Of a DNA stretch of 64,000 bases, positions 1 to 64,000 are shown in pieces. Numbering within the stretch: the stretch's first letter is position 1; each line of letters opens with the position of its first letter. Under the pieces are notes generated by a model, which was not told the origin of the DNA, made no database searches, and saw only the letters and a program-made list of their open reading frames with translations. This DNA comes from the human T2T-CHM13v2.0 reference genome, Homo sapiens, in assembly GCF_009914755.1 (NCBI RefSeq), contig NC_060926.1; one strand, 5' to 3'. The translations under genes and the position numbers were made by a program.

Positions 1-545
1 GGTTAGTTTTGTTGAATATAGAATTCTTAGTTGACAGGGTACTTTCTTTCAGTGCTTTTAAATATGTCATCCCATTGCCTTCTGGTCTGCATGGTTTCTA
101 ATGAGAAGTTGGCTTTTACTCTTATGAGGATCCTTGTACATGATGAGTCGTTTCTGTCTTGCAACTTTCGAGAATCTCTCTTTGTTTTTGTCTTTTGACA
201 GTTTAATTAATATGTCTGTTGGGGATCTCTTGAGTTTATCCTGTGGAGTTCATTGAGCTTCTTAGATGTGTAGATTCATGTCTTTTATCAAACCTATTGA
301 ATTTTCAAGTATTATTTATTCAAATAATCTTTCTATCCCTTTCTCTTCTCCTTATAGAACTCCTGTAATACGTATATTAATATGCTTGATTATGTCCCAC
401 AAGTTTCTCAAGCTCTGCTCATTTTTTTCATTATTTTTTCTTTCACCTCCTGATACTGAATAATCTCAGTTAACCTGTCTTTAAGTTCACTGACTATTCT
501 GCCTGCTTGAATCTGCTATTGAAATCCTCTAGTGATTTTTTTATT
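1..545 (-). mobile_element. Old L1M-type fragment (ORF1 region), antisense; resumes at ~4966-5090 after the younger L1 insertion
   Basis: T-rich antisense L1 ORF1-like sequence (gcctgcttgaatctgctattgaaatcctctagtga), resembling the reverse complement of the L1M ORF1 at 36.8 kb. Confidence 0.65.
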
Positions 546-2231
546 AAAAAAAAAAAATGGAGACACAGAAGCTGGGCAGCCTCCATGGGGCTTCCACACA
601 CTGGGGCTTGCTTCCGGCCCCCAGCAACTCCAAGGGGATGAGTGAATTTAACTGGCAAGGAGCAATCTGCTGTCACCCTGGGCCTCTGGAATCCTGGCAG
701 GAAGAGGCCCCACGACCACCACGGACACTCGAGTTGCAGGGAAAGCTGCTTAGAGAAGTGGTGGGGCAGCAAGCCAGCTGATGTGGAGCCCAGAGGGTTT
801 GGTGCAGGAGCATCTATTGTGGAGCATGGCCAAGGACAGCCATCCCCCTAGGGTCAACTTGCTCCCATAGGAAACTTTAGCCCGAGGAGAACTATCAGAC
901 CTGAACTCTGCAGGGCGATCTTGTCCATCAGGTAGGGCTGCTCTGAACTGAGCACCCCTTGGTCTGATGGTCCCCCAGGACCCCAGCCTGGCCATACCTG
1001 CTTGCCGGGAAGCCTCTGGCGTCCTTGGAGCCAGCATCCTGGCTTTTGCACTGGCAGACTGTGCCTGACTTGCAGAGAGTTCCTGTAGGGCGGTCCCCAC
1101 GGCCATGCACCAGCCTGCCCACTCCCTCCCCACACTTCAGCTTCCCCCTGGGGCTACAGCAGTGCCCCACATCGCTTTGCTAGCATGTGTGTGCATGGGC
1201 TGGCTTTGTTTCCTTGCCCCACCAGTGCACCTATGTCCATGCACCCTGCCCTGCCACTGCTGCAGCAGGAGGGCATGTCTCTCCCGTGTCCCATCAACTG
1301 CCACTGCAGTCACAACCTTGGCAAGCACAGGGCCAGCCAGCACTGTGGCAGGAGTGAAAATAGGCATGGAGAACAGCAGATTCTCCCCCATCACGAGCAA
1401 CCACCCCTGCCTGCAGTGCACAGAGAAAGCACACAGACCTGTATTACATAACAGTAAAGGGTTCAGTTCAACAAGAAGAACTAACTATCCTAAATATATA
1501 TGCACCCAATACAGGAGCACCCAGACTCGGAAAGCAAGTTCTTAGAGACCTTCAAATAGACTTATACTCCCACACAGTAATAGTGGGAGACGTCAACAGC
1601 CCACTGATAGTATTAGACACATCATCGAAGCAGAAAATCAACAAAGATATTCAGGGCCTGAATTCAGCACTGGGTCAAATGGACCTAATAGACATCTACA
1701 GAACTCTCCACCCCAAAATAACAATATACATTCCTCTCATCACTGCATGGCACATACTCTAAAGTTGATTACATAATCGAACATAGAGTATTCCTCAGCA
1801 AATGTAGAAGAACTGAAATCAGAACAGCCACTCTCTCAGACTACAGCACAATCAAATTAGAAATCAAAACTAAGAAATTCTCTCAAAACCATACAGTTAC
1901 ATGGAAATTAAATAACCTGCTCCTGAATGGCTTTTGGGTATATAATAAAAATAAGGCAGAAGTCAAGAAGTTACTTGTAGCTAGTGAGAACAAAGATATG
2001 ACATACCAGAATCCCTGGGACACAGCTAAGGCAGTGTTAAGAGGGAAATTTATAGCACTAAATGCCCACATCAAAAAGTTAGAAAGATCTCAATTTAACA
2101 ACCTAATATCACAACTAAAAGGACTGGAGAACCAAGAGAAAACCAACCCCAAAACTAACAGAAGATAAGAAAAAAAAAAATTAGAGCTGAACTGAAGGAG
2201 ATCAAGACACAAAAAAACACTCAAAAAATGA

Positions 2232-2641
<410 letters not shown>

Positions 2642-3887
2642 TCAGAAACAACAAAGGGGATATTACCACTGACCCCATAGAAATACACATAACTATCAGA
2701 GAATATTACCAAACACCTCTATGCACATAAACTAGAAAATCTAGAAGAAATTAATAAATTCCTGGACACACACACTCTCCCAAGGCAGCCAGGAAGAAAT
2801 TGAAACCTGAACAGACCAATAATGAGCTCCAAAATTGAATCAGTAGTAAACAGCCTACCAAACAAAAAAAGCCCAGGATTAGATGGATTCACAGTTGAAT
2901 TCTACCCAATGTGCAAAGAAGTGCTGGTACCATTACTGCTGAAACTATTTCAAAAAATTGAGGAGGAGGGAATCCTCCATAACTCATTCTGTGAAGCCAG
3001 CATCATCCTGATACGAACACCTGGCAATGACACAACAAAGAAAGAAAACTTCAGGCCAGTATTCTTGATGAACATCAATGCAAAAGTCCTCAACAAAATA
3101 CGGGCAAACTGAATCCAGCAGCACATCAGTCCACCACAATCAAATAGCTATACCCCTGGGATGCAAGGTTGGTTCAGCATATGAAAATCAATAAATGTGA
3201 TTCATCACATAAACAGAAATAAAGACAAAAACCACATTATTATCTCAATAGATGCAGAAAAGGCTTTTGACAAAATTCAACACTGCTTCGGGTTAAAAAC
3301 TCTCAATAAAAGAAGTATTCAAGGAACATACCTCAAAATAATAAAAGCCATCTCTGACAAACCCACAGCCAACATCATACTGAATGGGCAAAAGCTGGAA
3401 GCATTGCCCTTGAGAACTGGCACAAGACAAGGATGCCCTCTCTCACCACTCCTATTCAACATAGTATTGGAAGGCCTAGCCAGAGCAATCAGGCTGGAGA
3501 AAGAAATAAGGGGCATCCAAATAGGAAAAGAGGAAGTCAAATTATCTCTGTTTGCAGACGACATGATTCTATATCTAGAAAACCCCATAGTCTCAGCCTA
3601 AAAGCTCATTAAGCTGATAAACAACTTCAGCAAAGTCTAAGGATACAAAATCAGTGTACAAAAATCACTAGCATTCCTATACACCAACAATAGTCAAGCT
3701 GAGAGCCAAATCAGGAACGCAGTCCTATTCACAATTGCCATAAAAAGAATAAAATACCTAGGATTTTCTTGGTTTCCAGGGAAGTGAAGGATCTCTACAA
3801 GGATAACTACAAAACACTGCTTAAAGAAATCAGAGATGACACAGACTAATGGAAAAACATTCCATGCCCATGGATAGAATCAATATT

Positions 3888-4186
<299 letters not shown>

Positions 4187-5089
4187 GTGACAATCAGTAT
4201 CATTAAAATGGCCATATTGCCCAAAGCAATTTATAGATTCAATGCTATTTCTGTTAAACTACTGATAACATTCTTCACCGAACTAGAAGAAACTATTTAA
4301 AAATTCATATGGAACCAAAAAAAAGCCCAAATAGCCAAGGCAATCCTAAGGAAAAAGAAGTAGCTGGAGGCATTATGCTATCTGACTTCAAACTGTACTC
4401 CAGGGCTACAGTAACCAAAACTGCATGTTGCTGGTATAAAAACAGACACATAGACCAATGGAACAGAATAGAGAGCCCAGAAATAGTGCCACACACCTAC
4501 AACTATCTGATCTTTGACAAAGCTGACAGAAACAAGCAATGGAGAAAGGCTTCCCTATTCAATAAATGGTGCTGGCAGACTGGATTTTTAAAATGTGGTA
4601 TGTACACACCTTGAAATACTGTGCAGCCATAAAAAAGAATGAAATAGAATGAAATTGTGTCCTTTGCAGAAATATGGGTGGAGCTGGAGGCCATTATCCT
4701 TAGCAAACTAACACAGGAACAGAAAACCAAATACTGCGTAAAGTGGGAGCTAAATGATGAGAACACGTGGACACATAGAGGTGAAAAACAGACAGTGGAG
4801 CCTGTTAGAAAATAGAGCACAGGAGGAGGGAGAGGAGCACAAAAAATAACTAATGGGTACTAGGCTTAATACCTGGCTGACAGAATAATCTGTACAACAA
4901 ATTCCAATGATACAAGTTTACCTGTATAACAAACCTGCACATGTACCTCTGAAGTTAAAAAAAAATTATACTTTTCGGCTTCAAAGTTAATTCCTTTTTA
5001 TAATTTTTCTTAATATTCTATATTTGTTGGTACATTGTTTTCTTGGTTTCCTTTACTTCTTTGTCCACAGCTTCCTTTAACTTTTTAAA

Positions 5090-5515
5090 ATATTGATGCA
5101 CTATAGATGTACTTTGTTTCAGGGTACATGTGACAATACGTTAAGCACTTGGGCACTTAGGTCAGTTCCATATTTTGACTGTAGTGAGTAGAGCTGCAAT
5201 GAGAATGAGAGGCAGATGTCTTTTTGATATATTGATTTTCTTTCTTTTGGATGTTTACCCATTAGTGGAATTGCTGAACCATATGGTCATTCTCTTTTTA
5301 GTTTTTGAGGAACCTCCATACTGTTCTTTAAAGTTGCTGTACTAATTTACATTCCCACCAGCAGCGTAAGAGGGTTACCCTTTCTATGGGTCCTCACCAG
5401 CATCTGTTATTGCCTATCTTTTTTATTAAAAAACCATTTTAACTGGAGCGAGATGATGTCTCATCATAGTTTGGATTTACATTTCCCTGATGATTTTGAG
5501 CATTTTTTCATATAC
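5090..5515 (-). mobile_element. L1MA-type 3' fragment, antisense
   Basis: aacctccatactgtt...actaatttacattcccaccagcag antisense ORF2 3' motif. Confidence 0.7.
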
Positions 5516-5623
5516 CTTCCCCTACATGAATTTGTTGCACTTCTTTCCTAAGCCCTTTCTTTGAAAATCCTGCCTGTACCTGTACAGGTCCTACATGATG
5601 TGAATTTATCTTTTTCTTCCTAG

Positions 5624-5717
5624 TGCTGTGTTAAATGAGAATAATGTGCCCCTCCCCAAAGAGTCTCTTGAGACTCTGATGCTTATCACACCTGCCGACA
5701 GTGGTTCTGTTCTAAAG
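5624..5717 (+). CDS. EPB41L5: Band 4.1-like protein 5, internal coding exon (AVLNENNVPLPKESLETLMLITPADSGSVLK)
   Basis: Polypyrimidine tract + tag| acceptor, aag|gtaaga donor; 94 nt, in frame with the next four exons. Confidence 0.92.
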
Positions 5718-5838
5718 GTAAGAATACTTTTACTTCTTAAAATTTTTGCCACAGACAGTTTTGAATTGAATCTTGCAGTATAACCAAGGGCATCTAGTGA
5801 TTACTGAGTGACACTGGGACTTAAGATGTGAGAAGAGC

Positions 5839-6135
5839 AGCCGAGCACAGGGGCTCACACCTATAATTCCAGCACTTTGGGAGGCCGAGGCACGTGGACC
5901 ACTTGAGCTCAGGAGTTCAAGACCAGCCTGGGCAACATGGCAAAACCTGTCTCTACCAATAATACAAAAAATAAGCTGGGCATGGTGGCATGTGCCTATG
6001 GTCCCAGCTTCTCAGGAGGCTGAGACAGAAGGATTGCTTGAGCCTGGGAGGTGGAGATTGCAGTGAACTGAGATCACACTACTGCACTCCAGCCTGAGTA
6101 ATACAGTGAGACTGTCTCAAAAAAAAAAAAAAAAA
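5839..6135 (+). mobile_element. AluJ-like
   Basis: Dimeric Alu, A tail, degenerate TSD aagatgtgagaagagc/aaaatgtgataaaagc. Confidence 0.93.
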
Positions 6136-6385
6136 TGTGATAAAAGCATTGAGCCACAGTTCTCTAGGGAGAATCCTGTTGCCACACTACTCACAAGAGG
6201 ATCTTAGGGTTTCTTCTCCAGTTTGTATGTACTTTGTTTATATTTTGGGGGTGGTTTTGAATGTTGGCTATGCTTCCACTCATTTCCTTTTAAGATACAG
6301 TGTTGCATGCAAATAGGGACTAAGTGCTTCTTAGATGAAAGAATTAAGGGATCTTTTTGAATTAGTAGTTTCATTTACTCTAGGG

Positions 6386-6724
6386 CATGGGTCCCCAATT
6401 CCTGTGCTTCGGACCGGTACTGGTCCATGGCCTGTTAGGAACTGGGCCACACAGCAGGAGGTGAGCTGCAGACAACCATTGTCGCCTGAGTTCCACCTCC
6501 TCTCAGATCAGCTGTGGTGTTAGATTCTCATAGGAGTGCAAACCCTACTGTGAACTGTGCACACGAGGGATCTAGGTTGCTCACTCCTTATAAGGATCTA
6601 ATGCCTGATGATTTGAGGTGGAACAGTTTCATCTCAAAACCATACCCCACCCCCGAACCTGGTCCTTGGAAAAATTGTCTTCCACAAAACTGGTCCTTGG
6701 TGCCAAAAAGGTTGGGGACTGCTG
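6386..6724 (+). mobile_element. MER1B-like hAT-Charlie DNA transposon
   Basis: Terminal inverted repeats (catgggtcccc...ggggactgctg) and perfect 8-bp TSD CTCTAGGG at 6378-6385 and 6725-6732. Confidence 0.88.
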
Positions 6725-7716
6725 CTCTAGGGAATGTAAGCTGTGTGAGAGACACCTGTTTTGTTCATTGCTGTATCCCTCAGGCTGGTCTCAAACTCCT
6801 GCCTTCAAGCAATTCTACTACCTTGGCCTCGCAAAGTGCTGGGATTATAGGCAGCCTAAGTGTCTCCAATAGTACCTGGTACATAATAGGCATGAAATAT
6901 TTGTTGATTGACACAAACTTTTTGAAATAACAGGGACCTATCACTATCACTAATTGCATTGCAGCATAACCAGCTCATCCCAACTTCTGCCTTTTCTGTA
7001 TCCACTCGCTAAACCCTTAACAATTCAGAAATCATAGAAACCCAGTTTATTGCCAATGAATGTTTTAATTTGCAAGTTAAATTAAAAATTGCCCTTGCAT
7101 GAACACTTACCATTTGTCTTTTTTATTGCATAATGTACATCTGTTGTAATTTGCCAAATACCTCACAAAAAGGAAAAATTAAAGATCACTTGTATTCTCA
7201 CTACTCAATGAAAGTGTATAGTTGGTATTTAGGTATATAAGTATCTTTCAGATTTTTAGGGTTAAAGAAAAAACCCAACCTAAAATATCTTCAATCAGGC
7301 ATTTCTTTTCTGCTGATGAAAATCTGAAAAGATACATTGACTAATCATTGGAAATCATTAAGCAGAACCTGAGATGTTTTTGAAGCAGAGAAGGACATTT
7401 AGTTCAAAGATTTATTGCATATATAGTATGTACCAGACAACTTGTTAAGCATTAAAGATTCAAAAATGAATGAATGAAACATGGTCTCAGCTTAACTGCA
7501 TATAGTCTAGTGGGAGAGAGAATCGTAATACATTGTGGTAGACTTGCACAAGCTGTTATGGTGCACTTAGTCCAGGCAGCAGGGTGGGAAGATGCGAGAG
7601 GAGAGAACAGTTTTTCATGTTTTTGTGATTTAAATTAAGTTGCACGTTGAAATATGAATAGGAGATTCTCCAAGACCTGAAGGCATATAAGCAGAAATGG
7701 AAATGTGTAAATGGGT

Positions 7717-8030
7717 GGCTAAGTGTGGTGGCTCATGCCTATAAGCCAGCACTTTGGGCCAAGGCGGTAAGATGGTTTGAGGCCAGGAGTTTGAGATGAG
7801 ACTGGGCAACATAGGGAGACCCCGTCTCTACAAAAAATTTTTTAAAAATTAGCCAGGCATAGTTTGGCATGCCTGTAGTCCTATCTTCTTGGGCAGCTGA
7901 TGTGGGAGGATAGTGTAAGCCCAGGAAATTCAGGCTGCAGTGAGCTATGATTGTACCATTACACTCCAGCCTGGGTGACAGAGCAAGACCGTGTCCCTCT
8001 GCCCCCCCCCCCCCCAAAAAAAAGAAAGAA
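7717..8030 (+). mobile_element. AluJ-like
   Basis: Dimeric Alu, tail containing a C run. Confidence 0.92.
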
Positions 8031-8405
8031 ATGTATGAATGAAGGGCTCTTTTTTGTTGTGTGCTATGCCCTAGGTTCCTATTGTTTATTGCCAGATTGG
8101 CATTTTATCTTTTGTTGTTTTAAAATTCTCCCAGACCCCCTCCCTCACAGTAGAGAATTGTGTCCTTTATAAGGTACTTCAAATACTGGTTAAACAAAAA
8201 GTATTAACATTTATAGGGAGAGAGTTCATATTGTATTATTTTACAAACAGAAGCACCCATAAGTCTAGATAAAGGAGCATTTGGAATTTAGGCACCTCCT
8301 TTATCCAGTATCTCCTGTGCTGAACCTGTTACTGGTTTTTTTTTTTTTTTTTAAGTTCAAAGTATGATATTACCATACAGAGTAGTACCATTCTCATCTA
8401 GTCTA

Positions 8406-8961
<556 letters not shown>

Positions 8962-8982
8962 TGTATTTACTTTTTTAAAATT

Positions 8983-9271
<289 letters not shown>

Positions 9272-9591
9272 TAATTTTTTTGTAATTAAAAAGAAAAAGT
9301 TAAGAGCCAGAATAGTCATAACCCTACCCAAGTTTTGTCTTACCAAAGGAGAATAGCTATTTGAAAATTTACATAGCACTTCAGCTTTTTCACATCCTGA
9401 TTGTAGTATAGGTTTCCCTCCATGCAGAAGTGGAATCATTAACAACCATGATTTATGAGTGTCCCTGTGTATTTAAAGGATTAACACTAATCAGGCCTGT
9501 GTCAGAATTATAAATTGAGAGGATATGGAAAAAACTTAACATCTGATGATAAAGGGGTCATTTAACAATTCTAGATTCCTGTCTTCCATAG

Positions 9592-9666
9592 GAAGCTACA
9601 GATGAATTGGATGCCTTGCTTGCATCTCTAACTGAGAATCTAATTGATCACACAGTTGCACCTCAG
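9592..9666 (+). CDS. EPB41L5: EPB41L5 coding exon (EATDELDALLASLTENLIDHTVAPQ), contains an LD-type motif
   Basis: ccatag| acceptor, cag|gtaaat donor, 75 nt phase 0-0. Confidence 0.93.
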
Positions 9667-10053
9667 GTAAATATGCTTTAAAATAGTATGATGGAAAGAA
9701 ATTTCTGTTTTGAAAAATGTTCCTGCTAGATTCCAGTTTTTTCCTTTTTAATAATTCAGTTAAACTTTTCATTTGATAAGAGTTTATGTTTTAATAACCA
9801 CTTAGCATTGCCTCTCTGTCCTAAAATTTTACCACTTTGAATTTGTGTATCACTGTCTACAAATCACATGTCTCTATAAGCCTTTTATAATTCAACATCA
9901 TATTAAATGAGAGAAAACATGGGGATAAAGCAGTTTCTTGAGACAATAAGGATATATTTAATTTTTTAAAAAGTTTTATAGAAAGATGAGAGCGTAAGAA
10001 TGGCATTGAACATATCAATCATTATTACAGTCTGGAAGATACTGTATTAAGTA

Positions 10054-10393
10054 TAGTTGTCCCTCAGTATCTGTGGGGGATTGGTTCCAGGACTCCCCTT
10101 GGATACCAAAATCCATGCATGCTTAAATCTCATATAAAATGGTGTAGTGTTTGCATATAACCTACACATATCCTCTAGTATATTTTAAATAATCTAGCTT
10201 ACCTCTAATATCTAATGCAGTGTAAATGCTGGTAAACAGTTGTTATATTGTATTGTTTAGGAAATAATGACAAGAATAAAAGCCTGCACATGTTCAGTAC
10301 AGACACAACCATCCTTTTTTTCCCTCCAAATATTTTCGATTTACAGTTGTTGAATCCACAGATGCACAACTCATGGATATGGAGGGCCAACTG
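10054..10393. mobile_element. MER2-like TcMar-Tigger DNA transposon
   Basis: Terminal inverted repeats tagttgtccctcagtatc ... gatatggagggccaactg. Confidence 0.85.
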
Positions 10394-10437
10394 AAACAGT
10401 TCCTTCCCTCCAGGGATGAGAGAGATAGAAATGACTA

Positions 10438-10773
<336 letters not shown>

Positions 10774-10861
10774 TTATGAGTGATATGACGAGAATTGCTG
10801 TAGGGGCTAGATGCCATCCTGAAGGCTTGGAAATACACATGATACTGAATGTTTGCATAGA

Positions 10862-11050
10862 TCATTAATTCTCAAATTTTTGTGTATATCAGAATCCCTT
10901 GGAGGGGACGTTAACACACAAGATTGCTGGGCCCCACCTCCAAGTTTCTAATTTTGGTATATCTTGGGTGGGGTCTGAAAAGTTGTGTTTCTAACATGTT
11001 CCCAGGTGGTGCAGATGTGGTCTGGGAACCACCCGTTGGGAATGACCAGC
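10862..11050. mobile_element. MER5-like hAT element
   Basis: ttctcaaa...gattgctgggccccacc...ggaaccacc motif pattern. Confidence 0.7.
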
Positions 11051-11218
11051 TTAGATTAATAAACAAAGACTTTACCAAGGATAAGAATTAACTGCAAGTG
11101 TGGAAAAGTCTGTCAAACTATTTTTTGTTTACTATTATTTATGATATTTTTTCTCTCTTATTTCCTACTGTTAACATGCATCTAAAAAGTATTGGTAGGA
11201 AAGTCAGATTTTGTGGGG

Positions 11219-11493
11219 TTTTTTTTTTTTGAGATGGAGTCTTGCTTTTTTGCCAGGAGTAGCGTGATCTCAGCTCACTGCAACCTCCGCCTCCAAGCGA
11301 TTCTCCTGCCTTGGCCTCCCGAGTAGCTGGAAGTACAGGCGCATGCCACCATGCCCAGCTAATTTTTGTATTTTTAGTAGAGGCAGGGTTTCACCATGTT
11401 GGCCAGGATGGTCTTGATCTCTTGACCTCATGATCTGCCCGCCTCGCCCTCTCAAAATGCTGGGGTTACAGGCGTGCGCCACTGCGCCCAGCC
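11219..11493 (-). mobile_element. AluS-like
   Basis: Antisense Alu with poly-T. Confidence 0.93.
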
Positions 11494-12223
11494 TGTGTTT
11501 TTATTCTTTTGGTGGTTATCTAATTTACTAATACCTGGACTTACATTAGTTTTTTCTTATGAGTATGTAAGGCCACCAATGCAAGGACTAGTCTAAATTA
11601 CTAGTAAAATGGGTGGGTTTCCTTAGTTTATAATTCTACACATAGATGACCTATAATAGAAAGTTAAACATATAAAAATAATGTATCAAAGGCCCTGTGA
11701 ACCAGGAGCAATATGGGTGTTTTTATTGCGCTTTCTTCATGCATACATGATAATTAGAGAATGATCTGTATCTAAACAGATTATTTTTCTGTGTACTTTC
11801 TTGTTGCTCTTTATTTGGATTAGTCACAATCCATTGTTCAGGCTGCTACCAAGAAGGCTATCATTATTTGTAATTAATTAACTGAAATTTCAGAAAATAA
11901 AATGTTAAACTGAATACTGGGTGTGAGGTAGGGGCAGTCCTATTAAGTGAACTGAAAGTAGTAATAGATTCTTGAATGGTAAATTTTTAGATAAGAGATT
12001 CTCAAAATTATGACACTTTCTTAAGTGGTGAGGGATAGCATCTGTGTTGTATAACAGAAAAGGGTCTTGGATTTAGAAGTCCATGTCAGCTCAAGGAACA
12101 CCATTAAGAATTAAGAATTGCCCTCCTAGAATGGATTTCATAATAGATGTAAGTAAGTATTATAAGTATGAAAATAAGTCAGTCTTTCCAAAAAGTAAAT
12201 ACATACATATAAAATTATTTCAG

Positions 12224-12265
12224 GTGTCTTCCACATCCATGATCACACCCCGGTGGATTGTTCCG
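12224..12265 (+). CDS. EPB41L5: EPB41L5 42-nt coding exon (VSSTSMITPRWIVP)
   Basis: tttcag| acceptor, ccg|gtaagt consensus donor, phase 0-0. Confidence 0.9.
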
Positions 12266-12634
12266 GTAAGTTCATGTTATTTGTGATTTTTCTTCTGGCT
12301 ACCCTTTCAGGGTAAGGCCTAAAGGATTACTAGGTTCTTTGTTTTTCCTTAAAAACATGAGGGTTGTTATCAAAGCCTTGTTAACTGAACTTAACTTAAT
12401 GGCTTCAAGCTAGTGGCTTACCCTTTCTGGTTGTAAATGTTTGTCAGGATGCTGGCAGAAACAAAAGTAAAAGTCTCAGATGAAGAATAGTTAAGAAAAA
12501 CAAAACAAACAGTCATAATTATCAAAACCATCTTCGTTAATCTCATAGTCATTAGTGAAGCTTGATTTGGAGCTGAAGTGCTGACCAGGCAGGTATTGTT
12601 ACCCTGTATTTAGTTGTGTGTGTATCTCCCACAG

Positions 12635-12765
12635 CAGAGTGGTGCCATGTCTAATGGACTTGCGGGATGTGAAATGCTTTTGACAGGGAAGGAGGGACAT
12701 GGTAATAAAGATGGAATCTCACTGATCTCTCCCCCAGCGCCATTCTTGGTAGATGCTGTGACCAG
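12635..12765 (+). CDS. EPB41L5: EPB41L5 penultimate exon (QSGAMSNGLAGCEMLL...APFLVDAVT), NAGNAG acceptor
   Basis: cag|cag acceptor, ccag|gtgaga donor; 131 nt phase 0-2, joins last exon in frame. Confidence 0.92.
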
Positions 12766-13889
12766 GTGAGAAAATTATTTCTCATTTGCAGTTCTTAGGC
12801 ATCTGTTAGGAAGAAAAAAATAATAAAACTTATTATCTCTAAAGCAGCAATGTCAATTCTTCCCTAACTGAACTATATTGAAATGGGGCAAATCTTTTTT
12901 CTGTTTGTTATTTAGTGTAGTGGCTTTTTCTTGTCAGTAGCAATTTTCTACAAAACTGTATTAGCGTTTCTTTATCAAGTCTTTGCTAAAGATGTTAACA
13001 GGCTTATCTTTGTAATAGTTGTTTTAAAGTCAATTTGTATTGTTTCCTTTTACGCTTTACTATTTATTATGATTATGCCTACTGTAATAGTGATGAATGA
13101 TGGTGCCCGTCAACACAGGTGAAGAGGTGCAGTATAAGTGGGTAAGTTAGGATACTCCTAGGGTGAGAGCCCTGAGATGCCTTTACCAATACATGTTGTG
13201 AGCTCATTTCAAGGCGTTGCTTGCTACAGACAGAAACTAGACTCAAAAACTAGAGCTTTTTGTTCAGCATCTGGTTCTTCAACTTTTGATTTGCTAGAAC
13301 CATAACTGCACCTGTTTTACAAAAGATTTAGAATTGCCTTCACTCCTACCTCAGACCTTTTTTCTGAATATATCCCACATTTCACATATCCTCCTTGAAA
13401 ATGTGGGTCGGTTGAAATACATGCTTTCCTAATTAGAGAAAGGTAGGATGAATTATTAGAGATCATTAACTTGAAAGAAATTCAGTTTAATTTCAAAATT
13501 GTCTCCACAGTGTTCAAAGTAGCATATTACTCAGCAAACAAACACTTATTGAATGTCTGTGATGTACCAGGCATTGACTGATATCTGACACTAAAGATAA
13601 CAGTGAACAAGACAGATGAGAGACCTACATTTGGGAAGCTTACATCTAGTAAAAGAGTGCTTTATACAAATGTAATGGATTATTTTTCTAAGCATTTGTA
13701 TGCCTAATAATGATCACTGTAAAAATAGAGCTGCACACAGAGAACCCGACGGTAATGCTTTGTAATTGAATTTACACAATAAAATGTGAGCTCTTAAGGA
13801 CTTTCACATTAAAAATTACAGATGAAAGCAGAGCTTATCTCTTTCTTCCTAGAACTCATGGAAAGGAGTAATAAAGGGCTTAAAGACAT

Positions 13890-15780
13890 AAAAATTACAA
13901 ATAAACCAATGGAACAGAATAGAGTCTGGAAACAAACTCATATGTAATACAGTTTTCTGGTTTATGAAAAAAATGATGATGCAATGCTGTAAGGAAAGAA
14001 TGGTCTTTCTTTTAGTAAATCAGCTGGACAGATTAGTTGTCCCTGTGGGGAAAAAATAATAATCTTGACCCAACTCCATACCATTCACAAAAATCCATTC
14101 TGGATGGATTGCAGATCTAAATATGAAACATCAGATAATAAACTTATAGAAGAAAACATGAGTGAACTTACTTGTGACCTTAGAATAGACAAAGATCTTT
14201 TAAACAGCTCACAAGGAGCTTTAGTCTTACAGGAAAAAAATCACTTGGATTATATCAAGAAATTTTGTTCATCAAAAAATGTAATTTCAAGATATTATGG
14301 AAGGGGAAGCCACAGAATAGGAGAAAACATTTGTTCTCCATCCCTCCTTCTGTCTCTCTCTCCCTCTCTCACCCCCTTCCCTTCTCCTTCCTCCGCAACC
14401 TCAGTCTTAACTTTGTATGGCAAAGGACCCACTCATATCTAGAATTTATAAAGAGTTCCTCCAAATAAGTAAGCTAAAGATGATAGCATAATAGAAAAAT
14501 GGGCAAAAAGCTTGAATAGGCAGTTCACAAACCAATATCCAAATGGCCAGTAAGCATTCTAGACAGTGTGCAACTTGATTAGTCCGTGGGGAATGTAAAT
14601 TCAAACTACCATGTCACAGTGCTACATTATCACCAGAATGGCTAAAATGAAAGACACATAGTACCAAGTTTTGGTGAAGATATGGGGCAACTGAAACTCT
14701 GTAAATTGGAGTAACCACATTGGAAATAGGTTTGGCAACATCTACTAAAGCTGAACATATTCAGTGATTCTATTTTTATATAAATACCCAATGGAACTGT
14801 GAATATATGTCCATCAAAAGACATGTACAAGAATTTTTATAGCACCTATATTCATAATAGTCCAAACTGAAAACCTTCCAACTGCACATTAGCAGTTGAC
14901 TAGATAAATATTAGAAAAGAGCAGTGAAAATTAATAACTACAACTAAAATGTAGCAGTATAGATGAATCACATAAACATAATTGTATTAATTGTCTACTT
15001 CTGTGCAACAACTTACCACAAAACTTAGCAGCTTCAAACAATACACACTTATAATCTCATTTTCTGTGGCTCAGGAATCTGGATGTAGCTGAGCTGGGTT
15101 CTCTGCTTCAGGGTCTCTCACAGGCTACAGTCAAATATTGGCAAAGGCCAGGTTTTCATCTGAAGGCTCAATGGAAGGAGAGGCACCAGCCAGAGCTCTT
15201 GGCAGGATTCAGGATCTGAAGACCTGTTAGACTAAGGAACTCAGTTCCTAGCTGGTGATTGCCAAGAAGCTGCCCTCAGTCCTTACCATGTGGGCCTCTC
15301 CAAAGTAGTTCCTTACTTTATTCTAGCATGCAAACTGAGAAAGCAGTAGAGTCTGCTAGCAAGACAGAAGTCACAATCTTGTATAGTCTAATCACAGAAA
15401 TAACATCCTTTTACCTTTGCTATATTCTGTTGTTGGTTAAAGTAAGTCACAAGTCCTTTCCACACCCAAGGGCTAGAGATTACATAGGAGTGTGAACAGC
15501 TGGAGATGGAGATCTTTGGGGTTCATCTTGGAGTTTCTCCACTGTAATAAGGATAAACAAAATCAAGTTCAAACAGGAGCACAACTCTATAATGGTTACC
15601 CTTGATGTGCTAGTGAATAGAAGAGAGCCCAAAAGCAGCTTTGGGAGTGCTAGTAGTGTTCCGTTTCATATTCTACATGCTGATTACAGAGGTGTATTCA
15701 ATTTGCAAAAAGTTGTTCAAGCTGTAAACTCATGCCTTATGTGCTTTAATATATAGATGTTATAGTAATTTTTAAAAATG
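13890..15780 (+). mobile_element. Ancient L1ME-type 3' region, split by an MLT1 LTR
   Basis: accaatggaacagaatagagtc and atgggcaaaaagcttgaatagg ORF2-like motifs. Confidence 0.7.
14983..15547 (-). mobile_element. MLT1-type MaLR solo LTR
   Basis: tgtatta...aacttaccacaaaacttagcagcttcaaacaa...ttctgtggctcaggaatc hallmark. Confidence 0.8.
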
Positions 15781-15889
15781 ATGACTGGGTCCCACCCATC
15801 TCCACAGATTTAGATTTACTTTGCAGCGTTCTCTGTGTGATACTGTGTTTCAAAGGCATCAAATCATGAGGACAAAGAACAGGAAAGGA

Positions 15890-18100
15890 GACATCAGCAA
15901 TTAAGAGACCTCAACAAGTTTTGGGAAGCAGCTAAATGATAAGTGGTAACCAGTTTAGCAGAGTGGAGTAAACTAAAATCTAAGCCTGAATAGGGGAGGG
16001 AGTAGAAACAAAATAAAAAGCAAGCCAGTTCACACTGCAGAACCCTGAAAAGGCAACGAAATTGTAGGTACCAGATACTTGTGAAGATGGGGTACAAAGT
16101 GGAGCTGAGAATATGGGGATTGGTTGAAAGTATTTATGCCCATTTCACTCATCTGCCATCCCACTACCCTTGCCCATTTTAGCATAATTCTGAAGTTTTC
16201 CCTCGGGAGGAGCCAGGCCAGAGAGGCTCTGGATCTGGGAATTTCCATTTGGAGTAAGGCTCTAGACTGAACACGGGAAGACTAACTCAAAGTCCACACA
16301 CTGAAGGGTGAAATTTCCAACGTTCCTTCTTTTCTCAGTTTCCTGAATGCTGTTAGCTAAGTATAAATGTCTGAGTTGAAAAAGAGGCTTATTCTCTGGA
16401 GAAGCCAACCAACCAAAGAGAAAAAGGCCTGCACATACATTTTTGGATCCTCTGATGAAATTGCCAGGAATCTGCCAAATAATCACCAGGGAGCCCATTC
16501 GTTGATGAGTTTTGCCCATATATACACAGGTCCCAGACACATTCCAGAGCTTTTCTTTGAAATACAAAGAGAGCTAACGATTGTCAGATATGTGAGGAAA
16601 GACCAGAACAGGTAAACTGAAAAACAAGGAAATAAAGGCAATGTGAATTTTGACAAATAGAAGTAGGAAAAAAAGGCAATGTAAATAACAAAAGAAAAGG
16701 TCACAAAATCATAGTATCTGAATTTAGAGCGAAGATACTGTATCCATGCAACAATAACAGGAAACTTAAAAAAAAAAAAAGGAAAACAAGGAAGCATTTT
16801 TAGAAATTATTAACTATATTAAAAATGAAATCCAAAGAGTGTGTAAAAGATAAAATTGAGACAATCTCCCAAAATGTGTAGAATAGAAAGATGAAAACTG
16901 GGAGAGAAAAGAAAATTGGAGGATTGGCCTAGGACGTCCTATATATGAATCATAGGAGATCTAGAAAGATTACAGTCAATGGAAGGAGGAAATTGTCAAA
17001 GAAAGGAATCAAGCGTTCTTAGAACAGAGGACTTGAGTTTCTAGATTAAAGAGGTCTGTTGAGTACCCAGCACAGAGAATGAAAATAGACTACACCAAGG
17101 AGCATCATGAATCTTTAGGAGGTCAAAGTTAAGAGAGGATGTAAGTCTCCAGCAAAGGGGAAAAACGGAGTACGTACAAAGGATTGGTAATCAGAATGGC
17201 AGCAGACTTTACTGACAGCTGGAGATATTGGAGCAGTGTGCTTTCTGAATTCTGGAGGGCAATTTCTCACCCAGAGTTTTCCCAAACTATCAGTGAATTC
17301 CCAAACTATCAGTGAAGTGTGAGATTAGAATACATTTTTAGACATACAGTTTCCCTAAAATATATACTTTCCATGTAGCCTTCCTCAGGAAGCTACTGGA
17401 AGATGTGTTCCATCTAAAGTGGAAGATATGTTCCTCTTTTTTATCCAAAAAAGAAGTCATGGGACCCAGGAGGCAGTAGAGAGGTGCAGGGATTTACCCA
17501 GAGAAAGGTGAAGGGAGGTTCCAAGATGGTAGCTGCCCAGTGGGTCTAGAAAGGATCCTGTCCAGATTCAAAAAGGAGGATATAGAGTTGCAGAAAGGAT
17601 TTTGCCAAGAAAAACACAAACAGGCTCCCCACCCTCCAGTTTTTAAAAAATTATATTACATGTCTGAATGTACTGAGAAGAGATCCATGGTTTACCTGAG
17701 AGGTTAGGGATAGATGAGAGATTTGTATAGAAAACTGAGAAGTACTCGGGAGGCTGAGGCAAGGAGATCGCTTAAGACCGGGAGTTCAAGACCAGCTTGG
17801 GCAACATACTGAGACTTCGTTTCTAAAAAACAACAACAACAAACCCACTAAGCCATCACGACAACAAAAAAATGAGGCAGTTATTCAGTCCAGGGAAAAT
17901 AAAAGTTACATAAAACATGAAATATACTGATAGTTGTGAAAATATTTACATAATTACAACAAACACTGAATTTTAACATCATCAAAATTGGTCATATAGC
18001 TGTGCTGAAAAGATAAGAAGGCAGGATTGTGGGGCTGGGGAGAGGGTGGAAGAAAGGTAAGCCTTCACAGTCCATAGGAGGAAGTCATTGTATAAACACC
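15890..18100 (+). mobile_element. Degenerate ancient L1 5'/ORF1-like sequence
   Basis: aatcagaatggcagcagacttt, cccaaactatca ORF1 motifs; A-rich strand bias. Confidence 0.55.
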
Positions 18101-18453
18101 TCACCCAGAACAGTCAGAACTTTGGGGGGTCGTGAGGCAGAATCTCTGGAGACAGGTTTGTTTAAACATTGGCTGCTGGGCTCCACCCTCATAGTCTGAT
18201 TCGGTATATCTGGGGTGGGGTCTAAGAATTTGCATTTCTCCCAAATTCTAGAGACCCCACTTTGAGAACCAGGGACACAGAAAAGTGAAGGAAAATACCA
18301 GGAAAAGAATCAGTTGAAAGTGTTTGTCCCTCAAAGTAGGAATAGAGAGTGGTACAGGTGACTCTGTTTCATTTATAAATCTTGTTACCACTTTCAACAT
18401 TTTAAGTTATGTCCTTTGTATTATGTACTTTGATATCGTTTTACATCTTTAAA

Positions 18454-18739
18454 CTTTTTTTAGAGACAGTGTCTCTCTCCATTACCTGGGCTGGAGTGCA
18501 GTGTCATGATCATAGCTGACTGCAACCTCCAATTCCTGGGCTAAAACAACCCTCCTGCCTCAGCTTCCTGAGTAGCTGGGCTACAGGCATATACCACCCT
18601 CACCTGGCTATTTTTGTTGTTGTTGTTGTAAATACGTCATCTCACTTTGTTGCCCAGACTGGTCCCGAACTCCTGGTCTCAGTGGATTCTCCCACCTCAC
18701 TAAGTGCTGGGATTGCAGGCGTGCGCCACCTTACCCAGC
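18454..18739 (-). mobile_element. AluJ-like
   Basis: Antisense Alu. Confidence 0.9.
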
Positions 18740-18935
18740 GTGTTTTCAGTTTTCATGAAACCAAATCAGATGTCGTTACTTCCTTGCATCTAAACTCACG
18801 CAGTTCACTGACAGCAGAAATTCACGAGCCCTCATGCAGAGCCCATGAGGGCTTCTTTTTCACACGGCTCTAACAAAATAGATTAACTGGTAGGAACACA
18901 GACACGGCCATGTAGGAATATGTAAAGAAACACAG

Positions 18936-19242
18936 GGCTGGGTGCAGAGGCTCATGCCTGTAATCGCAGCACTTTGGGAGGCTGAGGAGGGCAGATGGCT
19001 TGAGCCCAGAAGTTTGAGACCAGCCTGGGCAACATAGTGAAACCCCATCTCTACAGAAAAATACAAAAATTAGCCAGGCATGTTGGCACAGGCCTATAGT
19101 CCCAGCTACTTCTACTTTTGGGAGGCTGAGGTGGAAGGATCATTTGAGCCTGGGATGTTGAAGCTGCATTGAGCCATGATTATGCCACTGCACTCCAGCC
19201 TGGGCGACAGAGCAAGACCCCGTCTCACAGAAAAAAAAAAAA
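18936..19242 (+). mobile_element. AluJ-like
   Basis: Sense Alu with A tail. Confidence 0.92.
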
Positions 19243-19603
19243 GGAGCAGCAGCAGCAGAGAACAGCCTGAGTGTGTTGCCCTTGAGCTCAGCACAGCACT
19301 GTTCTTGATACTCATACTAACCCTGACTCATTAAGAAATGGTTAAGTGTGTGTTTAACATATTTGCTAAGAAGGGGAAATTGTGCTGTCTTTATATTTTA
19401 TTTCAAAATGAAATAAGCAGTGTTTATCCAGAAATTTCCCTTCTATGGAATATCTCATTGCCAGGTTAGGTGTTACTACATATTGACTTAGGTCTGTAAT
19501 CTGCTGTACCCTCAAAATGCTCTGTGTGGCACTAATGGAGACATGAATGTCCTCCTCCAAACCCCAGGGGTTCCCTGAGTAACCCATTCTCTCTTCCTTT
19601 CAG

Positions 19604-19670
19604 CTCTGGTCCCATTTTGGCAGAAGAAGCTGTCCTGAAGCAGAAGTGTTTACTGACCACTGAGCTCTGA
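19604..19670 (+). CDS. EPB41L5: EPB41L5 last coding exon (SGPILAEEAVLKQKCLLTTEL*), C-terminal class I PDZ-binding motif
   Basis: Strong polypyrimidine acceptor cctttcag|, in-frame TGA at 19668-19670; C-terminus recognised. Confidence 0.93.
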
Positions 19671-22600
19671 GGGCCTGTAGCTGGAATACGCATCTCTCCA
19701 GCATTCCGTCCTGGGATCCGTTTCAGCTAGAATATGTTGGATTCAGGAGCTTGTCCATTATTTGTAGGTAAAAAAAGCTGCACGTAGATTTGACTTCAAC
19801 TCCGTAAAAAAGACAGCTGTATTTTCCGTCCAACTGGAATTGTTGAATCACACTGCATAGCTGCCCAAAAGAGAGTGTTTGGTCTTGAACTTTCTATACT
19901 TTTATAAATGTTACAAATTCCCGAAAGAAGGGAATTTCTTTTTCTGGGGTTTCCTTCAAACTCTTGGCTCCACCTAGCGGTTCTATTTGTTCATAACAAC
20001 TTCATAACAAGCCTGCCTCTGGTAGTCAACAGCCTTTTGAAAGCTATTTCCATCTAGTATCAGGGTGAGAGCATCCTTGATCTGGCTGCCTGTTAGAGAA
20101 ATTGCACTTTTCCTGACTTACCTAGAAATCAAGAATTTAGGAAATTAATGTGGACACTATAAAGGCAGACTTAGGGCCAACTTTTTTTTTTTTTTACAAT
20201 TATTACAACACTAAAGAGAAGTTTAGAATATAGAGAGTTTTTAAATGTCTCCCATTCTTTTGATTTCTTACTGTACTGGCTATCTTAATATTTCAAGTTT
20301 ACATCAAGATAAACCCTGAGAAGAACTACGGAGAAATCAAATAAAATCCTGTCATATTTTTTTCACCCTGCCTTTCCACAGGAAGCACTCACAGGCACCA
20401 CACACGTATCATGTAACTTATCAGTGGGGTGGGTTACTGTTGAAGAGACCCTGGGGCATTTACCTCAGGCATCTGCACTCCTCCGAGCCCGGTGGAGAAT
20501 GCAGGCTGCTGTAGTCTCAGGTAATGAAGGCACAGCACAGCAGTACTCCACATTGTTTCCTATTTGGACATAGACTTCATTTCCTTTCAGTATAAGCTGA
20601 ATAAATTTAGAGCTTTCAAACTGGAAAAAAAAATGAAACAAAACAAATACACCAAGACCAAAATAGGCAATAGGAACAGGGGTGAAGGGATGTTGTTTCT
20701 TAAATACCTACCATGTATGAAGCTATACACAGCATATACCGAAAGAACCTGCATTGCACTAGGAATTCTGTGTTAGTTTAAAAGAGATCTCTAAAACTTC
20801 CCCATCCCTTTGGGCCTGTACAAAGAAATTCTGGATGTTAAAATAATATATACTCATCACAGAAAAATAAAGTATAGCAATGTCCATCTGTAATTCTAAT
20901 ACCCAGAAATAACGCTATTTAGCTTTATAATTTTCGAATGAACAAGGTAAACCTCGGTTGCCATGGGGAAGAAGGATGATGTGGAAACCATATTGGTAAA
21001 GTTGTTAATCCCTCGTTATGGAGAACTGATCTTAAGCTATACCTCCTGGAATTTGCTTTCTAGTTTTCTGTCCTGCAATATGTATATAATTAAGCACTAA
21101 TTTGTACTGCTTAGCATAAAAGAACATCCAGTCTTAGATCCTTAAAACTTCATGGATTGGACTTTCCTGGGCTCCTTATAACATAATCGTGTGTCCAGGC
21201 AAACGCACACTAGTGTCTGACTGGAAAGCTCAGGAATTTTAATCTTGCACTGTTTCCCAGGGAGCTGTAGTGATTGGAACCCACGTTTGCACAAAACATT
21301 TTTGCAGAAGGAAAGTCAACACTTCTTGCTGGCTGCCTCCCCTTAGCCATTATGCTAAAAACAGCTTCTGAGTTTCACTGGTGGGGCTCTTGCCAGTTCT
21401 TAATTATAGGACATATTTTCTCAAAGCTGAAGGTGACACCTAGAACCAGGGGCTTGACCCAGGACATGATGGAATGAGCATCAAATTTTCAGTGTCTTGG
21501 CAACCGTAGATGTCCTACAGGGTTACCGTTGTGCTGCTCACCACAGAGCAGCTGAGGCATTATGCCTTGGAAGACCTAAATCTCCCATCCAGTTCAGGAG
21601 GTGACAACATCCTTATTTTAAACTTCCTAAAATTAGGAATTAGGTAGTTGGACATAGTCTGTGACCTTTATGTCGTTGGATACCTGTATTCTTGACAGTT
21701 AGAATATTGGTAGGGACTTTGTTAAAATTCACTTGAATTTCAAGCTCAGAGGAAACTTTGTCTCATGCCCTGACATGAAGTGGCAAACACGGAAGTTCAT
21801 ACTTGAATGCTGAATTGGCCCCGACAGATTAAATGCGTGTTGGGGATTGGTTTCCTGTCATAGCTGCTGCTGCTGCCATGCGCAGAGCTGCTGTAACAGC
21901 TCTTCCTGTTCTGCTCCCCTGAGAACAGTGTGGTGGGGAGAGGCAGGGCTGAGGTGGTCTACGAATGTGGCAGGTAGGGAAGGGGAGATGTCTGTCTCTT
22001 GAGAAGAGAGAGGCATGTGTGCCGGCATCCTTGATGGGTTCAAAGAGAAAGGTTGGAGATGATAGTGGGTGAGAAGCAGGCTGGTGAGACTGGGCTGAGG
22101 TTGGAGAAGGGGCAGCCGGGGGCACTGCTGAGGGTTTGCCGTGCACGCCTCGGACGGAGCACGGTGGGGTGGCGGGGAGCAGATAGTGCTGCCTCCCTGC
22201 GGGCAGACAGGAGAGGAACCTCAACTCAGTCCATTTCATAGCCCTGATAGGGGAAGTGGGAGTTGACAGGATGGTTTAAAATAAGACGTGAAGGTTTCAG
22301 TTACCTGCTCTAGACTTTGCCTGAGAACTTGTAAATTAATCAGTGAGACCTAATTTGTGACATGTCAGTAGCATCATCTTTTGACACACAGGAGGTCATG
22401 GTCATTTCATTCCTACTCTTCAGGAGACACTGCTGAACAGAGGAATGATTCTGTTCCTTGTGTGCTTACTTCCTTAACATTTATACATTGTTTTAAGAAA
22501 AAACTTTTAAAAATATTTCTTATAGTCTCCTAACATTTGTCTCTAGCCTTTGCCTTTGTACAATCACAGATATCCTATGGAGATTTAAGGATGAAAGCCC

Positions 22601-23882
22601 TGAGTTGTTCTTGGGTTCTTGGATCTGGACTACTTGTTATCTTATGCTTCTCACTTCTGGCTAAAACTTGCACCTCTTCTTCTCTTAGCTAAGCCCCAAA
22701 ATGAAGATTTCCTTCAGAAGTCTTGTTAGCAGAATTATTTATCAGTCACAGAGAGAAAAATCTGCTATTTTTCTAAGTAAGAGTCTCGAGAAGCAGAGTT
22801 TTTGTCTTGTCATTGAGAGGAGTCAGCAGTCTTGTTCTGTAAAGGACCAGAGATGGTAAATACTGTCCCACTCAGCTCTGCTGGCGCAGTACAGCAGCAG
22901 CAGCCCCAGCACAGCTGTGTTCCTGCGGAGTCCCCTTTACAAAGCCGCTGACCCCTGATGTGAAACTTTGTAGAGCAGCAGAGTGGCTGCGTGAAACGGG
23001 AGGCTGGCAGGTCCTCAGATAGGTTCTGCAGTGTTACCTGTCACTTGGAGGCAGCCAACACTTCTGGACATTGCATCCTTATTCACACATGTGGCAGCTG
23101 AACGAGGTGCTGTTGTGGGTGTCTCAGCTCTGAGGGTCTTTGTGAGCTCCCACTGTTGTGGGTGTCTCAGCTCTGAGGGTCTTTGTGAGCTCCCACTGTT
23201 GTGGGTGTCTCAGCTCTGAGGGTCTTTGTGAGTTCCCACCAACTTTTAATTATTCATGCCCTTGACCATGTGGTTGCTTGGAGACCTGGGGTCTTCTGCA
23301 GACTGAAGAAGACACATTTCTAGATTATTTGTCCTTTTTATCCTCTCAAAAATTTAAACACTGTACCTCTTCAGTGGTCAGAAGAAAGTTGGAAACTTTT
23401 CCTACATATTAGGCGTTAGTATGAGGACATTTGTTTGAATTATAGAAATTTGCCCTGAGCTGAACTGGGTTGTGTTAACACATTGGTAGAGCTATGATTC
23501 CTTCCCAGTTCTAAGAGATACGATCTGTAAGTCCCTATGTCACCACATTGCTTGAGATGATCATTCAGTTACTTGTCAGGATTTCTCCTCTTCAGAGAGA
23601 TTTTTTTTTATAGCACAGATTCCTTTGCCCCTTTTATCTCCTTATCTGGATATGATAAGTGGTTATGAGGGTCTCACTAACTATTTTGTGTTTACCTTTT
23701 ATATGTGTAAAACTTTGCAGTAGCATTTAAAGTGTAATTTATTTTTCTATCAAGTGCACTATTCATTTAGTGTGTTCCAGTTTTATATGACTTGTATTAG
23801 AAACACTGCACTGAGTTGTTTGTACACTGAAATGAGAACTCTAGATGTAACTCTATTCAAATAAACCTTCGTGAGACATTCA
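19671..23882 (+). other. EPB41L5: EPB41L5 3'UTR (~4.2 kb)
   Basis: Alu/L1-free stretch after the stop codon ending at AATAAA, a CA and a GU-rich tract. Confidence 0.8.
23110..23239. repeat. 43-bp tandem repeat x3 in the 3'UTR
   Basis: ctgttgtgggtgtctcagctctgagggtctttgtgagctccca at 23110, 23153 and 23196 (one mismatch in copy 3). Confidence 0.97.
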
Positions 23883-23910
23883 TGTTTTTGTGCACTGTTT
23901 CTGTTTCTTG
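23860..23910 (+). terminator. Polyadenylation signal AATAAA with downstream GU/U-rich element
   Basis: AATAAA 23860-23865, CA at ~23881, then tgtttttgtgcactgtttctgtttc. Confidence 0.82.
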
Positions 23911-25766
23911 GAACTGTGATTCCTACATGCTGACCTCAACAGAGTTAGACCAGATCCACTGTTGGTACAAACCTGAGGAAGTGAGCAGAAGCAGCCGCAC
24001 TGTTTTTAGGTTGATTTCCATGTTTTTGTGGTGTAAATTTGGGAGTAGGGGCATTTTCAAAGGTTGAAAACCTCATTGGTCATCCCCAGCATATCCTGGA
24101 AGGCACGGTGGTCATTCCAAGGACAGCATGGTGCAGTATCACCACAGCTTTGGACATCGGATCTGGGCTCTACTGCTTAATACCTCAGGTTTTTTGTCTG
24201 AAATGGCACATGAAGTGTGTGTCACAGCGTGTGGTAGAGTATGCAGGTGTTGACTTCTCCTTCTCTTGGCGCCCACCAGTCCCCAGCCTTCTCTGGGTTT
24301 GCACTGCACCATCCAGCGAGGAACAGTGCCACCTGGGTTGGTTTCAGGACTTCTGCTGGGCAGAGTCATACTGCACCATATGGGTGTTGGCAAAGCTGAG
24401 AAAAGTTGGAAGTCTTCTCTTTCCCTCTCCCCTCTGTTTTCTGCCTGGGAGAGAGGCCCAGTTGGGCCCTGGAAACTAAGGAGCTTTTCTCTGCTTTTTG
24501 GAGATGTATGGAGAGGGGCTGGAACCCAGATGCAATCACCTGTACCAGGAGCTCTTCTAAGAGGAAGTTTTTGGCAATAAGTAATGAAAGCCACCAATAA
24601 GTAGCGAAAACAACTCACTGGAGAGATAAGGACTGACAGGAAGATGGAGGATGGGCAGCAGTGGAGGTGGAGGGAGTGTGGATGGTGTCTCCACAGGTGC
24701 TGCCTTTAGAGGGCACCCTGGCCAGGCTGTGGTTCCCCAGAAGGAAGGGGAATGGATACTGGGCTACCAAAATAACCAAAAAATAAACCCATTGTGTCAC
24801 CCAGAATGGGCTTTTGTGGCCAGCACCAGGCCTGGAGGGGCTAAGAGGGTACAGATCTCAGGTCACTAAGGTTATTGTCAGGCCCAAGAAAAAGAACTCA
24901 CCATTAGTTTGGTGGCAGGGTGGTGAGTCAGAGTGATCTGTCTCTGGCCCCATCCTTGTCCCAGCAGATGTTCAGCCCACTGTGCTTAGATTCCCAGGCT
25001 CGTCCTGAGGAGAGACCAGCGGGGTGGCAGAGCAGCCCCTCCCCCACAGCAGGGAACCCTCTGCAGCCCAGGCTGGCGTATCCTTCACACTTGAAGTGCA
25101 CCAGTCAAGGATAACAGTCAGCACATGCTCTCAAGCTAGCAAATCATGATGTTAGGGCAGGAATTGATTTTCAAGATTACCAGTCCCAGCCCCTCAGTAT
25201 GTAGATAAGGTCAAGAGAGGGACAGGAACTTGCCCTAGGTCACATGGCTAGGGATGGAAATTCAAGTCTGTGCATCCAGGACATCTTCCCTCAGCACTGC
25301 TTGTCTTGGCTCCCTAAACTAGACTTGCAGCAAATAGTAGTCTGAATCTGCTATGTCCCCAAGGCCCTTCCAACCTGCATCCAGAATTTCCACAGGGGAA
25401 GTCAATCTATTCAAATCCTCATGGCTCCAAGCAGTACCTCCCCAAAGGAGAAGAAAACCATAACATGGATCTGGAGGGAGCTTCTGCCATCCTTCAGGGT
25501 TCCCGAGGGCCTGAAATAGCCCTTCCTCTTGCCTGGGTTGTAGCCGATACCCTTTACCTTGGAATGATCTTTCCGTTTACCTTGTGCTGTCCCCTTAAGA
25601 GCTCTGAGTACCATTTAGGTGGTGAATTCATAGGTATTCACGGGAAAGCTGCACCATCTCCCTGGAAACTCTCACTTGGTTTGCTGCTGATTCTTAATCT
25701 TGTTCCAGGTTAGGAACTCTTGCAAATACGGAAGCATGGCAGCTTTGCATGCAATTTCATGTGCTT

Positions 25767-26055
25767 GGCCATGCATGGTGGCTCACACCTGTAATCCCAG
25801 CACTTTGGAGAAGCCAAGGTGGGTGGATTTTTTGAGCCCAGGAGTTTGAGACCAGTCTGGGCAACATGGTGAAACCCTGTCTCTACAAAAAAATACAAAA
25901 ATTAGCCAGGCATGCTGGTGAGCACCTATAGTCCCAGCTATTCAGGAGGCTGGGAGGATCGCTTGAGTCCAGGAGGTTGGGGCTGCAGTGAGCTGTAATC
26001 CACTGTACTGAAGCCTGGGCAATGGAGTGAGACCCTGTTTCAAAAAAAAAAAAAA
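25767..26055 (+). mobile_element. AluJ-like
   Basis: Dimeric Alu; flanks aatttcatgtgct/aatttcatgtact form a TSD. Confidence 0.93.
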
Positions 26056-26374
26056 TTTCATGTACTCATTGATCCCCCAGGGATTCTCAGGTTGGAAGCC
26101 CTGCTCAGTGGACTAACAATGGGAATGTCAGGCCAAGGAGCTGTTGGGATGGAGTGGGCAGAGAAACAGGCAGGCCTCTGGGGCAGCTGGCAACTCCTCT
26201 TAGCTTTGGTGAGTAATAGACGCTCAAGAAACGCATGTTCGGTGAAGCCTTCAAAACATACAAAGTTCTCTGCCTAAAAGATTAAAGCACACAACACTTT
26301 TAGGCCAGCCATTTTATATGAATTAGTACTGAATTACAACATACTACACCCTGTTGGAACTCCATCCACCAATC

Positions 26375-26515
26375 CCTCTGCCTTATCCTTGTAAAATGGG
26401 GATGATTCTAATACTTCCTCACAGTGTGGGAAGTTAAATGAGTTAATACTGCAGAGTGCTTACAAGTAAAAGTGCTAACAAATGTTTCCAGTGTGAGTTC
26501 TTGCCATTATTTATG
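26375..26515. mobile_element. MIR fragment
   Basis: tgtaaaatggggatg...ttaaatgagttaata MIR core. Confidence 0.75.
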
Positions 26516-27319
26516 GTGATGGTGGTCTGTTCTTAGCCAATCTTAATTGCTTTGCGTTCTTCCCACCCACATGGTGGATTACCATCACTGGAGAGATCCA
26601 GCCACCATTTCTGAGGGCCTGGTCTCAGCTGCAGGAGGGAAAGCACCCACAGAGCAGATTCCTGGTCACAACTTCTTGGGTCCACCTCACCTCCAGGACT
26701 CAGTTGCCTGCTCTGTTTGTACTCCAGGGCTCCATGGCAGCTGTCTCATAGTCTCCACTCTGTCCCTCTTCAGGGGCCCCTCATACTCTAAGCAAATGAC
26801 CTCATGTCTACCTTGCAGATTAAAGCAGAAAGCATCAGGCAGGAGCACTCTCAGCAGCCCTTCCTGTGTCTGCACCCACGTTTCCTCCTCCCTCCCTGTT
26901 TAAATGGACGTGCTCATTCCACAGCTTGTGCCCCGGGTCCCTGACCATCTCCCTTCTAAGGGGACTTACTCTGTGGATCTTTTTCCTATCTCCTGTATCT
27001 TTATGCTATGCTTCCCCTAAACACCGTTTCACTATAAAATTGAAACCTTTCCAAATATTTCCCCCCTTAAGACAGGCAATAGAAAGTTCTCTTTCTCACA
27101 GCTCCCTCTGGTGTCCTCCATGTTCTCTCCTTCACAGCCACACTTCCTGAATGGGTTACCCGCTGTCCTGAGTACAGCCACAGTACTCAGGCCTTCTTGG
27201 CCTGGCCTCATGACAGCATTCCATGTCCTCTTTTCAACCACCCCTCTTTTCTTGGTTTATTGGTTAGGAGAGGGTAGATTACACTGTAGTCATGACCTAG
27301 AAAATCTCAGTGGCTTACA

Positions 27320-27470
27320 AGGGTCAACAACGTCATTTGCAGGGCCTACTGCAAAATGAAAATGCAGAGCCCTATTTAAAAATTACTGAGGATTTCAAGA
27401 TGGTGACAGCAGAGCATTAAACCAAACCCAGGACCCTTCTCAGTGACCGACATCCACAGAACCAGCTCTG
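27320..27470 (-). mobile_element. MER91-like hAT-Tip100 fragment, probably within an MLT1 LTR
   Basis: tgcaaaatgaaaatgc...tttcaagatggtgacagcagagcattaaacc. Confidence 0.6.
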
Positions 27471-27749
27471 CTTACGATGAAGTTCATTTCTCATGCCACA
27501 TTTCAATTGCAAGTGACAAGAGGGCTTTCTGCTCAAAGCCACGTAGAGACCCACGTCAAGAGACTTGACGTGTATTTATGATCTCAGAGACAAGGAACCA
27601 CACTTGGGCTTGTCATATTTTTGCCTACAAGTGACACACATCACAGTTGCTTGCATTTTACTGGCCAGAACAAATCACTCAGGTGTGTCTGAGTTCAAAA
27701 GGTGGGCAGGGCACTGACTATTTGGTGAAGTAATATAGCATCCTACATG

Positions 27750-28710
27750 TGGTTTAACACCAACTTTTCCTGGTTATTCTGCCAGTCTGACCACTACTTG
27801 GTATCCTTTGTCTGACTTTCCTCTTCTGCCTGTTCCTTCAAAGCTAGGGACCCTCCTTCTCGGTCCCACCTGTTCTCATTCTCGGTCCCACCTGTTCTCA
27901 TTCCCACACTCCTGAAGCTTCACATCCATCCATGTGCTGGTGCCTCCTAAATCCCTGTTACCCAGATCTCTGCCTGGATTCCCATTCCTACCTAGTTCCA
28001 TTTGGATTTCACAAAAGCACCTTAGACTCAGTATATCTTAAGCCAAACTTAAAAGTCTTCTGCCAAAGCCCCCCTCCCCTCCACCTGCCAAAATTGCTAC
28101 TTCTCAGTGGCCTGATCTCATTGAACTATCTGAACTGACTTTGATTTGTGTTTCTCCTCCCCTGTCTGATCAGTCTTCAAATCCCACTGAGTCTGTCTCT
28201 GAAATACCTCCTTATCTCTGCAGCTACATCCCTTGAGTAAGTCAGCGTCTGGCCTGAGCTACTGCAGTTACCTTCCCATTGGTCTCCCTGCACTCAGCCA
28301 GTCCAATCCATTTTCCGATCTATAGCCAGAAATAGGTCATGATCCTCCTCTGCTTGAATTCCCTCAGTGGCTTCCCATTGCCTTGAAAACAGAACCCAGA
28401 CTCTCTATGGCTTCCACGGCATGTTCTACAGCTCTCCCTCATGACTGGGCCTTTCCTCATTCTGCCAAGAACTTGGTTCTCCAAGGTATTACCTCGAGGG
28501 TCCTTGTTTTGGGGTCAGGTCACATGTCACTTCTCCAGATATCCCTCTGAGCACCCCAATATCAGCCTGTCCCTCTTTGCAATTGTTACTTGTTTAACTG
28601 TCTTCCTCAGTCATATAAGCTCATCCATTGCAGCATCTGGGTACCCAGCACGCTGTCTGCCATGCAGTTGGTGCTCACATATTTGTCAAATGAATGCTGA
28701 ATTGATTAAG
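27750..28710. mobile_element. L2 remnant
   Basis: ccctcagtggcttcccattgcc...aacccagactc; ends tgctcacatatttgtcaaatgaatg. Confidence 0.65.
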
Positions 28711-28910
28711 CACTCACTATGTTCCTCTTTGTTTCCTACTAGGAACTTAATTTAGGTTTCCCCATTTGGTACTCTTTATCAAAACATGTTAGGTGCTTAC
28801 AAAGTGCCAGCAAGTCTTGCTGCCAGTAGGTGTTGGACCAGGATTTGAACAGGTCTGTTTGACTCTAATGCCTGAGTTCAGCATTTCTCAAACATCAGGC
28901 ATTCACACAT

Positions 28911-29024
28911 AAGTGACCAATCATCCTGGTTTCCCCTGGGCTGAGAGGGTTCCTGGGACATGGGACTTTCAACACACACAAAAACAGGAATGTCCAGGGC
29001 ATACCCGGGACCATTTGTCACTCT
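28911..29024. mobile_element. MER94-like hAT-Blackjack element
   Basis: agtgaccaatcatcctggttt...cccgggaccatttgtcactcta terminal inverted repeats. Confidence 0.7.
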
Positions 29025-29062
29025 ATTCACCACCGTCACAATCTTTGCCACATGTGTGTTAG

Positions 29063-29424
<362 letters not shown>

Positions 29425-30443
29425 TAGCCTCATCCTAAAATGTAAATTACAGCTTTTAATGGGCTATTTGTATTTTTTCTAATATGCATGTAAAAACAAT
29501 TATTAAAATGAAAAATGTTTCATCTGTATATCACATAAAACCATCTCAAACATCCCCAGGGGTTGGCTTGCCACACTCTGGGAAACCCTGGCCAACCCAT
29601 GCACTGCCCCAGGCCCATGAACTGTTTTTCCTTCCGGCTTCTGAGCTCTCCTGCAGAAGCACTGTGCTAGCCCCTCCTATAGCTGGAGTGTCAGCACTGT
29701 GCCTGCTATGATACGTAGGTTAGCTCTTTCAGTGGCCACAGCCACTCCACAAAGATGGTTATCACAAAGACATAGATGAGCAACCTAAACCTGGGGAGGG
29801 GGGGACAGTTGGTAAGCTGCTTGTCTGGGGCAACATGGATGGTGCTTATCATATTCAGTATATAAACCTGGGTCAGCCATGGTCTATCTCAGGCAAGGCC
29901 AGAAGCATGGGCATAGCTTCTTGGGCAGGCCTGGTTGATTTGGGCTAGCCTTGGAACTCTTCATCTGTCTTTTTCTCAAATATGATCTACAGCTGTTGTC
30001 CTGAGCTCTTTGACCTCTGCCTTGACACTTCCCATCAACTGAAAACTGCCTGCATTCACACCAGCCCTCTCCGCCAGGTCCATTTCTGGGCCACTACAGA
30101 AGGTCCTGCTTCCACTGAACCCACTCAGATAACCTGCTTTGCAGCTCAGCATAAGAGTATGTGCACATGGCTTCACAGTATTCTGTGACTTCCTCTCCTG
30201 TGCAGGGCCGGGTCTAGGGTAAAATAATTGAGATGCCTGGAGCACAAGATGGAAGAGGCTTCCAAGACATGCTAAGATTTTGAGAGAACAATCCTGTCAC
30301 TGGCTTTGAGATGCTTCAGTCTAGTTTCCAGAGGTTCAGGGAAACTGGGGGTCTGGGAGGCGAAACTTATTAGCATAATGAAATATATTTTTCCTTCATT
30401 TTGTTGACATTTGCACTGATAGCACAAAAACAATGCTGGGTAA

Positions 30444-33671
<3,228 letters not shown>

Positions 33672-34379
33672 CATTTAAAAGACAAGCAAACAATGGGAAA
33701 ATCCTCTAAGTCATATATACTATACTTAGCCCCTAGGTGCTGTGATGGAAGACATATAGGTACTGGTTCAATGTTTATATTAAGAGCTTCATAATATAAT
33801 GTGAAAAAAATGAGTGTACTCAGATAAGATAACTGTGCATTCAAGAAAAAAAAAAAAAACTGGGCACCTTGGCAAATCAAGAGCAATGGCACCAGGCTGT
33901 ATGAGGAGTCCACTGCCATTTGGTGGGGGTTTTAGAGAGCCTGAAGTGAAGATTTGGAATTGGAAAAATGGAAACAGCTCTGAAAAACAGATTTTATGGA
34001 AATTGAGTCCAAAAGGGTCAAAACAGCTGCTCACAGAAGTGTGTGGAATTTTCACTCTGTTGTCACATTGCTTAAAAGGCCATAAAGCTAAAGATTTACT
34101 TGGCTTAATAAGGCTCTTCTTTCATCAGTTATTTCCTGGATGACATGGCCTTAGTATGACACACAAAGTTCCACTCCACTGGAGGGGGAGGCCCTTCCCT
34201 GGCCTGCATGTAGACACAGGTTGTGTAGGGATTTGGGGTTGCAGGGGGGGCGATGATCAGGCCATATTGAAACCTGGTGACTTGTGAAGGGAGGGCAGTC
34301 TTGGTAAAGTATCATAGAGGACAGACTTTGAAGCAAATGAGGATAGTGAAGTCCATAAAATAGAAACAATCTGAGATAG

Positions 34380-35910
34380 GCAAGCACCAAAAATAAACCT
34401 GAGTTCATAGCAGCCGTATTAACAATAGTTTAAAGGTCAGAATAGCCCACATGTCCATCACTGGATAAATGGATAAGCAAAATCTGATGTATCTGCAATG
34501 GACTATTATTCAGCCACAGAAAGGAATGAAGTACTGCTAAATGGTATGACATGGATAAGCCCTGAAAACATTATGCTATGTGAAACAAGCCAGGCACAAG
34601 AGGTCACATATCGTATGATTCCGATAATATGACATATGAAAAGTAGGCAAATCCATAGAGAAAGAAAAGCATATTACTGGTTCCCAGGAGCAGAAGGGTG
34701 GGGAATTTGGAACAAGTACTTAATGAGTCCCCTTTGGCGGTGATGAAAATGTGTTGGAACTTGATAGAGGTGATGGCTGTACAATACTGTGAATGTACTA
34801 AATGCCACTGAATTGTACACTTTTAAATAATTTATGTTTTGTGAATTTTACCTCAATAATACAAAAACACTGAAGTGAGAGCAAGGAAAATTACCAGGAA
34901 GAAAGGCAGACATTACATAATGATGAAAGAGTAAATTCACCAAGAAGACATAATCCCAAATGGGTATGCACTAAACAAAAGAGCTTCAGAATCCATGAAG
35001 CAAAAGCTGATAGAATTATAAAGAAAAATATACAGATTCTCAATTATAGTCAGAAATATCTTCAACACCCCTCTCAATATACAGAAAATCTGTAAGGATA
35101 TAACAACTTGGACAATACTATCAATCATCCTGACCTAATTGACGTTTATAAAACACTTCACCTACTAGCACTATGATGCACATCATTTTCTAGTGCACAT
35201 TGAAGATTTACCAAGATAGATTGTGTTCTGGGCCATGAAACAAGTCTCGATAACTTTTAAAAGATTCATATCGTGCAAAGTATATTATCTGACGATAATG
35301 GAATTAAACTAGAAATCAATGACAGAAAGGTATCAGGAACATCCTCTGGTATTTGGAAATGAAATAACCCACTTCTAAATTACTTACTGGTCAAAGAAGA
35401 AATTAAAAGGAAAATTAAAAGTATTTTGAAATGAATGAATATAAAAACATAAAAATCTCAAAATTTGCAAGCAGCAGCTAAAGTAGTACACAGAAGAAAA
35501 CTTATGGCACTAAAGGCTTATATTAGGAAAGGTCTCAAATCAATGACCTCAATCCTTACCTTACGAAAACAGAAAAATGAGAAAAGTAATGAAATCCAAA
35601 ATAAGCAGAAATAAGGGCACACTAAAGAGTAGAAATCAGTGAAAAAGAAAACAGAAAATTTATAGAGGAAATAAAAGTCGCCAAAGATGGTTCTTTGAGA
35701 CCAATAAAATTCATAAGCCTCTCATGAGTTAAATCAGGAGAAAAAAAAAAGGAGAAGCCACAAATTACTAACATGAGGAATATGAGAGGTGATAGAACTA
35801 CAGAATCATCAGACCTTAATAAGGATAGTTAGGGAGTACCATGAACCTTTTATGCCAATGCATTTGGCAACTTAGAATAAATAACATATTCCTTGAAAGA
35901 CACAAAGTAC
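34380..35910 (+). mobile_element. Old L1M fragments (3' end, then endonuclease region)
   Basis: gaatgtactaaatgccactgaattgtacac 3' end; ORF2 N-terminal-like motifs. Confidence 0.75.
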
Positions 35911-37005
35911 CTGAGGGACTGATGTAAGGTGCTCATCTCTGTTTTACCTAACTTGGAATTCAGGCCAGAAGAGCAGTGAGCATCACTCAGAAATTCTTCA
36001 AGCAGAACTAACAACCCTCAGACACCTGGAGCCAAAGATAATAGTTGAAACACATAATAGACTGCCTGTGTCAAAACTGGGGAAAATTTCTTTGGGAAAT
36101 TAGGACATTCAAGGCAGCTGTTTATACTGGGGAAGTTAGAAAGCCACACATGTGCCCAGGGCAAGACCCATGCTCAGAAAAGACCTAAATTTTCCCCTGG
36201 GGCTTATTCCTAGACATAGTGCAAGCCATAGTGCAAAGAAAATGCCCAAAATGTTAAAGGAGGGTCCTAGGACACAGTGAATTTGCAAGGCCTGGGAGAG
36301 ATACTTTTACCTTTTGTCTGTTTGTTTTAGCTCCTGGCACTCAAAGAAATCTGTCAAAACACTAGCTGAACACAAGTGACCACACCCAACAAGAATTATT
36401 ACAGTCTTTCCAATAATATTTTGAGCAAGTCACTAAACAAATGGACTACTATGTCCTTCACCAATTAAAAAAAAAAAAACAGAAAAACCTGAGCAAAGGG
36501 GAGAATTTGATATCCAGAGTTAATACATTATAATATTTCAATGTCCAGTTTTCAAGAAAAAAATCACAAGGCATACAAAGAGGAAAATATGGCACATTCA
36601 GAGGCAATAAATATACAACAGAAATCATCCCTGAGGAAGGCTAGATGTCAGAAATTCTAGACTTTCTTAAATATGCTCAAAGAGCTAAAGACATGGACAA
36701 AACACTAAAGGAAAACAGAACAACTATGTATACAAAATAAGAATATCAGTAAAGAGGTGGAAATAATAAAAAGGAACCAAACAAATGCTGGAACTGAAAA
36801 AGTACAGTAATTGAATGAAAATTCACTAGAGGGGTTTAATAGCAGATGTGAACAGACGAAAGAAAGAATCCGTGAACTTGAAGATAGGACAATTGAAATT
36901 ATCACATCTGAGGAACAGCAAGAAAAAAGAATGAAGAAAAGTGAACAAATCCTAAGGGACCCATGGGACTCCATCAAGCAGACCAATATACAAATAGGAG
37001 TTCCT

Positions 37006-37134
37006 GGTTGGCCTGAAGGTAGTGATTCATCTCAAATGATTGTTCACAGTCAGTCACAGATTGAAATCCTTGTTCTACTTTTTCTTCCCTTCTCACTACT
37101 GTACTTGACTAGTCTTTTTGAAAAAAGAAAAAAA
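37006..37134 (+). pseudogene. Y1 RNA (RNY1-derived) processed pseudogene
   Basis: ggttggcctgaaggtagtga...ttgttcacagtcag...cttgactagtctttt matches Y1 RNA; A tail; TSD acaaatagga(g/a)ttcc at 36990 and 37134. Confidence 0.93.
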
Positions 37135-37311
37135 CAAATAGGAATTCCAGAAAGAGGAGAGAGAGAAAGAGTCAAATAACATTTGAGGAAATAATGCCCA
37201 TAATGCCCCAAATTTGATGAAAGACATAAACCTACAAACCCAAGAAGCTTAACAAACTCTGAGTAGGATAAACTCAATAAGACCACATCAGACACATTAT
37301 AATCAAATTGC

Positions 37312-38521
37312 AACTGGATCCCTTCCTTACACCTTATACAAAAATCAATTCAAGATGGATTAAAGACTTAAACGTTGGACCTAAAACCATAAAAACCCTA
37401 AAAGAAAACCTAGGCAATACCATTCAGGACATAGGCATGGGCAAGGACTTCATGTCTAAAACACCAAAGGCAATGGCAACAAAAGCCAAAATTGACAAAT
37501 GGGATCTAATTAAACTAAAGAGCTTTGCACAGCAAAAGAAACTACCATCAGAGTGAACTGGCAACCTACAAAATGGGAGAAAATTTTCGCAACCTACTCA
37601 TCTGACAAAGGGCTAATATCCAGAATCTACAGTGAACTCAAATAAATTTACAAGAAAAAAACAAACAACCACATCAAAAAGTGGGCGAAGGACATGAACA
37701 GACACTTCGCAAAAGAAGACATTTATGCAGCCAAAAAACACATGAAGAAATGCTCACCATCACTGGCCATCAGAGAAATGCAAATCAAAACCACAATGAG
37801 ATACCATCTCACACCAGTTAGAATGGCAATCATTAAAAAGTCAGGAAACAACAGGTGCTGGAGAGGATGGAGAAATAGGAACACTTTTACACTGTTGGTG
37901 GGACTGTAAACTAGTTCAACCACTGTGGAAGTCAGTGTTGCGATTCCTCAGGGATCTAGAACTAGAAATACCATTTGACCCAGCCATCCCATTACTGGGT
38001 ATATACCCAAAGGACTATAAATCATGCTGCTATAAAGACACATGCACACGTATGTTTATTGCGGCATTATTCACAATAGCAAAGACTTGGAACCAACCCA
38101 AATGTCCAACAATGATAGACTGAATTAAGAAAATGTGGCACATATACACCATGGAATACTATGCAGCCATAAAAAATGATGAGTTCCTGTCCTTTGTAGG
38201 GACATGGATGAAATTGGAAATCATCATTCTCAGTAAACTATCACAAGGACAAAAAAACCAAACACTGCATGTTCTCACTCATAGGTGGGAATTGAATAAT
38301 GAGAACACATGGACACAGGAAGGGGAACATCACACTCTGGGGACTGTTGTGGGGTGGGGGGAGGGGGGAGGGATAGCATTGGGAGATATACCTAATGCTA
38401 GATGACGAGTTAGTGGGTGCAGCGCACCAGCATGGCACATGTATACATATGTAACTAACCTGCACATTGTGCACATGTACCCTAAAACTTAAAGTATAAT
38501 AATAATAATAAATAAATAAAA
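37312..38521 (+). mobile_element. 5'-truncated young L1 (L1PA2-like)
   Basis: ctagatgacgagttagtgggtgcagcgcaccagc 3' diagnostics; 13-bp TSD ataatcaaattgc at 37299 and 38522. Confidence 0.96.
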
Positions 38522-39917
38522 ATAATCAAATTGCCAAAAGCAAAAGACAAATGGAGAGTCTTTAATGCAGCAAGAGAGAAGTGACCCATTACACACATGT
38601 GAATAAGATTTATGGCCAATTTCTCATCAGAAACTATGGAGGCCAGAGATGGCAGTATGACATTTGAAGGGCTGAAAGAAAAAAAAAAACTGTCATCCAT
38701 ATAGAAGAATTCTATATCCATCAAAGCCGTCCTTCAAAAATGAGGAAGAAGTTAAGACATTTCCAGATAAAATTAGAGGGAGTTTGTTACCACTAGCCTT
38801 GCCCTACAAGAAATGCTAAAAGGAGTCCTTCAGATTAAAAGGAAAAGATGCTATATTAAAACATCACATTGTGCACTGTGAATATACAAAATTTGTATTC
38901 GTTAATTATACCTTAATAAAGCGGGGGACAGGGAGGAAAGATGCCAGACAGTTGCTTAAAGTCATATGAAGAAGTAAAGATCTCCAGTAAAGGTAAACAT
39001 ATGGGCAAATATAAAAGTAGGTATTATTATAACATTAGTTTGTAATTCCACTTTTTATTTCCTGTAGAATTTAAATGTATAAAAATAATTATAAATCAAT
39101 ACTGAGCACACAATATATAAACATGTTAATTGTGATGACAACAGCAGCATCATGAAGGAGGACAGAATGGAGCTCTCCAGGAGCCAAGTTTTTATATGCT
39201 ATTAAAGTTAGGTTGGTATTAATTTAAAATAGACTGTTATAAATTGAGGATGCCAAATGTAATACCCATGCTAATCACAAAGAAAATATCTAAAAATTAT
39301 ACAAAAAAGGAAATGAGAAGGGAATCACATGGTTCACTACAAATAGTCAACCAAACATAAAAGAAGGCAGTAATGGAGGAAATGAAGGACAAAAAAATGT
39401 ATAAGATATAACAAAACCAAATAGCAAAATGGCAGAATTAAGTTTTTCCTTATCAATAATTACTTTAAATAGCTTAAACTTTCCAGTCAAAAAGAAGATT
39501 GGCAGAATGGATAAAAAAAATGATTCAACTATATACTGTCTAAAGAGTCACTTTAGATTCAAAAATACAAATAGACTGAAATTGAAATGATAGGAAAAGA
39601 TATTTCATGCAAATAGTAACCAAAAGAGAGCAGGGGTGGCTATACTAATACCAGAAAAAAATTGACTTTAAATGCAAATTGTTACAAGAGACAAAGACAT
39701 TATATATTAATAAAATGGTTAATTCATTAAGAATGTATTAGTATAACAATTATAAACATATATGCCCCAAATAAGAGGTCACCCAAATATATGAAGCAAC
39801 ACTGACAGAATAATCGGGAGTAAAAAATTCTACAATAATAATTGGAGACTTCAATACTCTACTTTCAGTAATAGGGAGAATAACTGGACAGAATAGCAAT
39901 AAGAAAACGCTACTTTC

Positions 39918-40212
<295 letters not shown>

Positions 40213-40404
40213 ACCCCAAAAAACTCTATTTTCAATAATAGAATATCTAGACAGAATAGCAATAAGGAAATAGAGGATGTGAACAACAAAATAGACCAAT
40301 AGGACCTAACACACATATACAGAGCATTCCATTCAACAGCAGCAGAATGCACATTCTTAAGTACACATGGAATATTCTCCAAGGTAAACCATATAGTAGG
40401 CCAT

Positions 40405-41167
<763 letters not shown>

Positions 41168-41288
41168 TCAATAACCTAACTCTATAGCTTGAAGCAGTAG
41201 GAAAAGAAGAAAAAACTGTACTTAAAGCTACCAGGAGGGAGGAAATAATGAGAATTAGAGTAGAGATAAATAAGAGAATAGAAAACCC

Positions 41289-41666
<378 letters not shown>

Positions 41667-42187
41667 TTAGTTAGACTTAGTAAAAATGAGAGAAGACACA
41701 AATAACTGAAATCAGAAATGAAAGTGGGAACAGTAACAGTTCTATTACTACCAACCTAATTAAACAAAGGATTATAAGAGAATGCTACGAACAATTGTAT
41801 GCCAACAAACTGGATAACCTAGATGAAATGGATAAAATCCTAGAAACACACAACTCCTCAAAAGTGTATCATGAAGAAAATCCTGGATAATCTGGATAGA
41901 TCTATAACTAATAGGAGATTGAAACAATAAAGAAAAGAACAAAGAAAAGTCTAGGATCAGATGGTGTCACTGCTGAATTCTATCAAACATTTAAAGAAGA
42001 ATTAACACCAGTCCTTCTAAAATCTTCCAAAAAAATAGAAGAGGAGGGAATACTTCCTAATTCATTCTATGAGGCCAACATTGCCCTGATACCAGAATCA
42101 GATAAAGAAAATCATAAGAAAATTACAGACCAATATCCCTTAAGAATATAGATACAGAAATCCTCATATGAATATTAGCAAACTGAA

Positions 42188-42573
<386 letters not shown>

Positions 42574-42679
42574 TCAACATCAGAAACTTAATCAAAATAA
42601 TACATCACATTAGTAGAATGAAAAAAAAAATCACAGAATCATCTCAATTGACACAGAAATGGCCTTTGACAAAAGCTAA

Positions 42680-43031
<352 letters not shown>

Positions 43032-43759
43032 CCCACTCAGAAAACGAGAAGTATATGGAAACTTCTTCAACATGGCAAAAGCCATATATGAAATACCTAG
43101 AGCTAACATCATACTCAATGGTGAAAGACTGAAAGATTTTTCTCTAAGATCAGGGTCAAAACAAAGATGTGCACTTTACCACTGCTATTCCACGATGTAC
43201 TGGAAGTTCTTGCCAGAGCAATTAGACAAGAAAAAGAAATGAAGGGCATCCAAATTGGAGAGGAAGAAGTAAAACTCAATTCGCAGATGAAAACTCCCAT
43301 ATATAGAAAATCCCAAAGAATCTATAAGAAAGCCACTAGCACTAATAAATGAATTCATCAAAGTTCAAGGGTACAAGATCAACACACAAAAATCAATTGT
43401 GGTTCTATATATCTGCAAGGAACAATCTGCAAATGAAATTTAGAAAATAATTGTACTTAATAATACCATCTAAAAGAATAAAATACCTAGAAACAAATTT
43501 TACCCAAAAGATGACTTTAACCAAGAAGATGAAAACTTACACAGTGAAAAATTTTAAAAATGGCTAAAAGAAATTAAAGAAGACCTAATGAAATGGAAAG
43601 ACATCATATGGTCATAGGAAGATTTGATATTGTTGTCAGTACTACCCAATGCTATCTACAGAGTCAATGCAATCCTACTCAAATACCAACAGCGTTTTTG
43701 CAGAAATAGAAAAACTGATCCTCAAATTCATTAAAAAAAAAAAATCCCCGCAAGGCATT

Positions 43760-43761
<2 letters not shown>

Positions 43762-43792
<31 letters not shown>
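43762..43792. repeat. (CA)n microsatellite
   Basis: Perfect AC run. Confidence 0.97.
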
Positions 43793-43797
<5 letters not shown>

Positions 43798-44562
43798 TGA
43801 AGTTGCCAAAACAATCTGTAAAGGCAGCACAAAGTCGGACTCACACTTCCCAATGTCAGAACTTACTACAAAGCTACAATAATCAAAACAGGTTTGGCAT
43901 AAGGATATATGGTCCAATGGAACTGAGAGTCCAGAAATAAGCTCATATGTCTATGACTGATTTTTGACATGAGTGCCAAATGGTGAAAGAACTATCTTTT
44001 CAACAAGTGGTACTGTGACAACTGGATTTCCACTTGAAAAAGAATGAGGTTGGCCTCTCCCCTACATGGTTCATAAAATCATGTAAATAAAATATTCATA
44101 GAATTATTGATCAATGGATCAACAATCTAAATATAAGAACTAAACTTGAAACACCTGGAAGAAAGCATAGGGGTAAATCAGGTCCTTGGAGCTGGCAATG
44201 GGTTCCTACATATGACACCAAAAGCATGAGCAACACCAACAAAGAAAAATTGGGCTTTATCAAAATTAAAAACTTTTGTACATGAACGGACATTACCAAG
44301 AAAAGTTAAAAGACAAAGTACAGATGGGATAAAATATGCAAAATATATAATTGATAAGAGATGAATCTCCAAAATACATAAAGAACAACGCTCAACAAAA
44401 AAAGATAAACAATCCAATTAAAACACAGGCAAAGGTCTTGAATAGACATTTCTCTAAAGAAGATATGCAAATGGCCAATAAGCACATAAAAGATGTCAAT
44501 ATCCTTAATCATTAGGATAATACAAGTCAAAACCACAGTAATACAACTGCATCATCTACTAG

Positions 44563-44903
<341 letters not shown>

Positions 44904-45501
44904 GCTATACATTTTAAAAAAGGAAAATGTTGATGAAGACATGGAGAAATGGGAAACCTCATACATTGCTGGTAGTAATGTAAAATGGTGCAGGTGCAGC
45001 CAGTGTGGGAAAGAGTTTGGCAGTTCCCTAAAAAGCTAAACATAGAATTTCCATATGATTCAGCAATCCTCCCCCAAAGCATATGTTCACTAGAGTTTAA
45101 AACAAGGACTCAAACAGATACTTGTAAGTCAATGTTCACTGCAGCATTATTCATAATAACCAAAAGGTAAGAACAACCCAAATGTCCATTAATGGATGGA
45201 TGGATAAATATACAATGGATATACCACATGTACATCCTACAATGTGTGTGAATCTTGAGGACATTATGCTAAGTGTGATAAACCTTATACGAAATGACAA
45301 ATACTCTATTATTCCACGTGTCTGAAATATCTAGAATAGTGAAATTCATAGCGATGGAAAGTAGAATAGAGGTTACCAGGGGTTGGGGAAGGAAGGGAAT
45401 GGGAAGTTGTTGTTTGATGGGAACCCAGTTTCTGTGTGGGATGATGAAAGGGTTTAGAAGTGGATAGTGTTGATAGTCGCACAACAATGTGAATAGAATC
45501 A

Positions 45502-46012
<511 letters not shown>

Positions 46013-46174
46013 TCATTCCTAGTGAGAGCTGATGGATGAGACGTGGTCTCTCCTGTTTCTCTGGACCTGGTCTCTGGAACTGCTGCAGCCATCTTGTGAA
46101 CAGACTGAGAATTAAGCCAACAGGGGGCCACAGACAGATAGATGTGGGTACCTGAGGATGTCATGGAGCTACTG

Positions 46175-46436
<262 letters not shown>

Positions 46437-46506
46437 TTACAGTTTCATGAGATGATTTTCTTATTTAAAAAAAAAGGAAGTGTTGGAGGCAATTAATAAA
46501 GAGCTC

Positions 46507-46885
<379 letters not shown>

Positions 46886-47013
46886 TTAGAAAAAAACCTG
46901 AAAGATGAGAAATCTAAATGTTTAGACAAATTGGTCTGATGTCTGACCTTACCAGATCAAGAAGATGAATGAAAACCTCCTATTTCAAGTAGCTGCAACC
47001 AAAGCAACCTTCA

Positions 47014-47352
<339 letters not shown>

Positions 47353-47508
47353 TCAGGGAAGCCTGGCACTGCCCTCTGGCAAGGCCAAAGAATGGAGAGG
47401 AAGAATGAGCAAGCTTACGCCCCAGAAGGAATGGCTAGGAGGTAGGAGCTTGGGTTTAGATGTATCAAAGGAGAGATGACCTAGAAAATGAACCAAAAGC
47501 AGTTTTAA

Positions 47509-47817
<309 letters not shown>

Positions 47818-50457
47818 GTGTTGATGTGGCTGAGTTATATACTTATTTGAAAACTCTTAGGGGAAAAAAAGAAACTCAAGGAATACTAAATTAACTGAAG
47901 CAGCTAAAATAATGGATTGCTTCAAGACCACGTGAAAAAAAATCTCCAAACCGAGAAATCCATACTGCAGTCAGAAAAGCACAGTTAGAAGGGGAGGGGC
48001 AGAAACAATTCTGGCAGAAACTTCAAGTCCTTTCTGAACTCGTGAAAAAGAAATGAATTTTCACCCAATACTCAGTCTTTCCAAAGCAGCAAGCAGTCCC
48101 TGCATTCCCAGAGTGACTTTGGGGGAAGTCAGAAATTGCACAAGTGATTATGGTAAAGACTGAAGAGTGTTCCAGAAAGAGGACCTATAGGGCACCCCGC
48201 GGATGAAGTGCAATTATGTAACTTCCTAGCGTGCACGTCATGGATCATTACAGGGACCCGGGCACCTGGACAGGGCTGAGTGGCTCTGGGGCACCTTGTT
48301 TCTCTAGGCTGCAGGAAGCCTCCAGGAGTGCCGCTGCTCAGCCCTCCACTGCAGGCACTGACCCGCCTCCCCTGGCTGAAGTGGGAAAGACTGAGGTTAG
48401 CCAAGGGTCTCTGTCCTGAACTTGCCTCAGTGACCAGGAAGTCAGTCCAGCCCCTCCAAGTCACAGGCAGCAGCAGGACTTCCTGCCTGGGCTTGTGTGG
48501 TGGGGAACACACAGCCTTTCCCTCCCTTTCCAGGTCCCAGCCATCACTTTCCCATGCTTTGCTTGTGCTTTTGAACTGAGCCCATCCTGTCACATAAAAA
48601 CACATCAGGACGGCCTGTGAGCCCAAAGAGGGTACAGTAAGTCCCCCTGGGGTAGCACTGGGGTGAGGAGGGGCTGCTGCAGTTGGTCCAGGTCCCCACA
48701 CCACTGCACTGAGCCAAGGTTCCATGATTCCAGCCTCCTGGTACTTCTGGGATGAGAGGGCCACTGGGAAACGAAGGTGCTCGGCCTGCGAGGGTGACAG
48801 TTTGTGTCTGCTCTAGAGAGGGTGGAAGGCAAAGATGTAGCCCCAGGGCTTGAGGGCAGCCAGGACCTGCCGCTGGGGGAGCTAAGGAGCCTCAGGCCAC
48901 CCTGGGCTGGAGAGCCCAGGAGTTCTCAGCCATGGCTAACAGGTGGGTGACACGTTCTGGAGGACTGGGTTGTGCTGTCCAGGCCAGGCTCCTGCTGGTC
49001 AGAGGGCCAGCTCCGCTCATGGCCCCAGCCACAGCTCCCTCTGGCTGAAAAGGTGTATGTCCCTCTGGCAGAGACTGCACTGTCCAGGGAGAGGGAAGGT
49101 CTGGGCCATGCCAAGAAGGCACTGGGCTTTGTCTGCTGTGGGTGTGGAGCAGAGCTTTCTATTTCTGGCTGGCCTCTTGGGGGTAGAAGCAGTGAGCCCC
49201 AGGGTCCAGAGCCATGCTGGCTACAGCTCTGCACCCTCTGACCCCAGCCATGGGATGAGGTCCCCTGGTTGTGCCCAGCATGTATGTGTCCATGGTCCAG
49301 CAAGCACAGTGGCTCTGGCTGGCCTTTGTCTATCTCTGTGGCCTTGGAAACTTTGCCCTTCTACTGCCACTCCCAGCAGCTGCCCTGCTGTGGCTGCCCA
49401 GCCCAACTTCTCTGCCAAGGGGCTTCCGGGTGCTTCTCACTGCACCCATGCCGCAGCTGGCCACCAACTTCCCTTCTCTATGCTCCAGAGTCTCCACCTT
49501 TATCCCCTTTGGACAATCCAGAAGCTGGCTCAGGAGGATGGGCAGACACACTCATTCACCCATCCATTTTTTTCTTACATTTACAATATGCCAGGCCTAT
49601 CAGGGACCCAGGGAAAACCAGCGCAGCCCAACCCTCAAGGAAGTCACAGTCCTGTGATGGAATCAGACGTAGAAACAGACCGTGCTGAGGCCGCAGGGTA
49701 AGGGCTATGACATGGAAGCCAGGGACTCCCCCGCCACCCATCCATCCCCATGAGATTGGAGGTGTCAAGGAAAGCCTCCTGAAGGAGGTGGCACTGTAAC
49801 TAAGACTTGAAGGAAGAGCAGGAATTTTACCATCAGCTACAGACCTTCATAGAACCCCAAACAGAGAGATGGACTAGGGTGAGGACTGCAAGTTTAGCTT
49901 GGTCCTTGAAGGCATGGCCAGATTCTGGAAGCTGCCAGCATTCACAAAGGGGAGAGGCTGCTGAGAACCCCACGGAGGAAGAGTTCAGAGGGCATCTCCT
50001 CCCTCTGCTAACAGAAGCTCCCACTGCCACTGGCACCGAGTGGTGCTGGGGATGTATGTGATGGCGTTTTTCCATTCTGGTGCTTCCAGAGCTTCTGTGG
50101 ACACGCTGCCGTCAGTCACTGACTCTCGGGGAAGGGACCAGTCGGGGGGTTTCTGGGTCAGCTGTGCATTCCTCTGTCAGGCAAGCCTCCCGCTCAGCGC
50201 TCTGTGACCCCACACTGCCATGAGGGATTCTTGGTAGCAGAAGGACCCTGGTCACCCTGCCCCGAAGTCTGGGAGAGAAGTCCTGAGAGGCAGCAGGGAG
50301 GCTCCCAGATGACCCTGGAGGGCAGTGGCTGTTCCAGTGGCTGAGAAAGTGTCCTCAGGCTGGCAGGAATCCTCCTGCTTTGGATTTAGGCCCGCTCATA
50401 CTGGGCTAAGGTAGGGCTGATAGTGGGCAGGTTCTAGGGCAGCTGCCCTGTGACCCT

Positions 50458-50924
50458 TATTGCTGGGGTTGAATTGTGTTCCCTCCCCACCCCCAACAAA
50501 AGATGTATCCAAGTCCAGCCCCTGATACTTACATTTGTAACCTTGTTTGGAAATGGGGTCTTTATTGATATAATCAAGGTAAAATGAGGTCATACTGGAT
50601 TCGTTTGGGCCCTACTTTAGAGACTGGTGTCTTTATAAGAGGAAGATTTGGACACAAATGCAGACATATGGGGGGAGAAGGCCATGTGAGGATGGAGGCA
50701 GAGATTGGAGTGTTGCAGCCACAAGGCAAGAATGACAAGGATTGCCAGAAGCCACCACAAACGAGGAGAGAGTGGGAGAGGATCCTCGTCCAGGGCCTGA
50801 CAAGGAAGCAGGGCCTTGCTGACACCTTGATATTGGACTTTTACCCTCCAGAACTGTGGGAGAACAAACCTGTGTTCAGTCACCCAGTTTATGGTATTGC
50901 TGTGGCCGCTACAGGAGACCAACA
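50458..50924 (+). mobile_element. MLT1B/C-type MaLR solo LTR
   Basis: gggttgaattgtgttccc...ggaggcagagattggagtg...cctccagaactgtgggagaac. Confidence 0.88.
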
Positions 50925-51902
50925 CACTGTATCCCTCCCTGGGTGAACTGCCTTTGGCTTGTGCCTCTGTCCCTTGTCCTAGCAGCCAGGGGTTGGGGGT
51001 GTGTCTATCAGTGAGTCACCTGGGGGCCCACACCCAGTGCTTGCTTCCCTTGCTTAGGAATCATTTGTTGATCACCTACCAGGCACCAGGCACAGTGGGG
51101 TTATAAACAGGCAGGGCCCAGCTGACACTCAGGCTCGGGGAGGAGAGCATGAGAAACCCAGTGATGTCTGTGGCCCACCCAGGGCAAGCCACTTGGGGGC
51201 GCCTGTGAGCAAGTGCAGGGATGCTCTGACCCACGGCATCATGGACCACCAGCGTGGCTGCACGCTGAGGGCGGGCACAGCTGCAGGGGATGCCTGTAAG
51301 GCTGGCAGGGGGAGCTTGGTGGGAAACCCTTGGGGTACTCCAGCCCCACTCAGGAACACCGGAGTTCAGCCTGGCTCCTCTGTGTCTCAGGCCGTCTTTG
51401 CTCACAATGGTGACCACGCTGGTGATTTCACAAAGTTCACCCCCCAAAGATGACCCTGGGAGAGGTCAGTGGCCTGTCCTGGGTCACACAGCTCCCCTGT
51501 GGGTATTTAAACCCAGGCCTCATCCCCTGAGCAGAGAGCTCTTTTTCCCGGGACCTTTGCTGTCAAGGTGTGTTCTGGCTCTGGCTCTAGGATGGTGCCA
51601 GTGCATTCTGATAGCCACATCTGTGTGATTTCAAAGTGCCAGAGTGAATGGAGGGGAACAGCCAGTCTGCACCAGAGAACCGTACACCCTAGATTCTCTC
51701 ACTCTGAAAGTGCTGACAACCATGGCAGCCACTTCCTCCAGAGCCGAAACAAGCCCCATGGCTGGACCTGGGAGCAGTCTTTGTTGGGGCAGGGGGCCAC
51801 TGCCCACAGGGCTTGTAAGAATCTGAGGCTGCTCAGGGTGGGCTCAGGTTCCAGGTGACACCACACAGGAAGTAATAGGGCCTATGGGGAGACCCCCTTT
51901 CA

Positions 51903-52075
<173 letters not shown>

Positions 52076-52737
52076 GAATGCAGGCTGTCACCAGGGGGGC
52101 TGGCTGTGTTAGGCGCAGTGCAGGGGGAGAGGAAAGCCCTGCTGTGAGCGGAAGGGGAAGCCTGAGGCAAGGACCGAGGGCCCGGGGGCCTGGGGCGGGG
52201 CTGCTGCTGCCCTCTGTCCTCCTGGAGGTGGTCCCTCTGGAGGCCCCTTTGCCTCCCCACCAGGAAGTGCTCCTGAATTGTCCCCCGCCTCAGCACCTGG
52301 GTCACATCTCAGTCTCAGCTTGTGCTAAATTCCTCATTCTTCCTACCCTGCCCCCTCCACCTTATTAGATCCGCCACACACGTGGCTCAGACCTTCTTCC
52401 TCTGTGTGCTCACTGGCCCTGGAGCAGTCTTAGAAATTACCCTCCTGAATATAAAAGTTAGACATGCTCATTGTAGAAAAATGGTTCAATACAGAAAAGT
52501 CGAAAAATAAAGCACCGGTGTCACTTTGGCTTATTTTCTTCCAGACTTCTCTTTCCCACACACCTTAACAGAGTGTTTCAGGCCGCATTTCCCTCTTAGC
52601 CCCTGTCTTGCCTCCCCCAGCTCCACTTACTATAATATTGAGTTTTCTTGGACTCAGTATTCAAAGAATTTACTCAATATTCAATATTCAAAGAATTTAC
52701 CAAATTCTGTGTAAAACATCTTTTTAAAAGACTGCCT

Positions 52738-53163
52738 AGGCAGGGCATGGTGGCTCACACCTGTAATTCCAATGCTTTGGGAGGCCAAGGCAGAAGGATC
52801 ACTTGAGTTTGAGACCAGCCTGTGCAACAAAGCAAGACCCTGTCTCTACAAAAAATGAAAAATAAAAATTTAACTGGGTATAGTGGTAAAGTCCCAGCTA
52901 CTCAGTAGGCTGAGGTGGGAGGATCACTTGAGCCTGGGAGTTCAAGACCAGCCTGGACAACATAGAGACCTCGTCTCTACCAGAAAGACAAAAATTAGTC
53001 AGGCATGATGGCACATGCCTGTAGACCCAGCTACTTGGAAGGCTTAGGTGGGAGGATCATGAGCCCAGGAGGTTCCAGGCTGCAGTAAGCTATAACTGTG
53101 CCACTGCACTCCAGCCTGGGTGACAGAGCAAGACCCTGACTCAAAAACAAACAAACAAAAAAT
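52738..53163 (+). mobile_element. Three-armed AluJ-like element
   Basis: Left arm, chimeric right/left arm, right arm. Confidence 0.85.
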
Positions 53164-55608
53164 TCCAGCATATGTATGTATAATATATTTAACTAATCCC
53201 CAATTCCTGGGCATTTAGGTTCTTTTCCTTTTTTTTTTTTTTTTTTTTTTTTTTTTGGCAGTCCCCACTCTTCCCCTGCCATGCATGGAAGCCCTCAGCT
53301 TGGGAGCTCATCTTCCACACCGTCAGGTGGGAACCATGGCAGGCCTGCACCCTTGTGGCGGCTGCACCCCGTTTGCCAGGATTTGTCTGAGCCCTGACCT
53401 CAACCTAGGGGAATAAAGGAAGAGTCCCCAGGGGTTCTGCGGAGGGTTTTCCTCCCTGATTAAAGGAGATGCTTGGGTAAACTGTTCCCTTCTACTGGCC
53501 ATCCCCTCATCTGTAGGGGACACCTGCAGCTGTGTCAGGTGACTTGGGCAGCTATCACCAACAACTGAGGATGAGGGTGACACGACAGAGAGGTGGGAGA
53601 CAGCACTGAGACCCCTGGTGAATTGTTGAACAAGGGACCCTGCTCACTGGCCACTCTGCCTCTGGATTTCTTGTAACGTTCCTTATTGTTTAAGTCACTG
53701 TCAGTGATCTCCAAAGGTACCCTGACTGATGCGTTCATCGTCCATCTCTACTGTCCTGGGCCTGCCCATGCTGCGACACCCCATTTCTGCACCAAGCTCA
53801 CCTCACACTCAAGCACTACCTCTTCCTCCTCCCTGGGGCAGCTGTCCACAGGTCCTGCTTGGTTCCAGGTGGTCCCTCCCATACTTGTATCACTGGATAT
53901 CCCCCCAGTACTTGTATCACTGGAGGCTCACAGGCCTGGCTGCCCTCCTGAGGGCCGCACCTGTACCTTTTTCCTTTCTGGACAGGCCAGCCATGGACCC
54001 CTGGGTGGCCTGCATGAAATGTCTCAGCTTGTGCTAAATTCTGCCAATGGCCCTCAAACAGTTCTCCAGGGACCTCCCAGGCAAGGCCCTCCTTCCCACT
54101 AATGGCTTCTGCCTGATGCCTGTTGGGAGGATGGTAGCCATCAGGGACTATGCTAGACCAGACACCCTGGCCCTGTCTGGCCTCCCGAGGCTGAGACTTG
54201 GGTCTAGGTGGCCCCAGCTGATCCCTCAGCTACTGAGAGTGTGGTTAACACTTTCAGAGCCCCTGTGGGTCATAGCATGCACCCCTGGGCTAGAGCAGAG
54301 TCCAGTCTGGTTCTCAGGGTCAGCTGGGAGGCCAGGTTCAGGTGTCCCATCCAAGGGGATAAGAAGTGGGCAGGGAACAAGGACTGGATGTGAGGCTGAG
54401 CCCAGCTGGAACCCAGAGGAGAGCAGGGCAGGCCTTGAGTACAGCAAGGAGCCTTAAGTGATGTTCAAGACAGCAAGGGCCCCAACCAGGGAGTCCTGTC
54501 ACTGAACAGGCTGCAGAGTGGGAGATGGGGTGGCGGGAGTGGCGGGCAGCTGGGTGGTGGGGGTTTGGGTGCTGAGGGGCAGCCCTGGCTGGATGTGTCA
54601 CACTGGCCTGGAACCCTGGCCTGTTCTCATTGGTTACTGCTTACGGAGTGTGTAGGGGGCTGGCCTGGGAGGGTCTCAGGCTGGTGAACGAGTCTGAACT
54701 TCCCACACTACTGCCGGCACTGGGTTAAAGCCTGAAAGGGCCAGGTCAAAATGCCAGCATGGCCGTGAGGGATGGGACTTCTGCCATGCATGAGTGGCCA
54801 GTCATATTTCAGCTCTGCTGCCTAGGTCAAGAGGGGGCCAGTGTAGGAGGCTTGGTGTGGAGAGAAGAAGGAAGGCAGCTACACGTCCAAGAGGGCAGGC
54901 CTATGACAGGGCTGGGAGGGGACAAGAGACATGATGGAACATGTCGTCCAAGATCCTGTCCCAGAGTGTTGCTGATGCTCTGCTGGAAGCACACGGCCCA
55001 GCTTCGAGGGCCCAGCACGGCCACACCGCAGGGTACCGGGGCTCCAGAGCCAGGGGCGAAGCAGGGGTACAGGCAGAGGGACTGGGAGGGAGCGAGAGAG
55101 CTGCTGCGGTGGAGGAAGGTTTCAAAACCCACTTCCACCCTCCCTTCCCTGCAGTGATGCTGTTTAACAAACAGGACATCCTGAAAACAGAGAAGGTGGC
55201 TGGTGAGCTTTGGGTGTGACTGTCCACCCGTTTCCCCGTGGTAGTCAGGATCAACTACCCCAGCCCACGGGAAAACCCCCACCTCCCCCTTTGACAGACC
55301 ATCATGGGGAAATAGCGTTGCCACTGCAAAACAAGGACAGAGGCTCATGGCCAGCTTCCAGGGGATCCCCCAGGCTCCTCTGAGCACATCCATGTCTCGT
55401 GCTGAGATTAGATGGAAGATGCCAACAGGACCAGCAAAGGGTTCAGGCCCCCGAATGAAGGTGTGAGTTATCCTGCTGTGTTCAGTGACCTGACTAACCG
55501 AGGTGCTGCAGAGGACAAGGATCAGGAGTGGAGAGAGGCTGTCCTGTGCTATGTTGCAGAAATAAGGACAGTCACCTGTGTTTTTCCTTCCCTGCTAGGC
55601 CCTGAATA

Positions 55609-55658
55609 ATTAACCTTTGAAGTTAAAGACTGAAGGGATCTATACCCCTCTGCAGTGA
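55609..55658 (+). pseudogene. mt-tRNA-Lys pseudogene, 5'-truncated
   Basis: attaacctttgaagttaaag...cagtga immediately before the ATP8 ATG. Confidence 0.85.
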
Positions 55659-55859
55659 ATGCCTCAACTAGACACTTTCACGTGATCCATTATTATCCTG
55701 TCATAAATTTATTCACCATTATTCAGTTAAAATTATCAAATTTCATTTATCATATTACCCCTGCACCAAAAATAGTCAAAACACAAAAGCATAAGACCCC
55801 CCTGAGAATTAAAATGAACAAAAATCTATTCACCTCTTTTACTACCCCAACAATTCTAG
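55659..55859 (+). pseudogene. MT-ATP8 pseudogene
   Basis: atgcctcaacta start (MPQL), overlap with ATP6. Confidence 0.9.
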
Positions 55860-56486
55860 GTCTACCCACAGTAATATTAATCATTCTATTTCCTGCCATG
55901 CTATTTCCAATTTCCAGTCATCTAATTAGTAATCGATTAACTTCCATTCAACAGTGATAATTCAACTTGCACTAAAACAAATAATAATTACCCATAACAT
56001 TAAAGGATGAACCTGATCCCTTACACTGATATCCCTAATTATCTTCATTGCCTCAACCAACCTCCTCCAGCTTCTACCCCATTCATTTATATCAACTACC
56101 CAATTATCAATAAATCTAGGTATAGCAGTCCCCTGTGAGCAGGTGCAGTAATTACAGGCTTCCACTTTAAAACTAAAATCTCCTTAGCTCACTTTTTACC
56201 ACAAGGCATACCTATGCCACTTATCCCTATACTAGTACTCATTGAAACCATTAGCCTATCCATTCACCGATAGCATTAGCTGTGCAATTAACAGCCAACA
56301 TTACAGCCGACCACCTGCTAATACATTTAATCAGGGGACCCACACTGGTACTATCAACTATTAGTCTTCCCATAGCTTCAATTGCTTTCATTATTCTAAT
56401 ACTACTAACCATTCTCGAATTCACCATAGCCCTTATTCAGGCTTATGTCTTGACACTACTAGTAAGCCTTTATATGACAACACATA

Positions 56487-56487
<1 letters not shown>
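55814..56487 (+). pseudogene. MT-ATP6 pseudogene
   Basis: [18 protein letters not shown]...; [11 protein letters not shown]; disrupted. Confidence 0.95.
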
Positions 56488-57626
<1,139 letters not shown>

Positions 57627-57694
57627 ACTCTTTTAGTATAAATAGTACCATTGACTTCCAAACAATTAGTTTCCATAGTATCCAAAAGAGAGTA
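57627..57694 (+). pseudogene. mt-tRNA-Gly pseudogene
   Basis: actcttttagtataaatagtacc...ttcca...gagagta. Confidence 0.9.
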
Positions 57695-58036
57695 ATTAAC
57701 CTGACACTAGCCCTAGTAACCGACACCTTAATGGCCCTATTACTACTAATAATTACATTTTGGCTCCCACAACTTAACATTTATATAGAAAAATATAGCC
57801 TCTATGAATGCGGATTTGACCCAATAACCTCCACCCACCTCCCCTTTTCCATAAAATTTTTCCTAGTAGCCATCACATTTCTCCTCTTTGACTTAGAAAT
57901 CGCTCTACTACTGCTCCTACCATGAGCCCATCAAACAACCTGACACTAACAATCAGCACAGCCCTTCTACTAGTTATCATTTTAATCCTAGGCTTAACTT
58001 ATGAATGAACCCAAAAAGGATTAGACTGAGTTGAAT
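57695..58036 (+). pseudogene. MT-ND3 pseudogene
   Basis: YECGFDP...[24 protein letters not shown]. Confidence 0.95.
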
Positions 58037-58103
58037 TGGTAAGTAGTTTAAGTCAAAATAAGTGATTTTGACGCATTAGATTATGATAGGCCATATTTGC
58101 CAA
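58037..58103 (+). pseudogene. mt-tRNA-Arg pseudogene (anticodon TCG decayed to TTG)
   Basis: tggtaagtagttta...gattttgac...ccaa between ND3 and ND4L. Confidence 0.88.
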
Positions 58104-58397
58104 ATGCCCTCTATTTATATCAATATTATATTGGCATATACCATAGCACTACTGGGAGTATTAGTCTATCGATCCCACCTAATATCATCCCTATTATGCC
58201 TAGAAGCCATCATACTATCAATATTTATCATAATTACTCTTACAACTTTAAATATACATTTCATTCTAGCATCCATAACACCCATCATCCTCCTAGTATT
58301 TGCTGCCTGTGAAGCCGCAGTTCTTGCCTTACTAGTTTCAATCTCTAACACATATGGTCTAGATTACGTACAAAACCTACACTTACTTCAATACTAA
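58104..58397 (+). pseudogene. MT-ND4L pseudogene with open reading frame
   Basis: MPSIYINI...[34 protein letters not shown]. Confidence 0.95.
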
Positions 58398-59753
58398 AAA
58401 TTATTATTCCAACAATTATACTGTTACCAATAACATGATTCTCTAAAAATTCTATAATCTGAATCAACATGACTACCCACAGTCTACTCATCAGCCTCAT
58501 TACCCTATTATTTGTTAATCAATTCAACGATAACTCACCCAACTTCTCATTAATCTTTTCTGACCCGCTGACATCCCCCCTTCTAATCTCAACAGCCTGA
58601 CTACAAACTCCAGCAAGCCAATATCACCTGCCCAATGAATCACCCCCATGAAAAAAAGCTCTATATTTCTATATTGGTTTCCCTGCAGATTTTAATTATA
58701 GCATTCACAGCCACAGAACTAATTATATTTTATATCCTCTTTGAAGCTACACTAATTCCTACCCTGATTATCATCACCCGCTGAGGTAGGCAACCAGAGC
58801 GCCTCAATGCCAGCTCATATTTCCTATTTATACACTAGTAGGATCCGTCCCTCTACTTGTTACACTTGTCTACATTCAAAATACCTCAGTTTCACTAAAT
58901 ATTCTAGTAATGATATTTACCACCCAAGAACTATTAGCCTCCTGATCCAATAATCTTATATGACTAGCATGTATTATGGCTTTTATAGTGAAAATACCTC
59001 TATACGGACTTCACCTGTGACTCCCTAAAGCCCACGTAGAAGCCCCTATTGACGGCTCAATAGTACTTGCAGCAGTTCTCCTAAAGCTAGGCGGCTGTGG
59101 TGTAATATGGCTTACCCTTATCCTCAGCCCCCTAACAGAATATATAGCCTACCCATTCCTCATATTATCCCTATGAGGAATGGTTATGACAAGCTCTATT
59201 TGTCTACGACAAACCAATCTAAAATCACTTATTGCCTACTCCTGCATAAGCCATATAGCACTTGTTATCACAGCTATCCTCATCCAAAACCCTTGAAGCT
59301 TTACAGGTGCAGTCACCCTTATAATTGCCCACGGACTTACTTCATCCTTATTATTCTGCCTAGCAAATTTGAACTACGAGCAAATCCATACCCGAACCAT
59401 ATTACTTACCCGAGGCCTTCAAATACTGCTTCCACTAATAGCCTCTTGATGACTTCTAGCAAATCTCACTAACCTTGCCTTACCCCCTACCATTAATCTA
59501 GTAGGATAACTCTTTGTGACCATAGCTTCATTCTCCTGATCAAATATCACTATTATGTTTACAGGACTTAACATACTAATTACAGCCCTCTACTCCCTAT
59601 ATATATTAATCATGATACAACAAGGGACACTCACATATTACATTGACAGTATTAAACCTTCCTTTACACGAGAAAATACATTAATATTTATACATGTCGC
59701 ACCTATCCTTCTATTACCCTTAAAACCTAAAATTATTATGGGGTTTACATGCT
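58391..59753 (+). pseudogene. MT-ND4 pseudogene
   Basis: cctaaagcccacgtagaagcccctatt (PKAHVEAPI), indels. Confidence 0.95.
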
Positions 59754-59949
59754 GTAGCTATAGTATAACCGAAACCTTAGACTGTGGATCTAATAATAGA
59801 AGCCTGCAACTTATCTACCAAGAAATTACGCAAGGACAGCTAACTTGTGCCCCCATGCCTAACAACATGGCTTTCTCAACTTTTAAAGAATTAGAGTTGT
59901 CTATTGGTCTTAGGAACCAAAAACATTGGTGCAACTCCAAATAAAAGTA
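59754..59949 (+). pseudogene. mt-tRNA His, Ser(AGY), Leu(CUN) pseudogene cluster
   Basis: gactgtgga anticodon arm; aacaacatggctttctca; ttggtcttagg...ttggtgcaactccaaataaaagta. Confidence 0.92.
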
Positions 59950-60259
59950 ACAAATATGTATTTTTCCACTACTATAATAGCCCTAATCCCCTTAATCCTA
60001 CCAACTATTATCACCTTAGTCAACCCCTGCAAAAAAGGTTCATACCCAAACTACGTAAAAATATCTATCGTATGCGCCTTCACCATTAGCCTCATCCCAA
60101 CAATGTTTATATGTACAGACCAAGAAGTCATTATCTCAAACTGACATTCAATGACAATCCAAACTCTTAAACTCTCACTAAGCTTCAAACTACTTTTCCA
60201 CAATATTTATCCCAGTAGCACTATTTGTTACCTGATCTGTTGTAGCATTATCAATATGA

Positions 60260-60657
<398 letters not shown>

Positions 60658-61113
60658 CCTTTCAACTCTTTATCAGATGAGAAGGCGTAGGAATCATGTC
60701 TTTCTAACTGGCTGATGATATGGCCGAGCAGATGCTAACAAAAGCAGGCCTCCAAGCAGTTCTGTACAACCGCATCGGCGATACTGGCTTTATTTTTAGC
60801 TATAGCATGATTTCTCTTATCCTCCAACACATGAGACTTTCAACAAGCGTTTACTCTAAACCCTATCCCCGACACCCTTCCATTACTTACTTAGCAGCAG
60901 CAGGAAAGTCAGCTAAATTCAACCTCCATCCCTGACTCCCATCCGCCATAGAAGGCCCAACCCCAGTCTCGGCCCTGCTCCACTCCAGCACTGTAGTTGT
61001 AGCAGTTTTCCTACTCATCCGTTTCTACTCTTTAATAGAAAATAACCTATTCATCCAAACCTTTACATTATGTCTAGGGGCTATTACCACCCTACTTACA
61101 GCAATCTGCCCTT

Positions 61114-61314
61114 CAGCGCCAGGGGAATGCCCGACAGCTACCTTCTCCCCCGTGACCGCCGGGCTCCGTATCCTGGGCGAGCCGCCCGGCTCCGGATAGC
61201 AGGAAACTGGGGAGGGCTCCGGCCTCGCCTCGTCAGCCCCGGAGCCTTCACCAATCCCGGGCCCGGAAAGACCACGCCCACTGCTGGCCCCGCCTAGCAC
61301 CTGCGCAGGTGCAG
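61114..61314. promoter_or_regulatory. Non-mitochondrial CpG-island-like cassette with promoter motifs
   Basis: About 19 CpGs in 201 bp; CCAAT 61251, CCACGCCC 61272, GCCCCGCCT 61287, NRF1-like TGCGCAGGTGCA. Regulatory function is inferred, not shown. Confidence 0.6.
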
Positions 61315-62117
61315 TCTCCACCTCAAGCCAGCTGGGCCTTATGATAGTCAAAATTGGTATTAATCAGCCACACCTAGCATTCCTTCACATCTGCATCCAC
61401 GCCTTTTAAAAAGCTATATTATTTATATGTTCAGGCTCCATTATCCATAACCTCAATGATGAACAAGATATCCGTAAAATAGGAGGACTATTCAAGACTT
61501 TACCCTTCACTTCCTCTTCCCTTATTATTGGCAGCCTTGCACCTACAGATATGCCTTTCCTCACAGGCTTTTACTCTAAAGACCTTATCATCGAAACCGC
61601 AAATACATCATACACCAACGCCTGAGCCCTTTCTATTACTCTTATTGCCACCTTTTTAACAGCTGTCTATAGTACCCGAATTATTTTCTTCACTCTAATA
61701 GGACAACCTCACTTCATAACTCTATTATTAATGAAAATAATCCCTTCCTAATTAACTCAATTAAGCACCTAACAATCGGCAGTATATTTGCTGGATTCCT
61801 CATGACCAACAGTATTATTCCTGCTTCATCCCCCCCAAACAACTATACCACTTCACCTAAAGCTCACAGCCCTAGGTGTAACCACCTTAGGCCTCTTACT
61901 AGCAATAGAGCTCAAGCTCATAACTAATAATCTTAAACTAAAGTACCCATTACAGATATTTAACTTCTCCAATATGCTAGGTTTTTATTCAGCCACAATT
62001 CATCGTTCAACCCCCCACTCAAGCCTATTCAGGGGTTAGGCTAAAGGTTAAAGCACAGATTTTAATTCATTAAACTTCTATTTTCTTTATCCTCTCTTTC
62101 CCCCATGATAATATAGG

Positions 62118-62535
62118 ACAGCAGTTCTCAAATGCTTTGGTCACAAGACCCCCTCACACTCTTGAAATGACCGAGGACCTCAACGGGCTTTTGTTTATGA
62201 GCTACGTCAACATTTAGCATCTTAGAAGTTAAAGCCAATAACTCTGAAAAACATTTATTCATCCATTTGAAGACTATACATCCATTACATGTTACCTTAA
62301 AAAAATTTTTAAACCTATATTTTCCAAAACAATATATTTCATCAGTAGGAGTGGCATCGTTTTACATTTTTGCAGATCCTTAAAGCCTGGCTTAACAGAA
62401 GGCTGCTGCATCCTCATAGCTGCTTCCGCCTTCGGTCTGTTGCAGTATGGTATCCTGACTGAAGAAAACCACGTGGGGTTGGGAAAGGAAGGACCTTGAG
62501 GACCCTCAGGGGTCCTTGGACCACACTGCCGAGGG
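62118..62535. mobile_element. hAT-Charlie element (MER119-like)
   Basis: cagcagttctcaaa...ggtcacaagacccc start; ggggtccttggaccacact end. Confidence 0.7.
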
Positions 62536-63639
62536 CATGGTGTGGCAGCCGACTTTAACCCATACATTCTAGAACAGAGAGAGCCATGACCAAACCAGAG
62601 GGAGAGACACCTGCAGATATCCTGGGTTGCGGGCTGGAAGAAGTATTAACAGTTGATGAAGCAGCTTGGCATTGCCTCTCTTTTCTCCTAGGGAAGGGAT
62701 AAACCACTGTCTTTTTGTGAGGCATGGTTGTGTTATGTCAGGTGGGAGCCTGATTTCTGAGGTGCGCGCATGGGAAGATGGGGGTGCATCAGATAGCCAA
62801 GGAAAGTGGTGTAGTGGACTTTTGTCATCTGAACACCCTTCCTTTTGGGAAAATCTTTTATCGAGTGAGTTCTGGCAGAGTCCTGCCCCCTCCTCCTCGA
62901 GACAAAGGAGCCAGATGCTCTCTCCTCGCATGTTCTGGAAGCTACAGAATGAACACATGCCTGAGGTTTGCCCAATCATATCCTCCCTCCTGGTACTTAA
63001 CCTTAAGCTCATGGAAGACAGCTGAGGAAGTACTCGCAGCAGCAGGGGTGCAGCTGGAGGCTCCCTTTTTGTGGGTGTCATGCTGTCAGTGGTGGTGGCT
63101 GTGGCAAGTGCTGCATCTCCAGCAAATGGTCCCTGTGGTGCAGCCCTGCCTGGGTTTCCAGCCACACAACTTCCCGGATCCCTGTGAACTTGCTGGGCTT
63201 CATCCCATCTTTCCTGCCCGGCTGAATGACCTGTATCCCAACAGCTTCCTTCACTGAGTCAGGGCCCTGGCAGGGCCAGGTGGGGATGGCCTCCCTCACC
63301 GTCTGCTGCTTCTACCTACATGGCTGGGCTCCCTGCGCCCAGGCTTCGCCTTTCCAAAGCGCCTTGCATAGCCCTCCGGAGAAACTTTGGATTCCAGCAC
63401 TTTCCTAAAACTGTCCCGTGTGGAGTACTCCGGCCTCACCACTGCTAACTGAGGGGCTGGAATGCAGGGTCTTTCTCATCTCACCTCAAATCCCCAACAG
63501 ATCCCTTCTAATGGAAACAGCTTTTAAAAATTTCAGGATATTCGTAAAGCACACGGGAAACAAATCATGGATGATCTGCCACACATTTTGCGACTCCTTG
63601 AGAACCATTTTGTAATACTGAGGTCACGGAGTGACAGCC

Positions 63640-63985
63640 CCCTGTGTGGACTGTGCTTGTTCCTTGGCCATGCACTGCCTCACCCCACAGAGGTCAGGCA
63701 TGGCCATGTGTTGTGGCCAACAGAAAGTGAGCAGGGGCTGTATTTGTGCTTGCAAGGTAGGGCTTGGCCTCCTGTGCTTCTGCCATGAGAAAGAACACGG
63801 CCCAAGGTAAGCTGCTGCTTCAACCAGGGACCCAGAATACGGGACATGTTGTGGAGCAGACGTGATCAGACCCCCAGCCTGGAGCATAACCTAGAAGCCA
63901 ACTTGTAGACTACCCAAGAATGGGAATCTAGTTGTAGACCACTGAGATTTCTGATGCTGTTTTGCAGCAAAAGCTGACTGATACA
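63640..63985 (+). mobile_element. MLT1-type MaLR LTR
   Basis: ggccatgtg...tggccaacagaaagtgagc; ends gcagcaaaagctgactgataca. Confidence 0.75.
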
Positions 63986-64000
63986 TCACAGGAGAAATAG

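What the first reader, a model, noticed from the sequence alone, without database searches (positions are those of the whole stretch)
61114..61314. Promoter-like CpG cassette inserted in the ND5 NUMT
Seen: ND5 homology stops after gcaatctgccctt and resumes at tctccacctcaag. Between them is ~201 bp of very GC-rich DNA with about 19 CpGs, no poly-A and no TSD; about 30 nt of ND5 (acacaaaatgacatcaaaaaaatcgtagcc in human mtDNA, from memory) is missing. The cassette holds a CRE half-site (cgtca 61231), CCAAT (61251), an ETS-like ccggaa (61263), two Sp/KLF GC boxes (61272, 61287) and an NRF1-like site. Established: these motifs typify CpG-island housekeeping promoters. Inference: a piece of another gene's promoter was captured during break repair, possibly creating a new promoter or enhancer that could transcribe the NUMT or act on neighbouring genes.
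Basis: partly seen in the sequence, partly recalled or inferred. Interest (0 to 1): 0.85.

Follow-up and report, generated by a model that had tools for sequence, protein, structure and literature searches.

The report
Copied CpG-island patch in a NUMT
A 197-base GC-rich block that interrupts a mitochondrial-DNA fossil on human chromosome 2 is an old copy of a unique CpG-island stretch lying 227 kb away, pasted in when a chromosome break was repaired; this is a known kind of event, and no promoter activity is shown.

Summary
Window 61114-61310 is 72% G+C with 19 CpGs and replaces 27-29 nt of the ND5 pseudogene. It has no target-site duplication and no A-tail.

A donor was found. The whole genome holds one other copy, on the same chromosome and strand 227.4 kb downstream (T2T chr2:120,878,538-120,878,739). 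It matches at 89% identity, E 3e-66, and sits inside a roughly 1.6-kb CpG-island-like, otherwise single-copy block. This is a repair-mediated duplication, also called a class-2 templated sequence insertion, a kind already catalogued in primates (PMC2671141, PMC5110952).

The event is old. Non-CpG divergence between copy and donor (10-12 of 152 sites) equals what is expected if the patch is as old as the NUMT (11.2). An age below half the NUMT's is disfavoured.

The patch kept 14 of 16 inferable CpGs, more than the flanking NUMT (22 of 35) or local Alus (75 of 227). That hints at CpG-island-like protection from methylation.

Whether the donor is a promoter, and whether the copy is active, could not be tested.

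The parts
55609..62031 (+). The NUMT (ATP6 to ND5), the acceptor. It is colinear with seven other NUMT copies except for two Alu insertions and the patch. It reaches about 200 bp further left and 60 bp further right than the annotated pseudogene rows (55814..61972).
   Evidence: BLAST of window 55500-62300 against loci L029-L035; genome searches.
61114..61310 (+). The patch: a templated copy of the donor. 196 aligned pairs with 17 mismatches, plus one 1-nt and one 6-nt indel. G+C 0.72, 19 CpGs. The donor itself lies outside the window, at window place 288538-288739 (T2T chr2:120,878,538-120,878,739; locus L002 1499-1700), plus strand. It is still in place, inside a CpG-island-like block running from about -1000 to +600 around it, which is single-copy apart from the patch.
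   Evidence: 89% identity, E 3.1e-66; composition.
61101..61115 (+). Left junction. ND5 ends at CCCTT (61113). CA at 61114-61115 fits both ND5 and the donor (CG in the donor), so 0-2 nt of microhomology.
   Evidence: Alignments.
61308..61322 (+). Right junction. The donor match ends at GGT (61310) and ND5 resumes at GCA (61311): an apparent blunt join. 27-29 nt of ND5 are lost between the two junctions.
   Evidence: Alignments.
60361..60659 (-). AluY-type insertion in the ND5 NUMT with a 12-nt target-site duplication (60349-60360 and 60659-60670) and a pure 14-nt tail. It is the contrast case for a retrotransposed insert.
   Evidence: Rfam SRP and mir-1268 matches.
57048..57425 (-). Older Alu insertion in the CO3 part of the NUMT. 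Non-CpG divergence is 16 of 234 from the window's Alu consensus, and 7 of 23 CpGs are kept. It shows the NUMT predates this Alu.

Best explanation
The block is a repair-mediated duplication. A double-strand break inside the ND5 part of the NUMT lost 27-29 nt and was closed with a roughly 197-nt patch. The patch was copied from a unique CpG-island-like stretch 227.4 kb downstream on the same chromosome, in the same orientation, and the donor stayed intact.

Shown: acceptor, donor, direction of copying, the deletion, the absence of retrotransposition marks, and great age.

Inferred: the pathway. The most likely route is that a broken end or displaced strand contacted the donor, copied it, and was end-joined at the acceptor with little or no microhomology. 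This is the SDSA / end-joining route of Pace et al. 2009 and the contact-dependent templated insertion of Min et al.

Timing: at NUMT integration or in the first half of its residence. By recalled primate divergence figures this is roughly 25-40 million years ago. Whether it was the same event as the NUMT integration is open; I put a separate later break at about 60% and the same event at about 30%.

Function: the default reading is a neutral scar. The slow CpG loss suggests the patch kept some CpG-island-like protection from germline methylation. Promoter activity is unproven.
For: Copies: only two in 3.1 Gb, the window and C2:120878540-120878739 (+), 89% identity, E 3.1e-66. A 1.9-kb search around the donor finds the same pair only, plus one unrelated 55-nt match at E 1.2e-4.

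Uniqueness of the match: of 65 local matches between the window and 20 kb around the donor, 61 fall on two repeat stretches, 3 are a 30-nt match at 43763-43796, and 1 is the patch.

Direction: in the window the homology ends exactly at the ND5 edges. At the donor, G+C and CpG density run on across both edges (200-bp bins at -200, 0 and +200 have 16, 17 and 14 CpGs).

Target deletion and no duplication: nine other NUMT copies.

Not an RNA family: 0 of 6 Rfam matches at E<=1 overlap the patch.

Age, NUMT side: the NUMT's own branch is 86 changes in 2334 sites that are invariant in the other seven copies, or 3.7%.

Age, patch side: patch versus donor gives 10-12 non-CpG differences in 152 sites, against 11.2 expected for equal age. 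With half the age, P(X>=obs) is 0.06 and 0.013.

Known kind: Pace et al. report 1,136 such insertions in human transposons, 58 of them on the same chromosome more than 5 kb away, with a median length of 204 bp for distant ones (PMC2671141, section 6). Class-2 templated insertions lack target-site duplication and A-tail and show microdeletion (PMC5110952, section 9). Donors are enriched in promoters and transcribed loci and need contact with the acceptor (bioRxiv 10.1101/2022.09.30.509517, abstract and passages).
Against: No outgroup genome could be read, so no empty site was seen. Direction and date rest on one genome.

The date assumes equal rates in the two copies and in G+C-rich versus A+T-rich DNA. 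It rests on 10-17 differences.

The deletion (27-29 nt) is larger than the 1-15 nt range in Table 1 of Pace et al.

That paper classed only donors closer than 5 kb as confident repair duplications, because 17 of the 29 inter-chromosomal duplications it inspected had A/T tails. This one has none.

Microhomology cannot be shown at either junction.

Equal age with the NUMT also fits co-capture in the integration event itself.
Confidence: 0.85

Rival explanations
1. Co-capture: the nuclear piece was taken up in the same repair event that integrated the mitochondrial DNA. This could be by ligation of three fragments, or by a copying end that switched from the mtDNA template to the nuclear donor and back 27-29 nt further on.
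For: The patch is as old as the NUMT within error (10-12 differences observed, 11.2 expected for equal age). Chimeric acceptors made from two donors are known (20 of 1,136; PMC2671141, section 6). NUMTs themselves are filler DNA at breaks (PMC2567098, passages).
Against: The two mitochondrial parts are in the same order and orientation with only 27-29 nt missing. Free ligation of fragments would rarely give that, while a later break in a continuous NUMT gives it automatically. The age interval also allows 0.5-1.0 of the NUMT's age.
Confidence: 0.3
2. RNA-templated patch: a transcript of the donor island was reverse-transcribed, and the cDNA was used to close the break. This is the route proposed for class-2 templated sequence insertions.
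For: Class-2 insertions are enriched for transcribed sequence and are reduced by reverse-transcriptase inhibitors (PMC5110952, section 5). The donor match ends at CAG|GT, which resembles a 5' splice site.
Against: The match runs two bases past CAG into the would-be intron, and the following bases fit a splice donor poorly. There is no exon-exon join and no A-tail. If the CCAAT and GC boxes mark a plus-strand promoter, the copied stretch lies upstream of the start and would not be in the sense transcript. I had no transcript data for the donor.
Confidence: 0.2
3. One reading: the copied piece works as a new promoter or enhancer. It would start transcripts in the NUMT or act on TMEM185B or RALB.
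For: CpG loss is slow. 14 of 16 CpGs are kept, against an expected 0.47-0.66 from the local NUMT and Alu decay (P 0.001-0.054), and similar to the donor (14 of 17). CCAAT, CCGGAA, a GC box and a TGCGCA half-site are conserved in both copies. MTND5P28 appears in expression-based gene lists (PMC12622666 table passage; PMC10545698 passage).
Against: The hub's RefSeq table lists no transcript start or functional element there. The block is only about 200 bp. NUMT CpGs next to it decayed as elsewhere (within 400 bp 10 of 15 kept, further away 21 of 49), so there is no wider unmethylated domain. Pseudogenes upstream of the patch (MTCO3P43) appear in the same lists. That fits minus-strand read-through from TMEM185B, whose 3' end is 208 bp from the NUMT, as well as it fits a start in the patch. 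The motif test is post hoc.
Confidence: 0.12
4. Unrecognised low-copy repeat, or the window copy is the source and the distal copy the derivative.
For: The genome search scores only the best candidates and skips very common words (tool note).
Against: Two searches found exactly two copies. The window copy is bounded on both sides by the ND5 edges with ND5 sequence missing. The distal copy sits in continuous CpG-rich DNA.
Confidence: 0.03

Closest known systems
Repair-mediated duplications (capture of chromosomal DNA at germline breaks; Pace, Sen, Batzer and Feschotte 2009, PMC2671141)
   Same: An insert of at least 50 bp interrupts a sequence whose uninterrupted form is known. There is one parental copy elsewhere, on the same chromosome, and the donor is intact. 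There is a deletion at the target and no A-tail. Its length of about 197 bp is close to their median of 204 bp for distant events. It is old, like most of theirs: 855 of their 1,136 events are shared at least with macaque (289 catarrhine-specific, 513 primate-specific and 53 also in a non-primate mammal).
   Different: The acceptor is a NUMT, not a transposon, so their RepeatMasker-based screen could not have listed it. The donor is 227 kb away (their confident class is under 5 kb; 58 events are same-chromosome and over 5 kb). The deletion is larger than their 1-15 nt range. No microhomology can be shown.
Class-2 templated sequence insertions (Onozawa and Aplan; review PMC5110952)
   Same: No target-site duplication, no polyadenylation signal or A-tract, a microdeletion at the junction, and the donor retained.
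   Different: Theirs are polymorphic or experimental events and are argued to be RNA-derived. This one is fixed and tens of millions of years old, and an RNA origin is neither shown nor favoured.
Contact-dependent templated insertions from transcribed loci and promoters at breaks (Min et al., bioRxiv 10.1101/2022.09.30.509517)
   Same: The donor is CpG-island-like DNA on the same chromosome, and the product looks end-joined.
   Different: Their events are somatic, in cultured cells, at engineered breaks. Donor transcription and donor-acceptor contact are untested here.
NUMT integration as filler DNA in end joining (Hazkani-Covo and Covo 2008, PMC2567098)
   Same: The same logic of a break closed with unrelated DNA. 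Here the product of one such event later became, or at the same time was, the acceptor of another.
   Different: The filler is nuclear, not mitochondrial. NUMT integrations usually delete little or nothing (54% show no deletion in their abstract), while here 27-29 nt are lost.
L1-mediated retrotransposition (Alu, processed copies, class-1 insertions)
   Same: A short insert copied from elsewhere.
   Different: No target-site duplication, no A-tail and a target deletion. The neighbouring Alu at 60361-60659 shows what the L1 route leaves.

Membership tests
Repair-mediated duplication / class-2 templated sequence insertion | The insert interrupts a sequence whose uninterrupted form is known | tested here: met
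   Nine other ND5 NUMT copies run straight through the site.
Repair-mediated duplication / class-2 templated sequence insertion | Exactly one parental copy elsewhere in the genome, still in place | tested here: met
   Two copies only. The donor was read in place.
Repair-mediated duplication / class-2 templated sequence insertion | No target-site duplication and no A/T tail | tested here: met
   Contrast with the Alu.
Repair-mediated duplication / class-2 templated sequence insertion | End-joining or SDSA marks at the junctions: deletion, microhomology or filler | tested here: met
   A deletion of 27-29 nt is met. Microhomology of 0-2 nt on the left and none on the right is inconclusive, and no filler is evident.
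Repair-mediated duplication / class-2 templated sequence insertion | Empty site in an outgroup species | not testable with these tools
   No primate genomes are held. Only the window's own assembly could be searched.
L1-mediated retrotransposed copy (class 1) | Target-site duplication of 5 nt or more, an A-tail, and a TTTT/A target | tested here: not met
   None of the three is present.
Interspersed repeat family | Many dispersed copies | tested here: not met
   2 copies in 3.1 Gb. No repeat library was available to search.
Known RNA gene (Rfam) | Match to a covariance model | tested here: not met
   0 of 6 matches at E<=1 in 60000-62500 overlap the patch.
CpG island (criteria recalled: at least 200 bp, G+C at least 0.5, observed/expected at least 0.6; stricter version at least 500 bp) | Length, G+C and CpG ratio | tested here: inconclusive
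   201 bp, G+C 0.716 and ratio 0.75. It meets the loose criteria at the minimum length and fails the 500-bp version. The thresholds are recalled, not taken from a call.
CpG island | Unmethylated in the germline (slow CpG decay as a proxy) | tested here: inconclusive
   14 of 16 CpGs are kept, against 0.47-0.66 expected from local NUMT and Alu decay, P 0.001-0.054. A direct Fisher test against the NUMT flanks (22 of 35) gives P 0.068. No methylation data were available.
Active promoter | Transcription start, open chromatin, H3K4me3 | not testable with these tools
   No such data were at hand. The hub's RefSeq table shows no start or functional element at the patch.

The most novel reading that the evidence does not exclude
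A 200-bp fragment of a CpG island was transplanted by break repair into A+T-rich, methylated mitochondrial-derived DNA some 25-40 million years ago. On this reading it has kept itself unmethylated ever since and now serves as a small autonomous CpG island. It would start the transcripts counted as MTND5P28, or act on TMEM185B or RALB. That would be a natural, dated experiment showing that a CpG-island state is encoded in about 200 bp of sequence and survives transplantation over evolutionary time.
Probability: 0.12. Interest if true: 0.6.

Novelty: new member of a known kind. Interest (0 to 1): 0.3.

Why it matters
As it stands this is one more dated example of a catalogued process: breaks closed with a copy of distant chromosomal DNA. 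It occurs in an acceptor class (NUMTs) that the published transposon-based screen could not see.

Its practical value is for annotation. MTND5P28 is not pure mitochondrial sequence, and reads or ChIP peaks assigned to it may come from the nuclear patch.

The one point that could lift it is the slow CpG loss. If germline methylation data show the patch unmethylated, it becomes a clean natural test of whether a short CpG-rich fragment carries its own chromatin state to a new site.

Tried and rejected

Spliced-RNA origin: the donor match ends at CAG|GT but runs into the GT, and the site is a poor splice donor. I kept this only as a minor rival.

Wider unmethylated domain around the patch:
- Ancestral CpGs of the NUMT within 400 bp are kept 10 of 15, and further away 21 of 49. 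There is no clear gradient.
- The Alu 455 bp upstream keeps 20 of 23 CpGs while 19 other Alus of the window keep 0-48%. This looked like support at first.
- Alignment with four near-consensus AluY-type copies shows that most of its differences lie in two clustered complex changes. Its tail is pure and its target duplication intact, so youth explains it.

Motif enrichment: 0 of 5000 shuffles hold all seven motif types, but the set was picked from this sequence, so I give it no weight.

Expression leads:
- MTND5P28 occurs in 2 papers, in a TWAS table and in a three-way gene overlap.
- The five held supplementary files of PMC10545698 contain no mention of it. Files not held could still bear on this.
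- A five-term search for the neighbouring pseudogene names timed out. The two-term repeat found 3 papers, which I saw as listings only.

Donor identity: papers on 2q14.2 (PMC2696749, PMC5356751; passages only) gave no coordinates that place the donor island at a named gene. My placement of the donor in the INHBB-GLI2 interval, near LINC01101, comes from recalled coordinates and is unverified.

In print: I found no description of this patch. I did not examine the supplements of NUMT catalogues.

Full report
**What is there.**

Window 61114-61314 is a sharp G+C peak. The 200-bp bin at 61100 has G+C 0.70, against 0.39-0.53 in the neighbouring bins. The block itself has G+C 0.716, 19 CpGs and CpG observed/expected 0.75.

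It sits in the ND5 part of a NUMT. By comparison with seven other NUMT copies of the same genome, the NUMT runs from about 55609 to 62031. It is colinear with them except for two Alu insertions and this block.

I aligned the site with nine other ND5 NUMT copies.
- ND5 stops at 61113. The CA at 61114-61115 fits both ND5 and the donor.
- ND5 resumes at GCA, 61311.
- The 27-29 nt that all nine other copies carry in between are missing.
- There is no target-site duplication and no A-run.
- The Alu 455 bp upstream shows the opposite pattern: a 12-nt duplication and a pure 14-nt tail.

All seven motifs it named are at the stated places.

**Where it came from.**

A search of the window's own 3.1-Gb assembly with 61100-61330 found two places. 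One is the window itself. The other is C2:120878540-120878739, plus strand, at 89% identity and E 3.1e-66. That is 227.4 kb downstream on the same chromosome and strand.

A pairwise alignment gives 196 aligned pairs over 61114-61310, with 17 mismatches and two indels of 1 and 6 nt.

I compared the whole window with 20 kb around the donor and found 65 local matches.
- 61 fall on two repeat stretches of the donor region. These also match the window's Alus.
- 3 are a 30-nt match at 43763-43796.
- 1 is the block.

A search with 1.9 kb around the donor found, apart from itself and one 55-nt match at E 1.2e-4, only the window copy. The donor is therefore unique DNA, not a repeat family. Rfam gives nothing on the block: 0 of 6 matches at E<=1 in 60000-62500 overlap it.

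**Direction of copying.**

In the window the similarity ends exactly where ND5 ends and resumes, and ND5 sequence is missing.

At the distal site the stretch lies inside continuous CpG-rich DNA. From about -1000 to +600 the 200-bp bins have G+C 0.54-0.73, and the bins at -200, 0 and +200 hold 16, 17 and 14 CpGs.

The distal site is therefore the donor and the NUMT the acceptor. The donor is still in place, so the event was a copy, not a transfer.

**Junctions.**

- Left: ND5 ...CCCTT, then CA (ambiguous), then the donor match. This gives 0-2 nt of possible microhomology.
- Right: the donor match ends at ...GGT and ND5 resumes at GCA.... The two parental sequences share a four-base word at this point. 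The product lacks one of its bases, so use of microhomology cannot be shown.
- Overall: a deletion plus a near-blunt join, with no filler evident.

**Age.**

I aligned 4.1 kb of the window NUMT, without the Alus and the block, to seven other NUMT copies. The closest, on chromosome 9, differs at 391 of 3623 sites (10.8%).

At sites where at least six of the other copies are present and all of those agree, the window copy has 86 private changes in 2334 sites, or 3.7%. This is the lowest of the eight copies. At such slow sites the mitochondrial trunk contributes little, so the figure estimates the nuclear decay of this NUMT since integration.

The block and its donor differ at 10-12 of about 152 sites outside CpGs.
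- If the block were as old as the NUMT, 11.2 differences are expected.
- For half that age, 5.6 are expected, and P(X>=obs) is 0.06 or 0.013.
- For a third of that age, P is 0.005 or less.

The block therefore entered at NUMT integration or in the first half of the NUMT's residence. This assumes equal rates in the two copies and in G+C-rich and A+T-rich DNA.

By recalled figures for human-macaque divergence (about 6.5% in total), 3.3-4% per lineage points to roughly 25-40 million years. An older Alu inside the NUMT (57048-57425; 16 of 234 non-CpG differences from the window's Alu consensus, 7 of 23 CpGs kept) fits an old NUMT.

I cannot decide between a separate later break and co-capture during integration.
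- The near-perfect continuity of ND5 across the block (same order and orientation, 27-29 nt lost) is what a later break gives automatically.
- Free ligation of fragments would rarely give it.
- A copying end that switched templates and returned could also give it.

**CpG loss.**

Of CpGs that can be inferred from the two copies, 14 are intact in both. Three were lost by transition in the donor and two in the window copy. A capture-recapture estimate gives retention of 14 of 16 in the window copy and 14 of 17 in the donor.

For comparison, the flanking NUMT kept 22 of 35 ancestral CpGs (those supported by at least three other copies). Ten Alus of the window with 4.8-6.8% non-CpG divergence kept 75 of 227.

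Scaled by non-CpG divergence, the decay constants are as follows.

| Sequence | CpG decay constant |
|---|---|
| Window copy of the block | about 3.4-4.1 |
| Donor | about 4.9-5.9 |
| Flanking NUMT | 12.6 |
| Local Alus | 18.9 |

- The chance of keeping 14 or more of 16 under the local rates is 0.001-0.054.
- A direct Fisher test against the NUMT flanks gives 0.068.
- The numbers are small, and the reference rates were treated as exact.

This is a hint, not a proof, that the copy has been partly protected from methylation-driven decay, as a CpG island would be.

There is no sign of a wider protected domain.
- NUMT CpGs within 400 bp are kept 10 of 15, against 21 of 49 further away.
- The high CpG content of the neighbouring Alu (20 of 23) is explained by its youth.

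**Function.**

Nothing at hand tests promoter activity.
- The hub's RefSeq table has no transcript start or functional element at the block.
- Five of the seven motifs (CCAAT, CCGGAA, two GC-box words, TGCGCA) are shared with the donor. CGTCA and CACGCCC are not.
- The shuffle result is post hoc.
- MTND5P28 appears in a TWAS table together with TMEM185B, RALB and MTCO3P43 (PMC12622666, one passage).
- It also appears in a three-way overlap of RNA-seq and binding lists together with MTCO1P12 (PMC10545698, one passage). The five held supplementary files do not mention it.
- MTCO3P43 lies upstream of the block, and TMEM185B ends 208 bp beyond the NUMT on the minus strand. Unstranded reads over the NUMT are therefore explained at least as well by read-through from TMEM185B.

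**Comparison with what is known.**

The event matches the repair-mediated duplications of Pace et al. 2009 (PMC2671141; abstract and sections 6, 7 and 10 read).
- They found 1,136 insertions of unique genomic DNA inside human transposons.
- 824 have the donor within 5 kb, 58 are on the same chromosome further away, and 254 are on other chromosomes.
- Distant events have a median length of 204 bp.
- The junctions show deletion, filler or microhomology.
- Most predate the ape-monkey split.
- They also noted that such copies can duplicate transcription-factor sites.

Their screen used RepeatMasker annotation, so a NUMT acceptor could not have been listed.

The event also fits the class-2 templated sequence insertions of Onozawa and Aplan (PMC5110952; sections 5, 8 and 9 read). 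In addition, it fits the finding that donors of templated insertions come preferentially from promoters and transcribed loci in contact with the break (bioRxiv 10.1101/2022.09.30.509517; abstract and passages). It fails every test for L1-mediated insertion.

I found no description of this particular block in print. I did not examine the supplements of NUMT catalogues.

**Verdict.**

The promoter part is untested, with one modest computed hint in its favour. The block is a new member of a known kind. Interest is low to moderate unless germline methylation and transcription-start data show the patch to be an autonomous CpG island.

Noticed in passing
L018 2080-3054 (G000:C2:238012755-238013729): Another ND5 NUMT on chromosome 2 carries a tandem array of 16 copies of a 61-nt unit (93% matches). 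The unit derives from the ND5 stretch matching window 60951-61005: a minisatellite born inside a NUMT.
   Followed up: partly
window 60361-60659: An AluY-type element in the ND5 NUMT keeps 20 of 23 CpGs, while 19 other Alus of the window keep 0-48%. It is about 6-7% different from near-consensus copies. Most differences lie in two clustered complex changes, the tail is a pure 14-nt run, and the 12-nt target duplication is intact. I read it as a young insertion with two complex mutations.
   Followed up: yes
window 55609-55813 and 61973-62031: Similarity to other NUMT copies extends about 200 bp left and 60 bp right of the annotated pseudogene rows (55814..61972). The NUMT therefore ends only 208 bp from the 3' end of TMEM185B (62239, minus strand).
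   Followed up: partly
window 57480-62025 versus L029-L035: Among eight related NUMT copies the window copy has the shortest private branch (3.7% against 4.3-7.9%) and the highest CpG retention (22 of 35 against 21-54%). It is either the youngest of the group or the slowest-evolving.
   Followed up: partly
L002 820-1060 (donor island, about 450-680 bp upstream of the copied stretch): The donor island holds A+T-rich TAAT-type words (for example around 835-850 and 1000-1015) embedded in CpG-rich DNA. This is reminiscent of a developmental regulatory element rather than a housekeeping promoter. I did not test it.
   Followed up: no
window 43763-43796: A 30-31-nt exact match to the donor region (offset +2736 to +2767). 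It is probably simple or low-complexity sequence.
   Followed up: no
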